From a virus, in IMG/VR virus record IMGVR_UViG_3300045988_020061: a stretch of 39,436 nt of DNA. One strand, written 5' to 3'. Position numbers and translations under genes: made by a program. Below the pieces are notes generated by a model. That model did not search any database. It was not told where the DNA came from and saw nothing but the letters and a program-made list of their open reading frames with translations. Below, in pieces: positions 1 to 39,436 of the stretch. How positions within the stretch are numbered: position 1 is the stretch's first letter; each line of letters begins with the position of its first letter.

Positions 1-23
1 TGTGCCGGTATGACCTTTCGGTG
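1..23. repeat. Left copy of the 23-nt terminal direct repeat TGTGCCGGTATGACCTTTCGGTG
   Basis: Identical to 39414..39436 by direct comparison. Confidence 0.95.
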
Positions 24-134
24 CCAGAAGGTGCGCCCAATACCGGCGGCGCATAGAAGGGAGGAAAAGTGATGATTGGGAAATCGCGTGAATGACCATG
101 TCCTATCATCCACTGTACCTATTGTAGCACATCA

Positions 135-599
135 TTAGGTGGAATCTGTATCACCTTTCACGAGTAACCCTGCATATTTCGCTATATCATGCAGGAATCT
201 TTCCTTCCGGCGGCTGAATGTTGCCTCGCTAATCCCTGGAATCACGATCCGATTACGGGCATACTTGTGCTTGCCTTGGCAGTTGCGCATAATGCCATAT
301 ATTAGCTGCCGCCGGATTGTATCGCTGCCGATATCTCTGCCGCAGCGGTCTATAGCGTATTCCACCGCCAGCATCTTCTGCGTCTCCGGCCATCTCTCTA
401 TGGCGGCCAGCTGCTCCGCCTTACTCTCGGCAGGCCTACCAGTGCCCGATCCAGTTGGCATGCCCTCTGTGGCGCTATGCGTACCGTCCAGGATCTCCGC
501 CCGGGCCTCGCGATACGCCCGCACCCGGCGCGGATACCCACGCACATAAGCAATGCACTCCAACCGCACGTCATAAGGCAGTGTCGCCTTTTTGCTCAT
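135..599 (-). CDS. Putative late-gene transcriptional regulator (RinA/ArpU/sigma region-4-like)
   Basis: ATG at 599 follows an AAGGAGGG RBS. It is the last gene of the early operon and lies directly upstream, across the circle junction, of the packaging genes. The C-terminal segment GISEATFSRRKERFLHDIA looks like an HTH. The family assignment is from memory only. Confidence 0.45.
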   Translation of the reverse strand: MSKKATLPYDVRLECIAYVRGYPRRVRAYREARAEILDGTHSATEGMPTGSGTGRPAESKAEQLAAIERWPETQKMLAVEYAIDRCGRDIGSDTIRRQLIYGIMRNCQGKHKYARNRIVIPGISEATFSRRKERFLHDIAKYAGLLVKGDTDST

Positions 600-609
600 T
601 TGCCCTCCT

Positions 610-903
610 TTACTCCGCACTGTTCACCAGCTTATATTCGCCCCGCAGGGCCTTTTCGATGTCCGCCATCTTGATATATCCGTTGTTTTTGGCCTCCACC
701 AGCTCCACAAGGCGCTGCTGTAAGTATTCCAGGCTACGGGTGTCGTGCTCGTTCGCCGTCTCCTCCCGCACATGGAATCCGCACTTGTCCAGCAGTACGC
801 AGGACACATTGTCCATGCACTGCTTGGTGCCATCCAGGCGGCCCAGCTCGTATGCCTTGGCTGGATTATTTGGCACCGGTCTTCCGTTTGCCCTTTTGAG
901 CAT
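610..903 (-). CDS. Hypothetical protein, paralog of 6309..6584
   Basis: GTKQCMDNVSCVLLDKCGFHVREETANEHDTRSLEYL aligns with GTQECMDMVAMALIDKCGWHVQEETLDSRDTHSIAYL from 6309..6584. The start was moved to the internal ATG (MLKRANG), which matches the paralog's length. Confidence 0.6.
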   Translation of the reverse strand: MLKRANGRPVPNNPAKAYELGRLDGTKQCMDNVSCVLLDKCGFHVREETANEHDTRSLEYLQQRLVELVEAKNNGYIKMADIEKALRGEYKLVNSAE

Positions 904-1030
904 CGCTATTACCCCTTTCCTCGTATTTGCATACGCCCGGTGTATTTGCCACTGGGCAGAAGTCTGCACACGCTGGGCAATCTGCGTTAACGCAAACCTC
1001 GTCTTGCATCCACTTGCATTCATCATTCAT
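866..1030 (-). CDS. Small Cys-rich protein with a ferredoxin-like spacing C-x4-C-x2-C-x3-CP
   Basis: MNDECKWMQDEVCVNADCPACADFCPV... GGAGGT RBS lies 7 nt upstream of the ATG at 1030. The gene overlaps both of its neighbours. Confidence 0.5.
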   Translation of the reverse strand: MNDECKWMQDEVCVNADCPACADFCPVANTPGVCKYEERGNSDAQKGKRKTGAK

Positions 1031-1280
1031 CGCTTTTACCTCCGTTCTCAATCGCCACAAGCAGTTTGACAACTCTCCCGTCTTTTAACATCCACTCATA
1101 GCCGCCAGAGGACTTGTCACCGTGCAGACCACCAAGACATTTCTGTATTAAATAGTCGCGCACAGCACATAAGGCTTCATCTGTACACTCCGTTTTATTC
1201 TGCCACAGGTTCTTGTTCTTACTGTTTAATGTACCCGCGTAAATCCCAAACGCGCCGCATCCAACATGGTATTCAGTCAT
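1023..1280 (-). CDS. Hypothetical protein
   Basis: 85-aa ORF in the co-directional early operon, with overlapping start and stop relative to its neighbours. Confidence 0.55.
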   Translation of the reverse strand: MTEYHVGCGAFGIYAGTLNSKNKNLWQNKTECTDEALCAVRDYLIQKCLGGLHGDKSSGGYEWMLKDGRVVKLLVAIENGGKSDE

Positions 1281-1725
1281 TGTCAGTCATCCTCTCAAAT
1301 CTAATTTTCATCTGCGCTGGGTATAAATCCACCTCCGGGCGGCGCTTTCCCGTCCATCGCAAGCCACCAGCCTGTCCCACGCATTTCCATCCACTGGCTT
1401 TCAAACTCGTTCCGCTTTCGCTGTCCAGTATGTAGGTCACAAGCCGTTTATAGCCCATTGCCTTTGCTGCCCGCCATGCGGCGGCGTAAAGCATAGAGCA
1501 GGCGTTCCGTGTGCCATCCGTGCATAGCCGGTTTACTTCCAGTGTCCACTCATCGTCAAGGTGCCGAGAAACTGGCCGTCCAACAATGGCAACTCCAACA
1601 ATTTCCTCTCCGTTAGAGCACCCGATGGAAAATTTATGTCCAACTACAGCCCCGTGGTGTCTGTGGTGTTGTTCCACATAGGCGTTTGCCTCTTTTAGCG
1701 TCATCGGGCAAATTTCAAGCATCAT
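1273..1725 (-). CDS. GNAT-fold protein, XF1762-like family
   Basis: LKEANAYVEQHHRHHGAVVGHKFSIG...GVAIVGRPVSRHLDDEWTLEVNRLCTDGTRNACSMLYAAAWRAAKAMGYKRLVTY matches my memory of this small phage-associated acetyltransferase-fold family. The start shares a TAATG overlap with the upstream stop. Confidence 0.6.
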   Translation of the reverse strand: MMLEICPMTLKEANAYVEQHHRHHGAVVGHKFSIGCSNGEEIVGVAIVGRPVSRHLDDEWTLEVNRLCTDGTRNACSMLYAAAWRAAKAMGYKRLVTYILDSESGTSLKASGWKCVGQAGGLRWTGKRRPEVDLYPAQMKIRFERMTDND

Positions 1726-2093
1726 TATTTCTCCTCCGGCGGTTTCGGTAAAGGCATCCAAGCCAAAACCTTCGCTTTCTGTCCTTGCGCTACCTCGCCG
1801 CCCCAATTCCCGTTAAACTGGTATCCGATACCGAAGGTTTGATACATTCGGTAATACTCTCCGAAGCGGAAATACTCGTACCAGCAAAGCACATCCTGCC
1901 CCTCCGGTGGAAGTTTTTCATCAGTAAGAACCCAATACACCACCGGGGCCACATCAGCGGCTGGCAAATTCTCCGCATATTCCAACACCGTTTCAATGCC
2001 GTTTATAAAATGCTCATTGCCGTTCTCTCTGTCGTAATGATCGCGGCGGATGGGGAATTGCATCAACGCGCCTCGCTCGATGTATTCAGCCAT
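1725..2093 (-). CDS. Hypothetical protein (DUF551-like C-terminal part)
   Basis: 122-aa ORF. The W..LTDEKLPPEGQDVLCWY segment resembles DUF551-type phage proteins. Confidence 0.5.
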   Translation of the reverse strand: MAEYIERGALMQFPIRRDHYDRENGNEHFINGIETVLEYAENLPAADVAPVVYWVLTDEKLPPEGQDVLCWYEYFRFGEYYRMYQTFGIGYQFNGNWGGEVAQGQKAKVLAWMPLPKPPEEK

Positions 2094-2394
2094 TGTCTAA
2101 AATTCCCCTCCATACTTTTTCGTAGTCAGCCGTTTCATAGTCTATTTTCAGATGCTTTTCTCGGAGCATGTTGTTCAGTGCCCTGACGCATGGGCGTCCA
2201 TACGTATTATCCTCACAGTAATCACACATACTGCCAAATCCGCAGCACCCAAAAGGGCTATATTTGTGCTCGTTAGCCGCAAATTGTTCGTTACTCCATT
2301 TCTGAAAGCCGTTTTCCCATTTCCGTTTAGTTCTATCTGCATCGGTATGTGGTTGATTCTCCGATGCGTCATATAGTTGCATTTGGTCAGCCAT
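2086..2394 (-). CDS. Hypothetical protein
   Basis: 102-aa ORF in the operon, with a Cys cluster CCGFGSMCDYC. Confidence 0.5.
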   Translation of the reverse strand: MADQMQLYDASENQPHTDADRTKRKWENGFQKWSNEQFAANEHKYSPFGCCGFGSMCDYCEDNTYGRPCVRALNNMLREKHLKIDYETADYEKVWRGILDNG

Positions 2395-2396
2395 TG

Positions 2397-2591
2397 TCAG
2401 CCCTCCTCACAGTAAAATCTGGAAATATCATCCATACGCCAGCGAACCGTGTCCGAAATAGTGGAGTATAGGTACCCGCCCTCCATGTGTACGGACTGCA
2501 CACCGTATACCTGCCGCGGATTCGTGAAATGCCCGAATTGCTTTTTCATGTGTTCCTCAACCTCGTCCTTGAAGATAATAGTCAGTTTCAT
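2397..2591 (-). CDS. Hypothetical protein
   Basis: ATG (MKLTIIFKDE...) shares an ATGA overlap with the stop of 2588..3148. Confidence 0.45.
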   Translation of the reverse strand: MKLTIIFKDEVEEHMKKQFGHFTNPRQVYGVQSVHMEGGYLYSTISDTVRWRMDDISRFYCEEG

Positions 2592-3148
2592 TCCATTTCC
2601 TCCACATAGCACCAGCTCTGGGGCGGGCGTTCTAAAAAGCATCCTGAATTTTTGCAATCAGGGCAGTCTTTTTTTGCAAGCCCAAGATCAGCATAAAAAC
2701 AGTCGCGGTTGTTTTTCTTGAACTCTCGTAACTCTCGCGGCTTATCGTAGATTTTCAGGTTGGAGATATGCCAGCCGTAAAGCGGTGTTCCGTGCCCATA
2801 ATCCCATAGTGCCCCATTTTCAAGACAAGTCTGTAATACATAATCATCGTCAATGTCATAGATGCCATACGGTTCGTTTGCTGGGGCAAGTCTATCTATG
2901 CGGTCGCAGGTGAACTCGCCAATGACATTGCCCTTGCGGTCTGCCCACTTGCCGCGGTTCCACTTGGCAACATCACGCCCAAGATCAACTCGAAAAAACT
3001 CGTTACAGCCTTGCAGCGTGCAGTAGATATAGCACTTAAACGGCGTGTTCATCTTCGGGCGCGTCTTGCGCACCTCAATAGTCTTTTCCCCGCTGCAAAT
3101 TTTCTCGCACCACTTCGGGCGGACGCTCAGCATAACAGCCTTACTCAT
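2588..3148 (-). CDS. ASCH (PUA-like) domain protein
   Basis: N-terminus MSKAVMLSVRPKWCEKICSGEKTIEVRKTRPK is the typical ASCH opening. Confidence 0.6.
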   Translation of the reverse strand: MSKAVMLSVRPKWCEKICSGEKTIEVRKTRPKMNTPFKCYIYCTLQGCNEFFRVDLGRDVAKWNRGKWADRKGNVIGEFTCDRIDRLAPANEPYGIYDIDDDYVLQTCLENGALWDYGHGTPLYGWHISNLKIYDKPRELREFKKNNRDCFYADLGLAKKDCPDCKNSGCFLERPPQSWCYVEEME

Positions 3149-3644
3149 TCTTCGTCACCTCCAATGCTTTCTCCGCTTCCTCGCGGGTCAGAAATACGAT
3201 CTTGCCAAATCCGTTTAGCGACACGCCATACTCCCGCCCTCTGGCACCTATTGGCTCAAGGCCAATAAAGCCGATTTCATTGCCCATACCAATCTGCTTG
3301 ACCTCGCACTCTCTTATATGCTTATCCGTGTCCATCAAGGCGAACACCCGCTGTCCCACCTTGCACGGCAGCACCACCAGCCGCCCGTCCCTGTTGGCAT
3401 CGGCCAACTCGCGCAGGCGGTCGATGCCGCCACATTCTCCGATCACCGTGCAAAGTTCGCTCCAATCTTTTTGAAGTGCGGTCACGTACTCCGGCTCCAG
3501 CCCCGTGTCCTCGTATGCAGCGAGGCGTTCAACCAGACGGTCAAACGATGGGCAATCTATGCAACCCATGTCCACATTGCAGCTACCAGAACACTTCATG
3601 TAGTGGTCGGTGCCAAGATAGTGCTTTTCCGTCAGTCGTTCCAT
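3141..3644 (-). CDS. Hypothetical phage protein
   Basis: MERLTEKHY...AAYEDTGLEPE is a recurrent Clostridia-phage N-terminus. The start is set at the MERL ATG. Confidence 0.5.
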   Translation of the reverse strand: MERLTEKHYLGTDHYMKCSGSCNVDMGCIDCPSFDRLVERLAAYEDTGLEPEYVTALQKDWSELCTVIGECGGIDRLRELADANRDGRLVVLPCKVGQRVFALMDTDKHIRECEVKQIGMGNEIGFIGLEPIGARGREYGVSLNGFGKIVFLTREEAEKALEVTKNE

Positions 3645-3775
3645 CACTCCACCTCCCATTTCAGCTCTTCATATAGCTCACTGAACCGCTTGTTCCACTT
3701 CCTTAGCCCGAAGAAACAGTACACGCCCAACACAATCCACAGTCCGCTGGCGATGTCTTGCAACAGATTTTCCAT
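3644..3775 (-). CDS. 43-aa small hydrophobic peptide (absent from the ORF track)
   Basis: MENLLQDIASGLWIVLGVYCFFGLRKWNKRFSELYEELKWEVE. GGAGGTGGAGTG RBS. There are 1-nt TGATG overlaps at both ends, implying translational coupling. Confidence 0.45.
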   Translation of the reverse strand: MENLLQDIASGLWIVLGVYCFFGLRKWNKRFSELYEELKWEVE

Positions 3776-4140
3776 CACTCCACCTCCTGCATCCAATACT
3801 TCTTACGGCAGTCCATGCACATCATTCCCGTTGCGCATGTATCTTCCGGCGTTCTGTATTGTATGGGGTTCATCAGGCACGGCAAAATAGACAGCACGCC
3901 GCGTTCGTCAATCCTTGCCGCGGGCCACCGCGCCAAGAACTCGCTCTGCCGCGTCTTGCGCGGATGCTCCTCCGCCCACTTCTCGACGAGTTTTACCATC
4001 TTCTGCAGTTGATCGACTTCCCCGAAATCTCTCGGGAACACCGACGTAAAGCCGCAAAATTCGTTCGCATCGCATGTGTTGCAAGGCCCTGCATTGTTAC
4101 ACATCCGCTTCGCTTCGCTCAAAAACTTCATCGCATCCAT
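3775..4140 (-). CDS. Hypothetical Cys-rich protein
   Basis: Start set at MDAMKFLSEAKRMCNNAGPCNTCDANEFCGF. The longer ORF's N-terminus is Arg/Cys-rich junk that overlaps the upstream gene. Confidence 0.5.
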   Translation of the reverse strand: MDAMKFLSEAKRMCNNAGPCNTCDANEFCGFTSVFPRDFGEVDQLQKMVKLVEKWAEEHPRKTRQSEFLARWPAARIDERGVLSILPCLMNPIQYRTPEDTCATGMMCMDCRKKYWMQEVE

Positions 4141-4141
4141 A

Positions 4142-4333
4142 TTATTCTCCCTTCTCCAGCATGTCCGCCGCCGCCCGCAGATCATCCGGCAGCATAATTG
4201 GAACATCATAGATATTCGCCTCGGCCCACTCCGCGTATTCGCGCAGCATCGCAATAAGCCCCTCCCGCGTCGGCTTTTCGCCGATCGCGTCAGCCATTGC
4301 GCCCATAAACGTTCGGTCGTCAGTCAGTCCCAT
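4142..4333 (-). CDS. Hypothetical protein
   Basis: ATG (MGLTDDRTF...) preceded by a GGAGG RBS. Confidence 0.45.
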   Translation of the reverse strand: MGLTDDRTFMGAMADAIGEKPTREGLIAMLREYAEWAEANIYDVPIMLPDDLRAAADMLEKGE

Positions 4334-4401
4334 CGCCGCCTCCAAAAAGATCCATCCATTTTTACTCCCCTCACACTGCCACGATCTCGTCTCTTGTCAT
4401 G

Positions 4402-6296
4402 TCATTCCTCCCCAAACCACTTTTTCGTCACGGCGATGGGAAACGGCTCGATCTCGCTTGCCCATCGGGCTGTGCCTTTACCGTGTATGCGCTCCCAGCA
4501 AAGCGGGAATCCGCCTATGCCGTCAAACAGGCTCCCCAGCGTTGCCCGTTCCGGCAGATACCGCGCCATACGCCGCAGCATCCAGTCCCAGAAGGGCAGG
4601 GCGATGGAGTTGCCCAGCGCCTTGTAGCGCGGGCTGTCGCTGGGCTTGTGACGTTTTCCCTTGCCGTCTATCCACTCGCCGATGTCGGTCCATCGGTCCG
4701 GAAAACCTTGCAGCCGTTCACATTCCATCGGCGTCAGGCGGCGCACGACCATGTTCTGCCGGACTGTATTATTCAAGTTCAGGCTTTGCCCGCCGCCTTC
4801 TTTTGCTTGTAGCGTACCGTTTATCTCTCCACCCTCTCGGAAATTGCGGAAGTCTACGGCGCACACAAGGTCTGTGCTGTCCTTAAAGTCCCGTTGCTTG
4901 CAACTGCTTGCAACCTCGGCGGCGCGGTAATCTCCAAAACCATTCATCTGGTATGTAAGCGGCACTTGGTTTCCGCCCGTGCCCATTCTCGCCTGCAATG
5001 CTGGGACTTGCTCCCCGCACTCGCGGATGACGTCACAGGCGTGTGTCATGTCCAGCGCCACCACCGCGGGCTTATTCCCGCCGCACTCGGCGTTCAGTGT
5101 AGGAGACAGTTCCTCTTGATAGCCGATGCTCCGCGCCTGTTCACTATTGCCCAGCTTAAACCCGGCGCACAGTACGCTGTCCCGTGCCATTCCGCCGTTT
5201 TCATTGGCATTCAAACTGTGCCATGCGCCATCCTGATCGTACACCCTTGCACTCTGTGCATCCCAAGGATTCATACACATTACCCCGTGGCGGTCGCCGG
5301 CGGTCAGCGTGGGGGATGGGTCGCCTTCTTTGCCGATGCCAAGACCGTTGCCGCTGCCATCGTGGTTGCGGCTCTCTCCGCCGCCCTGCCATCTGGTGGC
5401 TTTGTCGTTGATGGGGATAGCCGTTGCAAATACGCCATGCGAATGTGCGGCAGAAATGGTGTTCGCCGGGTCACCCGGTTCTCCTACGCCAAATCCTGTT
5501 CCGCGACCTAACGCTTTGCAGCGCGTAGCCACCATCAGGTTAATAGGCGTGGGCGTGAAAATCGTCTGATCGTTGCCCGTACCAAGCGTTCCGCTTTTCT
5601 CCGTCTGCACTAAAGCGCCTTTTCCTCCTCCGTCACAGCCCCCCCCTGATGCGGACTGCATAAGAAGCACCGCTTTCAGCCGCTCCGGCAGATCCTTCCC
5701 CCGCCGCTCCGCTCTCCGCAAAATGCCCTGACACGCTTTCGCGGTCAAATTGTATTTGGGCAGCGGATTCACCTCCAAAATCTGCGACAACCGAGATTCT
5801 TCGGCGACGCTGTGGGGTCCCCAGACGGATAACATTTCCTGTACGGCTGTCTCGGATGGTTTTTCCCCAGTCCTTAGCGTCGTGAGTTCGCCAGGCGATA
5901 GACCACCCATCACCGTCGATGGCTCCTGCTTTTGTCCATTTCCACTTTTCCGGCAGTCCAGATAGAGAAAATCCTGGTTCTGCGATACGCGCAATTTCTT
6001 CCAGCACGGCGTGGAAGTCTTTTCCTCTGTTGCTGCTGAATGCTCCGACAACGTTCTCCCAAACGAGAAACCGAGGTCGGACCATGTTACCTGTCCGTCC
6101 ATTCCGTTTGTCCGCCTCCCTCATTTCTTTTACGATGCGCACCTGCTCCATAAACAAGCCGCTTCGCGCTCCCGCTAAACCGGCGCGTTTCCCAGCGATG
6201 GACAGATCCTGTCTAACAAGGTGAACCACCTGTAATACACCAAATGGGTTCAATCTCTGCCCCATTAATTTTCGTAATATCGCCTAAATGTTTCAC
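4402..6296 (-). pseudogene. C5 cytosine DNA methyltransferase, circularly permuted and split over three reading frames
   Basis: GGAGGTGA RBS plus GTG at 6296 opens MKHLGDITKINGAEIEPIWCITGGSPC, followed by TAG. A frame shifted by 4 nt continues QDLSIAGKRAGL (motif IV), ENV (VI) and PQRRRR (VIII). A third frame carries GGGKGALVQ, RRLTPMECERLQGFPD (IX) and YKALGNSIALP (X). That frame then runs in frame into TLGSLFDGIGGFPL...ASEIEPFPIAV (motifs I-II). Confidence 0.75.
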
Positions 6297-6308
6297 CTAA
6301 ATCACCTC

Positions 6309-6584
6309 CTAATCTCCAAACACAACGCCGCACTCGTCCTTCAGCACGTCCTTGATGTGCTTCCGCTTGATGCGGCCTTCGTTGATCTCCTGTGTGATCT
6401 TCTCAAGACATTTGTACAGGTACGCAATACTGTGGGTGTCGCGGCTGTCAAGCGTCTCCTCCTGGACGTGCCAGCCGCACTTGTCGATCAGTGCCATCGC
6501 CACCATGTCCATGCACTCCTGCGTGCCTCTGCGCTTGCCGTCCATAAAAATCCGGTCGTCCCGGCTCAAATGCTGCTTGCCCAT
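6309..6584 (-). CDS. Hypothetical protein, paralog of 610..903
   Basis: See 610..903. Its stop TAG overlaps the RBS of the methyltransferase. Confidence 0.6.
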   Translation of the reverse strand: MGKQHLSRDDRIFMDGKRRGTQECMDMVAMALIDKCGWHVQEETLDSRDTHSIAYLYKCLEKITQEINEGRIKRKHIKDVLKDECGVVFGD

Positions 6585-6585
6585 G

Positions 6586-7659
6586 TCAATACCTCACCCC
6601 TATGTAGTCCAGCACCCGCGCATAGCCAAGGCCGTCTTTCGTGGGCTTCCACAGCCCGTCCGTGTCAAATGCCCCGCCGCCGATGCAGAACGCATAGTGC
6701 TTCGGGTGCGTCAGTTTCATGCGTTCAAAACGATTCTCGTTCTTTTCGAGGTGCGCACCGAACGCGCAGAACATACATCCGGTTCTCTGACAGCCCGTAC
6801 AGTGCAGTTTGCAGTCGATCAGCGTTGCGCCGTAGTCGTTCTCGCCGTCGCTGGCCACAATGTCACCGTAGACGCTTGCGTAGGGTAGCCCACGAGCCAC
6901 GATAAACCGCAGTACATCCTGCTCCGTCCAAAAGCTCATGGGCTTTCCCATCGGTCGCTTGCCCTCAAAGGCGTTGCAGCCGCTTTTCATCCAATATGTC
7001 ATGCGAAGTCTGCTTTCCTCAGCCATCGTCGCTGTTGTAGCCTGCTGCCCGGTTTTGTGTGCGTAGGTTTTCAGCGGTGACTTTTTCATAATGGCGCAGC
7101 ACTTCGCGGATATATGGAACGGTGCGTACAGCAGAAATTCCCACTTTTCGCAGTTGTAGGCAGACGGTTGTCCATCATTCCTCACAGCCTCCCCGCGCAG
7201 CCGCTTCATTCGTAGGGAGTTTGGGTTGCGCCTTGCGGCAGTAATACAGTCGGCCACCTCTTTGCTCACAATGCTGTACCCGTACTTCGTCACAACCTGC
7301 CGGATGTTCATCTTCGGACGCAGGCGTACAAGGTTGACAGTCACGCGGGGAAACTCCCCCCGCAGCCACGCGGCGTACTCGTTCACGAACTTCTGTATCT
7401 CCGGATATTCCAGCCCCGTATTCACAAACACCAGGTTCAGCTCCCACGGCGGCGTCCTGAAACTCGCCAAATACCGCGCCGCCAAGTACGCCAGCACTGT
7501 GCTGTCCTTGCCACCGGAAAAGCTGACATAGCACCTCCCGCCCCATGCGGTGTACCACTCGTCCAGTTTTTCGTAAGTCAATATCTCCTTGTCCTGCGCG
7601 TCCAGCGCCATGAGCTTTTTTGCCGCATCCCGCGTCAGAGGCGTATTTATCGGCACCAT
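6586..7659 (-). CDS. PAPS reductase / DndC-like ATP-pyrophosphatase family protein
   Basis: SFSGGKDS P-loop motif and a C-terminal Cys cluster CTGCQRTGCMFCAFG. ATG at 7659 overlaps the upstream TGA. Confidence 0.8.
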   Translation of the reverse strand: MVPINTPLTRDAAKKLMALDAQDKEILTYEKLDEWYTAWGGRCYVSFSGGKDSTVLAYLAARYLASFRTPPWELNLVFVNTGLEYPEIQKFVNEYAAWLRGEFPRVTVNLVRLRPKMNIRQVVTKYGYSIVSKEVADCITAARRNPNSLRMKRLRGEAVRNDGQPSAYNCEKWEFLLYAPFHISAKCCAIMKKSPLKTYAHKTGQQATTATMAEESRLRMTYWMKSGCNAFEGKRPMGKPMSFWTEQDVLRFIVARGLPYASVYGDIVASDGENDYGATLIDCKLHCTGCQRTGCMFCAFGAHLEKNENRFERMKLTHPKHYAFCIGGGAFDTDGLWKPTKDGLGYARVLDYIGVRY

Positions 7660-7847
7660 CACTCGCCCTCCTCCAATCTCACCACCTCATAGCAGCCGTA
7701 TCTGCCGCCGTTGCGGAACGCCTTCCGAATCGCAAAACGAACATTCTGATACTTCCGCCCGGACAGCCGCGCCAACTCCGCCGTGGTCGTACCCCACCAA
7801 CGGGGCAGGCGGTACTTGTCCCGCGTCACGATCATGTACACGGTCAT
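7659..7847 (-). CDS. Hypothetical small protein
   Basis: ATG (MTVYMIVTRDKYRLP) lies 5 nt after GGGAGGTG. Confidence 0.5.
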   Translation of the reverse strand: MTVYMIVTRDKYRLPRWWGTTTAELARLSGRKYQNVRFAIRKAFRNGGRYGCYEVVRLEEGE

Positions 7848-7849
7848 CC

Positions 7850-8284
7850 TCACACCTCCCGGATGGCGAATCCGTACCGGCTGCGAAACAGCTTCGCTTT
7901 CATGGCATACTCGCGTGTCCGCATCCCTTTCACGTCCTCCACCACCGGGAGCCAGTACCGCTGGCCGTAGCTGTCAGAAGCCGTTCTGCGCTCGTACACG
8001 AAGTCCGCAACGTAGTCGATACTTTTCACGCGGTCGCCCTCAAACGTCGTGTACGCCTCTTGCAAGCAGTACCGCACCTGCAATTTTAGCCCCCGTATCT
8101 CCCCGGCCTTTTGCAGTAGCATCAGCGCGTCGTATCGCTCCGCCTCCTTCTTGCTGTCAAAGGTCAGCTTGCCGCGCCTCGTCTTCTGTGCCTTGTACTT
8201 TCCCGGCTTCTGCATCTTCTCCATGACCTCCATGACCTGCTTCTGCGCCGCAGGCGCCAGCCGCATCAGATCATCGATGTTCAT
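7850..8284 (-). CDS. DUF1064 domain protein (nuclease-fold phage protein)
   Basis: FDSKKEAERYDALMLLQKAGEIRGLKLQ...YVADFVY...VEDVKG follows the DUF1064 pattern. Confidence 0.7.
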   Translation of the reverse strand: MNIDDLMRLAPAAQKQVMEVMEKMQKPGKYKAQKTRRGKLTFDSKKEAERYDALMLLQKAGEIRGLKLQVRYCLQEAYTTFEGDRVKSIDYVADFVYERRTASDSYGQRYWLPVVEDVKGMRTREYAMKAKLFRSRYGFAIREV

Positions 8285-8486
8285 CCAGCAACCCTCTTTC
8301 CTCCAGTCCGCGTTTGCTCATGGTGTAGCGCTTGATCGTCGTCAGTTTCTGCTCTTTCCCGCAGCGCTGGCACACGCCCTGCGCCCAACCGTAAAACGCT
8401 GGCTCGATGATGTAGTCCGCCGCCATCTCCTGCAAGCAATCCACGCACAGCCTGCCGGACGCGATCTTCCATACGCCGTCGTTCAT
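8271..8486 (-). CDS. Hypothetical zinc-ribbon-like protein
   Basis: CVDC...CQRC pairs. The ATGA overlaps the stop of the DnaC-like gene. Confidence 0.45.
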   Translation of the reverse strand: MNDGVWKIASGRLCVDCLQEMAADYIIEPAFYGWAQGVCQRCGKEQKLTTIKRYTMSKRGLEERGLLDEHR

Positions 8487-9178
8487 CTCAGCCTCCAATT
8501 CTGCTTTTTCCCGATGTTCAGCATATAATTCCGCGCCCGCTGGTTGATTCTGCTACCAATCGCCTCGTCCCAGCTCAAAATGCGGTCAATGGTCAGCTCC
8601 GTGGAGATGATCGTGATTGCATCTGGGGCAATGTACCGGGCATTCAGCAGGTCAAAGGCAATGTTTTTGTCGGCATCCGTTACGCTGCCCTTCAAAAAAT
8701 CGTCGATATACAGTGCACGGACGGTTTTCAGCGGGTGCATAGCTTCGGCGTATGCTTCCGCATCGTTCGCCTTTGCCTTGATTGCTGGAATATCTCCCCT
8801 CCATTGCACGTACCGCACAGGGATTCCGCCGTCCATCAGTTTGGCGCAAATCGCCGTACACAGGTGGGTTTTCCCAGTGCCGGGAGAGCCGCCGATGAAA
8901 AACCAATTGCCTTTCCAGTCTGTCAAATACTTCTCCGCCGCCTGCTTTGCGGCCTGTTGCCAATATTCCCGCGTTTGGAATGCATCGAATGTGCAGCTGT
9001 CCAGCAGCCCGGCCAGCCCGGAACGCTCCATGCGCAGCCTGTTTTGTCGGACGATCTCGCATTTGCAGGTTCTGCTCACCAGTTCGCCGCTTTCAGTGCG
9101 GCGGACGGTGTAGCCCAGCCCGCCGCAGATGTCACAGCCATGTTCCGACATGGTATTCTTGCTTTGTTGTCTGTTCAC
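8483..9178 (-). CDS. DnaC/IstB-like AAA+ helicase loader
   Basis: Walker A GSPGTGKTHL, Walker B LYIDDF, and an N-terminal Cys4. GTG start lies 6 nt after AAGGAGG. Confidence 0.85.
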   Translation of the reverse strand: MNRQQSKNTMSEHGCDICGGLGYTVRRTESGELVSRTCKCEIVRQNRLRMERSGLAGLLDSCTFDAFQTREYWQQAAKQAAEKYLTDWKGNWFFIGGSPGTGKTHLCTAICAKLMDGGIPVRYVQWRGDIPAIKAKANDAEAYAEAMHPLKTVRALYIDDFLKGSVTDADKNIAFDLLNARYIAPDAITIISTELTIDRILSWDEAIGSRINQRARNYMLNIGKKQNWRLR

Positions 9179-9791
9179 CGTGTTCCTCCTTCCACCTCGT
9201 CTCCCAATTCCGCACGGCGGCTTTCCAGTCCTTCATGCGGTTCTTGCCTACCATCCAGCCCTTTTGCTCGTAAAAGGCGACAAAGCGATCTGCGTTGACG
9301 TGATAGCCCTGCGCCTGAACATAAGCGGATACATCATCAGCGGATGGTGGTGTGAAGCGCTTCGCGCACGTATCACTCACACCGTTAGGTGGGAGTGTAT
9401 TATCTTTGGTTTTATCTTTGGTTTTGTCTTTGGTTTTGTCTTTGGTTTTGTCTTTGGTTTTGTCTTTGGTTTGGCACGTTTCGCATGCGGTCGCATCCGT
9501 TCGCATACCATCGCATGCGGTCGCATCCGTTCGCATACCATCATGACGTGCATATCGCTTTTCTGCGTTGCGCTGGTTCTTCGCGCATCTCTCGTCATAC
9601 GCCGCTTTCGCCCTATTTATATCGTCCGCAATGAAATCGAATGCGATCGACTCCCGTCCCGTAAGTTCCTCCGTCTCTCCGGTCTCGCCATATTCCAGCA
9701 AAGCCCGTACAAGCCGACCTACCTCTTGATCTGAGAGTTTCTCTAGTTTCTTGCGATAACTGAAATAAAAGGGAATGTACTCAAGAGCCAC
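9132..9791 (-). CDS. Replication organiser / initiator-like protein (DUF6291-like N-terminus, DnaD-like C-terminus) containing internal repeats
   Basis: N-terminus ALEYIPFYFSYRKKLEKLSDQEVGRLVRALLEY. C-terminus FTPPSADDVSAYVQ...KDWKAAVRNWE. The central region encodes (KDKT)x6 and (DGMRTDATAC)x2. Confidence 0.65.
   Translation of the reverse strand: MALEYIPFYFSYRKKLEKLSDQEVGRLVRALLEYGETGETEELTGRESIAFDFIADDINRAKAAYDERCAKNQRNAEKRYARHDGMRTDATACDGMRTDATACETCQTKDKTKDKTKDKTKDKTKDKTKDNTLPPNGVSDTCAKRFTPPSADDVSAYVQAQGYHVNADRFVAFYEQKGWMVGKNRMKDWKAAVRNWETRWKEEHGEQTTKQEYHVGTWL
9402..9473. repeat. Six tandem 12-nt repeats (A/G)TCTTTGGTTTT
   Basis: Counted directly in the sequence. They lie inside the replication organiser gene. 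Confidence 0.95.
9481..9540. repeat. Two perfect tandem 30-nt repeats, each made of three 10-nt TCGCATnnnn units
   Basis: tcgcatgcggtcgcatccgttcgcatacca occurs twice. TCGCAT therefore recurs six times with a 10-nt period. Confidence 0.95.
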
Positions 9792-9824
9792 TATGCACCG
9801 CCTCTCACTCCTTCGGCGATACGC

Positions 9825-10040
9825 CTATTCCCCATTCTTTTCTTCCTTTCGCTCGTACTCGTCCGTCAGGTGCCGCGCAATGGTACAATGCTCCCATGCC
9901 CCGGCACAGAATTGATTCATGAAGCGGGATGCCGCGCCGCCAGTCTCAAAGCTGACGCGGCTACCGCCCTCGCAACAGACCCGCCGTTTTTCGCTGCTGG
10001 TAAAATATGGGCAGGTGTACCGCTTGTGCCAGTAATCCAT
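9825..10040 (-). CDS. Hypothetical Cys-rich protein
   Basis: 71-aa ORF lying between the SSB and replication genes. Confidence 0.5.
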   Translation of the reverse strand: MDYWHKRYTCPYFTSSEKRRVCCEGGSRVSFETGGAASRFMNQFCAGAWEHCTIARHLTDEYERKEEKNGE

Positions 10041-10056
10041 GCCGATCTACCTCCGA

Positions 10057-10467
10057 TCAGAACGGCAGATCGTCGTCCGCGTCGAAATCCTCGTCCACCT
10101 CTACGAACTGTCCGTCCGCGTATCTCTTGGCGCCGCTGTCCGCGTCCTTCTTGGCGTCGCCAAAGTAGATGTTGTCCGCCAGCACCTCGGCGTTCCGGCG
10201 CTTGTTGCCGTCCTTGTCCGTCCAGTCCCGCAGCTGCAAGCGCCCCTCCACAACGGCCATGCGTCCCTTGGAGAAATACTTGGCCACAAACTCGGCGGTG
10301 GTGCGCCATGCCACCACGTCGATGAAATCCGTTTCCTTCTCGCCGCTCTGGGACTTGAAGTCCCGATCCACAGCTAGGGTGAAACTGGTGACGGCGATAC
10401 CACTCTGGGTGCGGCGCAGCTCAGGATCCAAGGTCAGGCGTCCCATAATGAAAATCTTGTTCAGCAT
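10057..10467 (-). CDS. ssb: Single-stranded DNA-binding protein
   Basis: OB-fold N-terminus MLNKIFIMGRLTLDPELR and an acidic tail ending DDDLPF. Confidence 0.95.
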   Translation of the reverse strand: MLNKIFIMGRLTLDPELRRTQSGIAVTSFTLAVDRDFKSQSGEKETDFIDVVAWRTTAEFVAKYFSKGRMAVVEGRLQLRDWTDKDGNKRRNAEVLADNIYFGDAKKDADSGAKRYADGQFVEVDEDFDADDDLPF

Positions 10468-10480
10468 CTCTTATCTCCTC

Positions 10481-10759
10481 TCATAAATAGCTTTTCCCGA
10501 ACTCACGGCGAAAGTCCGCCTCCGTCCAGCCCTGCTCCTCCATTGCCTTGAGCTGCCCGTACCGACGCAGACGCCGCATCTGGTCTCCGTTCTTATGTAC
10601 CGCGCCGAGCCCATTCCGGTGGCAGCGGCTGCCGCACAGGTACACCACAAGGCCGTACTTCTCGCTTTTCTTCCGATTCGCGCCGCCGAAAATGTGGTGC
10701 CGCTCCAGCGGGTCGCCGGGGTCATTCCGGCCGCACAAAAAGCACCTTTTGCCGTTCAT
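10481..10759 (-). CDS. Small HNH-motif / zinc-finger protein
   Basis: CFLCG...LERHHIFGG...LCGSRCH. The ATGA overlaps the upstream stop. The 212-aa track ORF was trimmed to this start. Confidence 0.5.
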   Translation of the reverse strand: MNGKRCFLCGRNDPGDPLERHHIFGGANRKKSEKYGLVVYLCGSRCHRNGLGAVHKNGDQMRRLRRYGQLKAMEEQGWTEADFRREFGKSYL

Positions 10760-11295
10760 ACACTCACCTCTCCCCACCGGCTCACCAAGGCATCCAGCTG
10801 TCGCGGCGTCATGGTCTCGATGCCGACATCCCGGCAGTCCTGCACAATGGCGTCTATCAGCCGCGCCATCTGCTCCGTGTCGTATGCGGAGCTGCCATAC
10901 CAGACGGTCACGTTTACGCAGCCCTTGATCTTGCTGGGGCCGGTATCGGCCATCCATCCGATACCGTTCCGCTCCCAGCTCCGGCAGAACGCCTCCGCCG
11001 CCTTTTCCCGCAAGCACAGCACCTCGCTGACACCGCCGATGCCCTGTATCTCCTGCCTGTATACCTTCTCCCGCGACACGCCGTAGTGCGCCGCCAGTTT
11101 GTCCAGCAGAACCCAGCAATAGGCGTTGGCATCGAGGCTCCGCCCCTTGCCTTTGATGGTGGCGGTGTACTCCTTCCCCGGCTTTATGGTGTCACACAAC
11201 TCCATTGCCGCCTCTGGAGACTTCACACGCAGACAGAGCCACGCTCCCTCGCTGTCCTGCGACCACCGCGCCGCATCAACCGTTATCTGCTGCAT
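10756..11295 (-). CDS. NinB/Orf-like recombination mediator
   Basis: KGRSLDANAYCWVLL...GSSAYDTEQMARLIDAIVQDCRDVGIE parallels lambda NinB (RSLDQN...GQSTSRM...ELIQAFG). Confidence 0.5.
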   Translation of the reverse strand: MQQITVDAARWSQDSEGAWLCLRVKSPEAAMELCDTIKPGKEYTATIKGKGRSLDANAYCWVLLDKLAAHYGVSREKVYRQEIQGIGGVSEVLCLREKAAEAFCRSWERNGIGWMADTGPSKIKGCVNVTVWYGSSAYDTEQMARLIDAIVQDCRDVGIETMTPRQLDALVSRWGEVSV

Positions 11296-11896
11296 GGTTG
11301 TTTTTTGTTCTCATGCAGCCCCAGCACAGCCGCATCCCGTACTTCTTCACGGCATTCTCCGCGATCTCGCTGGTGGAATACACGCGGCCTCCGCGCTTCA
11401 CCGACTTAATGGGCAGTCCGCAATACTCGCACAGCACCTGGGCTTCCGCCTTGTTATCCGGCTTCTTTTCGCGCTTATTCGGCGCGTCCTCCTGTCGCTT
11501 GGCTTCGTCCGTGTCTGCGTCTTTGGTATCATCGATGCAAAACAGACCGTTCAGCGCGTACTTTCTGGCATAGCTGGATGCCATGCCGGTGATCTGGCTG
11601 TCATCCATGCCCTTCTTGTCCTGCGGCTCTCTGGCGTAGGCGTTTGCAGAAACGCTGTCACCGCTCTCTGTGTCTACCAGCGTTGCAGTTGCCACAACGT
11701 AAAATCTTCCGGATACTTCCTGCACCGCATCATTCAGAAGTAGCGTAGCGTTGTTCTTGACGCACAGTGGCTTTACCGCCTCCAAAATGTCCTCGCAGCT
11801 CCGATAGTTGTACTTCGCAAAGCTGTTGTACTGCCCCTTCGGGGCTTTCAGTTCCTGCTGAATCATCATCAGCTTACCGTAGATGCGTGCGCCCAT
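11276..11896 (-). CDS. ERF-family single-strand annealing protein
   Basis: YRSCEDILEAVKPL...KKGMDDSQITGMASSYARKYALNGLFCIDD. Confidence 0.9.
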   Translation of the reverse strand: MGARIYGKLMMIQQELKAPKGQYNSFAKYNYRSCEDILEAVKPLCVKNNATLLLNDAVQEVSGRFYVVATATLVDTESGDSVSANAYAREPQDKKGMDDSQITGMASSYARKYALNGLFCIDDTKDADTDEAKRQEDAPNKREKKPDNKAEAQVLCEYCGLPIKSVKRGGRVYSTSEIAENAVKKYGMRLCWGCMRTKNNHAADNG

Positions 11897-12387
11897 CACT
11901 TCACCCCCATGTTCAGACGCTCGGCGATCTCCGCACCATCCACCGCTACGCCGGCTTTCAACAGCGGGGCAATATCGCTCTTTCCGACTGTCGGCGCGGC
12001 ATACGTCACCTTACCGTCATAGCCGTTGTCGATGCACCACTGCACCACAGCGTCCATGTCGGTGATCTCCACCGCCGTGCTTTTGCGATACGTCACGGCA
12101 CACCGCGCCGTCTGGAACGCCGCGCCGCCCAGCGCCCGTTCTGCATAGGCAAGCAGCTTTTCCCGCTTGCGCTCCATCGCCTTGCGCCGCTCGGCAAGTT
12201 CCTTCTCCTCCTCGCGGATGGCCTTTGCCTCCGCCGCCAGATTCTTTGTCCAGCAGAGTACACCCTCGATCTTGGCATCCCGCGCCATTTGCAGCGCCTC
12301 GAACGCATCAAAATCAAGCACCTCGCCGGTTTCGTGGTCGATCAGGTTCTCCAACTCCTGATCGATGTGGTACAAGCTCATGCTCAT
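11896..12387 (-). CDS. Siphovirus Gp157-like protein
   Basis: Coiled-coil pattern with an N-terminal LYHIDQELENLID, typical of the Gp157 family, in the position next to ERF. Confidence 0.7.
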   Translation of the reverse strand: MSMSLYHIDQELENLIDHETGEVLDFDAFEALQMARDAKIEGVLCWTKNLAAEAKAIREEEKELAERRKAMERKREKLLAYAERALGGAAFQTARCAVTYRKSTAVEITDMDAVVQWCIDNGYDGKVTYAAPTVGKSDIAPLLKAGVAVDGAEIAERLNMGVK

Positions 12388-12411
12388 TATCGTCTTTCCT
12401 CCCTATTAATT

Positions 12412-12510
12412 TTACTTCCCCGGCCTGTCCAGTTTGTCCAGCAGCCGCATAAACAGATAACTCACCGTAGCCGCGCCGATGATGACCAGCGTCAATGTGT
12501 AACCGTCCAT
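12412..12510 (-). CDS. 32-aa small membrane peptide
   Basis: MDGYTLTLVIIGAATVSYLFMRLLDKLDRPGK, with a GGGAGGAG RBS. Confidence 0.45.
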   Translation of the reverse strand: MDGYTLTLVIIGAATVSYLFMRLLDKLDRPGK

Positions 12511-12512
12511 GT

Positions 12513-12710
12513 TTACTCCTCCCGCTCCGCAATCCACGCATCCAGCTTCTTTTTGAAAATCTGAAATACACGGCTGCGGTCGGTGCGGATGCACACGCCG
12601 AAGGGGTACACGCCCTGCTCCAGGCCGTCGGCCAGAGTGTCAGAACAAAGGCTCAAGCCTTTATCTCTAAGATACTTCGATGCCTGGTGAAGCGTCATGG
12701 TTTCGATCAT
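12513..12710 (-). CDS. Small HTH DNA-binding protein (excisionase/MerR-like)
   Basis: MTLHQASKYLRDKGL...YPFGVCI...FKKKLDAWI resembles excisionase-family HTH proteins. Confidence 0.5.
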   Translation of the reverse strand: MIETMTLHQASKYLRDKGLSLCSDTLADGLEQGVYPFGVCIRTDRSRVFQIFKKKLDAWIAEREE

Positions 12711-12919
12711 TTGCTTGCCTCCTCCTTGTCTGTCCCCATCAGTTCCTCCACCTTCACGCCGTAGTGCTTCGCTACCAGTTTAGCGTGCTTCGGGTGCGGC
12801 TTGATGCCGTTCTTCCAGTTCGTAATGGACGTCTGATGTACGCCGATAGCCTTTGCCAGTCGGTAACTCGTCTCGCCGTGTTCCTCCTGCAACCGTGCGA
12901 GGTTTTCACCAAATCCCAA
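12707..12919 (-). CDS. Cro-like XRE-family HTH regulator
   Basis: TTG start after GGAGGTGAT. HTH segment SYRLAKAIGVHQTSITNWKNG. The gene is divergent from the CI-like gene. Confidence 0.85.
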   Translation of the reverse strand: MGFGENLARLQEEHGETSYRLAKAIGVHQTSITNWKNGIKPHPKHAKLVAKHYGVKVEELMGTDKEEASK

Positions 12920-13130
12920 AATATCACCTCCAAAGTTAGATTATTTTCTTGACAAATTAGAGCATTTGTGATAGTTTGGTTTTGCTACAAACTTTCCTAT
13001 CACGCCAGCCCTATTTATCGGGGTGGTGCAGGTTTTTGTTGCCTGTCCACGGTCTAATTATAGTCTAACTTCAACCAAAAATCAACTATAATTCGACCAT
13101 CAATTTAACCAAAATTCGACCGTTGATTTT
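12920..13130. promoter_or_regulatory. Lysis-lysogeny switch region with divergent promoters and operator-like repeats
   Basis: Plus strand: TTGACA (12949-12954), 17 nt, then TGaTAGTTT. The palindrome ACAAAT-N6-ATTTGT (12952-12969) sits in that spacer. TATAAT is at 13087-13092. AATTCGACC occurs twice (13090, 13113). AAAATCAAC (13077) and GTTGATTTT (13122) form an inverted repeat that abuts the ATG. Confidence 0.6.
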
Positions 13131-13490
13131 ATGGGATTTACCGAAAACTTTAATTATTGCATGGAGCAGCGCAATTATTCTGCGTACAGATTTGCAAAAA
13201 TTCTTGGCGTCAATATTCAAAGCCCTGTTAATTGGAAAACCGGCGCTTCAATCCCCCATTACGGGACACGCCAGAAGATTGCCGAGCACTTCGGCATCAC
13301 TCTCGCGGAGCTGGACGGGGATGAACTGCCCGTCCTGCCGCCGGAGGGCGCAAAAAAAGCCCCCGATCCGGAGATCGAGGGCGTAATGGAAGATGAAGAT
13401 TTGAAAGAAGCTGTCGAGCTTTTGAAAAAAATGGATAAGGAAACCCTGCGGATTTTTATTAAAGCCGCCCGCGGGGCTTTGGAGAATTAA
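13131..13490 (+). CDS. CI-like XRE-family HTH repressor (no peptidase domain)
   Basis: HTH segment SAYRFAKILGVNIQSPVNWKTG. Its N-terminus MGFTEN parallels the Cro-like MGFGEN. Confidence 0.8.
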   Translation: MGFTENFNYCMEQRNYSAYRFAKILGVNIQSPVNWKTGASIPHYGTRQKIAEHFGITLAELDGDELPVLPPEGAKKAPDPEIEGVMEDEDLKEAVELLKKMDKETLRIFIKAARGALEN

Positions 13491-13492
13491 TT

Positions 13493-13870
13493 ATGAGTAT
13501 TTCGTGGGGTGAAATCGGCGTTTCCGCCTTTTCTGTTTTGGCATCCGCCGGAGTGTCTGTCTACATTTCTAAGCGGACAGCAAAAGCAGAAATCGAAAAG
13601 CTTCGGGCAATATGGGCGCACGAGAAAGAGGCCGCTTGCGATTCCGATTTTGATGCGATGGTTGCCGCCGTTTCCTTGTATGCAAAGTATCCGTCTCCCG
13701 CAAACTTTCAGTCCGCTACCAACGCCGTCGGCATTTATCGCGCAAAAGCCACGGGAGAAGCGGCGGAAAAGGTTGACGAACTCAGCCGTTTAATCGTGAG
13801 GGAATGCCCAAATCGCGCAGCAGTATCCGACCAGCTGCAAGCCGTAATTGAGTGCAAGCGTAAAGCGTAG
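13493..13870 (+). CDS. Membrane-anchored protein co-transcribed with the repressor (superinfection-exclusion candidate)
   Basis: N-terminal TM segment GEIGVSAFSVLASAGVSVYI. The start lies 3 nt after the repressor stop. Confidence 0.5.
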   Translation: MSISWGEIGVSAFSVLASAGVSVYISKRTAKAEIEKLRAIWAHEKEAACDSDFDAMVAAVSLYAKYPSPANFQSATNAVGIYRAKATGEAAEKVDELSRLIVRECPNRAAVSDQLQAVIECKRKA

Positions 13871-13872
13871 CT

Positions 13873-14049
13873 TTAAAAGGTCGCCTTGCCCTGCTCTCCC
13901 TCTTTCCAAAACATATCAAGTTCACCGGAAAAAAGATTCCTGGCAATTTTGTAAAGCTCACTGATGGCTGTTTCGCGGTCAACGCCGTCCAGCTCAAGGC
14001 CGATTTCGCGCTCGTAGCCGTTTTCTTTACTGATAGCCCAAATTTTCAT
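13873..14049 (-). CDS. 58-aa hypothetical protein (absent from the ORF track)
   Basis: MKIWAISKENGYEREIGLELDGVDRETAISELYKIARNLFSGELDMFWKEGEQGKATF. GGAGGCGATAAA RBS. The ATGA overlaps the upstream ORF. The region is AT-rich. Confidence 0.45.
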   Translation of the reverse strand: MKIWAISKENGYEREIGLELDGVDRETAISELYKIARNLFSGELDMFWKEGEQGKATF

Positions 14050-14189
14050 TTTATCGCCTCCATAATTTTATCAAACTGATTGCGGGTCATTTTACTCGCC
14101 AAAGAAATCGCCTCAGAAAGTAACGCAATATGCTCTGCATTCTTTATTATATCACATTTATTTCCCGTTTCACAGCTTACAATTTCCAT
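14046..14189 (-). CDS. 47-aa hypothetical protein (absent from the ORF track)
   Basis: MEIVSCETGNKCDIIKNAEHIALLSEAISLASKMTRNQFDKIMEAIK. It is preceded by an 8-codon mini-ORF (MWIGSRKV) that carries the strong AAAGGAG RBS. Confidence 0.35.
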   Translation of the reverse strand: MEIVSCETGNKCDIIKNAEHIALLSEAISLASKMTRNQFDKIMEAIK

Positions 14190-14335
14190 TTTTATACTTT
14201 TCTGCTTCCAATCCACATTATTTCTCCTTTCGGTTTATCTACCTATAGTCAAAATATGGCATTTGTTGCATAGTTTAGGGCAACAAGGCGAAAAATTTTA
14301 GGGGAAGTGTTTTCTGTGATGATCTTATGTGATTT

Positions 14336-14373
14336 ATCCCCACCGCCCCCGCACCGGACGGTGGGGATTTTTT
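14336..14373 (+). terminator. Rho-independent terminator
   Basis: 10-bp stem ATCCCCACCG/CGGTGGGGAT followed by T6. Confidence 0.7.
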
Positions 14374-14429
14374 GCCGCCTATCGCCGTCACTGGCTCTTG
14401 GCCGCATAACCACGGTATCAGTTTGTTGT

Positions 14430-14458
14430 TTGGCAAGTCAATACAAAAACAGGATAAT
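14430..14458 (+). promoter_or_regulatory. Sigma-70-type promoter for the HTH-membrane protein / integrase operon
   Basis: TTGGCA, 17 nt, then GATAAT. Confidence 0.55.
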
Positions 14459-14520
14459 ATCCGATTAGCCGATAAAAACAAGCGGAGAGGTTTGCCCGAA
14501 ATAAGGCAGGAGGGGAAGAA

Positions 14521-15177
14521 ATGGAAAAAACTTTGCAGGATATTTGCAGAGAGGCAAAGGAGTATCAGCATCTTACCACGCAAGACTTAGCCGATTTAAC
14601 AGATCTGTCATCGTCCACGATCAGCAATTACTTTTCTGCGTCGTCAAAGGATCCAAGCCTATACAAAATGGGGCTTATATGCGCCGCCCTCGGTGTGTCT
14701 ATAGATGAGTATTTTGGTATCGTAAAGAGACCAACCACGGAGGAGCAGCTGGCAGAGGCCCACAGAGCAATGGCCGATGCAGATGCAAAGCATAGCACCG
14801 CCTTACGCATTGCGCACTTGGAGGGCGGCATGGAGCAACTGACCGGATCAGTGGCAAAGCACGAAAAAAAGGAGCGCGTATTGCAAATTTGGGTGTATAT
14901 CCTGGCGTTTTCGCTGTCGATTTCCGTATCCATAATATTTGGATATTTGGCGTTTGACTCAAGCGTCCCGCAAACAGGGCTTATCCGCAACGGGAAGATT
15001 ACATCACTCGGCTGGATGCTATTTGCACTGCTTGCGGTAGGCGTCGGAGTAATCATTGCTGCGCTGATTAATGCGCTGCGATATTACAGGCACCATCAAA
15101 CCGATAAAAATATAGGGCAGGAGGATAAAAATGGGAAAAGCAATGAGGAGGGCCAACGGAACCGGGACGGTGTATAA
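14521..15177 (+). CDS. Membrane-tethered XRE-family HTH protein
   Basis: HTH segment LTTQDLADLTDLSSSTISNYFS. This is followed by a coiled segment and two predicted TM helices (IWVYILAFSLSISVSIIFGYL and WMLFALLAVGVGVIIAALI). Confidence 0.6.
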   Translation: MEKTLQDICREAKEYQHLTTQDLADLTDLSSSTISNYFSASSKDPSLYKMGLICAALGVSIDEYFGIVKRPTTEEQLAEAHRAMADADAKHSTALRIAHLEGGMEQLTGSVAKHEKKERVLQIWVYILAFSLSISVSIIFGYLAFDSSVPQTGLIRNGKITSLGWMLFALLAVGVGVIIAALINALRYYRHHQTDKNIGQEDKNGKSNEEGQRNRDGV

Positions 15178-16132
15178 GCTCGCCGGCCGCCGCCGCAGGC
15201 CCTGGGTGGCCGCAAAGCAAAAAATCATTATAGGATATTACCCTACCAAAAAAGATGCTATAGCGGCGCTGGAACGCCTTGCAGGCAAGGATTTAACGGA
15301 GCGGTACAACATGACCTTTGCCCAAGTGTTCGACGCTTGGAAAGTGGAGCATTACAAAAAAATAGGGCCAATCGGTATAGAGGGCTATGACGGCGCATTT
15401 AAAATTTTTGCGCCTCTGCACGACCGGAAGTTCCGGGAATTAAAAACGGCAGATTTCCAAGGCGTGCTGGATGCCCATATGCATAAATCCCATAGCACTG
15501 TGTCCAAGTATAAGCAGCTCTTAACGCAGATGTCCACATGGGCCATGCGCGAGGAGATCATCACAACAAATTTTGCAAAATTCGTCCAGCTCCCCGAAAA
15601 CACAAAAAAAGAAAAAGAAACATTTACCGATGCTGAAATAAGCAAACTGGAAGCGGACGGCAGCGACACCGCAAAAATTATCCTCATGCTGATTTACACA
15701 GGCATGCGCATAGGGGAGTTGTTTTCCCTCCCGACTAAAGACTATCACAAAGATTATGTGATCGGAGGCGAAAAGACGGAAGCCGGGCGGAACAGGATCA
15801 TTCCCATCCGCCCCGAAGGGCTCCCATACTTTGCCTATTTTGCAAATAAGGCCACCGGCCCGCTGCTCATATCCGGCTATGCTGGTGAAAAAATCCCAGC
15901 AAACTTCCGCCGTCGGGATTATTACCCGCTTTTGGAAAAATTAAAAATCCAGCGCAAAACGCCGCACTCCACCCGGCACACCTATGCGAGCTGGGCGAGA
16001 AAAGCGGGGATTGCTCCGGAGACGCTACAGAGGATCCTCGGCCACGCCAACTACTCCACTACCGCAAATATATATGTCCATACGTCAGCGGAGGAATTGG
16101 TGCAGGCCGTTAAAAAGGCGAAAATTTGTTAG
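15131..16132 (+). CDS. int: Tyrosine recombinase / phage integrase
   Basis: RRANGTGTVYK arm-binding N-terminus. Catalytic region HSTRHTYASW...LGHANYSTTANIYVH. AGGAGG RBS. Confidence 0.95.
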   Translation: MGKAMRRANGTGTVYKLAGRRRRPWVAAKQKIIIGYYPTKKDAIAALERLAGKDLTERYNMTFAQVFDAWKVEHYKKIGPIGIEGYDGAFKIFAPLHDRKFRELKTADFQGVLDAHMHKSHSTVSKYKQLLTQMSTWAMREEIITTNFAKFVQLPENTKKEKETFTDAEISKLEADGSDTAKIILMLIYTGMRIGELFSLPTKDYHKDYVIGGEKTEAGRNRIIPIRPEGLPYFAYFANKATGPLLISGYAGEKIPANFRRRDYYPLLEKLKIQRKTPHSTRHTYASWARKAGIAPETLQRILGHANYSTTANIYVHTSAEELVQAVKKAKIC

Positions 16133-16144
16133 TAGTTTGTTAGT
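16128..16144 (+). repeat. Two GTTAGT arm-type repeats (P arm)
   Basis: GTTAGT at 16128 and 16139, overlapping the int stop codon. Confidence 0.55.
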
Positions 16145-16270
16145 TACCGACGGGAGCCAAGGCAGGCCCGTGCAAAATTACTCGGCGAAAAGTTGCAAAA
16201 TCGCAACAAATGCTGTTGTTTTTATTAACTTTTGTGCTTATATATTCAGAACGGGTATATTTGACGTGCA

Positions 16271-16305
16271 TGGGGTCACAGGTTCAAGTCCTGTACCGCG
16301 CACCA
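16271..16305 (+). other. attP core: 3' fragment of a tRNA gene (T-arm, acceptor 3' strand, CCA)
   Basis: ACAGG-TTCAAGT-CCTGT T-arm, then ACCGCGC-A-CCA. No matching 5' acceptor strand (GCGCGGT) lies upstream, so this is not a complete tRNA. Confidence 0.7.
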
Positions 16306-16347
16306 AAAAGTCCAGGAATCTCAAGGGTTCCCGGACTTTTTATTTTT
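16306..16347 (+). terminator. Rho-independent terminator following the tRNA fragment
   Basis: Stem AGTCCAGGAA/TTCCCGGACT with one mismatch, followed by TTTTTATTTTT. Confidence 0.7.
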
Positions 16348-16362
16348 GCCAAGATTAACTTT

Positions 16363-16398
16363 GTTAGTAATGTGTTAGTAGTAGCGATTTAGGTTAGT
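16363..16398 (+). repeat. Three GTTAGT arm-type repeats (P' arm)
   Basis: GTTAGT at 16363, 16374 and 16393, in the same orientation as the P-arm copies. Confidence 0.55.
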
Positions 16399-16712
16399 TT
16401 TTTTAGGACGCTGTTATAAGCTTTCTCATTGACGATTTTTAGGGTGTCCATAAGCTCGTCCATGACTTCCCACGCCCTATCCTGCGCCACATTCCCGACC
16501 GCTTCCAAAAATTCACTGCCGGAGGGTTTTATTGTCTTGTCCGGCGCAGGCTCTGCGGAATACAGCATTGGGGGCGCTTTCGCCTGCGGTTGCTCCCCGC
16601 CGTGCTCGTTACGGATAATGTAGAGAGCCGCCAGTTTCTCATAATTGGGCCAGCTTGATTCTTCTGTTTCCAGCCGTGCGATCCATAGTTTCAGCTCGGT
16701 TTCATCGATCAT
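16389..16712 (-). CDS. Hypothetical protein (accessory cassette)
   Basis: ATG (MIDETELKLWIARLE) follows AAAGGGGGA. Confidence 0.5.
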   Translation of the reverse strand: MIDETELKLWIARLETEESSWPNYEKLAALYIIRNEHGGEQPQAKAPPMLYSAEPAPDKTIKPSGSEFLEAVGNVAQDRAWEVMDELMDTLKIVNEKAYNSVLKKLT

Positions 16713-16725
16713 GGGGAATCCCCCT

Positions 16726-17103
16726 TTAATTCTCCATAAGGCTGACAGCGCGGCGCAGGGCATCCCTGACGCGCTCGTCATCAGTTTCCCGCATCATGTC
16801 GTTTAGCTGGGTGCGCAGATGCTCCGCGCCATCCGCACGGCTGTAATGTCCGCGCACATAGTGCGAGCCGCGCCGCGCGTAGGAACTGCCCCGTCCATAG
16901 GCGCCGCGCATATCCGCTTCCCAATCACCGCCGCCAGAATAGCCGTCTGATTCCATCATGTCAATTTTATCTATGTTCTTGATGGTTGCTGTCAGTTTGT
17001 GGGCAATTTCCAGGTCACCCGCACCCAATTCGCCCTTTCGGGCCAGTTCGTCCAGCTCCTTGCAGAGCATATCCCGCAGTTCATACATAGATTTCATACC
17101 CAT
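16726..17103 (-). CDS. Hypothetical protein with a Gly/Ser/Arg/Tyr-rich centre (accessory cassette)
   Basis: 125-aa ORF with an AAGGAG RBS and helical ends flanking GYSGGGDW...GRGSSYARRGSHYVRGHYSR. Confidence 0.55.
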   Translation of the reverse strand: MGMKSMYELRDMLCKELDELARKGELGAGDLEIAHKLTATIKNIDKIDMMESDGYSGGGDWEADMRGAYGRGSSYARRGSHYVRGHYSRADGAEHLRTQLNDMMRETDDERVRDALRRAVSLMEN

Positions 17104-17117
17104 TGTGTTCTCCTTTC

Positions 17118-17540
17118 TCAGCTCACACGGTCGATGGTCAGGTTGCTATTGGCAAAGCTGACCGCCTCCGCGCTGGTGTTCTTCGCTGCCACAGTCACGC
17201 AGCAGCCACGCGGCACTTCCACAATGGCGCTGACATAGACGTTAAAATAGTTTTCCACCGCAGCAGGGGTGACGGTCGCCGTTGCTCCGTTGAGTGCCTC
17301 GCCGTTGACGGCAAGCGCCGTGGTGATCGCACCTACCGTGCCGCCCGTGGGGACGGCGATGTTTGCGCCAAAGCTCACCTTAAAGCGCGCCTTACACTGC
17401 TGCGTCAATCCGCGCAGGGTGACAAGTCCACTGCCCTCTCGGTGGACGATGCAGGGCTTGCCGCAAGCCGCCGTGGAGACCATCGGCACATTCTGTCCGG
17501 CAGGAACAATGACGATCCCGGGGTTCACATATTCAGCCAT
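17118..17540 (-). CDS. BclA C-terminal-domain-like (C1q/TNF-like jelly roll) protein without collagen repeats
   Basis: VPAGQNVPM...IVHREGSGLVTLRG...ALAVNGEALNGA...VAAKNTSAEAVSFANSNLTIDRV follows the BclA-CTD pattern as I recall it. Confidence 0.5.
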   Translation of the reverse strand: MAEYVNPGIVIVPAGQNVPMVSTAACGKPCIVHREGSGLVTLRGLTQQCKARFKVSFGANIAVPTGGTVGAITTALAVNGEALNGATATVTPAAVENYFNVYVSAIVEVPRGCCVTVAAKNTSAEAVSFANSNLTIDRVS

Positions 17541-17557
17541 ATATTTCAGTCCTTTCT

Positions 17558-17590
17558 AAAAATACAGCGGCAGGGCTATTGCCCCGCCGC
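17558..17590 (-). terminator. Rho-independent terminator between accessory genes
   Basis: On the minus strand there is a 10-bp stem GCGGCGGGGC/GCCCTGCCGC (one G-U pair) with loop AATA, followed by TGTATTTTT. Confidence 0.65.
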
Positions 17591-17658
17591 GTTATCGTAG
17601 TATCGGCACGGGGCCGACCATTTCGCCGTTGTCGGCAAAAAGCTATGCTATGCAGTTG

Positions 17659-18396
17659 TCAGCAGCCGCAGCCCTGATTGCATCCGCAGCCGCCGTAACC
17701 GCTGCCTGCCCACGGGTTACAAGTAATGTAGGCAGGCGAAGGGCACGGACGAAGCTGCGAGATCAGATAGTTGTTCTGCGCGGCCTGAGATGCCGCCAGC
17801 TTCAGATTCTGATTCTCGGTCTGGAGGTCGGACAGCTTGCTTTGCGTCAGGAAGTCGAGGATGGCGCGGCTGTTCTGGTTGTTCGCGTCAATGATGTCGC
17901 GCGTGGCGTTCTGCACGGTGTTGCGCGTGTCGCACGCCTGCGTCGCCATGTCGTAGCGCACCTGCGCGATAGCTGCACGGTTTTCGCAGCAGCAATTTGC
18001 GGCCTGCATCTGCATGGCGTTGAGTTGCTGCATCAGCGCCGCCTGCTGGTTGCTACGGGACAGCTCGGCCTGTGCAAAGCCGTTTGCCATCGCCATGTTG
18101 GTGCCGTTGACAAGCTGCGCTTGCTGGTAAAATCCGTCGCAAAGGCCCTGATTTACGCTGTCGATCTTGCGCTCGACATTGGCAAAATCAGAGGTCAGCA
18201 CGTAGCCGTCTACGACGCCGCCGGAATTGCCGGCGTTGTTTCCCCAGCCGTTGCCGCCCCAGCCGCAGAACACAAACAGGAAAAGAATGATGATCCACCA
18301 CGCACCATCGCCGCCGAAGCCGCCAAAGCCGCTGTTCATCATGCCGGTAGGCGCAACAGGCATAGTGGCCTGAACGCCGCCGTCAGAAAGAGACAT
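17659..18396 (-). CDS. Low-complexity membrane protein (Gly-rich N-terminus, TM helix, Q/N-rich coiled coil, C-terminal CGC repeats)
   Basis: GFGGFGGDGAWWIIILFLFVFCGWGGNGWGNN, then NQQAALMQQLNAMQMQAANCCCENR, ending in GYGGCGCNQGCGC. AAAGGAGTG RBS. Confidence 0.6.
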   Translation of the reverse strand: MSLSDGGVQATMPVAPTGMMNSGFGGFGGDGAWWIIILFLFVFCGWGGNGWGNNAGNSGGVVDGYVLTSDFANVERKIDSVNQGLCDGFYQQAQLVNGTNMAMANGFAQAELSRSNQQAALMQQLNAMQMQAANCCCENRAAIAQVRYDMATQACDTRNTVQNATRDIIDANNQNSRAILDFLTQSKLSDLQTENQNLKLAASQAAQNNYLISQLRPCPSPAYITCNPWAGSGYGGCGCNQGCGC

Positions 18397-18430
18397 AGTA
18401 TCACTCCTTTGAAAAATTTTTATTCATCAA

Positions 18431-18444
18431 ATCGTGGCCACGAT
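18431..18444. promoter_or_regulatory. Perfect 14-bp palindrome ATCGTGGCCACGAT upstream of 17659..18396
   Basis: Read directly from the sequence. It lies between a hairpin (18457-18491) and the RBS of the downstream gene. Confidence 0.5.
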
Positions 18445-18486
18445 AAGATTCCTGTAAATAAGCAAACTCTTTGCTAATTTGTTTGC

Positions 18487-18705
18487 TTATTGCATCAGAC
18501 TTTGAAACTGCTTTGCCATCTGCTGAAGCTGGTTGAGCTGCTGCTGGTTCAGCTTACCGCTCTGCAAGAGCTTTTCGACCTCCGCTTTGGGGTCACCCTT
18601 GAAATTTGCTTTGAACTGGTTGAACTGCTGCATCATGCGCTGGAACTGGCCTACCGGTCCGGGCATCTGCCCGCCGCCCAGCGCGGCCATGAACGGATTA
18701 GTCAT
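18487..18705 (-). CDS. Q-rich small protein (accessory cassette)
   Basis: MTNPFMAALGGGQMPG...QQLNQLQQMAKQFQSLMQ. The ATG follows GAGGAGG. Confidence 0.5.
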   Translation of the reverse strand: MTNPFMAALGGGQMPGPVGQFQRMMQQFNQFKANFKGDPKAEVEKLLQSGKLNQQQLNQLQQMAKQFQSLMQ

Positions 18706-19147
18706 CGTCATCGTCCTCCTCAACCTTGCGCTTCTTTTTCCCCTTTATTTCGCCCACAAGCTCCGCCAGACGGTCGAACTCCTCGCGGGTGACAAATTCC
18801 ACGCCCGGCTTTTGCGGCGCGTTAGAGGCCGTTTCTGCGCGTTCCACGAGGTCGTAAATCTTGAGCGCCGGTTTTCCGCTTGCGTCTGCCTGCTTGAGGT
18901 AAACGGTGGGGGCGGTGGAATCCCACAACGCTACGGCAGAGTTTGGCGCGATGAGATAACCTCTTGCCTCCTGCTCGCCGCTTACCCACTGTACGCCGCC
19001 TTGTGCGATGGGGTTCTGTTGCACTGGCTGCGACATAGGCTGCTGCATGGGCTGCATCTGTGGCTGCTGCATCTGCCGCATCTGCATGAGGTTGTCTGGC
19101 ATCGGCTGCGGATAATAGGGGTTGAAATAGGGATATGCCATGTTCAT
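18698..19147 (-). CDS. Protein with a P/Q/M-rich N-terminus, a globular middle part and a poly-acidic tail (accessory cassette)
   Basis: MNMAYPYFNPYYPQPMPDNLMQMRQMQQPQMQPMQQ...VQWVSGEQEARGYLIAPNSAVALWD...EEDDDDD. The ATGA overlaps the upstream gene. Confidence 0.55.
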   Translation of the reverse strand: MNMAYPYFNPYYPQPMPDNLMQMRQMQQPQMQPMQQPMSQPVQQNPIAQGGVQWVSGEQEARGYLIAPNSAVALWDSTAPTVYLKQADASGKPALKIYDLVERAETASNAPQKPGVEFVTREEFDRLAELVGEIKGKKKRKVEEDDDDD

Positions 19148-19527
19148 TCCTCCGTTTCTTTGTCCCAGAAATAAAGCGGGATTTCGTTCTCGCTGTTCCA
19201 GCTGTCATAGATAATCCCGTCCTGAACGCACACTACATGCCCAGAGAGGGCAAGAATATAAGTCCCGTGCGGGTGATCATCGGCAAACCTGCCGACCGTG
19301 TAACAGTCCGGGCAAGTGTCCGGTATGATGTATCTCCGGTAGCCTAAGGACCGCAGATACGCGCCCCAACAGGCGTCTGCATTGGGCAAGTCACCGTCCA
19401 AGTAGCCCTGCATGCACAGCCGGAGGTACACGTCGCCCCAATCCTTTCCCGTGGCCTTACAGATCGCACGGACAGTGCAATCGGACACGTTTTTCCCGCA
19501 GGGATTTGGATTAAAATATTTATACAT
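19144..19527 (-). CDS. Hypothetical protein, possible papain-like Cys/His fold
   Basis: MYKYFNPNPCGKNVSDCTVRAICKATG...LSGHVVCVQDGIIYDSW is a recurrent gut-Firmicutes family with conserved Cys, His and Asp. The fold assignment is an inference. Confidence 0.5.
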   Translation of the reverse strand: MYKYFNPNPCGKNVSDCTVRAICKATGKDWGDVYLRLCMQGYLDGDLPNADACWGAYLRSLGYRRYIIPDTCPDCYTVGRFADDHPHGTYILALSGHVVCVQDGIIYDSWNSENEIPLYFWDKETEE

Positions 19528-19660
19528 GATTGCAATCCCTATATAGGCTTTCAGCAATTTCCACATACGCTAAAAGCCCCTGGGGATCGTCTGCGTACAG
19601 AATGCAAATATCCTGCGCCATTTGCGCGGTAAACCCGCATTTGATTAAGCGCTCGTACAT
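19520..19660 (-). CDS. 46-aa hypothetical protein (absent from the ORF track)
   Basis: MYERLIKCGFTAQMAQDICILYADDPQGLLAYVEIAESLYRDCNHV. AAGGAGG RBS. It overlaps the next start by 8 nt. Confidence 0.45.
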   Translation of the reverse strand: MYERLIKCGFTAQMAQDICILYADDPQGLLAYVEIAESLYRDCNHV

Positions 19661-19680
19661 ATTCCCGCCTCCTTGCCTCT

Positions 19681-19718
19681 ATAATAAAAGAAATCCGGGC
19701 AGATAAACTGCCCGGATT
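19681..19718 (-). terminator. Rho-independent terminator (second of a tandem pair)
   Basis: 11-bp stem AATCCGGGCAG/CTGCCCGGATT, followed on the minus strand by TCTTTTATTAT. Confidence 0.65.
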
Positions 19719-19785
19719 CTGCCTTGATTCTGCAATAATTAAGCTTCTTCTTTCCCTCTTTAATTAGTTTCTCGTTGTGTGCAAA

Positions 19786-19826
19786 AACGAAAAATAGCCG
19801 CGCCCTTTTTGGGCGCGGCTATTTTT
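19786..19826. terminator. Bidirectional Rho-independent terminator after the lysis-module genes
   Basis: 12-bp stem ATAGCCGCGCCC/GGGCGCGGCTAT with T-runs on both strands. Confidence 0.75.
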
Positions 19827-20100
19827 AGGAATTGAATGCATCCGCCAGTTTTTGGTATGCGCGGCGGCGCAATTTGTAAAATCCATCTACGCTGATATGT
19901 AGTTTTGCCGCCGTCTGTACGCAGGTGCGGCCAAAAACGTCCACGTCAATTACACAGGTTTCCTCGTCTTCCGGTAGCCCTACCGCACGGATTGTTTCTG
20001 TGGCGCGGCATGGTGCCATAGTGGATAGTTTTTTGCGGATCCTTTTGTGCTGATCTATCATTTCCCACGGTGTGCCGTGGAGGTGCGGATGTTTATGCAC
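19825..20100 (-). CDS. Small HTH protein (sigma region-4-like); start uncertain
   Basis: C-terminal CVQTAAKLHISVDGFYKLRRRAYQKLA. The start is either GTG at 20100 or ATG at 20061. Confidence 0.45.
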   Translation of the reverse strand: MHKHPHLHGTPWEMIDQHKRIRKKLSTMAPCRATETIRAVGLPEDEETCVIDVDVFGRTCVQTAAKLHISVDGFYKLRRRAYQKLADAFNS

Positions 20101-20150
20101 GGGCGTGAGGCCGGCGTAGCGGTGTCCTCTGCGCCCTCCAGTGGATTATT

Positions 20151-20819
20151 TTACCCCTCTCGGATGTAGCCCTCGAAGCCAGCGTTTTTCAAGCGCTGGA
20201 GCATCTTCTCGGCGTTCTCGCGGACGGCAAATGCGCCGACCTGGACGCGGTAGAGCTTATCGGTGGTCGGCTGGGCGGGCTTAGGCTGCTCCTTCTCCTT
20301 GTAGGCCACGCCAAAATAGTTGCAGATACCGTGGGCGATAGCTTCGCCGATCTCCGTGGTATGCTCCACGATCCACTTTGCTACGCTTGGCACATCGTGA
20401 AAATCGACCTCAATATAGGCCGTTGGAGCCACAGCCGCCTTGACCTCATACAGACTGGGATTTGCCTTGATGTTCTCGCTTGTGCCGGGGGAGACGGGCG
20501 CAACCACATCGAAAATGGCCTTGCAAGCCTTGTAGCCGTTGCCGCTGGTATTGTAGCAAAACATGCGCGTACCGCTCACGGAGCCGTTGAAGGAGTTGGT
20601 ATGGATCGGCACATGAAGGTCAGCGCCCCAGCTATTGGAGTGTCTGCATCTGTCCTCGATCTCTACACCGGCATGCTCCATCATTACTTCGATGCCGCAG
20701 CGCTCCAGCGCGGCCTTACACGCAGCGCCGATCTTGCCGCACTGCTCACCCTCGGTGGTGCCACCGTAAGCGTACGCGTTATTAAACTGCTTGGACGGGG
20801 AAAGATATACCTTAGCCAT
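20151..20819 (-). CDS. Endolysin: N-acetylmuramoyl-L-alanine amidase (Amidase_3) with a C-terminal SPOR domain
   Basis: YLSPSKQ...HTNSFNG amidase core. C-terminal YRVQVGAFAVRENAEKMLQRLKNAGFEGYI. Confidence 0.9.
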   Translation of the reverse strand: MAKVYLSPSKQFNNAYAYGGTTEGEQCGKIGAACKAALERCGIEVMMEHAGVEIEDRCRHSNSWGADLHVPIHTNSFNGSVSGTRMFCYNTSGNGYKACKAIFDVVAPVSPGTSENIKANPSLYEVKAAVAPTAYIEVDFHDVPSVAKWIVEHTTEIGEAIAHGICNYFGVAYKEKEQPKPAQPTTDKLYRVQVGAFAVRENAEKMLQRLKNAGFEGYIREG

Positions 20820-21027
20820 TGTTTTTTACCTCCTTGTTGTAGTTGACCGTGGAAATGCACAGCACCGCGCCGAGGAACGTGTCCACGGCGGTGATGGTGG
20901 TCACCACCTCATCAGGGTACGGCCACGCCCATACACCCGCCAGCGCCGCGTACAGGGTTGCCAGCGCGGGCAGGACGATGATGACCACCCACTTCAGGAT
21001 GTCGTACAGTTTGTTCGATAGTTTCAT
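20812..21027 (-). CDS. Holin
   Basis: MKLSNKLYDILKWVVIIVLPALATLYAALAGVW...TAVDTFLGAVLCIS contains two TM helices. The gene overlaps the endolysin start. Confidence 0.85.
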   Translation of the reverse strand: MKLSNKLYDILKWVVIIVLPALATLYAALAGVWAWPYPDEVVTTITAVDTFLGAVLCISTVNYNKEVKNNG

Positions 21028-21068
21028 TTTTTGCTCCTTTCCGTGCCCAATTCGGGCACAATCCGCAT

Positions 21069-21221
21069 TTATTTGTTGGTGATATGCTCCAAATCATCGA
21101 TACGATGATTTGCGACCTTGATTTGTTCCTCCAGCGCTGAAACGCGCAGGGCAAAATTGTTGTGTTCCCGGACTGCCCGGGTCAGCTCGTCCAATTTGGT
21201 ATCGGTAACGGCCTGATCCAT
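21069..21221 (-). CDS. 50-aa coiled-coil protein in the lysis module (absent from the ORF track)
   Basis: MDQAVTDTKLDELTRAVREHNNFALRVSALEEQIKVANHRIDDLEHITNK. The RBS is weak. Confidence 0.35.
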   Translation of the reverse strand: MDQAVTDTKLDELTRAVREHNNFALRVSALEEQIKVANHRIDDLEHITNK

Positions 21222-21229
21222 TGTATGCT

Positions 21230-21559
21230 CTATCGGATAGGCAGTTTCCGCACTTCCTCCATGACCCTTTTTGCACTGCCGTTGCCACCCATCTCCGCAT
21301 ACGGCTCGTAGAGGTACACCTGCAAGTTCTCGTACTCGTCCTGCGTGATGTAGCCCCGATCGATGTACACCATGCCGAGGTGGATGATGCGGTCATGGGC
21401 AAGCCCCACCAGCAGCTTACGCTCCGCCTCGTCCGCCTTGCTGCGCTTGGCCGCCAGCTCCATCCGTTTGAGGATCACCTTGCTCACCACGCCCCACAGG
21501 GCGGTGGAGGTCAGCAGCGCCACAATGACGGGCACCGCCACCTGCGTCCATATCTCCAT
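21230..21559 (-). CDS. Membrane protein of the lysis module
   Basis: N-terminal TM segment WTQVAVPVIVALLTSTALWGVV. AAGGAAGGAG RBS. Confidence 0.55.
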   Translation of the reverse strand: MEIWTQVAVPVIVALLTSTALWGVVSKVILKRMELAAKRSKADEAERKLLVGLAHDRIIHLGMVYIDRGYITQDEYENLQVYLYEPYAEMGGNGSAKRVMEEVRKLPIR

Positions 21560-21732
21560 CGCATTTACTCCTTCCTTTGCTTGCCGCAGTTCCCCGCTTT
21601 ACGCACCGCCAGCACACCAGCGTGCCCTCATAGTCCAGCTCTGCGCATTGCGCGTCTAAATTAAGCCCGTCAGGGCGTTGGGATGTTTGGTTAGCATGTT
21701 TCAGCTCGGGTTCTTGTCCTCGTTATGCGGGA

Positions 21733-21918
21733 TTAATCTACATTGACCACGGCAGGGTAAACCTGTCCCCTCTGCACAACCACCAGCTCAAAGCGGCCCT
21801 CCCCGTAAAGTTTGGCGTACTTTTCTGCGATTTCCGGCCACACGACGCGCACGGCGTTATTCTCTCCCTGCTTGCCGAGCGGAATGCGCATTGCATCGCG
21901 CACAATAACTGTCCTCAC
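21733..21918 (-). CDS. Hypothetical protein downstream of the tail fibre
   Basis: GTG start 5 nt after AAGGAGGTG. Confidence 0.45.
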   Translation of the reverse strand: MRTVIVRDAMRIPLGKQGENNAVRVVWPEIAEKYAKLYGEGRFELVVVQRGQVYPAVVNVD

Positions 21919-21941
21919 GGGACCACCTCCTTTCTTCACAC

Positions 21942-23735
21942 TTATTCTGTCCGTTTCCACATATATACCGTCAAATAGGGCGGCATATTGTTGTGCGCAC
22001 CGCCGCCGCAGTTGCTGGTCTGCGGCCCAGTGTATTGATTCGGTTGCCCGTTGACATCGTACAGCCGGATCGCGTCCGTACCAATGACAGTGCTCTGACC
22101 GGTATACTGATAGCTCATTTTGATCTCAGGGATTTCGTCAGCTGTCAGCGTGTGGCTCGCTTCACCGCCGGTCTTTCCGGCTGCGAAGGTGTCGCCCGCA
22201 GCGAGGAGGAAGCGGTCTTTGATCCGCTCCCACGTGCCGCCGAAAAGTGCGCTTGGATCTGTGCTGTCCGTGGATTGGTAGATGCTGCCGACCGGATGCA
22301 GCCAGTCCAACAGTGTTTTGTTGTTAACGGTGACACCGCCGGAAAACTCTACATCCATAGCGACTTCCAGCGCGTCTTTTTCTGACACTTTACCGATTGC
22401 CATTCCGCGCCCGGTATGCCTGAAGTCCATGATTGTAAACGCTGTGGGCAACTGCACTTCATACGCTACGGTTTGAAAATAATCTGTAAGTTCAAGCCGG
22501 ATGATATACGCATAATCGACAGAAATGTCAGGCGCACTTGTAAAAGTCTGTGTATCATCGTATGCCGTGCTTGCTGTACCAGATGCAAATTGCGTGAAAC
22601 TCTCGTCACCGGACTTCTTATATTTCAGCCTGTATGTCCGATCGTTTTTCCCCCCAACGGATGCAACCGCATAATTCATTTTAACTGCGACACGGTTTCC
22701 ATCATCGGATGCAGCGCCACCACTTGTGATGCGCCACGCGCTAAAAGAATTGATTGCTGGCGGCGAATACGGCAACACAGTAACGTTTTCCGTGAGCTTT
22801 GCTGTGCGCCCTCTGCTATCTGTAACGGTTGTTGCAATGGAGATTGTACCGCTATCTGTGATGACCCCAGACGTGAAGGAAGCGTCCTTGTAAATCACGG
22901 ACTGAATGACGGTTTCATACTTTGCGATTGTGCTTCCCTTCGCGCCGGAAGCGGTGACAACGACCTTTAGCGCGGACTTGCTTTGCACAAATGCGCCGAA
23001 TTTCGCGGCAAGGCCGGAAGTCGCTTCGGACACGGCAACGCTCGAAATCGATGGAACAACGCTTGTTGGGACGGTCGCTGTCATGTATACGGACTTTTCG
23101 CCGATCTTCGTGGAGCCGCTAAACGTTTCAACATCGACTTCAAGTCTCAGACCTGTCGCATTGGGGATCGACGTAGCAAGATCCGGAACCGTCCAAACAT
23201 AGGATGTTGTCACATTATCAGCGATGACCACCCATGCACCGCCGGAAGGGCGATACCAGAGCTTGTGGGTAAAGCTGCTGGACGCGCGCGGCAGGCTGAT
23301 TGTCACCGCCGCGCCCATGTCAACAGAAGAAGCAGAAAGCTCCGGCGTGGTTGCCCGTGGGATGGTGTCCAGCGTCACGGCCTGCGAGATGTCCGTAGAT
23401 GTCAGACTTGTACCACTGATGTAGCCTGCTGCAGAAATGGTGACGTTGCGGCTCCCGTCCGCGTTATGATACACACGCACAGTCACACTCATTGCAAGTG
23501 ACCCGGACTGATAACCGACATCGATGCGGCGACTTCCGGCAGTCCACTGGCCATCAATTGTGATGCCGCCCGACCACGTGCCGCTCGTCGTATAGCCGCT
23601 GTTGCTGCGGCTGTAGTACAGCGTTGCTGTTACGTCGCTGTAATTGCCGTCGATGCTCTGCACGGCGCTCCATTTGATCGTCGGGAAAATGTACTGGTTG
23701 CCGGTTGTGCCGGTAAAAGCCCCTGAAAGCGCCAT
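21942..23735 (-). CDS. Tail fibre / receptor-binding protein (DUF859-like N-terminus, tail-collar-like C-terminus)
   Basis: N-terminus FPTIKWSAVQSIDGNYSDVTATLYYSR. C-terminus LLDWLHPVGSIYQS...GGEASHTLT...GGGAHNNMPPYLTVYMWKRT. Confidence 0.75.
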   Translation of the reverse strand: MALSGAFTGTTGNQYIFPTIKWSAVQSIDGNYSDVTATLYYSRSNSGYTTSGTWSGGITIDGQWTAGSRRIDVGYQSGSLAMSVTVRVYHNADGSRNVTISAAGYISGTSLTSTDISQAVTLDTIPRATTPELSASSVDMGAAVTISLPRASSSFTHKLWYRPSGGAWVVIADNVTTSYVWTVPDLATSIPNATGLRLEVDVETFSGSTKIGEKSVYMTATVPTSVVPSISSVAVSEATSGLAAKFGAFVQSKSALKVVVTASGAKGSTIAKYETVIQSVIYKDASFTSGVITDSGTISIATTVTDSRGRTAKLTENVTVLPYSPPAINSFSAWRITSGGAASDDGNRVAVKMNYAVASVGGKNDRTYRLKYKKSGDESFTQFASGTASTAYDDTQTFTSAPDISVDYAYIIRLELTDYFQTVAYEVQLPTAFTIMDFRHTGRGMAIGKVSEKDALEVAMDVEFSGGVTVNNKTLLDWLHPVGSIYQSTDSTDPSALFGGTWERIKDRFLLAAGDTFAAGKTGGEASHTLTADEIPEIKMSYQYTGQSTVIGTDAIRLYDVNGQPNQYTGPQTSNCGGGAHNNMPPYLTVYMWKRTE

Positions 23736-25384
23736 TAATCCACCACCTTTTTAAAGGACGTATTTCCGTTTGCGCGAGGGATGAACGCGAACTTGCCCAA
23801 CTGAAGAGAATTGGTAAATTCTCCGTCCGTGATATACATTTTCTTATTGCTGATATAGGCCACTTCAACCGCACCTTCAAAAAATGAGTTCTTTTTTGCG
23901 CTCAGGATCTGCTTGAATGTGTTGTCGGCAAGGCCGATAATCACATTCCCATCTTCCAGCCGGATGAAGCTTTTGATTTCCGTAAACTGCGCGTTCGCGC
24001 CGTCCTCGACCTTATCAAGATCGGTTTGCAGATTTGAAAACCTTACTTCAATTCCGCTTGCGGTCTGCTCAATCTCGGTGGAAAGTTCAGAAACCTTCGT
24101 GTTCGTCTGATCCTTGGTGTAATACCCCTCGGACACTCTGGACAAGATAGATTCAGAATTTTGCAGGATTGCGGAGTTTGTCCGCTGTTCCAACTCGCGG
24201 ATCGCCTGACTTTGATTTTTTTCAACGTTGGCCTGTACTTCCTGCCACTTGGTTTCTTGATCCCGTTTGTTCTGTTCGGTGAATGTGTAAACAGTTGCAC
24301 CAGCGGTCAATTTGTTTGCCGCCGGATTCAGAAGATTGATCGAAAGCTTCTTCACAAGATACATCCCTGTAAGGCCGTGGGAAGCGCTGTGCGGTTCGCT
24401 TTTCGCGGTAATGTAAGTTCCCAGTCGGAAAGAATTAAAGTCATATCCGGCAGCAGACAGGTCAGCAGCGCTGAATTCCGTTGTCTGCTCCTGAAGGACG
24501 GAATTTGAAAGCTTTTCCCTTGCTTTCCGCAGTAGGTTTGAAGCCTGTGTGACATCATCCCACGTCACAACTTTTGTGATCCTGTACCCATACAGCGCTT
24601 CGGCGGCTTTTGAATACACAAAATCACCGGACTTGCAAATATCGTCCGTTTCTTCATCCGCGATGCCGGAGATCGTCACGCGCTCATTGGTTTCCTTGTC
24701 CGCTTTGCCAAGCGGCAGAATTGCGGTTGCGACATCCTCGCCCTTGCGTTCTGTCAAGATGTCCAACAGGTTTTTCCCAAATTCAACCGGCTGGTTCCCC
24801 AGTGTGGAGAAGTCCGAAAGATAGTTGATCCTGCGTTTTCCGTTGTCATCCGTATCGATCCACACATAGCCGCCATGTGTGCCGATAAGACCTTCCTTCA
24901 CAAGCTGCCATGTGCTGGAATATTCCGAATCAGAGCGCGAGATATAGTTATTTGGATCAGTTACGGAAACTGTGCCAACCGCAAATTGATGATCCGCGCC
25001 GACCTGCGCATTGTGCCGGTTGAGCAAAAATTTGAAATAATCTTCCGGCGTTGCCGGATCACCTTCAGTTGCGGGAAACTTGAACGGCCTTTGCACGGAA
25101 TCCAGCAAAAAGGCAAGTTCCCCTTCGCAGGAAACTTTCCTTTCATTGTGAAATCCGACCGTATCATTCAAAATCCGACCACGGAAATATAGCGTGTCAC
25201 CCTGAAAAACTTGAACAATTGACTTCAATTTTTTCAGTTTGTCATAGTTTGGATGATTGGAATAAATCGTAAATATGAAGCTGCCGGTTTTGTTCAATTC
25301 AAGATTCAAGGACGGCGAAAAAATCTCGTAATCTTCCAGTTCAGGACTATAGAGCAAATAATTGTCACAATAAACTTTCCACAT
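23735..25384 (-). CDS. Tail-associated protein (Tal / prophage tail endopeptidase-type baseplate protein)
   Basis: Its position follows Dit, and the N-terminus MWKVYCDNYLLYSPELEDYEIFSPSLNLELNKTGSF is typical of siphoviral Tal. Confidence 0.75.
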   Translation of the reverse strand: MWKVYCDNYLLYSPELEDYEIFSPSLNLELNKTGSFIFTIYSNHPNYDKLKKLKSIVQVFQGDTLYFRGRILNDTVGFHNERKVSCEGELAFLLDSVQRPFKFPATEGDPATPEDYFKFLLNRHNAQVGADHQFAVGTVSVTDPNNYISRSDSEYSSTWQLVKEGLIGTHGGYVWIDTDDNGKRRINYLSDFSTLGNQPVEFGKNLLDILTERKGEDVATAILPLGKADKETNERVTISGIADEETDDICKSGDFVYSKAAEALYGYRITKVVTWDDVTQASNLLRKAREKLSNSVLQEQTTEFSAADLSAAGYDFNSFRLGTYITAKSEPHSASHGLTGMYLVKKLSINLLNPAANKLTAGATVYTFTEQNKRDQETKWQEVQANVEKNQSQAIRELEQRTNSAILQNSESILSRVSEGYYTKDQTNTKVSELSTEIEQTASGIEVRFSNLQTDLDKVEDGANAQFTEIKSFIRLEDGNVIIGLADNTFKQILSAKKNSFFEGAVEVAYISNKKMYITDGEFTNSLQLGKFAFIPRANGNTSFKKVVD

Positions 25385-26025
25385 TACAGTTCACCTTCTT
25401 GATATTTGAACGTTACGGTTGCTGTTCCAGTGACTGTGATTCCCGTTGTACCTTCCCGCAACACCAAATCTTCGATGATTTGATCGTTTCCAGCGGAAAG
25501 ACTTGCACTCCCACCCGTCCATGCAATTGTAACTGCCGCCGTGGTGGAAATTGTCGGAACAACGGATTTTTTCAGGTTCGTAAGGGAAATTGTTCCGCTG
25601 CTTGTAATGCTTTGCGAAACGGTTGTAACGGAGTTTTTGTACTTGTACGGTTCACAGTTTGCTTCCACCGTAATCTTTCCAATGCTCTTGTCGACCTTCC
25701 ACCGGTCCACAGTGCAGCGTCCGAAATAGTAATGGTTCGGATCATCGTCAAGCGTGATCTTTAGTTTCTTTCCGTGGATTGCGTTCTGCACCTCGGAAAA
25801 CTTGTCCGCGAAGGTTGAACGTGCGCCAATATAGAAGAATTTAAAGATCAGCTGCCGGTTTTTGTACCGGACAGTACCGGAAAACTTCGTGAAATCAAGC
25901 TCACCATCACCGCCCGGAATGTCGATGGTTTCCGTTTTCGGTTCAGGCGCTCCGATTTCCTTGGAAGCCAGAATGAGGTCTAAATCATCGTAGGAATGAT
26001 AATCCCCAAAAGTTACACCGTACAT
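25384..26025 (-). CDS. Distal tail protein (Dit)
   Basis: FGDYHSYDDLDLILASKEIGAPEPKTETIDIPGGDGELDFT. Confidence 0.85.
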   Translation of the reverse strand: MYGVTFGDYHSYDDLDLILASKEIGAPEPKTETIDIPGGDGELDFTKFSGTVRYKNRQLIFKFFYIGARSTFADKFSEVQNAIHGKKLKITLDDDPNHYYFGRCTVDRWKVDKSIGKITVEANCEPYKYKNSVTTVSQSITSSGTISLTNLKKSVVPTISTTAAVTIAWTGGSASLSAGNDQIIEDLVLREGTTGITVTGTATVTFKYQEGEL

Positions 26026-26027
26026 GA

Positions 26028-28013
26028 TTACTGCCCCCTATCCCTAAGTCTGTTGATGTCACCAAGCTGCTTGTCAATGCCCGGCGTAAGGACACCCACA
26101 AGCTGCCCGTTATCCATGACAACCTTCATGTTCGCAAGCATAGGCAGGTACTGTTCAAGCAACGTAATGATCCTGATGTAATCGCCGCTTGCGTTCGATG
26201 CCGTGGAGGAACCAATTGCATAGTTCCTTCCGATGTTCGCGCTTGCGGAAATCGTGCCAGCGTCAAAATTCATGCTGCCTTCAATGTCATTTTTCACAGA
26301 CGTGAACTCATCGCTAAAGCCTTCGCCCAGACCTTCGGCCATGAAACTGCCGATTCTGGCAAAGACCTTGGAAGGGGAGTGGATGCCCAAAATGCGCTTC
26401 ACGCCGCCGACAAGGCTATTCACCTTTTCGTTGAACCAATTCTTGATATTGTCCCACATTCCGGCAATACCGTCTTTCAGCCCCTGGACGATGTTTCTAC
26501 CGATGCCGCCCCAGTCGTAGTTTCTGATTGTGTCGGCAATGGCAGCGATAACGCGCGGGACGGCTGCAATCAATTCCGGAATTGCCCCGATAATGCCGGT
26601 AATCAGCGATACAATGATCTGCGGCGCTGCAAGGATGATCTTGTCAAGGTTGTTCACGATGCCGTTGATGAACGCAATAATCAGCGTAGGGGCTGCCGCG
26701 ACCAGCTCCGGGATGCACTTGATAATTCCGTCAATCAGCGCAAACAGAAGATCAATGCCCATCTGGATGATGTTGGGCAGCTCGACAATGATTGCGGCAA
26801 GCAAGTTGCCGATAATCAGAGGGACTGCCGCGATAAGCTGCGGGATCGCGTCAATCAGTCCGTTTGCCAGCGTCATAATCAGCATGATCGCCGTTTCGAC
26901 AAGCTGCGTCAAAAATTCGGGACTGGTCAGCGTCTGCACAATCGTCATTGTCACTTGCAACAGCCCCGCAATGAGCGTGGGAAGATTTGCAATCAGGCTA
27001 TCTGCAAGGTAAAAAATAATATCGATTGCTGCTTGCGTAATTGCAGGTAGGCTATCAATGATACCCTGTCCCAATGCGCCGACAAGCGCAACCGCCGCCT
27101 GCAAAAGCGCAGGCAGGTTGTCTGTGATGGTTGTTATGACCATCGGAATAATAGTGGTAGATGCAGATGTAACAAGCTGCGAAATGCCGCCCAAGATGAC
27201 ACTAATGCGCGGGATGATGTTCTTTCCAGCTGTAACAAGGCTATCAACGAAATTGCTTGTCAAGGTTTTGAAGTCCGCATTTTCGTCAGCGATGCCGGTT
27301 ATCAGGTTTGACCATGCGGCTTTTGCCGACCCACTGCTGCCCTCGATGGTGCTTGCTGCCTCTGCTGCCGTGGTGCCGGTGATGCCCATTTCCGTCTGCA
27401 CCACATGGATGGCGTCTACGATGTCGGAATAAGACGAAATATCAAACTTCTGCCCAGACAGCTTCTCCGCGTCCGCAAGCAGACGCTCCATTTCCTCTTT
27501 GGTGCCGCCATACCCGAGTTTTAGGTTGTCCAGCATGGTGTAGTTCTGCTTTGCAAAACCCTGATAGGCGTTCTGTATCATCTCCATGCCGGTGCCCATC
27601 TTATTGGCGTTGTCTGCCATGTCGGTGATGGCCTGATCCGCCTTCTGAGCTGCTTTCTCTGTATCTCCGCCAAGGCTCTGGAGCAGGGAGGCCGAGAAAC
27701 TGGTCACCGTGTCCATATATTCGTTAGCGGATAGGCCAGCAGTCTTATATGCATTTGCTGCATATTCTTGAACTTTTGCAGAGCTATCCTTGAATAGCGT
27801 ATCAACGCCGCCAACCAGTTGTTCATACTCAGCATAGTTGTTAAGCGCGTTTTTCGTAAGCACGGCAATGCCGGTAGCAGCCGCACCTACAGCAGCGGCG
27901 CCGACTTTAGCCGCAGTGGCAAGCCCATTTTTGAATTTTCCTGATAATGTCTCTACATTTTCGCTTGCCTCGTCTTGCACAGATATTTTCACAAACAGAT
28001 CAAGAAGATTCAT
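26028..28013 (-). CDS. Tape measure protein
   Basis: 661 aa, with a long hydrophobic repeat region (IPELIAAVP-type repeats), in the position between the chaperones and Dit. Confidence 0.9.
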   Translation of the reverse strand: MNLLDLFVKISVQDEASENVETLSGKFKNGLATAAKVGAAAVGAAATGIAVLTKNALNNYAEYEQLVGGVDTLFKDSSAKVQEYAANAYKTAGLSANEYMDTVTSFSASLLQSLGGDTEKAAQKADQAITDMADNANKMGTGMEMIQNAYQGFAKQNYTMLDNLKLGYGGTKEEMERLLADAEKLSGQKFDISSYSDIVDAIHVVQTEMGITGTTAAEAASTIEGSSGSAKAAWSNLITGIADENADFKTLTSNFVDSLVTAGKNIIPRISVILGGISQLVTSASTTIIPMVITTITDNLPALLQAAVALVGALGQGIIDSLPAITQAAIDIIFYLADSLIANLPTLIAGLLQVTMTIVQTLTSPEFLTQLVETAIMLIMTLANGLIDAIPQLIAAVPLIIGNLLAAIIVELPNIIQMGIDLLFALIDGIIKCIPELVAAAPTLIIAFINGIVNNLDKIILAAPQIIVSLITGIIGAIPELIAAVPRVIAAIADTIRNYDWGGIGRNIVQGLKDGIAGMWDNIKNWFNEKVNSLVGGVKRILGIHSPSKVFARIGSFMAEGLGEGFSDEFTSVKNDIEGSMNFDAGTISASANIGRNYAIGSSTASNASGDYIRIITLLEQYLPMLANMKVVMDNGQLVGVLTPGIDKQLGDINRLRDRGQ

Positions 28014-28053
28014 GCGTTCACCTCGCTCTCTTTGTAAATTCTGAAAATTATTC

Positions 28054-28082
28054 GTGACATTCCATTTATAGTATGGTATGAT
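28054..28082 (+). promoter_or_regulatory. Sigma-70-type promoter of the PH-domain moron
   Basis: GTGACA, 17 nt, then TATGAT with an extended -10 TGg. Confidence 0.55.
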
Positions 28083-28103
28083 ATCGGCAAGGAGGGATTA
28101 TTT

Positions 28104-28487
28104 ATGATAAGTTTTAACAAAGATTCTGCGTGGGACTTAAAGCCGATTCCCGTTTCCGATGTGCGTGGTGAAGTGAATGGCTTGTTGATTGACGGGGAAG
28201 AAATCGCTGCCGCATTTAAGACCGTCCGCGACCAGCTGATTTTTACTAACAAGCGAGTCATATCGGTTGATGCACAGGGGATTACAGGAAAGCGCAAGTC
28301 CTTCAGCTCTATGCCCTATTCGAAAGTGCAGTTTTTCTCCGTGCAAACCCCAGGCTTTGCCGAAATCATCCCGGATAGCGAACTTGTTCTGACATTCTCC
28401 AATGGTTATGTCGCAAAGTTCGAGTTTAAGGGAGGCACAGACATCGGGAAAATCGGAAGAATGATTTCTGATTATGTCCTCAAGTAA
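28104..28487 (+). CDS. Bacterial PH-domain (YokE-like) protein, encoded antisense to the tail operon
   Basis: RDQLIFTNKRVISVDAQGITGKRKSFSSMPYSKVQFFSVQT...ELVLTFSNG...FEFKG. AAGGAGGG RBS. Confidence 0.7.
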   Translation: MISFNKDSAWDLKPIPVSDVRGEVNGLLIDGEEIAAAFKTVRDQLIFTNKRVISVDAQGITGKRKSFSSMPYSKVQFFSVQTPGFAEIIPDSELVLTFSNGYVAKFEFKGGTDIGKIGRMISDYVLK

Positions 28488-28500
28488 CGCATATTCGCCC

Positions 28501-28527
28501 GCCGCCCCTTCACGGGGCGGCTTTTTT
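28501..28527 (+). terminator. Rho-independent terminator of the PH-domain gene
   Basis: Stem GCCGCCCC/GGGGCGGC followed by T6. There is no T-run on the opposite strand. Confidence 0.75.
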
Positions 28528-29150
28528 AACTTGTAACCCGCACCGATTGACAATATCGCTGGTGATTTCTTCACAGGAGCGATCGTCTTTTTTGCTCACA
28601 TCTATAATTTCAATATATCGCTTATCGATTGAAACGCCCGCGCATCGCTCGCATATTGCTTTAAGCAGATCAGCAGAATAAATTCGATATGCTTTTTCTT
28701 CTGCATCCTGCTTATACCGCGCTACACAGTATGCCAGAAATGGCTTTACTCTTTGGCTTCCCCGATATTCTCCTGCACAGAGCCGGACGGCGTTTCTGCC
28801 GTCTCGGTCTGCGCAGATGTAAAAAGGTCCGTAAAGGCCTCGTCCGTCATAAGCTCAGTAACATCAACCAGCAACTTGGCAAGCGTCAGCCCAGCGGCAT
28901 ATTTTTTTGCAGGCACGCCTTCCACAGCCGCCAAAATTGCGATCAGATCTTTCTTGTGTCCACGCAAAAGCAGCGGAGCAGATTTCTTAACCCTTGCCAA
29001 TACAAAGTCCTTTGCATTTACGCCATCCGGGAGCTTCTGACGCTGAAACAACGCGGCGGCTTCTTTGTCCTCGGCTATGTTGGCAATAGGATCGATAATG
29101 TCTGCGATAACATCAAACACTCGCTCCCCCTTAATTTTTGACAGTTTCAT
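28510..29150 (-). CDS. Tail assembly chaperone, -1 frameshift product (gpGT-like)
   Basis: The -1 frame is open from about 28850 to the TGA at 28510 and has no start codon of its own. It encodes ...KAYRIYSADLLKAICE...RYIEIIDVSKKDDRSCEEI, which resembles gpT. The candidate slip site is CCTTTTTAC (28819-28827). Confidence 0.5.
28746..29150 (-). CDS. Tail assembly chaperone (gpG-like)
   Basis: 134-aa acidic protein lying between the major tail and tape measure genes. Confidence 0.75.
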   Translation of the reverse strand: MKLSKIKGERVFDVIADIIDPIANIAEDKEAAALFQRQKLPDGVNAKDFVLARVKKSAPLLLRGHKKDLIAILAAVEGVPAKKYAAGLTLAKLLVDVTELMTDEAFTDLFTSAQTETAETPSGSVQENIGEAKE

Positions 29151-29154
29151 GGTG

Positions 29155-29739
29155 TTACGCCTCCGCCGTACCGGCCTTGATGTAGATTTCGAATGGCACA
29201 GTGTCCTGTTCGCTCATGGAGTAGTGGGCCGTATACTCAAACGCGAACTGCCCCTTCGCCTTGTCGCTGGTCTTCAGCTGGAAGCCGCCGGTGGACAGTG
29301 CGTTCATCAGGTGGATGGCGATGAATCCGCCATTTTTATCGCCGTTCTTGTCGGAGTAGTCGCCCACAAGCCAGATGTCGGCAAAGTCAGCGTCCGACAG
29401 ATTGTTCCGAGGCGTGACCTTCCCCTCGCTGGTTCCCACGTCGGCAGCACCGCAAAGACTCTTTGCAATCTTGGTGTCTGCGTTGACGAACGTGCCGGAC
29501 ATTTTCACTTCCCACGATTCGAGCCGCTTCAGCTCCTTCATGTTTTTGGGGCAGTTGTCGATGTCCTCGCCAAAGTCCGTATAGGTCGGAGTGGCGGTAA
29601 AATTGATCCCGCCGGTGGTCGCGCCGATCTGACCGGATTCGCCGATGGTGCCGGTGGCTGGAGTAAAGTCAGTGGTCAAAATACCGGCGTTGATCTGGAG
29701 TTTCTGAAACGCATCAGAAGGAATCTTTGTAAATTTCAT
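29155..29739 (-). CDS. Major tail protein
   Basis: MKFTKIPSDAFQKLQINAGILTTDF...ESWEVKMSGTF, in the expected position. Confidence 0.85.
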   Translation of the reverse strand: MKFTKIPSDAFQKLQINAGILTTDFTPATGTIGESGQIGATTGGINFTATPTYTDFGEDIDNCPKNMKELKRLESWEVKMSGTFVNADTKIAKSLCGAADVGTSEGKVTPRNNLSDADFADIWLVGDYSDKNGDKNGGFIAIHLMNALSTGGFQLKTSDKAKGQFAFEYTAHYSMSEQDTVPFEIYIKAGTAEA

Positions 29740-29754
29740 GTCGTTGTCCTTTCA

Positions 29755-30123
29755 TCAGTTTTGCGACAGGAACTCAACCGTAATGTTGAGATACCGCCGC
29801 TTGATGTTTTTATCGCTTTCGTCCGCGATGTTCTGGCACCACGGAGAGCCGCGCTTGATCCACATCGCGCCGCCATCATACGGCACAAGCACGCCGCCCA
29901 TGCCGATGGCGTCGGAGATTTCCTGTGCCTTGGCGTTGGGAACTGCCTCGCTCTCTGTGTAGTACCAGAGATTGACCGTCAGCGCGATCTCGCCGCTCTC
30001 CCATGATCCGGTGATAAGCTCATAGGTCAGCCACGGGAACACCGCATCTTTTGGCACGTTGGAGGTCGGATAGGACGGGAGGAATTGAGAAAACCACGCA
30101 TGGAGCGCCTTATCCTTTGTCAT
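29755..30123 (-). CDS. Tail completion / tail terminator-like protein
   Basis: Assigned from its position between the connector and major tail genes. 122 aa. Confidence 0.55.
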   Translation of the reverse strand: MTKDKALHAWFSQFLPSYPTSNVPKDAVFPWLTYELITGSWESGEIALTVNLWYYTESEAVPNAKAQEISDAIGMGGVLVPYDGGAMWIKRGSPWCQNIADESDKNIKRRYLNITVEFLSQN

Positions 30124-30479
30124 TTTGGCAGCTCCTTTCGCTCCGCTGTGAAGAATTTTAGCGCCTTAATGATTGCACCCGCAGACCTCGGCGCAGCCCG
30201 TTCTTCCGGGTTTGAGGTCACGCGATATGTGTTGCCGGTGGACGTGTCGCGGAAATAGTCGTTATATTCGATGGGAACGGTCTTGTTGACCAGCGCGGAA
30301 TACACAGACGTAACGCCCTCCTTTTCCGCCCTGCGGGCCTCCATCGAGGTATCAAGCGCCTGATAGTTAAGAAATTCCGCGCCCTCGGCCCATGCGACGA
30401 TATAGCCGCCTGCGCCGTCCGGCGTTCGCGTCTTTTCCATCAGCACGCACTTGCTTGCGAAATCGTCCAGTAAACTCAC
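30120..30479 (-). CDS. Head-closure / head-tail joining protein
   Basis: GTG start (GTGA overlap) after AAGGGGGTG. TPDGAGGYIVAW... resembles SPP1 gp16-type adaptors. Confidence 0.5.
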   Translation of the reverse strand: MSLLDDFASKCVLMEKTRTPDGAGGYIVAWAEGAEFLNYQALDTSMEARRAEKEGVTSVYSALVNKTVPIEYNDYFRDTSTGNTYRVTSNPEERAAPRSAGAIIKALKFFTAERKELPK

Positions 30480-30907
30480 GGTTCCACCCCCTTGAGCTTT
30501 CGCCAGTCGTTTAACCGACCTCGGAAAGCGTCCTGCCAGCCGTTTAACGTGCTGCCGTCGCTTCCCGCGCTGCGTTTTGTGTAAGAATAGCCCCCGAAGC
30601 TCTCGCTTTGATACGGGCTTGCAACGGACTCCCCGTTCTTTTCTTCCCACGCGGCGATATCTTCGGAAAGCGTCACAACCGCCTTTGGCACCGCCAGCGC
30701 CCACACCGTCCCGGTAAATGTCTCGTCCGTCAGATCGGTCGCCGGGTATTGATGCAGCCCGTCGTTAAACACGGAGCCGACGATGCGGAAATATTGATTT
30801 GTCAGGAGAAAGGGCAGCGCAATGCTGCCATTCTCCACGGTGAACGTGCCCTCGTGAATCTCCACAAGGAACCAGTTGTTCAAGTGCCGTAAGACCTGTT
30901 CAAGCAT
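30476..30907 (-). CDS. Head-tail connector/adaptor protein
   Basis: Immediately follows the capsid gene. ASPYQSESFGGYSYTK...WRK is a recurrent motif at this position. Confidence 0.55.
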   Translation of the reverse strand: MLEQVLRHLNNWFLVEIHEGTFTVENGSIALPFLLTNQYFRIVGSVFNDGLHQYPATDLTDETFTGTVWALAVPKAVVTLSEDIAAWEEKNGESVASPYQSESFGGYSYTKRSAGSDGSTLNGWQDAFRGRLNDWRKLKGVEP

Positions 30908-30923
30908 TACGCCGCCCTCCTAT

Positions 30924-31826
30924 TTAGCCCGCGCCGGCCACCGAAACGGTAGCCACGGCAATGCCGTCCAGATACTCAGCCCACAGCTTCATGCCCATGA
31001 TGGTGTACATATCGCCCGTGGCGCGGCTGTAATCGCCCTCGACATGAACGCCGATCAGGTTGGTTTCGCCCTTCACGGTGTAGTTCAGGCCCAGCTTGGC
31101 AAAGTTGCTGTCGCTCGGGTCCACATAGTAAAGATCGATGTTCTCCACGGGCAGAGCGATCACCTTCTTGGAGGCGATGTACTTCTCGGGCAGCAGGAAC
31201 AGCGTGCGGTAGCCCAGGAAGTTCTCCACATAGTTCAGGCCGAACATGGTCTGCACGGTGATCTCCTTGTCGCCCAGGTAATCGTAAGCGTCGAGGATGT
31301 TGGCAAAGCCAACCACCTCGGTCACGTCCTTGTCGAGACCGGCAAACTTGTCCAGCACCTTGCCCTTTGCCATCGCAAGAGCTCGCTGCCACGTCTTCTC
31401 GGTCACCTTGAGCGTGCCGGTGCCGAGGAAGGTGTAAAAGTCGGTCAGAACCTTGTTCTGAAGCGCCACGAGGAACGCCTCGTCGGTCTTCTCCACGGCA
31501 ACATCAGCACCGTACTTCGCCACGCTCTCGATCGTCACACTCTTGGCGTACTTGTCAATGTCGATATCGCCGTAGGCAACAGGCTCCACCTTCATCTTGG
31601 TAAAGGGGATCTCGTCGCCCTCGGCCACAGTGCCGCCCTTGAGACCTCCGTCCACGCTGGCCTTGTAGGAAACCAGCTTTGTGCCGGGGGCCTTGCGGAT
31701 GGGACGCATGATGCCCATGATGTTGCGCAGCGCGTCCCAGTTGTCCGTGAATCGGGTAGCAAAATCTTCCTCACGAGCGGAAGTGCTATACTGTGCAGAA
31801 GTTGTTACGTTAGGTTTCGCAGCCAT
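30924..31826 (-). CDS. Major capsid protein (HK97 fold, SPP1 gp13-like)
   Basis: 300 aa, follows the scaffold gene, AAAGGAG RBS, and shows the highest GC3 style in the window. Confidence 0.9.
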   Translation of the reverse strand: MAAKPNVTTSAQYSTSAREEDFATRFTDNWDALRNIMGIMRPIRKAPGTKLVSYKASVDGGLKGGTVAEGDEIPFTKMKVEPVAYGDIDIDKYAKSVTIESVAKYGADVAVEKTDEAFLVALQNKVLTDFYTFLGTGTLKVTEKTWQRALAMAKGKVLDKFAGLDKDVTEVVGFANILDAYDYLGDKEITVQTMFGLNYVENFLGYRTLFLLPEKYIASKKVIALPVENIDLYYVDPSDSNFAKLGLNYTVKGETNLIGVHVEGDYSRATGDMYTIMGMKLWAEYLDGIAVATVSVAGAG

Positions 31827-31846
31827 AAATAGCTCCTTTCAAAAAA

Positions 31847-32470
31847 TCAGTTGTTTTCGCTTGCCATCAGATCGGCAAGCGCTTTCTGGCGCTCCGCCGT
31901 AGACATCACATAGCGACCCTTATCGTCCTTCTTATAGATGTCCTCGCGGGTCTTTGCGCCGCCAGTGTTCGTCGGAGGATTGGCGGGATTCGCACCGTGC
32001 GTCTGCGTGGTGGAGACAAGCCCCTTATAGGTGCCGTCTACGAGCGCATCAAGGCTCTTAGTGTCCTTGATCTTCTCGCCGTCCATCTCCAATGCGGCCA
32101 TTTCTTCGCCGCAGCCGCGCATCGCAAGGTCCAAATTCGCGCCGGTGATGTTTTTGCTCTCAAAGTAAGCGCGGACAGCCTTTTCCTTTGCCGCCTTGCT
32201 TTCCTTTGCCGTGATGTCGGTCTTAAAGGCTTCAAAAGCCGAGTGTTCCTTCTCGTACTTTTCCTTATAGCCGCCGTCACCCGCTGCCTTGAGGTCGTCC
32301 AATTCCTTCTGGACGCCGGGCAGCTTCTCCGCGTCCGCCTTGTACTTCGTAAGATCGTCCTTGAGGGGGTCGACCACGCCCAGATGCAGCGCAACCAAGC
32401 GATTCTCGATCTCTTCGGTGCAGGCCTCGCCGAGAATATTTCTGATTTCCGCTCTCGTAAATTTCGCCAT
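31847..32470 (-). CDS. Scaffolding protein
   Basis: MAKFTRAEIRNILG... followed by a charged coiled coil, in the expected position. Confidence 0.85.
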   Translation of the reverse strand: MAKFTRAEIRNILGEACTEEIENRLVALHLGVVDPLKDDLTKYKADAEKLPGVQKELDDLKAAGDGGYKEKYEKEHSAFEAFKTDITAKESKAAKEKAVRAYFESKNITGANLDLAMRGCGEEMAALEMDGEKIKDTKSLDALVDGTYKGLVSTTQTHGANPANPPTNTGGAKTREDIYKKDDKGRYVMSTAERQKALADLMASENN

Positions 32471-32553
32471 GTTATTCGTTCTCCTTTTCCTTGGCCCCAA
32501 TTCTTCGGGGGCGAACGTTGTATAAAAACCGCTATACCTCGCGGGTTTTACCT

Positions 32554-32597
32554 AAAACAAAAGAGCCAACCACCGAGAAAAACTCGGTAGCTGGCTC
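32554..32597 (-). terminator. Strong terminator-like hairpin inside the late operon
   Basis: On the minus strand there is a 15-bp stem GAGCCAGCTACCGAG/CTCGGTGGTTGGCTC (two G-U pairs) with loop TTTTT, followed by TTTTGTTTT. Confidence 0.6.
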
Positions 32598-32617
32598 CTA
32601 TTGCCCTTTCCCGCGCC

Positions 32618-32752
32618 CTATTGCGCGGAAGTGCTGTATTTGATTGTTTTCTTGACCTCTAAGACGATGTACCCGTCGCCTTTTCGGCGTATTTCAGCAT
32701 CATTGCCGCGCTTTATGATGGCTTCAATGGCCTTGATAATCTCGTTATCCAT
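32618..32752 (-). CDS. 44-aa hypothetical protein (absent from the ORF track)
   Basis: MDNEIIKAIEAIIKRGNDAEIRRKGDGYIVLEVKKTIKYSTSAQ. It overlaps the upstream stop by 8 nt. Confidence 0.4.
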   Translation of the reverse strand: MDNEIIKAIEAIIKRGNDAEIRRKGDGYIVLEVKKTIKYSTSAQ

Positions 32753-33149
32753 TTTTCAGCTCGCTTTCCAGAATGTCCCGATACTGTCCCGCATGGTCGG
32801 CGGCAGCTGGTTTCAGAAACGGCTGTGCCTTGTTACCTCGTGTGTAATGCCAATTGCCCTTTGCGTCTTGGTACACCCACGGTGTAGGCCGCCCGCCGCC
32901 ACCTTCGGCATAAATGCCGGTGCCAAGCTCAACGTACGCGGCGTAAGAATTGTTCGACCCGATGATAGCCGCCGGTTCCTGCTCGTCTATCATATGGGTA
33001 ATGCTGTTCCGCAGATTGCCGGTGTCAACGGGGCACAGCTTTTTTGCATATCCCTCTGCCACCAGCCCGCACTTTTCAAGCCCGCGCAGCAGCGCCGCTT
33101 TGATGGCGGCAGAGACTTCTTTGCTGTTGTCGGTGATTTCAACGCTCAT
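32745..33149 (-). CDS. HK97 gp10-family protein
   Basis: KKLCPVDTGNLRNSITH motif. The start is set at MSVEITD, although an ATGA-coupled ATG at 33260 would add 37 unconvincing residues. Confidence 0.6.
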   Translation of the reverse strand: MSVEITDNSKEVSAAIKAALLRGLEKCGLVAEGYAKKLCPVDTGNLRNSITHMIDEQEPAAIIGSNNSYAAYVELGTGIYAEGGGGRPTPWVYQDAKGNWHYTRGNKAQPFLKPAAADHAGQYRDILESELKNG

Positions 33150-33256
33150 CACAAAATACCTCTTGACTTTTTTACGGGGATTGCATATACTGACAGTGAG
33201 GAAACTTATGTTTCCGTTTTTCGAGCCGAACCTCTGCCCATTGGCGGGGGGGCGGC

Positions 33257-34729
33257 TCATTTTTTGTATCTTCTCGCAAACAGCAATTCCCCCGAACCAT
33301 TGATTGCAATTATGTCAAAGTCAAAATCTTGCTTTCTGCGTGCTCTCATGTCCACAGTTCTTTTCAATTCATTTTCGTCAATGCCATTGCCGCACTGCAA
33401 TATAATTCCTCCGGGATTGCTTTTAATTTGTTTTATAGCACTTCGTACTGCGGAATCTGCGGCTTTTGCGGTTGATATGCTTTTAAGTTCCCATTGTTTT
33501 CCGCGCCACAGATAATCCGGTGTTTTTGCCCCCTGTGTATTTGCTTCTTTCAGCAGTACGATCTTCCCACCTAATCGCTCTCTGAGCTGGTCTGCAACCT
33601 CTATTTCTGTTTTGTGGTCTTTTATGCGATATCCGTTCTCATATCGCACTTTGCCCATGCGTGGCGTGGCAGTTTCAATGTATTTTTTCGTTACGTCTTT
33701 GGCCGTGTTTTTATTCCCGTTATGGTACGCTGACAGTTGTTTCCCATCATATCCTCGCTTTGACGCTTCCCACTGCGCATATGTCATGTCAGATATAAGC
33801 CCGTCGCGTGTCCTACGCAGCCCGTCTGATGTATCTACCCCATCCACGGCGGCAATCAGCGTACAGCGGCAGTTATATATCTCCCACGGTGGTCCTTGTG
33901 GGTCGCCGGGAAAACGACAACCGTTAGAAAACTTCTTTTCCTGCGCCACTTGTTCGCCGTCAAGCATGGCATGAGAGTGGCGTGTACGCGCGTCCAGCGT
34001 AGCCAACCATTCTTTTTTGAGCTTTATCCCCATCTTCTCCGCCGCTGCGTAGCTGTCCATGCGTCCGGCATTCTGTGCGCCGGTCACGGCTGTGCGGGCG
34101 GTGCGGATGGCGGAATCGCGACTCATGGTGGTAATGCGCTTTTGCAGATCATCCGCCATGTGCTTGATGCTCTTTCCCTGCAAGATGGAGCTGGTGACGC
34201 TTGCCGTGATTTGTTTCTTGCCATACGTGAGGTCGATGCCGCGTTTCAGTGCCCTGTCCTTTGGGTAGTACGGCATTAAGTCCGGCTGCTCTATTATAAG
34301 CCGCTTTACCGTCTGCTCGTCCCACAGGTCAAAGCCGATATTCCCAGCGACCTGTTCAATAGTGTAAGCCGCATAATTGCGGTTCAGGCTGTAAATACCC
34401 GGCGTCGCATCGTTGGTATAGGAAACCGCCACAGCGTTTGCGTCGGTCGCCCTCTGCGCCACCTTATCGCGCATGGCCTGATAGCGTTCCCCTCGCCCGA
34501 TCTGGTTGAGCCGCCATTGCTTATAATCGGCCTCCGTCCATTCCTTACCGTTTTGCACGGTGCCGATCAGAGCTTTCATTTCCTCGTCGCGCTTTTTGAA
34601 TTGCTCAAAGTATGCGTCGATGGTAGCCTGCAGCTCTTCCCCAGCCTCGCGGTATAGCTTTGCAATGCGCCGTTCCAGCTTTGCAAGCTCCTTGTCGGTC
34701 AGTTGATGCCCAAGATCACTGGTCGCCAT
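33257..34729 (-). CDS. Minor head protein (SPP1 gp7 / Mu F family) fused to a C-terminal PD-(D/E)xK nuclease-like toxin domain
   Basis: MuF core ...TLDARTRHSHAMLDGEQV...YNCRCTL. The C-terminal ~140 aa read HKTEIEVADQLRERLGGKIVLLKE...KTPDYLWRGKQWELKS...GGIILQ. Confidence 0.8.
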   Translation of the reverse strand: MATSDLGHQLTDKELAKLERRIAKLYREAGEELQATIDAYFEQFKKRDEEMKALIGTVQNGKEWTEADYKQWRLNQIGRGERYQAMRDKVAQRATDANAVAVSYTNDATPGIYSLNRNYAAYTIEQVAGNIGFDLWDEQTVKRLIIEQPDLMPYYPKDRALKRGIDLTYGKKQITASVTSSILQGKSIKHMADDLQKRITTMSRDSAIRTARTAVTGAQNAGRMDSYAAAEKMGIKLKKEWLATLDARTRHSHAMLDGEQVAQEKKFSNGCRFPGDPQGPPWEIYNCRCTLIAAVDGVDTSDGLRRTRDGLISDMTYAQWEASKRGYDGKQLSAYHNGNKNTAKDVTKKYIETATPRMGKVRYENGYRIKDHKTEIEVADQLRERLGGKIVLLKEANTQGAKTPDYLWRGKQWELKSISTAKAADSAVRSAIKQIKSNPGGIILQCGNGIDENELKRTVDMRARRKQDFDFDIIAINGSGELLFARRYKK

Positions 34730-36071
34730 CGCCGCTCACCCCCGGCGCGTCCGGATCTTCAAAGCTCCGGTCAAGTTCTTCTGCCGCCTTCCGCTTTGCC
34801 ATGTCATCGTACTGGTCAATGTCGCCGTTGATGGTCAGCAGCTTCTTTGTGATGTATTCGTCATCGTAATACGCTGCGCCCAGAAGGATGTTCTGTGTTT
34901 CCTCGCTCTTGTTGATAATCTGGTTGCGCGTGTAACTCGGCTGATCCTCAATGCCTGCCAAACGCAGAATCTCAACAATAAACCGCGTTACCTCGGATTC
35001 AAACTTGTCCGTCTTCAAATCCAACGGCACATAGCTGGCCTTGATCGCGGTCGCCGTCTGGTTCCCTGCGGATACCGCCGCAGCGTCAAAGCACTGAAAA
35101 TCTTCGTACAGCTTTTTCTTGAGCATATCAATGGTGCTGCTGGTGCCCTCATAGGGAGCCTCGATGGTCTTGCTTTCCACCTTTGCGCCGTCGTCGCCGT
35201 TGGCGTGTGCGACGTGCGTGGTTTTCAAGCGCTCCACAAATTTCGCATCATCCAGATCGTCCATGCCGTTGCAATTGGAAAGCACCCAATAGATCAGATT
35301 GCCCTCGTCCACGTTGTTGACCATGTTAGAGGACGCCAAATCCAGCGCGTCAATGGTATTGCGCTTGCCGACAATCTCGGATAGGCACCGCTTGTTGTTT
35401 TTCAGCGGCACGATGGGGAAACTCGGATAATTCCCACCGTCATAGATTTCGGTTTCGCCGACCTCCGCCTTGCGCTCGATCAGCTTATAACTGCGCTTCG
35501 GCTGCATGACGGCCATATCCTCGCCGCTGGGCTGGAAATACTCGGTAAAGCCGTCGATCTCATACAGCGTCGCTCTCAACGGCTTATCCTGTGCCACCTG
35601 CCAGAACCGGATACCGGCTTTCATTGCACCGTCTTCCTCATCGTAGAGAGGGACAAACTCAAGCAGGGAGAACACCCGCAAATGCGTCAGATCCCAGAAA
35701 CCGAAAGACACGCCTGCGATTTTCGCCTCACGCGCCGCATCCATGACCTCCTGGTCAAAGTCCGGGCATAGCTTGTTCGGGGTTTTCTTCTCCGCGAAAG
35801 TCACGCCGTTGCCCAGAAGATACGATACCTCCTGATCTACCGCCAGACCAAAGAACCGGCTGGCCAGCTTGTGGTTTGCCGTCCACATATCCGTGTGGGC
35901 GCGGCCCTGCATATCGTAGATGATTTTTTCATAGCGGTTAATGGTTGGATTCAGACCGTTATAGTATTCCTCCGCATCCACCGCCGTCTTATATGCGTGG
36001 GATTCGCGATGCGCGTTGATCGCGCTGCGGATAAACTCCATCCGCGCCTTTTCGCCCTCGCCCACCGCCAC
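34716..36071 (-). CDS. Portal protein (SPP1 gp6 family); start uncertain (36071 GTG or 36041 ATG)
   Basis: 451 aa lying between TerL and MuF, with an acidic C-terminus. Confidence 0.9.
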   Translation of the reverse strand: MAVGEGEKARMEFIRSAINAHRESHAYKTAVDAEEYYNGLNPTINRYEKIIYDMQGRAHTDMWTANHKLASRFFGLAVDQEVSYLLGNGVTFAEKKTPNKLCPDFDQEVMDAAREAKIAGVSFGFWDLTHLRVFSLLEFVPLYDEEDGAMKAGIRFWQVAQDKPLRATLYEIDGFTEYFQPSGEDMAVMQPKRSYKLIERKAEVGETEIYDGGNYPSFPIVPLKNNKRCLSEIVGKRNTIDALDLASSNMVNNVDEGNLIYWVLSNCNGMDDLDDAKFVERLKTTHVAHANGDDGAKVESKTIEAPYEGTSSTIDMLKKKLYEDFQCFDAAAVSAGNQTATAIKASYVPLDLKTDKFESEVTRFIVEILRLAGIEDQPSYTRNQIINKSEETQNILLGAAYYDDEYITKKLLTINGDIDQYDDMAKRKAAEELDRSFEDPDAPGVSGDGDQ

Positions 36072-36106
36072 AAAATCGTTATATGTTTTGATAGCCGCTC
36101 ACCGTC

Positions 36107-37327
36107 CTATCCGTTCCAAAGTGGTGTATACTCGCGCCGATACGCCTTGTTCTTCAGGATCGTATAAGCAAAATACCGAGTTTCATCCATTGCGTGGTCG
36201 TTTTCCTTAATTGGCCTGTCATCGGTGGATTTTTCGTCCCACCGATACAACCCAAACTCTCGGATGCAATCTTTACAGCCGCGATGCACCTTGAGAATGC
36301 CATCCTGCAAAAAGCGCGCCGTTGTCATAATGCCGTTAGTTACAGCGTTATTTGCTTTTCTGACCATATATCCGCGTCGTCGCAAAACCTCAATAAATGA
36401 GGCGGCAGACGGGTCAACAATGATGCTTTTGATATCCGCATCCCCGATGAGTTTTTCAATTTCGTCGGCATATTCTTCGTCTGTCTTATTTTTTTGGCTC
36501 TCTCGCCCGGAATAGTAATACTCCCGGATGCGTGTGGCCGTTTTGCCATCCCAGCGCCACAGCCCTGCGGAAAACGGGTTGAGCGTACCATAGTCGCAGG
36601 ACACATAGTATTCACCCGTTTCCGGCAGCTCGTCCACAATGCAGCTCTCGTCAAACATGGGGTAGATCAGCCCCTCGGCCACCACCCACAAGCCGCGAAT
36701 GTACCGATCATAAAACACGCCGGAAAACATTGCTTGATAGCGTTCCAGCGTCTTTTGAGACAATCCGGGGTTGTCCGTCATTTCAAAATGCAGATACAGC
36801 GCGTTCCGCTCCTTGTTTCGCTGTATCCACTCTGTATAAAACCAGTGCTGTGGGCTTCCCGGGTTGCAGGAAAACCACAGCTTTGCCCCGTCTACCGAGC
36901 AGCGGGTCAATGCCTGTTCCACGAACGACCGCGGCATCAGCACAACCTCGTCCAGCAGCACACCCGCCAGCGTCCGGCCCTGAATCAGCGTATAGCTGCT
37001 TTCGTCCTTGCCGCCGAACACCTCAAAGTAATTCGTCACGGCTCCCCGCCGCACTTCCATCACCTTGTCTCCGCGCCGCCAGCGGATGATATAGTGCTCT
37101 TTCGCAAGGCTCATCGCCGTGAACGGCACGATGATGTTCTTTGTGCAGCTATCCACCGTTCTGCCACACACGCCGAAGCGCTGACCGCTGAAATTCTCCA
37201 TCGCCCAGCGAACAAACGCCCACATCATAATGGAGGTCTTGCCGGAACGGACTGCACCGTCGCAAATCAGCGCGTCATACTTGGAATAGGGGAAAGAGAG
37301 GATCTTTGCTTGTTTCGGGCTAATCAT
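36107..37327 (-). CDS. terL: Terminase large subunit
   Basis: Walker A DGAVRSGKTS plus a nuclease half. The start is MISPKQAKIL, or 27 nt upstream of it. Confidence 0.95.
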   Translation of the reverse strand: MISPKQAKILSFPYSKYDALICDGAVRSGKTSIMMWAFVRWAMENFSGQRFGVCGRTVDSCTKNIIVPFTAMSLAKEHYIIRWRRGDKVMEVRRGAVTNYFEVFGGKDESSYTLIQGRTLAGVLLDEVVLMPRSFVEQALTRCSVDGAKLWFSCNPGSPQHWFYTEWIQRNKERNALYLHFEMTDNPGLSQKTLERYQAMFSGVFYDRYIRGLWVVAEGLIYPMFDESCIVDELPETGEYYVSCDYGTLNPFSAGLWRWDGKTATRIREYYYSGRESQKNKTDEEYADEIEKLIGDADIKSIIVDPSAASFIEVLRRRGYMVRKANNAVTNGIMTTARFLQDGILKVHRGCKDCIREFGLYRWDEKSTDDRPIKENDHAMDETRYFAYTILKNKAYRREYTPLWNG

Positions 37328-37688
37328 CGCTCTCCAACCCTTCTGCCATTTCACGCAGGCTCACGCTCAAAGCGTCTTCCTGCGCGTTGTCTGTCGGCAA
37401 GCCCAGATCCACAACGTCACGCTGCCCAAGGTACTGTTTTCCCAGCCAAATGGCCATGCTTGCGTTCTTTTCGGCAAGCCGCCACTGGCTTCTACGTAAG
37501 GATACTTTCCCCAATCCTCGCTTTTGCCTGAATACTTCGGAAAAACTTGCACGATATGTGCGTTTACACCAACCATCCAGCGTTTTGTCGGTCACACCAA
37601 ACCAGCCGCAGATTTCCTCAAGCGTGCATTGCAGGCCGCAGAGGTTCTCGAACTGTTTTTGGTCTATTTCCTTTCTTGGCCTTGCCAT
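37320..37688 (-). CDS. terS: Terminase small subunit
   Basis: MARPRKEIDQKQFENLCGLQCTLEEICGWFGVTDKTL HTH. AAGGAGGG RBS. Confidence 0.85.
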   Translation of the reverse strand: MARPRKEIDQKQFENLCGLQCTLEEICGWFGVTDKTLDGWCKRTYRASFSEVFRQKRGLGKVSLRRSQWRLAEKNASMAIWLGKQYLGQRDVVDLGLPTDNAQEDALSVSLREMAEGLESDD

Positions 37689-37783
37689 ACGCGCCCTCCT
37701 TTCTCTGCTGGCGTTTAATAAACTTCTCCATGTCCCGCTTTAAATATGGGCTGTTAGTTTTTGCAATGATCGCCTGCGCTTCT

Positions 37784-38977
37784 TCAATCGTCATGCAGAA
37801 GCACCGCCTTTTCTCCGGTAAACTTTTCCCATCGATCAATAATGACATCCGCATACTTCGGATCGTACTCCATGCAGAAAGCGTGTCTGCCATTCTGCTC
37901 CGCTGCCATAATTGTTGTGCCGGACCCAGCGAACAGGTCAAGCACATTCTCACCCGGCTTACTGGAGCACTGCATCTGGTAATCAAACAGCTTAATCGGC
38001 TTCATGGTCGGATGCTCCGCAGATTTGACGGGCTTATCAAAATTCAGCACAGTTGTCTGCCTGCGGTTCTTAAAGAAATAGTGCTTCTTGCCTTCCGTCC
38101 ATCCGTATAGACAAGGTTCGTGCGCTTCCTCTTCAATCTCGCTCTCACCATACAAGCAAGGCTCATGTTTCCACTGGAAATCCTGTCTCCCCATCACAAG
38201 GGAGTTCTTCACCCAGATCAGGCACTGCCGGACACGCAGCATCGCATCTCTGCACGCGCCTCGGAAGTTATACCCCTCGCTGTCTGCATGCCAGATGTAG
38301 AACGGAGCACCGGGCTTCATGACCATCGCCGCATTGGAGAAAGCATCCGTCAGGAATCGCCTGAAGGCCGTATCCTCCATATTGTCGTTCTTAATCTTCC
38401 CGGCGGTGCCCTGATAGTCCACATTGTACGGGGGGTCTGTGAGCAGCAAATCCATTTGTGCCCCCCCCACGAGCTTCTGTACGTCTGTCAAAGACGTACT
38501 GTCTCCGCACATAAGGCGATGGTCTCCAAGCTGGTACACATCGCCCAATTTGCTCTTCGGCTCTGCCGGTAAAACGGGATCGTAGTTGTCCTCTACCACT
38601 GACGTGTCAAGTTCATCACGCAGACCCCAATCAAAGTCAAACGCCGACAGGTCAAGCCCCGGCAGCTCATCAGCAAGCAGGTCAAAGTCCCAATCGCTCT
38701 CGTTGCTCTTGTTATCTACCAGCCGCAGGGCGTTCACTTGCTCCGGTGTCAGATCGTCCACGCAGACGCACGGCACTTCTTCCATGCCCAGCTTCTTTGC
38801 CGCCATAGCGCGGCAGTGACCGATTACAATTACGCCGTCGCGATCAATCACAATCGGCTGCACAAAGCCGTATTGCTTGATGCTCTCCGCAACATTGTTG
38901 ATTTGGCGCTTATCATGCTTTTTTGCGTTGCCGGCATACGGCACAATATCCGCAAGCCGCCGTTTTGTGATTTCCAT
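37784..38977 (-). CDS. ParB-like nuclease domain fused to an N6-adenine/N4-cytosine DNA methyltransferase
   Basis: ParB-N segment IVIDRDGVIVIGHCR. Catalytic TDPPY. SAM site LDLFAGSGTT. ATG at 38977 follows CAGGAGGAAAGC. Confidence 0.9.
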   Translation of the reverse strand: MEITKRRLADIVPYAGNAKKHDKRQINNVAESIKQYGFVQPIVIDRDGVIVIGHCRAMAAKKLGMEEVPCVCVDDLTPEQVNALRLVDNKSNESDWDFDLLADELPGLDLSAFDFDWGLRDELDTSVVEDNYDPVLPAEPKSKLGDVYQLGDHRLMCGDSTSLTDVQKLVGGAQMDLLLTDPPYNVDYQGTAGKIKNDNMEDTAFRRFLTDAFSNAAMVMKPGAPFYIWHADSEGYNFRGACRDAMLRVRQCLIWVKNSLVMGRQDFQWKHEPCLYGESEIEEEAHEPCLYGWTEGKKHYFFKNRRQTTVLNFDKPVKSAEHPTMKPIKLFDYQMQCSSKPGENVLDLFAGSGTTIMAAEQNGRHAFCMEYDPKYADVIIDRWEKFTGEKAVLLHDD

Positions 38978-39384
38978 GCTTTCCTCCTGTTTTGTCACCA
39001 GCCCCCACCCCTTGGCTACAGTAACAGTCTTTCCCCTCCCATGCGGCCTTCTGGAAGCTCTCAAACATGGGTTACACAGTATGCCCGCAGGGGGCAATGT
39101 CTTTTCCCCGTCCACTTTTGAACGGTATAGCCGCACTTCCGGGCAGGCGCTATGCCATTTGCCCACGGCAGCGGCTCTCCGCTTTTGGAGCGGCGGCGCG
39201 GTTTTGAGCCACGCAAGATTCGGGATGTTGTCTATAGCCATCCCCTCTCTATTCCATCTGGACGCCGCATATGTCCCCTCTGGGTCACATCATTGAGAGG
39301 TGCGAGGGGTCCTGTTGGTGCCGTGTGGGAGGTGCGACCTCCCGCCCCGGATCGTGGGGTGCAACGAGCGCACGGCATATAACA

Positions 39385-39412
39385 ACAGCCCATAGGTTTC
39401 CCTACAGGCTGT
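39385..39412 (-). other. Stable stem-loop with a GNRA (GAAA) tetraloop on the minus-strand transcript, abutting the junction repeat
   Basis: ACAGCC-TG-TAGG-GAAA-CCTA-TG-GGCTGT read on the minus strand. Confidence 0.5.
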
Positions 39413-39413
39413 T

Positions 39414-39436
39414 TGTGCCGGTATGACCTTTCGGTG
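39414..39436. repeat. Right copy of the 23-nt terminal direct repeat
   Basis: Identical to 1..23. Most simply explained as circular-assembly overlap. Confidence 0.95.

Follow-up and report, generated by a model that had tools for sequence, protein, structure and literature searches.

The window analyzed here, a 39,436-nt stretch of viral DNA (IMG/VR record IMGVR_UViG_3300045988_020061), carries the parts of a C5 cytosine DNA methyltransferase on its minus strand. Between positions 6296 and 4402 the motifs follow one another in the order III, IV, VI, VIII, a long variable region, IX, X, I, and II (Table 1), and the C5 motifs I (FxGxG), II, VI (ENV), VIII (QxRxR), IX, and X are all represented. 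Direct reading of the strand agrees with the Shine-Dalgarno (SD) sequence and the GTG start at 6296 that an earlier note on this DNA had proposed. The motifs also lie at the coordinates and in the order given there; the single reading frame assumed in that note does not stand, since three frames (A, B, and C) are used across the interval. Two interruptions, a stop codon after the catalytic cysteine and a shift at a poly-G run, had been underplayed, and an open reading frame embedded in the +1 frame had gone unnoticed.

The closest intact relative is locus L009, whose sequence is 93.7% identical to the window at the nucleotide level and which encodes protein P0121 (intact, 630 aa, 95% identical to the window protein). 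Only two frame-breaking differences separate the window from L009: four nucleotides, TAGA, inserted at 6215-6212, and a G run at 5646-5639 that is longer by one G. Motif IV is consequently discontinuous in the window copy, where GGSPC is followed by TAG and a +1 shift. After repair of the frames, the protein matches the profile PF00145 with 98.3 bits (cut-off, 22 bits), and the match starts at profile column 46; the individual frames of the window gene score 37.8 and 34.7 bits.

Table 1. Features of the methyltransferase locus, listed in the direction of transcription.
Feature	Position	Strand	Description
SD-like GGAGGTGA	6309-6302	-	Direct read; 5 nt upstream of GTG 6296, the new N-terminus
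Frame A mini-ORF, 27 codons	6296-6213	-	GTG start, motifs III and IV, TAG end
Motif III GDITK	6284-6270	-	Frame A; protein starts VKHLGDITK
Motif IV GGSPC with catalytic PC	6230-6216	-	Frame A
TAG stop of frame A	6215-6213	-	Directly after catalytic Cys codon
4-nt insertion TAGA	6215-6212	-	Between Cys codon TGT and Gln codon CAG of motif IV; from alignment with L001 and L009
Frame B, alpha-type enzyme part	6211-5633	-	QDLSIAG, VI, VIII, linker; PF00145 columns 72-131
QDLSIAG, rest of motif IV	6211-6191	-	Frame B
Frame C ORF, 566 aa, beta-type	6102-4402	-	ATG 6102; embedded-ORF N-terminus, variable/target-recognition region, IX, X, I, II
Embedded +1 ORF	6102-5633	-	ATG 6102; overlaps motifs VI-VIII of frame B
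Motif VI WENV	6061-6050	-	Frame B
Motif VIII PQRRRR	5815-5798	-	Frame B
Conserved helical domain LSQILE..KYNLTAKACQGILRRAERRGKDLPERLKAVL	5790-5665	-	C-terminal part of embedded ORF
G8 homopolymer	5646-5639	-	Second +1 shift; from comparison with L009 and related loci
Frame B end RIRGGL*, stop	5635-5633	-	Linker terminus
Motif IX RRLTPMECERLQGFPD	4743-4696	-	Frame C
Motif X YKALGNSIALP	4626-4594	-	Frame C
Connector, end of YKALGNSIALP block to LFDGIGG, ~21 residues	between 4594 and 4530	-	Frame C
Motif I LFDGIGG	4530-4510	-	Frame C
Motif II ASEIEPFP	4461-4438	-	Frame C
Stop codon of frame C	4404-4402	-	Direct read

The break in motif order falls between II and III, with nothing lost or duplicated. 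Its position was tested on a de-permuted sequence, in which the C-terminal 46 aa of the window protein were joined onto its N-terminus. This sequence aligns in one piece to canonical phage enzymes at 60-66% identity, the junction being continuous in canonical relatives at 54-66% identity, and at the junction VTKKWFGEEVKHLGD pairs with VTTKRM-PEVKHLGD of canonical Streptococcus phage Javan191 with a single 1-residue gap. The de-permuted sequence also matches PF00145 columns 4-131 in one stretch. The earlier note had suggested a comparison with this profile and a search of related phages: in the former, the N-terminal columns 4-45 map to residues encoded at the C-terminus, so that the canonical linear order from I to X is absent, and in the latter the permuted order recurs. 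The Javan191 alignment and the remapped columns agree with the exact break point claimed at the outset. Motif X does run in frame (frame C) into motifs I and II, as had been noticed. Wherever X and I were both found (about 76 of the 80 IMG/VR loci; in the rest a contig end interrupts the gene or the search pattern failed to pick up a motif), the two motifs share a frame and lie 90 nt apart.

All of the best 120 clusters retrieved with the repaired window protein are permuted: motif IV sits at about residue 25, and motif I lies 40-60 residues before the C-terminal end. Of the best 120 clusters for MT836051, a 45%-identical relative with an intact 591-aa ORF in permuted order, 118 are permuted. 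Motifs III-X followed by I-II thus characterize 238 of 240 best clusters and 80 of 80 IMG/VR loci, upholding the suggestion of a new permuted architecture. Many family members are intact single ORFs of 590-630 aa (e.g., the ORF at 2414-4189 of locus L001); overall the proteins are 590-700 aa long and have a very long variable region. The X-I junction is also found in about 18 GTDB species genomes, mostly metagenome-assembled genomes of Oscillospiraceae or other Clostridia, and the cultured Faecalibacterium phage FP_Toutatis has the permuted order in a frameshifted variant. From its motifs and relatives, the locus is assigned to a large orphan C5 DNA methyltransferase family of phages and prophages of gut Clostridia (Oscillospirales-type hosts). 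The permutation is real, and the family is circularly permuted by nature between II and III. Across 36 diverse permuted members, the residues for catalysis and SAM binding do not vary, which argues that the intact members are active enzymes. AlphaFold2 modeling of the intact homologue P0121 from a 36-sequence alignment gave a pLDDT of 35.6, too low for a judgment of the fold.

Permuted C5 enzymes have been studied by engineering. Albert et al. (2018, PMC5944983) rearranged M.MpeI and M.SssI into ten permutation types, among which Type B, with its new N-terminus between II and III, was by far the most active, comparable to wild type. Type B was absent among 20,677 REBASE entries, for which lower SAM affinity was proposed as the explanation, and the natural permutants M.BssHII, M.Alw26I, M2.Eco31I, M.Esp3I, M2.BsaI, and 22 others in REBASE are all cut in the variable region (PMC5944983). 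The window family shares the Type B topology: the N-terminus lies between II and III, the old termini are joined directly, and III-X precede I-II. The engineered Type B enzymes are laboratory constructs from CG-specific Mollicutes enzymes, whereas the window family is natural, belongs to phages, and is known from sequence. The five REBASE permutants named above (Type H) are likewise circular permutants, thought to derive from duplication and trimming; however, their break lies in the variable region, with IX-X before I-VIII and both structural domains intact. In the window family IX-X come after VIII and before I-II, and the Rossmann fold is broken within its SAM-binding half. Plant DRM2 is another natural C5 enzyme with rearranged motifs, but it is eukaryotic and has a different break point. 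Its motifs run from VI to X and then from I to V, whereas III-V sit N-terminally along with VI-VIII in the window family. The contrast that the earlier note drew with both M.BssHII and DRM is therefore upheld. No later report of natural II/III-permuted C5 enzymes was found in the open-access literature, and on that literature the family is a previously unremarked, new natural variant of C5 methyltransferase.

In canonical C5 enzymes the N- and C-termini adjoin, and the SAM pocket is built jointly from motifs I, II, III, and X. For this reason a permuted chain, starting at III and ending exactly where canonical relatives go on into III, could still adopt the same Rossmann fold, its C-terminal end contributing strands 1-2; the activity of the engineered Type B enzymes supports such a fold. 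The permutation probably arose when the gene was duplicated in tandem and in frame and both ends were then trimmed. The alternative voiced in the earlier note, that the gene is the trimmed relic of a local tandem duplication, is excluded.

The TAGA insertion, common to the window and the loci L002 and L003, introduces both a stop codon and a +1 shift at a point where intact relatives continue from GGSPC straight into QDLSIAG. Among 75 classified loci, motif IV is intact in 42, with CCG or CCC followed by TGT or TGC, and 33 carry the insertion, always as the single haplotype CCT TGT TAG A/C CAG. Nucleotide diversity within the TAGA group is 0.016 over the 100 nt upstream and 0.042 over the 100 nt downstream (0.27 and 0.17 among intact alleles over the same intervals), and it is back at background 300-400 nt away. 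Such a pattern marks the allele as young and as being carried into diverse backgrounds through recombination. By ending translation and shifting the frame after the Cys codon, the insertion would most likely abolish methyl transfer. It is probably a null mutation of the catalytic loop, and the window copy is probably catalytically dead, because the site offers no plausible recoding signal; there is perhaps a small chance that TAGA is no null.

The embedded ORF belongs to a much wider group. Its frame is +1 without exception, and 135-180 codons remain open in phages that infect Firmicutes, Actinobacteria, and Proteobacteria. The ORF lies inside the annotated methyltransferase coding sequence of E. 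coli phage P1 (dmt; embedded ORF at about 66,713-67,201 of NC_005856) and those of Mycobacterium phage Omega, Vibrio phage CP-T1, Akkermansia phage Chantilly, Pseudomonas phage zjk6, and Streptococcus phage Javan191. An SD-like motif is present 8-12 nt upstream of the embedded ATG in most members from Firmicutes phages. Gene callers have annotated the ORF as a hypothetical protein of 150-190 aa in more than 1000 clusters, and a profile of it matches 4153 representative clusters, many of which are 300-700 aa proteins beginning with the domain. The enclosing enzymes of Javan191 (QBX15552) and P1 (the N-terminal C5 domain of Dmt) are canonical phage orphan enzymes that resemble the window family in their sequence over motifs I-VIII (54-66% identity), in the PQRRRR..ILFE signature, and in the embedded +1 ORF, but they keep the canonical I-X order with motifs I-II N-terminal.

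Conservation of the embedded ORF is concentrated in its C-terminal block, with the consensus LSQ[IV]LE..KY[YF]LS.KAC.GILRRA..RGK.LP..L..AL. Across distant phages the mean pairwise identity of this block is 61% in the alternative frame and 38% in the main frame, although both are read from the same nucleotides. Within the permuted family, diversity in the block is lowest at main-frame third positions (0.06-0.07) and highest at main-frame first positions (0.28-0.30), and main-frame third positions stand at 0.07 where the alternative-frame third position reaches 0.30. This distribution is what selection on the alternative frame would produce. This reversed codon-position pattern covers the C-terminal 45 codons and persists when fused-state genes alone are considered; codon-position diversity gave no signal of independent constraint over the N-terminal 100 codons. 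Correspondingly, AlphaFold2 is confident only for residues 105-152, which are helical, and the first 100 residues look disordered. As in other overlapping genes, the alternative frame is open and shows its own purifying selection, and the codon-position pattern indicates that the embedded +1 ORF is genuinely coding and selected on its own account. Its sequence had no match in Pfam and only a weak one in PHROGs (phrog_16143), and neither Foldseek with its model against the PDB nor a profile search of PDB sequences returned a match. No report of the ORF inside P1 dmt was found in the open-access literature. The product might serve the methyltransferase as a subunit or might regulate it; the most economical idea is that it could be a subunit, or the N-terminal module, of the target-recognition half of the enzyme.

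The second interruption of the window gene lies within the embedded ORF, in a G run 170 nt past motif VIII (240 nt in a longer variant). AG7C keeps the entire enzyme in one frame, and AG8C brings a +1 shift; with G8, frame B stops and the embedded ORF from ATG 6102 is joined to the downstream half. At the G-run site, 35 of 56 scored loci are in frame, 20 are in the +1 state, and 1 is in the +2 state (53, 21, and 1, respectively, when 75 loci are classified by motif frame). The +1 state has been reached by several independent routes (AG8C, G5, CG9T, the interrupted run CG4TG3C, and, for the long variant, a different indel), and in each case the frame state agrees with the length of the run at this position, whether G5, G7, G8, or G9. 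Some G8 alleles lack TAGA (e.g., L067 and L083). Run length thus varies among close relatives and switches the frame, in the manner of homopolymer contingency loci. The excess of +1 over +2 may partly come from shared ancestry or from mutational bias of the G run.

The resulting layout, in which the motifs are divided after VIII and the second ORF begins in an overlapping frame, is that of split C5 methyltransferases. M.EcoHK31I is a heterodimer whose beta subunit is encoded in another frame inside alpha (PMC2836561), and M.AquI is split into alpha and beta between VIII and the target-recognition domain (refs 45-46 of PMC5944983). As in these enzymes, a second polypeptide would arise here from an overlapping alternative frame after a split behind motif VIII. 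The window family differs in the extent of the overlap (about 470 nt between frame B and the frame C ORF at 6102-4402) and in its toggling between fused and split states among close relatives. Furthermore, the beta subunit of M.EcoHK31I supplies motif IX, whereas IX stays in the main or beta frame in the window family, where the embedded ORF contributes another domain, conserved and helical (LSQILE..KY.LS.KAC.GILRRA). The two-ORF layout is found as well in canonical-order relatives in bacterial genomes (L152 and L133), and fused canonical relatives exist (e.g., L140 of Sellimonas catena). Because canonical relatives share the layout and many proteins start with the embedded-ORF domain, the G8 state is somewhat better read as the split (alpha/beta) architecture of the enzyme family than as damage. 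The expansion from G7 to G8 would then produce a first ORF with motifs III-VIII and a second, the overlapping +1 ORF, in which the variable region, IX, X, I, and II continue in one chain from the conserved N-terminal domain. Split architecture is widespread in the wider enzyme family and probably functional in itself.

Taken as a whole, the locus is best explained as a member of a natural permuted C5 family of gut phages, in a copy disrupted by TAGA, in the split state, and with a real embedded gene; the probability of this reading is put at about 0.78. A more far-reaching account, which is possible but less likely than not, makes enzymes of the P1-Dmt and Javan type, the permuted branch included, multi-part. 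The embedded gene would be a required subunit or domain, so that the fused form would consist of one chain plus the small protein and the split form of alpha plus beta, toggled by G runs and indels, with the SAM strands on beta. TAGA would then be a positively selected off-switch spread by recombination.

Alternatively, the whole locus might be a decaying pseudogene, with random shifts, an accidental 566-aa ORF, and an embedded ORF that is a by-product of main-frame conservation. The window copy, with its stop after the catalytic Cys and its second shift, fits such decay, as do the assorted frameshifts in many relatives, one of which (L013) has an additional in-frame stop. Recurrent decay of a dispensable gene is also plausible given the frameshifted variants, including that of FP_Toutatis. 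However, the permuted family is intact in most of its members, the second shift is +1 in 20 of 21 cases and was reached by several routes, the same two-ORF state is common in canonical relatives, and the LSQILE..GILRRA block is conserved more strongly in the alternative frame than in the main frame from phage P1 to gut phages. Accidental decay of the entire locus is thus unlikely.

It is more unlikely still that the window gene continues to work through recoding at TAGA (a +1 shift at UGU UAG A, giving ..GGSPC-R-QDLS..) or through reinitiation. A stop codon in the A site is a classic context for +1 frameshifting, and TAGA is frequent (33 of 75 loci) with a long open frame kept downstream in 21 of the 33 alleles. 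The pN/pS ratio downstream is 0.11-0.20, a range that is uninformative on selection since the haplotype is young and recombining; it could mean that TAGA alleles are under continued selection, and recombination explains it equally well. The diversity valley likewise marks a young allele, in which intact downstream frames need neither selection nor continued function to persist. Inspection of the site found no slippery sequence: the P-site codon is not slippery, because tRNA-Cys cannot re-pair from UGU to GUU, and the SD-like GGTGG stands 7 nt upstream instead of roughly 3 nt. With no slippery site present, programmed shifting by +1 or -2 was judged unlikely, and the product of the +1 shift would gain an extra residue within the invariant PCQ motif. 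Reading of TAG as a sense codon is ruled out, as the frame downstream of TAG is nonsense. Reinitiation would have to use GTG 6229, as frame B has no other in-frame start nearby, and would yield a protein that lacks the catalytic Cys.

An assembly chimera, or a separate downstream gene for motifs I-II (the case that the earlier note had named as refuting it), is excluded by the recurrence of the same in-frame junction, with its fixed 90-nt spacing, in 80 independent IMG/VR loci, in hundreds of permuted clusters drawn from JGI, ENA, Logan, and NCBI sources, and in cultured FP_Toutatis, and by the lack of any start or stop between X and I in the window locus.

Read as a natural II/III permutant, the family is the counterpart of the one engineered topology that equals wild type and had been reported missing from nature, and the explanation by lower SAM affinity now becomes testable on natural enzymes. 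It also means that a Rossmann fold can be cut within its cofactor-binding half when a gene is permuted by duplication; the known natural cases are cut only between domains. The embedded +1 ORF is present within methyltransferase genes already annotated in well-studied phages, P1 among them, and is genetically testable there. In current annotation, members of the permuted family appear only under the generic name ‘cytosine specific methyltransferase’ or are broken into fragments by gene callers; the proteins are abundant in human-gut phages, and this labeling affects the interpretation of methylomes and host range.

C5 cytosine methyltransferase genes, that of the permuted enzyme included, contain a second open reading frame, read in the +1 frame and overlapping motifs VI-VIII, that is kept across E. 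coli phage P1, mycobacteriophages, and gut Clostridia phages. The C-terminal 45 codons of this embedded frame are under purifying selection of their own. No annotation of the embedded frame was found in the inspected phage records that call the enzyme as a single gene (e.g., P1, Javan191, and CP-T1).

Embedded frames and genes near the methyltransferase
Feature	Locus	Coordinates	Strand	Remark
Embedded +1-frame ORF	window	6102-5633	minus	inside C5-methyltransferase gene
Embedded +1-frame ORF	L169 (phage P1 dmt)	1983-2471		
Embedded +1-frame ORF	L007 (related locus)	2814-3209		
Embedded +1-frame ORF	L001 (intact permuted MT836051 locus)	2598-3020		
Embedded +1-frame ORF	L170 (phage Omega)	around 1501-1734		
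PAPS-reductase-domain protein (PF01507)	window	6586-7662	minus	
DUF1064 protein	window	7850-8284		nearby gene
DnaC/IstB-like ATPase	window	8483-9178		nearby gene
DUF6291 protein	window	9132-9791		nearby gene

In Faecalibacterium phage FP_Toutatis (NC_047915, 6463-7874; locus L006), gp14 and gp15, both annotated "DNA methyltransferase", are a single permuted enzyme broken by a frameshift, and gp14 combines main-frame with embedded-frame sequence. The canonical relative in Mycobacterium phage Omega is annotated as two neighbouring methyltransferase genes, gp127 and gp128, with the division point after motif VIII; this pair may be a further case of the split architecture, in which two reading frames divide the enzyme at that position.

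Nucleotide diversity falls in a sharp valley at the TAGA allele, a 4-nt insertion after the catalytic Cys codon (window 6215-6212, about 300 nt on each side; loci L013-L086), which points to either a recent sweep or gene conversion of a homing-like kind. Canonical relatives have genes for homing endonucleases next to them, upstream in Javan191 and downstream in Omega.

Some relatives of the window protein (P0176, P0189, and P0220) contain an intein of about 340 aa with Hint and LAGLIDADG domains, located in motif VI at the WENV / GAFSS boundary, with Cys as the first extein residue past it. Immediately ahead of motif VIII in the window (about 5856-5818) lies a 13-residue insertion (KTIRDSRTGNVIR..), a 39-nt presence/absence polymorphism among relatives that is missing from the canonical enzymes.

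The PAPS-reductase-domain gene is repeatedly a near neighbour of the methyltransferase (window, L004, and L005); in L005, a Dam-like gene separates the two. The L005 methyltransferase (3661-5316) belongs to a prophage, and the contig that carries it is 336 kb long. This copy has no obvious ATG start, and its motif reads GGSSCQ rather than GGSPCQ, so Ser takes the place of Pro in the catalytic PC dipeptide.

Follow-up and report, generated by a model that had tools for sequence, protein, structure and literature searches.

The window analysed here, the whole 39,436-nt stretch of virus record IMGVR_UViG_3300045988_020061, carries a C5 DNA methyltransferase locus in which two reading frames of the same strand both resemble methyltransferase sequence, raising the question of whether both are genes and, if so, how an enzyme would be made from them. 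In bacteria and phages, long overlapping genes on one strand with selection in both frames are rare and disputed. An earlier note on this DNA, made from the sequence alone, had drawn attention to the two readings and to a 45/46-nt insertion in motif VIII that seemed to stand between them. All features described below lie on the minus strand, and positions are those of the window.

Three-frame translation of the whole locus (4402..6287) indicated that it passes through three successive reading frames, A, B and C, and PF00145 matched both long ORFs, 5633-6265 with 37.8 bits and 4402-6102 with 34.7 bits, each above the gathering cut-off of 22. Motifs VI (ENV), VIII (QxRxR), IX, X and I (FxGxG) were all present, and by family the locus product is a Dcm-type C5 DNA methyltransferase, predicted to transfer a methyl group to cytosine C5. 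The gene is circularly permuted, with the motif order III/IV-VI-VIII-TRD-IX-X-I-II; the canonical order from I to X is absent, motifs I-II lying after X and the gene starting at the motif III/IV region. The permuted order is common to loci L001-L005, to 42 of 80 genome loci and to 64 of 80 IMG/VR loci. The frame A N-terminal fragment (6213..6287) has an RBS-like AGGAGGTGA upstream of its GTG start, continues with VKHLGDITKINGAEIEPIWCITGGSPC and ends with a TAG at the catalytic Cys. The frame B ORF (alpha frame; 5633..6265; 210 aa) contains QDLS (starting at 6211), the ENV of motif VI (6067-6032), the TPQRRRR of motif VIII (5818-5798), the strand ISVVADFGG..IQF (5797-5747) and a low-complexity, poorly conserved linker rich in Gly, Ala, Ser and Glu (5746-5663), followed by YAVRIRGGL and a stop. 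In this window the TRD region (CDGGGKGALVQ...) and everything from there to the stop codon (4402..5637) is in frame C, including motif IX (4743-4696), motif X (4626-4594), motif I (LGSLFDGIGGFP, 4539-4504) and the motif II region (WASEIEPFPIAV, 4464-4429).

Frame C, which is +1 relative to frame B, also contains an embedded ORF proper that overlaps the catalytic part for about 450 bases (5647..6102), with its ATG at 6102, a leader of residues 1-101 and a conserved helical module, SRLSQILEVNPLPKYNLTAKACQGILRRAERRGKDLPERLKAVLLMQ, of residues 103-149 (5656..5796). As the earlier note had recognised, the same bases yield ISVVADFGG in frame B (5797-5771) and, one frame over, ESRLSQILE in frame C (5799-5773). 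The note's hand-counted estimate of third-position GC over 5812-5640 agreed with the computed values, 0.70 for frame C and 0.46 for frame B. Its view that frame C is not out-of-frame noise was also upheld: both frames encode methyltransferase sequence and both are constrained. Homologs were found for each translation, frame B matching PF00145 and the frame C peptide giving 694 matches in a word-indexed database and 4304 cluster representatives, so that neither homology nor constraint was confined to one frame. These 4304 clusters, formed at 50% identity, include many proteins of 300-700 aa in which the +1 domain occupies residues 1-150, and the +1 reading also lies inside Mycobacterium phage Omega gp127 and Deinococcus plasmid dcm.

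Across homologous loci, tests of overlapping-frame constraint found both openness of the +1 frame and +1 codon periodicity, and stop, entropy and identity tests each placed the dual reading far beyond chance. The +1 ORF was open in 89 of 89 loci, where the third frame had a mean of 5.9 stops. When synonymous codons of the enzyme frame were shuffled, 3.3 stops were expected in the +1 frame, which stayed open in a median of 2.4% of shuffles compared with 53 of 53 real loci (sum of log10 p = -91). Codon-position entropy over 65 loci changed along the gene: up to PQRRRR, position 3 of the enzyme frame was the most variable; over LVADFGG..ILF, all three positions were constrained; and over the next ~28 codons, variability was highest at position 1 (1.3-1.6 bits) and lowest at position 3 (0.3-0.6), a signature of +1 coding. 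Among 59 non-redundant sequences, pairwise identity in the module region was 0.75 in the +1 frame (null 0.21) and 0.34 in the enzyme frame. Over the leader (~100 codons) the +1 value was 0.37 against a null of 0.26, and the +2 frame rose similarly, suggesting that the leader is under weak extra constraint. These alignments demonstrate, at the level of sequence, dual coding with selection on both frames, that is, a second ORF maintained by selection in an alternative frame inside the enzyme gene. Peptides belonging to the +1 frame are LSQILEVNPLPK, ACQGILR and DLPER.

A natural experiment is provided by the L006 lineage, in which an in-frame duplication of 84 nt separates the two readings: the enzyme-frame reading survives in copy A (z=14.8 against the single-copy reference) and the +1 reading in copy B (z=13.1). 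The duplication bears on whether the conserved entity could be a nucleic-acid element, either RNA structure or a DNA site, instead of a second protein, as might be supposed from blastn, which finds this stretch and little else conserved among gut phages, mycobacteriophages and the Deinococcus plasmid. However, a nucleic-acid element would not explain why duplicated copies keep different readings, why variation follows a strict three-base periodicity in the +1 register or why the ORF is open against expectation, and the stretch had no Rfam match; we regard this explanation as extremely improbable.

The +1 frame opens directly after a TGA formed by the EMR codons (6123-6121 in the window), and in most loci an ATG follows within 0-4 codons. 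A Shine–Dalgarno-like match of at least 4 nt was present in 93% of loci (background 20%) and one of at least 5 nt in 67% (background 4.7%). In the window, the Shine–Dalgarno-like GGGAGG (6120-6115) stands 12 nt before the ATG, which is a long spacing. The initiation signals recur in most of the loci, and we infer that the +1 ORF is translated.

The insert noticed in the earlier note lies within this overlap. Its description was accurate: the direct repeat CTGGGGA occurs at 5870-5864, where it encodes D-W-G in frame B, and at 5824-5818, where it encodes W-G in frame C, and 15 extra residues stand between DWG and TPQRRRR, encoded by the 46 nt at 5863-5818. Frame B gives these residues as KTIRDSRTGNVIRLG and frame C as KPSETAVQEMLSVWG. 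The earlier note had also treated the insert as a hinge between the two readings, and this did not hold, since the net gain is 45 nt relative to relatives without it (L002, L146, L149 and others), leaving both ORFs in frame, and the dual reading is equally present in homologs that lack the insert (L002-L005, Mycobacterium phage Omega and the Deinococcus plasmid dcm). A comparison of relatives for presence or absence of the segment, as the note had suggested, found it in 57 of 90, and also in the distant loci L179 and L180. An origin by tandem duplication found no support, the 46-nt unit being no closer to the next 46 nt than shuffled sequences outside the 7-mer (p=0.29), and the repeat is not statistically special, given that shuffling the region produced one or more 7-mer direct repeats within 60 nt in 47% of cases. 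The insert is conserved about equally in both frames, with few events. It is a side feature, an old indel that is in frame and conserved in both readings.

The +1 product is predicted to consist of a disordered leader and a small basic helical module. AlphaFold2 gave pLDDT values of 78-96 for the module and about 50 for the leader, and the module is confidently predicted to form a three-helix fold, the leader being predicted to be disordered. For the 566-aa chain that joins the module to the TRD in the window, mean pLDDT was 49, and the model was poor outside the module and the motif IX-I region. The module HMM matched the +1 frame only, in every locus. Profile–profile alignment with hhalign of the +1 family against the region after motif VIII in the Dcm family gave a probability of 77% (E=2e-5, score 41.4), compared with scores of at most 15.4 and E values of at least 0.18 for reversed and column-shuffled controls; the matching Dcm-family segment is l..IL...vd.KYTLs.kLW.YLq.YA.K. 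By this profile comparison, the module is homologous to the Dcm-type element that lies after motif VIII and before the TRD, and the embedded product thus carries a conserved enzyme element that is missing from the main-frame product.

This homology also weighs on the possibility that the +1 product is real but unrelated to catalysis, being an independent regulator, a DNA-binding protein or an anti-defence factor overprinted by chance. The product is a free-standing protein of 130-190 aa in most loci, its combination of a disordered leader with a small basic helical module would suit such a factor, and library searches gave no family annotation: on the function of the module, searches of Pfam, NCBIfam and PDB sequences returned no match, and Foldseek on PDB was empty. 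The only PHROGs match of the module, a weak one, was to a family labelled DNA methyltransferase. However, the module aligns with an element that in Dcm is in frame with the enzyme, it is colinear with Dcm where it is joined to the TRD, and in the loci examined it never occurred apart from a C5 methyltransferase gene. A role outside catalysis is therefore unlikely, though of the alternatives considered here it deserves the most weight.

The point at which the enzyme itself passes from frame B to frame C in this window was found to be not the insert but a run of eight G residues (5646-5639). With eight G, the +1 ORF continues into the TRD; with seven, frame B does. The 8-G allele therefore specifies an alpha chain of 210 aa (6265-5633), closed by the frame B stop at 5633 after YAVRIRGGL, and a beta chain of 566 aa (6102-4402) that holds the TRD and motifs IX and X, the two ORFs overlapping by 470 nt. 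The 7-G and 8-G alleles were each found in at least 22 contigs from different samples, with DNA otherwise 99.9% identical, and the 7-G allele of the same phage is about as common as the 8-G allele, so that a coding homopolymer varies in length, and changes frame, among otherwise identical genomes. Run length ranged from 5 to 9 in relatives and from 7 to 10 in loci of other lineages with the joined arrangement. Two gene forms can be distinguished: in form 1, the majority, the +1 product is a protein of 130-190 aa, and in form 2, which accounted for 12 of 89 diverse loci, the +1 ORF is carried into TRD-IX-X by a frameshift downstream of the module. The window belongs to form 2, and its 7-G counterpart in the same phage to form 1. 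Natural chimeras switch frames at several other points, which indicates that many loci are damaged or variable.

The passage from frame A to frame B has a different cause. TAGA, a 4-nt insertion in motif IV between the Cys and Gln codons (6215-6212; PC|QDLS), introduces both a frame change and a stop and splits the catalytic motif, with the result that the catalytic Cys and the remainder of the enzyme do not share a frame: a TAG comes directly after GGSPC, and QDLS is in the next frame. In 95 related sequences, motif IV carried TAGA in 53 and TAGC in 2 and was intact in 34. Alleles of the L004 and L005 type are among those with an intact motif IV. Form 2 was somewhat commoner with TAGA (15 of 38) than without it (5 of 29; p=0.06). 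Reassignment of the stop codon was rejected, because reading TAG as Gln leads into non-methyltransferase sequence downstream. Recoding at TAGA was likewise rejected: no suppressor tRNA was found, and inspection found neither a re-pairing slippery codon nor a landing codon. A +1 shift at UGU-UAG-A would yield the peptide GGSPCRQDLSIAGK.

The split motif IV suggests that the locus might be a decaying pseudogene, inactivated by TAGA and the extra G, in which the second reading is a relic of slipped frames. TAGA does part the catalytic Cys from the remainder, frame B is truncated by the 8-G allele, neither frame reaches motifs IX/X in about 12-14% of relatives, and position-3 bias after motif IV is weaker in TAGA alleles (0.52 versus 0.68). 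The enzyme in the TAGA lineage may indeed lack activity, and neutral drift in a dead gene may account for the 7G/8G polymorphism. However, even if decay holds for activity in this lineage, the dual reading is conserved in loci with a single intact ORF and across phyla, and downstream truncation is no commoner with TAGA (6 of 44) than without it (4 of 33). As an account of the two readings, decay is thus very unlikely.

Programmed ribosomal frameshifting, which would produce a single full-length enzyme by a +1 shift once motif VIII is passed and, for form 1, a second shift back beyond the module, is no more probable than decay and perhaps slightly less so. It agrees with the +1 relation of the frames, with natural ORFs that join frame 0 to +1 at several points and with the stop after the Cys codon at TAGA, which loosely resembles a shifty stop. 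However, neither a slippery site nor a conserved stimulator was found, the RNA fold near TAGA is ordinary (z=-1.6), and there were no Rfam matches and no tRNA genes. Moreover, two shifts would be required in form 1, the +1 ORF is open throughout and is equipped with a Shine–Dalgarno-like site and an ATG of its own 100 codons upstream, and the post-VIII strand and the first helix of the module share nucleotides, so that a shifted chain would lose one of them.

Considering these results, we propose that positions 6102-5647 are dual-coding, with the catalytic part in frame B and a separate conserved gene in frame C, and that the two contribute to a two-chain enzyme, a reading to which we assign a probability of roughly 70%. 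Because the same nucleotides spell out ISVVADFGG and SRLSQILE, one chain cannot include both, which implies two polypeptides. Frame B would supply the rest of motif IV, motif VI, motif VIII and the following beta-strand, ending in the linker. Frame C would be expressed as an overlapping gene of its own from its Shine–Dalgarno-like site and ATG, its leader running over motifs VI-VIII and leading into the module. The enzyme is, judging from the gene, most likely assembled from two chains of one gene; in form 1 the module would act in trans. The chains would physically assemble, with the module expected to lie on the TRD and hinge in the manner of M.HhaI, and methylation would require the module. 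A wider generalisation is offered more tentatively, at slightly less than even odds: the locus may represent a large, cross-phylum family of phage and mobile-element C5 methyltransferases that are obligatorily two polypeptides from overlapping frames. In such a family, ~50 nt would encode the post-VIII beta-strand and, in the frame one base away, the module's first helix, with which the DNA-recognition domain opens, and changes in homopolymer runs would shift the enzyme from one chain with a small subunit to alpha plus beta, or back, without destroying it.

The methyltransferase overlap offers a clean, deeply conserved case of dual coding, together with a natural duplication that parts the two readings. 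Gene callers either list the embedded ORF, as a hypothetical protein, and lose the enzyme, or do the reverse, so that methyltransferases in their thousands are wrongly annotated as fragments or pseudogenes. The enzymes occur widely in gut phages and bear on restriction evasion and on the interpretation of methylomes. If the small product is a subunit, predictions of activity and specificity would need both products, and the G-run toggle would show an overlapping architecture buffering frameshifts.

A literature search on the motif strings and on overlapping-frame C5 methyltransferases returned the EcoHK31I and AquI lines of work only, and double coding in C5 methyltransferase genes of this family appears to be undescribed. 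The beta chain of M.EcoHK31I, whose coding sequence lies entirely within the alpha gene but in a different frame, comprises 61 aa and supplies motif IX (PMC2836561). The present locus resembles it in having a second C5 methyltransferase polypeptide, here a predicted one, in an alternative frame of the main gene and in placing a conserved enzyme element on that polypeptide; it differs in that the element is the Dcm post-VIII module instead of motif IX, and in that thousands of genes of phages and mobile elements share the arrangement. In E. coli Dcm and its family, the segment after motif VIII matches the +1 module, but there motif VIII and the element share a frame, the element lying about 25 residues downstream. 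dcm also overlaps a +1-frame gene, vsr (L178 annotation), but by 20 nt only, and vsr encodes a repair enzyme and not part of a methyltransferase.

Complementation between C5 methyltransferases split at an interdomain position is known (PMC5944983), and the 8-G allele of the window divides the enzyme at the same interdomain position as the M.AquI-type split, into two overlapping ORFs. Unlike in that split, the overlap here is 470 nt, beta begins with a ~100-residue out-of-frame leader, the split toggles with G-run length, and motifs I-II are on beta because the gene is permuted. As in the circularly permuted M.BssHII and M.Alw26I, motif X precedes motif I, but unlike in type H permuted enzymes such as M.BssHII (definition in PMC5944983), the new N-terminus lies between motifs II and III. 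The G7/G8 tract, polymorphic and frame-changing among otherwise identical genomes, likewise recalls phase-variable homopolymer methyltransferase genes; here, however, the one-base change would not act as a simple off-switch but would turn one chain and its accompanying small protein into an alpha/beta pair.

The C5 DNA cytosine methyltransferase gene of the window (6287-4402, minus strand) proved, on three-frame translation and Pfam analysis, to have its enzyme coding split across three frames. Frame A starts with GTG at 6287 and reads VKHLGDITKINGAEIEPIWCITGGSPC and then TAG (6213-6287); the enzyme frame, B (ORF 6265-5633), carries QDLSIAGKR, ENV (motif VI), TPQRRRR (motif VIII) and ISVVADFGG, stopping after YAVRIRGGL; and frame C (ORF 6102-4402, 566 aa) carries CDGGGKGALVQ, motifs IX and X and, unusually placed after them, motif I (LGSLFDGIGGFP) and the region of motif II. 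Since motifs I-II (4539-4429) follow motif X and the enzyme extends over three frames, the gene is circularly permuted as well as frame-broken, its new N-terminus falling between motifs II and III. The permuted topology is common, being shared by 42/80 loci in genomes and 64/80 in IMG/VR. Upstream, beyond a single 91-aa ORF (6309-6584), lies a 358-aa ORF (6586-7662, minus) that adjoins the methyltransferase in all close relatives, and its counterpart in related contigs gave weak matches to the PAPS-reductase family (PF01507).

The earlier note had proposed that frames B and C are both coding after motif VIII, and its observations were confirmed: VADFGG and SQILE lie on common nucleotides, and third-position GC differs between the frames (0.70 vs 0.46). 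Across 89 loci, no stop occurs in the dual-coding region in either the +1 frame (frame C) or the enzyme frame, against a mean of 5.9 in the third frame. Reshuffling synonymous codons of the enzyme frame gave 3.3 expected +1 stops and left the +1 frame open in a median of 2.4% of shuffles, whereas it is actually open in all 53 testable loci. When the codons of 65 loci were aligned, the variability pattern shifted to the +1 frame after the strand that follows motif VIII. Between motif IV and PQRRRR the most variable site is position 3 of the enzyme frame; in LVADFGG..ILF all three positions are constrained; and over the following ~28 codons position 1 is most variable and position 3 least, as would be expected with strong selection only on the +1 frame there. 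Identity of this stretch among 59 non-redundant sequences was 0.75 in the +1 frame (null 0.21) and 0.34 in the enzyme frame. The +1 leader showed only weak extra constraint, and no RNA family matched the dual-coding region. Furthermore, in the lineage of locus L006 (GCA_963629025.1, about 4150-4450) 84 nt of the dual-coding segment have been duplicated in tandem and in frame; copy A keeps the enzyme-frame VVDFNGHTAGDILFER and copy B the +1 LSQILEENPDPKYNLTPKAC (each z >13 against single-copy sequence). This duplication has naturally separated the two overlapping readings.

The +1 ORF opens directly after a TGA built by conserved Glu-Met-Arg codons, with an ATG a few codons further on at most, and a Shine-Dalgarno-like sequence is provided by the codons for Lys-Glu-Met-Arg, AAGGAGATGAG or GAAATGAGGGAGG; such matches of at least 4 nt occur in 93% of loci vs a background of 20%.

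The window was compared with five contigs of related phages from human faeces and with 80 IMG/VR relatives. The +1 reading, with the consensus FGKTxPEHSAAT ... NTGESPN..SRLSQILE..P.KYxLSAKACxGILRRAERRGKxLPxxLKxAL, can be recognised and is open in each of the five contigs, two of which (L004, L005) encode the enzyme in a single unbroken ORF. The module reading is also open inside canonical-order genes of distant hosts, namely Mycobacterium phage Omega gp127 and dcm of a Deinococcus sp. D7000 plasmid. The Omega enzyme is split into two annotated CDS, gp127 (I-VIII) and gp128 (target-recognition domain (TRD)-IX-X), and blastn matches between the gut phages and the Omega and Deinococcus records are almost confined to the dual-coding stretch. 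The +1 peptide matched 694 proteins in a word-indexed database, nearly all of 147-190 aa and without a Pfam domain; a profile search returned 4304 clusters at 50% identity and, among species-representative genomes, no fewer than 574 loci, for the most part in Clostridia. Automatic gene calls at five loci (L006, L089-L092) give the +1 ORF as a protein without domains, with the surrounding enzyme frame uncalled or truncated, and one +1 cluster in nr is a hypothetical protein. This pattern is a systematic annotation artefact of methyltransferases with a +1 ORF.

The earlier note had centred on a 45/46-nt insert (5863-5818) between CTGGGGA repeats. Both copies (5870-5864 and 5824-5818) and the 15 extra residues were verified, and the insert is variably present in relatives (57/90). 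Two distant loci carry it as well, and there the two readings are conserved to about the same extent. A 7-mer repeat at this spacing is not unusual in itself, and an origin by tandem duplication was not supported (p=0.29). AlphaFold2 predicted the insert as an extra helix (residues 84-93 of the +1 product, pLDDT about 70). Compared with relatives lacking it, the insert adds a net 45 nt and leaves both frames unshifted. The note's interpretation was partly supported: the second coding frame stands. The object of interest is not the insert but the +1 embedded gene, which is widespread and under selection and encodes a piece of the methyltransferase.

AlphaFold2 modelling of the +1 product with 68 homologs gave low confidence for the leader (residues 1-100, pLDDT about 50) and a confident C-terminal module with helices 104-108, 121-134 and 140-151 (pLDDT 78-93; 84-96 within the 566-aa chain). 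The module had no match in domain or structure libraries. Profile-profile comparison aligned it to l..IL...vd.KYTLs.kLW.YLq.YA.K of the Dcm family, the segment after motif VIII of one-frame enzymes (probability 77%, E=2e-5, score 41.4; reversed and column-shuffled controls <=15.4). Nucleotides 5799-5771 are common to the post-motif-VIII strand and the first module helix, and because one chain cannot carry both, we infer a two-chain enzyme. We propose that the +1 ORF may be translated and that the enzyme would assemble from two chains encoded in overlapping frames of one gene.

The module lies on a small protein in 77 of the 89 loci (form 1). In the other 12 and the window (form 2), a post-module frameshift fuses it to TRD-IX-X, so that an alpha and a beta gene overlap; in loci with the same TRD type, the shift falls at runs of 7-10 G. 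Form-2 proteins continue after the module with GGGKGALVQ..TL, which is colinear with Dcm GNGFGYG..RTL; from the domain description of M.HhaI, this region is presumably the start of the small DNA-recognition domain. One form-2 protein (P0172, 605 aa) has a ~190-residue insertion inside motif IX, between RLQGFP and GWTDIG, which by eye resembles HNH-type homing-endonuclease-like sequence. In a third arrangement, found in clusters with 22-29 members, the N-terminal part is joined to the +1 frame at another G run. It occurs in cultured Faecalibacterium phage FP_Toutatis (NC_047915, 6463-7874), where gp14 (201 aa, annotated 'DNA methyltransferase') joins motifs III-VI at the G run to +1-frame sequence that includes the module, and motif VIII through X-I-II lies in the other frame, partly annotated as gp15. 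This cultured phage is a possible experimental system.

Comparison with relatives placed the A-to-B frame change at a 4-nt TAGA insertion that separates the Cys codon of motif IV from its Gln codon (6215-6212, minus) and the B-to-C change at an eight-G run (5646-5639, minus). Contigs 99.9% identical to the window differ solely in having seven G, whereby YAVRIRGG-CDGGGKGALVQ is read in one frame. The window's exact 566-aa ORF and the 163-aa ORF of the seven-G allele each occur on 22 or more contigs, which come from different samples, and neither is thus an assembly error. TAGA is present in 53 of 95 related sequences and TAGC in two; 34 are intact. The insertion cuts the catalytic Cys off from the remaining enzyme, and a search for a suppressor tRNA, slippery site or significant RNA fold that might recode TAGA found none; the enzyme of this lineage may thus be inactive and the G7/G8 polymorphism neutral. 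The N-terminal 75 nt (6213-6287) are nearly invariant among TAGA alleles (97.8% mean identity, above both flanks) and share only 71% identity with the intact ones. Downstream truncation is no commoner in TAGA alleles, which recombination could account for. TAGA may be either an old null allele spread via recombination or a recoding site.

No description of an overlapping-frame arrangement of a methyltransferase and this module was found in the searchable literature. A precedent is M.EcoHK31I, in which the beta chain is coded entirely in another frame of alpha (PMC2836561). That beta chain supplies motif IX, whereas the +1 product of the window corresponds to the element after motif VIII.

Follow-up and report, generated by a model that had tools for sequence, protein, structure and literature searches.

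The eight minus-strand genes p1-p8 of the window, by which we mean the whole 39,436-nucleotide viral stretch analysed (IMGVR_UViG_3300045988_020061), are best explained as a widespread, vertically conserved phage module, neither a sporadic moron nor a spore-specific device. Genes p2-p7, with or without p8, recur in one order in about 55 of 80 genome-assembly loci, mostly metagenome bins of Oscillospiraceae and Ruminococcus; of the 83 loci scanned, about 77 have the p5 and p6 pair, and the p2, p5 and p6 families comprise at least about 8,000 clusters each. Conservation of the neighbourhood across phages of gut Clostridia, which had been suggested as a check, was borne out, the genes being co-conserved and their order kept.

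Anatomy of the cassette

The genes (16389-19660; Table 1) are preceded by two strong terminators and bounded at the far end by a bidirectional one beside the att core. PHROG family matches and synteny across dozens of divergent loci indicate that p1-p8 are real genes rather than chance ORFs: the PHROG search gave E values of 1e-19 to 1e-56 for the cassette proteins other than p1, p7 and p8, a weak match for p7 (phrog_28802, E 9e-12), a non-significant one for p8 and none for p1. The features of the original prediction were all present, in place or a few bases off, and its view that the combination is no described system agrees with the zero matches for all eight proteins in Pfam, NCBIfam, PADLOC and PDB sequences.

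Table 1. Positions of the cassette genes and flanking elements in the window.
Feature	Position	Strand	Remarks
att core	16263-16305	+	3' tRNA fragment (T-arm, acceptor arm, CCA); sequence reading
Bidirectional terminator	16307-16343	.	Common to cassette and convergent integrase gene
p8	16389-16711	-	ORF 16389-16781, likely start 16711 (RBS and ATG); 107 aa; last cassette gene
p7	16726-17103	-	125 aa
p6	17118-17540	-	140 aa
Structured RNA leader	17541-17658	-	p5-p6 spacer; three covarying hairpins
p5	17659-18396	-	245 aa
Palindrome ATCGTGGCCACGAT, then -10-like box TTGATGAATAAAAAT	18417-18444	-	About 25 nt upstream of p5
AT-rich hairpin	18457-18491	-	Directly 3' of p4; -10.6 kcal/mol, z = -4.1
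p4	18487-18711	-	ORF 18487-18723; 72-74 aa from ATG codons
p3	18698-19147	-	149 aa
p2	19144-19527	-	ORF 19144-19566, likely true start 19527; 127 aa, as in relatives
p1	19520-19660	-	46 aa; ORF list
Candidate -10 box TATTAT	19681-19686	-	20 nt ahead of p1 start codon
Terminator T2 (intrinsic)	19691-19719	-	Abuts -10-like box of cassette; -21.7 kcal/mol, z = -6.6
Terminator T1 (intrinsic)	19790-19826	-	16 pairs and T-run; closes late/lysis transcription unit; -28.8 kcal/mol, z = -7.2
Small sigma-70 region-4/GerE-type HTH protein	19825-20100	-	Last gene ahead of cassette

The annotation of endolysin, integrase and tRNA fragment agrees with the classical lysin-attP position ascribed to the cassette; the lysis set of the window consists of this endolysin together with a holin ORF and an XhlA-like ORF (the latter two recognized by eye). 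The attP border is real, as a tyrosine integrase gene (15131-16132) converges on the tRNA 3' fragment and sequences 83-95% identical to the fragment are present in many phage contigs that are otherwise unrelated; ARAGORN found no complete tRNA in the window.

Insulation of the cassette by terminators was supported by the agreement of the terminator scan with the folding energies. Both tandem upstream terminators were returned by the scan and fold strongly, and of the two internal hairpins predicted at 18457-18491 and 17558-17590, the former folds well (Table 1) and the latter was scanned as a third terminator (17567-17590, minus strand). The bidirectional terminator gave a plus-strand match at 16315-16331 in the scan and folds at -19.1 kcal/mol on the minus strand (z = -3.95).

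Related loci likewise have a hairpin, a T-run and a -10 box in succession, as at T2, and a -10 promoter box probably follows T2 directly. A TGn-extended -10 behind the upstream hairpin was found in 14 of 38 loci, compared with 3.1 +/- 1.6 in shuffles; the window's own box has no TG extension and no clear -35. Most p4-p5 spacers contain a palindromic element followed by TTGAnATAAAT, the centre of the palindrome being GTGGCCAC, GTGCGCAC, GCGGCCGC or a stem and loop bearing a self-complementary hexamer; the palindrome of the window folds weakly (-6.6 kcal/mol, z = -1.3). The small HTH protein encoded ahead of the cassette is a candidate regulator that accompanies the module in most loci: in about 21 of the 23 loci examined (partly by eye), a small HTH gene of r4/GerE type immediately precedes the cassette hairpin, and the Sigma70_r4_2 match, weak for the window protein (E 0.009-0.014), passes the Pfam cut-off for the homologue in locus L008 (E 2.9e-9).

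The RNA leader between p5 and p6 is arranged as H1, AUG(G/U)UC, H2 (UCGGC/GCCGA), GAUAnUG, the terminator hairpin H3 (17567-17590) with its U-run, and the RBS, and folds at -45 kcal/mol (z = -4.0). When a 37-locus alignment was analysed with RNAalifold against shuffled controls (n = 500), paired cells reached 93.6% versus 82.8% in the shuffles, with no equally good shuffle among the 500, and double-change cells numbered 61 versus 15, many of the pairs being G-U. H1 is kept in 34 of 37 loci, and no Rfam family matches the leader.

Predicted features of the encoded proteins

Small ORFs with the ERLIxxGF motif of p1, a helical protein, were seen by eye ahead of p2 in many loci and also in Dulem virus 33, although jackhmmer recovered p1 in only five. 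In p2 (phrog_3754), C17, H97 and D108 are invariant across 39 sequences, and the AF2 model (pLDDT 92.8) has strands carrying the His and Asp and the Cys at the N-terminus of a helix. The best Foldseek matches are papain-like (AvrPphB, Josephin-2 and NlpC/P60) but none is significant; the papain-like Cys/His protein proposed earlier therefore stands in its invariant residues and predicted topology and falls short in its fold matches, leaving p2 a candidate papain-like Cys/His/Asp enzyme. The p3 protein (phrog_21718) is P/Q/M-rich at its N-terminus, continues with a beta-rich core that is conserved (WVxGE...YxK..D.SG.P) and then a helix, and closes with a charged tail ending in KKKRKVEEDDDDD, and so corresponds to the P/Q/M-rich protein with a poly-Asp tail described before; it also occurs in Clostridium perfringens phage CPD1 (E 1.8e-29) and in Butyrivibrio virus Ceridwen. 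The Q-rich, helical p4 (phrog_22984) was found in 56 loci. In p7, found in 63 loci and in Ceridwen, a Y/S/R/G-rich low-complexity tract that varies in length joins a helical N-domain to a helical C-end. The helical p8 is present in 36 loci as well as in CPD1 (E 1.6e-17).

The cassette component with the widest distribution is p5 (phrog_16490), which has no Pfam or PDB match and alone among the eight proteins carries a hydrophobic helix. A Gly-rich, acidic N-tail (mean 2.7 D/E versus 0.6 K/R) precedes a single TM helix (AWWIIILFLFVFCGW) and a long Q/N-rich helical region; CCC, RPxPxPAYxxxNP and a C-terminal GCGC are conserved, and the window protein terminates in GCGCNQGCGC, so that the Gly-rich N-terminus, TM helix and Cys motifs read from the sequence at the outset were all found. 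Both flanks of the helix are nearly uncharged, so that charge favours neither orientation. Homologues were found in CPD1 (E 2e-44) and in the crAss-like phage cr115_1 (gp43, E 1e-54).

The AF2 model of p6 (phrog_20016; pLDDT 95) confidently predicts a standalone TNF/C1q-like jelly roll of the BclA-CTD/ExsF type, in agreement with the BclA-CTD-like protein without collagen repeats that had been recognized earlier. Foldseek against the PDB gave BclA-CTD, F-BclA-CTD, ExsF, BxpB and ExsFA (E about 1e-6, TM 0.70-0.77), and further fold matches were the phi812 central spike, cyanophage tail fibres, fibritin and Klebsiella tail fibres. In BFVD, p6 resembles standalone gut-phage proteins (TM 0.82-0.89), two of which carry the label 'BclA protein'. 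Its relatives form 564 clusters at 50% identity, and the best 150 are all short (72-196 aa).

These exosporium proteins, the top structural matches of p6, bear on the proposal that the prophage supplies a set of coat- or exosporium-like proteins built into, or remodelling, the host spore surface. Mother-cell coat proteins lack signal peptides, and no signal-peptide-like N-terminus was seen by eye in the eight cassette proteins. The composition of Q-rich p3, Y/S/R-rich p7 and Cys-rich p5, together with the Cys/His enzyme and the neighbouring GerE-type small HTH, points the same way, p3 and p7 being in our assumption parallels of Q-rich GerQ and Y/S/R-rich CotG. Many hosts also belong to Oscillospiraceae, Ruminococcus or C. 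perfringens, groups that include spore-formers. However, no sequence-level match to the BclA-C domain, an exosporium leader or any coat family was found, and the promoter signature upstream looks sigma-A-like; CATAnnnTA was matched once, after p5, and this match is unconserved. The distribution of the module makes this proposal very unlikely, as described below.

Distribution and co-inheritance

Dulem virus 33 carries cassette genes in the order of the window, and the full p2-p7 set, again in this order, is present in the cultured phage Ceridwen, which is known from its lytic cycle only, is reportedly virulent and has no annotated integrase. Its host is Butyrivibrio fibrisolvens, and Butyrivibrio is a non-spore-forming genus. 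CPD1 has a partial set (p3, p5 and p8) downstream of its lysis genes and upstream of its replication genes, and crAss-like phages have p5 only. In a collection of 50,697 phage records, neither the Bacillus nor the C. difficile phages yielded a homologue of p3, p5 or p6. In the C. perfringens phages of this collection, which presumably include those of the phiCP26F/phiCP13O type, no p5 homologue was found outside CPD1. The phiCP26F/phiCP13O-type phages were named as relatives in the Ceridwen paper.

Between the window and Ceridwen, p2-p7 share 31-47% identity, compared with 29-46% for terminase, portal, capsid, tail tube and tape measure; tail-tip and lysis genes and most replication-region genes gave no match. 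Because the unit is strictly ordered and lineage-conserved and diverges in step with head and tail genes, the label 'accessory' does not suit it. The same co-inheritance, and the presence of the module in Ceridwen, a phage reported to be virulent whose host does not sporulate, weaken the idea of spore remodelling, which also sits poorly with p5 in crAss-like phages.

A virion-associated or morphogenetic role, in which p3-p8 would be late-made parts of the particle (for example, a TNF-like lectin knob decorating head or tail) or a transient assembly factor, would account for this shared inheritance, although we consider it unlikely overall. Phage fibres and spikes commonly carry TNF/C1q-like knobs, several such structures being among the p6 fold matches, and the crAss-like p5 homologue lies between lysis and virion genes and is annotated 'spike protein/glycoprotein'. 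Moreover, homing-type endonucleases, whose insertions usually target well-conserved phage genes, interrupt the p4-p5 interval in Dulem virus 33 and CPD1. Against this role, two strong terminators part the module from the structural and lysis genes, the module has a -10 signature of its own, non-homologous tail-tip genes accompany the cassette in the close relatives L084 and L086, p6 lacks an N-terminal attachment domain, a virion would be an unusual place for a TM protein together with low-complexity proteins that are Q-rich and YSR-rich, and p5 is missing from the other C. perfringens phages noted above.

The same cassette adjoins differing lysins and integrases across loci, and in L086 reverse-strand genes are inserted upstream of it. 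Five or six unrelated backbones have the module or a lone p5 immediately downstream of their lysis genes (the window, Dulem virus 33, Ceridwen, L055, cr115_1 and, less strictly, CPD1), as would be expected if it controlled lysis timing or release through an extra envelope layer, with p5 as a holin- or spanin-like partner. Like i-spanins, p5 combines a TM helix at its N-terminus with a helical stalk and conserved cysteines. We regard such a role as highly improbable: the hosts are mostly monoderm, the lysis set of the window is already complete, terminators separate it from the module, and the end of a late operon is the usual site of add-on genes anyway.

Possible function of the module

Our best guess, tentatively held, is that the cassette forms a membrane-anchored protein assembly in infected or lysogenic cells. 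The module would be its own transcription unit, the late operon stopping at the two terminators and a -10-type box following the second; p5 would be preceded by its palindrome and -10-like box, and the three-hairpin leader ending in a terminator would gate p6-p8. The anchor would be p5, which has Cys clusters and whose one TM helix lies between a short acidic N-tail and a long helical stalk, and p6 would be the TNF/C1q-like head, presumably trimeric. By analogy, p6 may dock on the proline-rich RPxPxPAY of p5 as ExsF trimers hold BclA-type proline-rich leaders; proline-rich leader peptides dock in ExsF trimer clefts (PMC12357932). The low-complexity or helical p1, p3, p4, p7 and p8 may serve as adaptors, and p2 would process or cross-link one cassette protein.

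The most likely effect of the assembly would be envelope protection or modification, such as superinfection exclusion, that helps the phage in its lytic as well as its lysogenic cycle; the module may also remodel the cell surface rather than the spore. As the module occurs in Ceridwen and CPD1 and p5 in crAss-like phages, the role is probably tied to neither lysogeny nor spores. Superinfection-exclusion functions are usually single genes, for which eight genes are many, a point against the assembly. Co-inheritance with head and tail genes and the repeated adjacency to lysis genes would be fitted equally by a virion- or lysis-associated role.

Members of the p2 family are also found by themselves in Tsamsa-like Bacillus phages, Geobacillus phage GBK2 and Lak phages, so p2 may not act on other cassette proteins. 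Its least poor fold matches are effector and deubiquitinase-type papain-like enzymes, and Tsamsa-like phages hold p2 homologues among small genes of unknown function, which would suit an early operon for host takeover or anti-defence that host RNA polymerase transcribes at once on infection, and constitutively in prophages; p2 would then be a protease or deconjugating enzyme directed against a host factor. The sigma-A-type extended -10 signature upstream of the module is consistent with this, as is the location of the module or lone p2 at the late-to-early border, before recombination and replication genes (unidirectional Ceridwen, CPD1 and GBK2). We nonetheless judge early takeover unlikely, given that nothing ties p3-p8 to a known family of defence or counter-defence proteins. 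Anti-defence genes usually evolve fast and have a patchy distribution, whereas p6 is conserved at 78% identity or above over more than 100 clusters.

Genome layout and borders of the cassette

Because its terminal 23 bases, 1-23 and 39414-39436, are an exact repeat, the window represents a whole phage genome that closes into a circle, in its non-integrated (attP) form. The cassette consists of eight minus-strand genes, p1-p8, and ORF calling returned exactly the eight reading frames, with their sequence features, that the original prediction had listed; comparison with relatives moved the start of p2 to 19527 and that of p8 to 16711. The cassette had been placed between the lysis module and an attP border, and this position was borne out by an endolysin gene on one side and, on the other, an att core with a tyrosine integrase gene convergent on it. 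The core is a tRNA gene fragment that matches many unrelated phage contigs, and no complete tRNA gene was found in the window. Given this fragment without a whole tRNA, the matches across phages and the convergent integrase, the term "attP border" is correct. The tandem terminators predicted ahead of the cassette were both recovered by a scan and both fold strongly, and scanning and folding likewise showed the internal hairpins at 18457-18491 and 17567-17590 to be real.

Features of the cassette and its surroundings in the window
Feature	Position	Strand or location	Basis and remarks
Structural genes, then lysis block		minus strand, ahead of the cassette	
XhlA-like 50-aa coiled-coil ORF	21069-21221	upstream of endolysin	by eye
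Holin-like 71-aa ORF, two TM segments	20812-21027	upstream of endolysin	by eye
Endolysin, Amidase_3 + SPOR	20151-20819	(-)	Pfam profile match
Small sigma-70 region-4-type HTH gene	19825-20100	(-)	between endolysin and first terminator
Intrinsic terminator	19826-19790	(-)	scan; folds at -28.8 kcal/mol, z = -7.2
Intrinsic terminator	19719-19691	(-)	scan; folds at -21.7 kcal/mol, z = -6.6
TATTAT box	19681-19686	(-)	window; no TG extension, no -35
Three-hairpin RNA leader	17541-17658	(-)	118 nt; homologous spacers aligned from 37 loci
Bidirectional terminator, cassette end	16307-16343		fold
tRNA gene 3' fragment, att core	16263-16305	(+)	sequence; adjoins bidirectional terminator

Short TTAGTA-type repeats, GTTAGTAGTTTGTTAGTTAC and GTTAGTAATGTGTTAGTAGTAGCG, lie on either side of the att core at 16129-16147 and 16363-16386 and may be arm-type integrase-binding sites.

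Predicted properties of the cassette proteins

The beta-rich, 140-aa protein p6 had been described as resembling the C-terminal domain (CTD) of BclA but lacking collagen repeats. Its AF2 model has a pLDDT of 95, and the best Foldseek matches in the PDB are BclA-CTD, F-BclA-CTD, ExsF, BxpB and ExsFA (E ~1e-6, TM 0.70-0.77), with 3tyj, 1wck and 9h38 as the top entries (TM 0.70-0.77) and the ExsF/BxpB/ExsFA entries 9h3d, 8d02, 7r1m and 7r5i at E 4e-6 to 3e-5; lower in the ranking come ligands of the TNF family, C1q domains and knobs from phage fibres or spikes. The best matches in BFVD are standalone ~135-aa proteins of uncultured gut phages (TM 0.82-0.89), and two BFVD matches carry the depositors' label "BclA protein". 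On this model, p6 is predicted with high confidence to be a TNF/C1q-like jelly roll, as is the BclA C-terminal domain. At the sequence level, p6 had no match to Pfam BclA-C (PF18573) at E up to 1 and phmmer found no relevant match for it among all PDB chain sequences at E up to 10, while NCBIfam, whose profiles include the exosporium leader TIGR03720, gave no hit to any cassette protein at E up to 1. Because the fold matches but sequence-level matches are lacking, the fold call was right, whereas membership in the BclA/ExsF family is not established. Collagen repeats are absent from p6 itself, as had been noted, and from the best 150 of the 564 clusters that its family forms at 50% identity, these 150 being short (72-196 aa).

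ExsF/BxpB is, like the predicted fold of p6, a standalone TNF-like beta-sandwich of ~140-150 aa. ExsF trimers act as docking partners for proline-rich leader peptides, those of BclA and F-Anchor (PMC12357932); p5, for its part, carries a conserved proline-rich motif. The module differs from the exosporium systems in being carried by phages, one of which infects a non-sporulating host, and in lacking an ExsY/CotY-type partner, collagen repeats and an exosporium leader.

The suggestion that p2 is a papain-like Cys/His protein agreed with both alignment and model: Cys17, His97 and Asp108 are invariant in the family alignment and, in a model with a pLDDT of 92.8 and a papain-like topology, C17 opens helix 17-26, H97 lies just ahead of strand 98-102 and D108 is the last residue of strand 105-108, which places the His and the Asp on adjacent strands. 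Searches of Pfam, NCBIfam and PDB sequences gave no match to p2, and Foldseek gave no significant fold match (best E 0.14, TM 0.5 or less), the least poor being AvrPphB, Josephin-2 and an NlpC/P60 enzyme. Thus, p2 shares the Cys/His/Asp set and, as modelled, the papain-like topology with clan CA cysteine peptidases, transglutaminases and deubiquitinases, but has no significant sequence or fold match to any of these families.

In p5, an acidic and conserved N-tail is followed by a TM helix with GFGG-type repeats on both sides and by a long helical region. The protein is Gly-rich and Q/N-rich, with a CCC motif and the C-terminus GCGCNQGCGC, and the motifs CCC, ASQxxQN, RPxPxPAYxxxNP and the C-terminal GCGC are nearly invariant. 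Its topology is weakly indicated, both flanks of the TM helix being almost uncharged. Inspected by eye, p5 alone among the eight proteins has a hydrophobic N-terminus, and the evidence points to cassette products that are not exported by the usual secretion route and of which p5 is the sole membrane-anchored one. Among the remaining proteins, p1 is a 46-aa peptide, p3 has a Q/P/M-rich N-terminus and ends in DDDDD, p4 is Q-rich and ~72 aa long, and in p7 two helical ends enclose a Y/S/R/G tract whose length varies.

Scans of all eight proteins against Pfam, NCBIfam and PADLOC gave nothing significant, the only PADLOC match being non-significant (E 0.04); an early host-takeover or anti-defence role for these products is, in our judgement, quite unlikely. 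There was also no Pfam match among 40 diverse p5 members, and PDB sequence and profile searches with p2, p3, p5 and p6 returned nothing significant. Coiled-coil matches of p5 to viral fusion proteins were weak (E ~0.3) and were not taken as homology; such matches probably explain the label "spike/glycoprotein" in crAss records.

Transcription signals and a conserved RNA leader

Almost every locus with sufficient upstream sequence has a small sigma-r4/GerE-type HTH gene and, behind it, a GC-rich hairpin and T-run; of 10 such HTH proteins tested, 3 reach Pfam cut-offs. Immediately after the T-run comes a TGnTAnnAT-type box and then the RBS of p1 or p2, and the TG extension of the box is present in 14 of 38 loci, compared with 3.1 +/- 1.6 in shuffles. 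This comparative -10 signature points to a candidate cassette promoter of the sigma-A type.

The p4-p5 spacer contains a conserved GC-rich palindrome (~45 loci), which in the window reads ATCGTGGCCACGAT (18417-18444, minus strand) and elsewhere has other GC-rich centres or consists of a stem and a 9-nt loop with a self-complementary hexamer (GCGCGC, GTGCAC or CGTACG). On its 3' side, ~25-35 nt ahead of the p5 start codon, lies TTGAnATAAAT. Possible roles for the palindrome are those of an operator bound by a dimeric HTH protein, of a terminator-promoter unit and of a kissing-loop RNA. Inspection by eye for sporulation-sigma (E/K) promoters gave one CATAnnnTA match, CATAGCATA, after the p5 stop codon; as a sigma-K promoter it was rejected, being unconserved in the alignment and upstream of a terminator.

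The spacer between p5 and p6 encodes a leader of three hairpins (H1, H2 and a terminator hairpin). H1 varies in sequence and is present in 34 of the 37 loci, having been scored sequence by sequence where the MAFFT alignment was out of register. For H2 and the terminator hairpin, 93.6% of alignment cells are paired, against 82.8% in shuffles, and 61 cells carry double substitutions, against 15; none of 500 shuffles was as good, and controls with slid partners reached at most 62% pairing. The abundance of G-U pairs indicates that the structure forms in the RNA of the sense strand. Rfam gave no match to 17541-17658 at E up to 1, and gut phages may have in this leader a novel cis-regulatory RNA of the attenuator type. 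Because the terminator ends ~20 nt before the RBS of p6, transcription can reach p6-p8 only by read-through that is regulated or partial, and on our reading the leader would fix the proportion of p1-p5 to p6-p8. We also considered a riboswitch-type antiterminator formed by pairing of H2 with the terminator's 5' arm; the window allows it, but loci with other terminator sequences do not, and it was discarded.

Conservation and distribution of the module

In PHROGs, p2-p6 belong to families at E 1e-19 to 1e-56 and p7 matches partially (E 9e-12), with only a non-significant match for p8 and none for p1. The families of p2-p7 (3754, 21718, 22984, 16490, 20016 and 28802) are all annotated as "unknown function", and they are recorded there singly, with the operon, its gene order, the regulatory RNA and the distribution absent. 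All eight genes are found in the same order beside the integrase of Dulem virus 33, from lemur faeces, at ~65% nucleotide identity. A scan of one genome per species gave 80 loci, most of them contigs of ~40 kb from metagenome bins assigned to Oscillospiraceae, Ruminococcus, Acutalibacteraceae or Lachnospiraceae. Conservation of the gene neighbourhood, proposed as a check in the original prediction, was evident: the order p2-p3-p4-p5-p6-p7(-p8) is kept in ~55 of the 80 loci, p5 and p6 occur together in ~77 of 83 loci scanned, and a second group of loci has a shorter variant, p3-(gap)-p5-p6. The p6, p5 and p2 families each comprise at least ~8,000 clusters at 90% identity, with source names that are all "hypothetical" among the matches listed.

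The neighbours of the cassette vary, the endolysins being of the Peptidase_M15_4 or Amidase_3 type and the integrases differing, and in one relative the lysis genes and the cassette are separated by inserted genes on the reverse strand. One locus carries the shorter variant directly 3' of a holin gene, and a p5 homologue (E 1e-54) lies right after holin and LysB-like genes in crAss-like phages, for example cr115_1. A lysis-associated role is the explanation to which we give the least credence.

The cultured Butyrivibrio virus Ceridwen carries p2, p3, p4, p5, p6 and p7 after its endolysin gene and a predicted terminator and before an XRE/antirepressor region. Its host in culture is B. fibrisolvens DSM 3071. 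There is no integrase annotation in the Ceridwen record, and its authors, who observed only lytic growth and reported neither integrase nor excisionase, considered it virulent (PMC7372960). Between the window and Ceridwen, the terminase, portal, head-morphogenesis, capsid, connector, tail-tube and tape-measure genes share 29-46% identity, and p2-p7 share 31-47%; the tail-tip and lysis genes are unmatched, nothing in Ceridwen corresponds to the integrase, and matches in the replication region are limited to three proteins. As the module and the head and tail genes have diverged to the same extent, the module is an old, vertically kept part of the lineage and not a sporadic add-on. A sporadic presence of the moron type was not borne out, either by the Ceridwen copy or by the fixed gene order. 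Co-inheritance with head and tail genes also favours a virion-associated or morphogenetic role, which we nonetheless consider rather unlikely.

Clostridium perfringens phage CPD1 carries p3 (E 1.8e-29), p5 (E 2e-44) and p8 (E 1.6e-17) downstream of amidase and holin genes and upstream of recombination and replication genes. CPD1_040 and crAss gp44 at the p6 position, and gp42 at the p7 position, were rejected as homologues; because the family HMMs do not detect these positional analogues, the claim is limited to p3, p5 and p8 for CPD1 and to p5 for crAss-like phages. Separately from the rest of the module, the p2 family occurs in Tsamsa-like Bacillus phages (as "putative peptidase"), at the late-to-early border of Geobacillus phage GBK2 and in Prevotella Lak megaphages.

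Butyrivibrio fibrisolvens and the hosts of the crAss-like phages are not known to form spores. Despite the fold that p6 is predicted to share with spore-surface proteins, the presence of the module in a phage of Butyrivibrio fibrisolvens, and of p5 in crAss-like phages, argues against a system tied to the spore, and the spore-surface role put forward in the original prediction now appears improbable.

Possible functions and relation to known systems

The evidence shows a phage operon that is conserved in its lineage and probably autonomous and internally regulated. Since the module is of use to temperate phages and to apparently virulent ones, and carries a promoter signature of the sigma-A type, we rank first, though tentatively, a change of the cell envelope that benefits the phage, such as superinfection exclusion. 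In the mechanism that we propose, p5 would anchor a complex at the membrane, and p6, presumably a trimer like every TNF/C1q-fold relative, would be its globular partner. By analogy with the way in which ExsF trimers hold leaders (PMC12357932), p6 may dock on the proline-rich motif RPxPxPAY of p5. The low-complexity proteins would act as adaptors, and p2 would process or cross-link a component of the complex.

The closest known systems are ExsF/BxpB and BclA-CTD by fold, the Firmicutes prophage conversion cassette by position and, on the proposed mode of action, membrane-anchored exclusion proteins by analogy. The exclusion proteins Ltp (TP-J34), Sie2009 (lactococcal phages) and T4 Imm and Sp are single, small and membrane-anchored; they are made from prophages or early in infection, are encoded outside the structural block, and serve temperate and virulent phages alike. 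None of this group is known to have sequence or fold similarity to p5. With the lysogenic-conversion (moron) cassettes of Firmicutes temperate phages, the module shares its position and flanking terminators, and it may, like them, have a promoter of its own. Morons are typically of one or two genes and patchy, whereas the module has eight genes in fixed order, is lineage-wide at the divergence of head and tail genes, and is also found in phages without an integrase. It thus fails at least one defining feature of both exosporium proteins and conversion cassettes.

Literature searches on phage-encoded exosporium or BclA-like proteins and on C. perfringens phages brought up nothing that describes the module. 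Because no paper found describes it and family matches in PADLOC, Pfam and NCBIfam are lacking, we rate it outside the known kinds of system, in agreement with the original prediction that the combination resembles none described. It could be a new implementation of a known function. A more speculative reading, which we think unlikely, is an undescribed structure built by the virus, in which a Cys-rich coiled-coil membrane anchor would bear ExsF-like TNF-fold trimers on its proline-rich docking motif, with Q-rich and YSR-rich low-complexity proteins packed around, a papain- or transglutaminase-like enzyme maturing or cross-linking it and the new RNA leader setting its stoichiometry. If this were true, gut anaerobes would make an exosporium-like protein layer or scaffold in their vegetative cells on infection.

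Few conserved gene sets are commoner in phages of the dominant gut Clostridia than this module, which joins a spore-surface fold, a membrane anchor, condensate-like low-complexity proteins and a regulatory RNA of its own. Its function, once learned, would annotate part of very many gut phage genomes and could reveal a new way in which phages alter host cells; the complete module in the cultured pair of Ceridwen and B. fibrisolvens DSM 3071 makes the question open to bench work.

Insertions and in-frame stop codons at related loci

Three close relatives (L084, L085 and L087) have an extra 65-aa gene at 10883-11080, between p5 and p6, which the window lacks. Two phages that are distant from each other, Dulem virus 33 (7745-8296 of locus L001) and CPD1 (4044-4667 of locus L002), carry endonuclease-type genes at the same site between p4 and p5; the former gene is annotated "endonuclease", and the latter, CPD1_038, is Cys-rich and HNH-like by eye. 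These inserts suggest homing into a well-conserved target. In four further loci (L048, L059, L060 and L062), in-frame stop codons split the p3 and p5 homologues under table 11, and genes of the crAss-like phage cr115_1 likewise contain in-frame stops; a stop codon has probably been reassigned in all of these phages.
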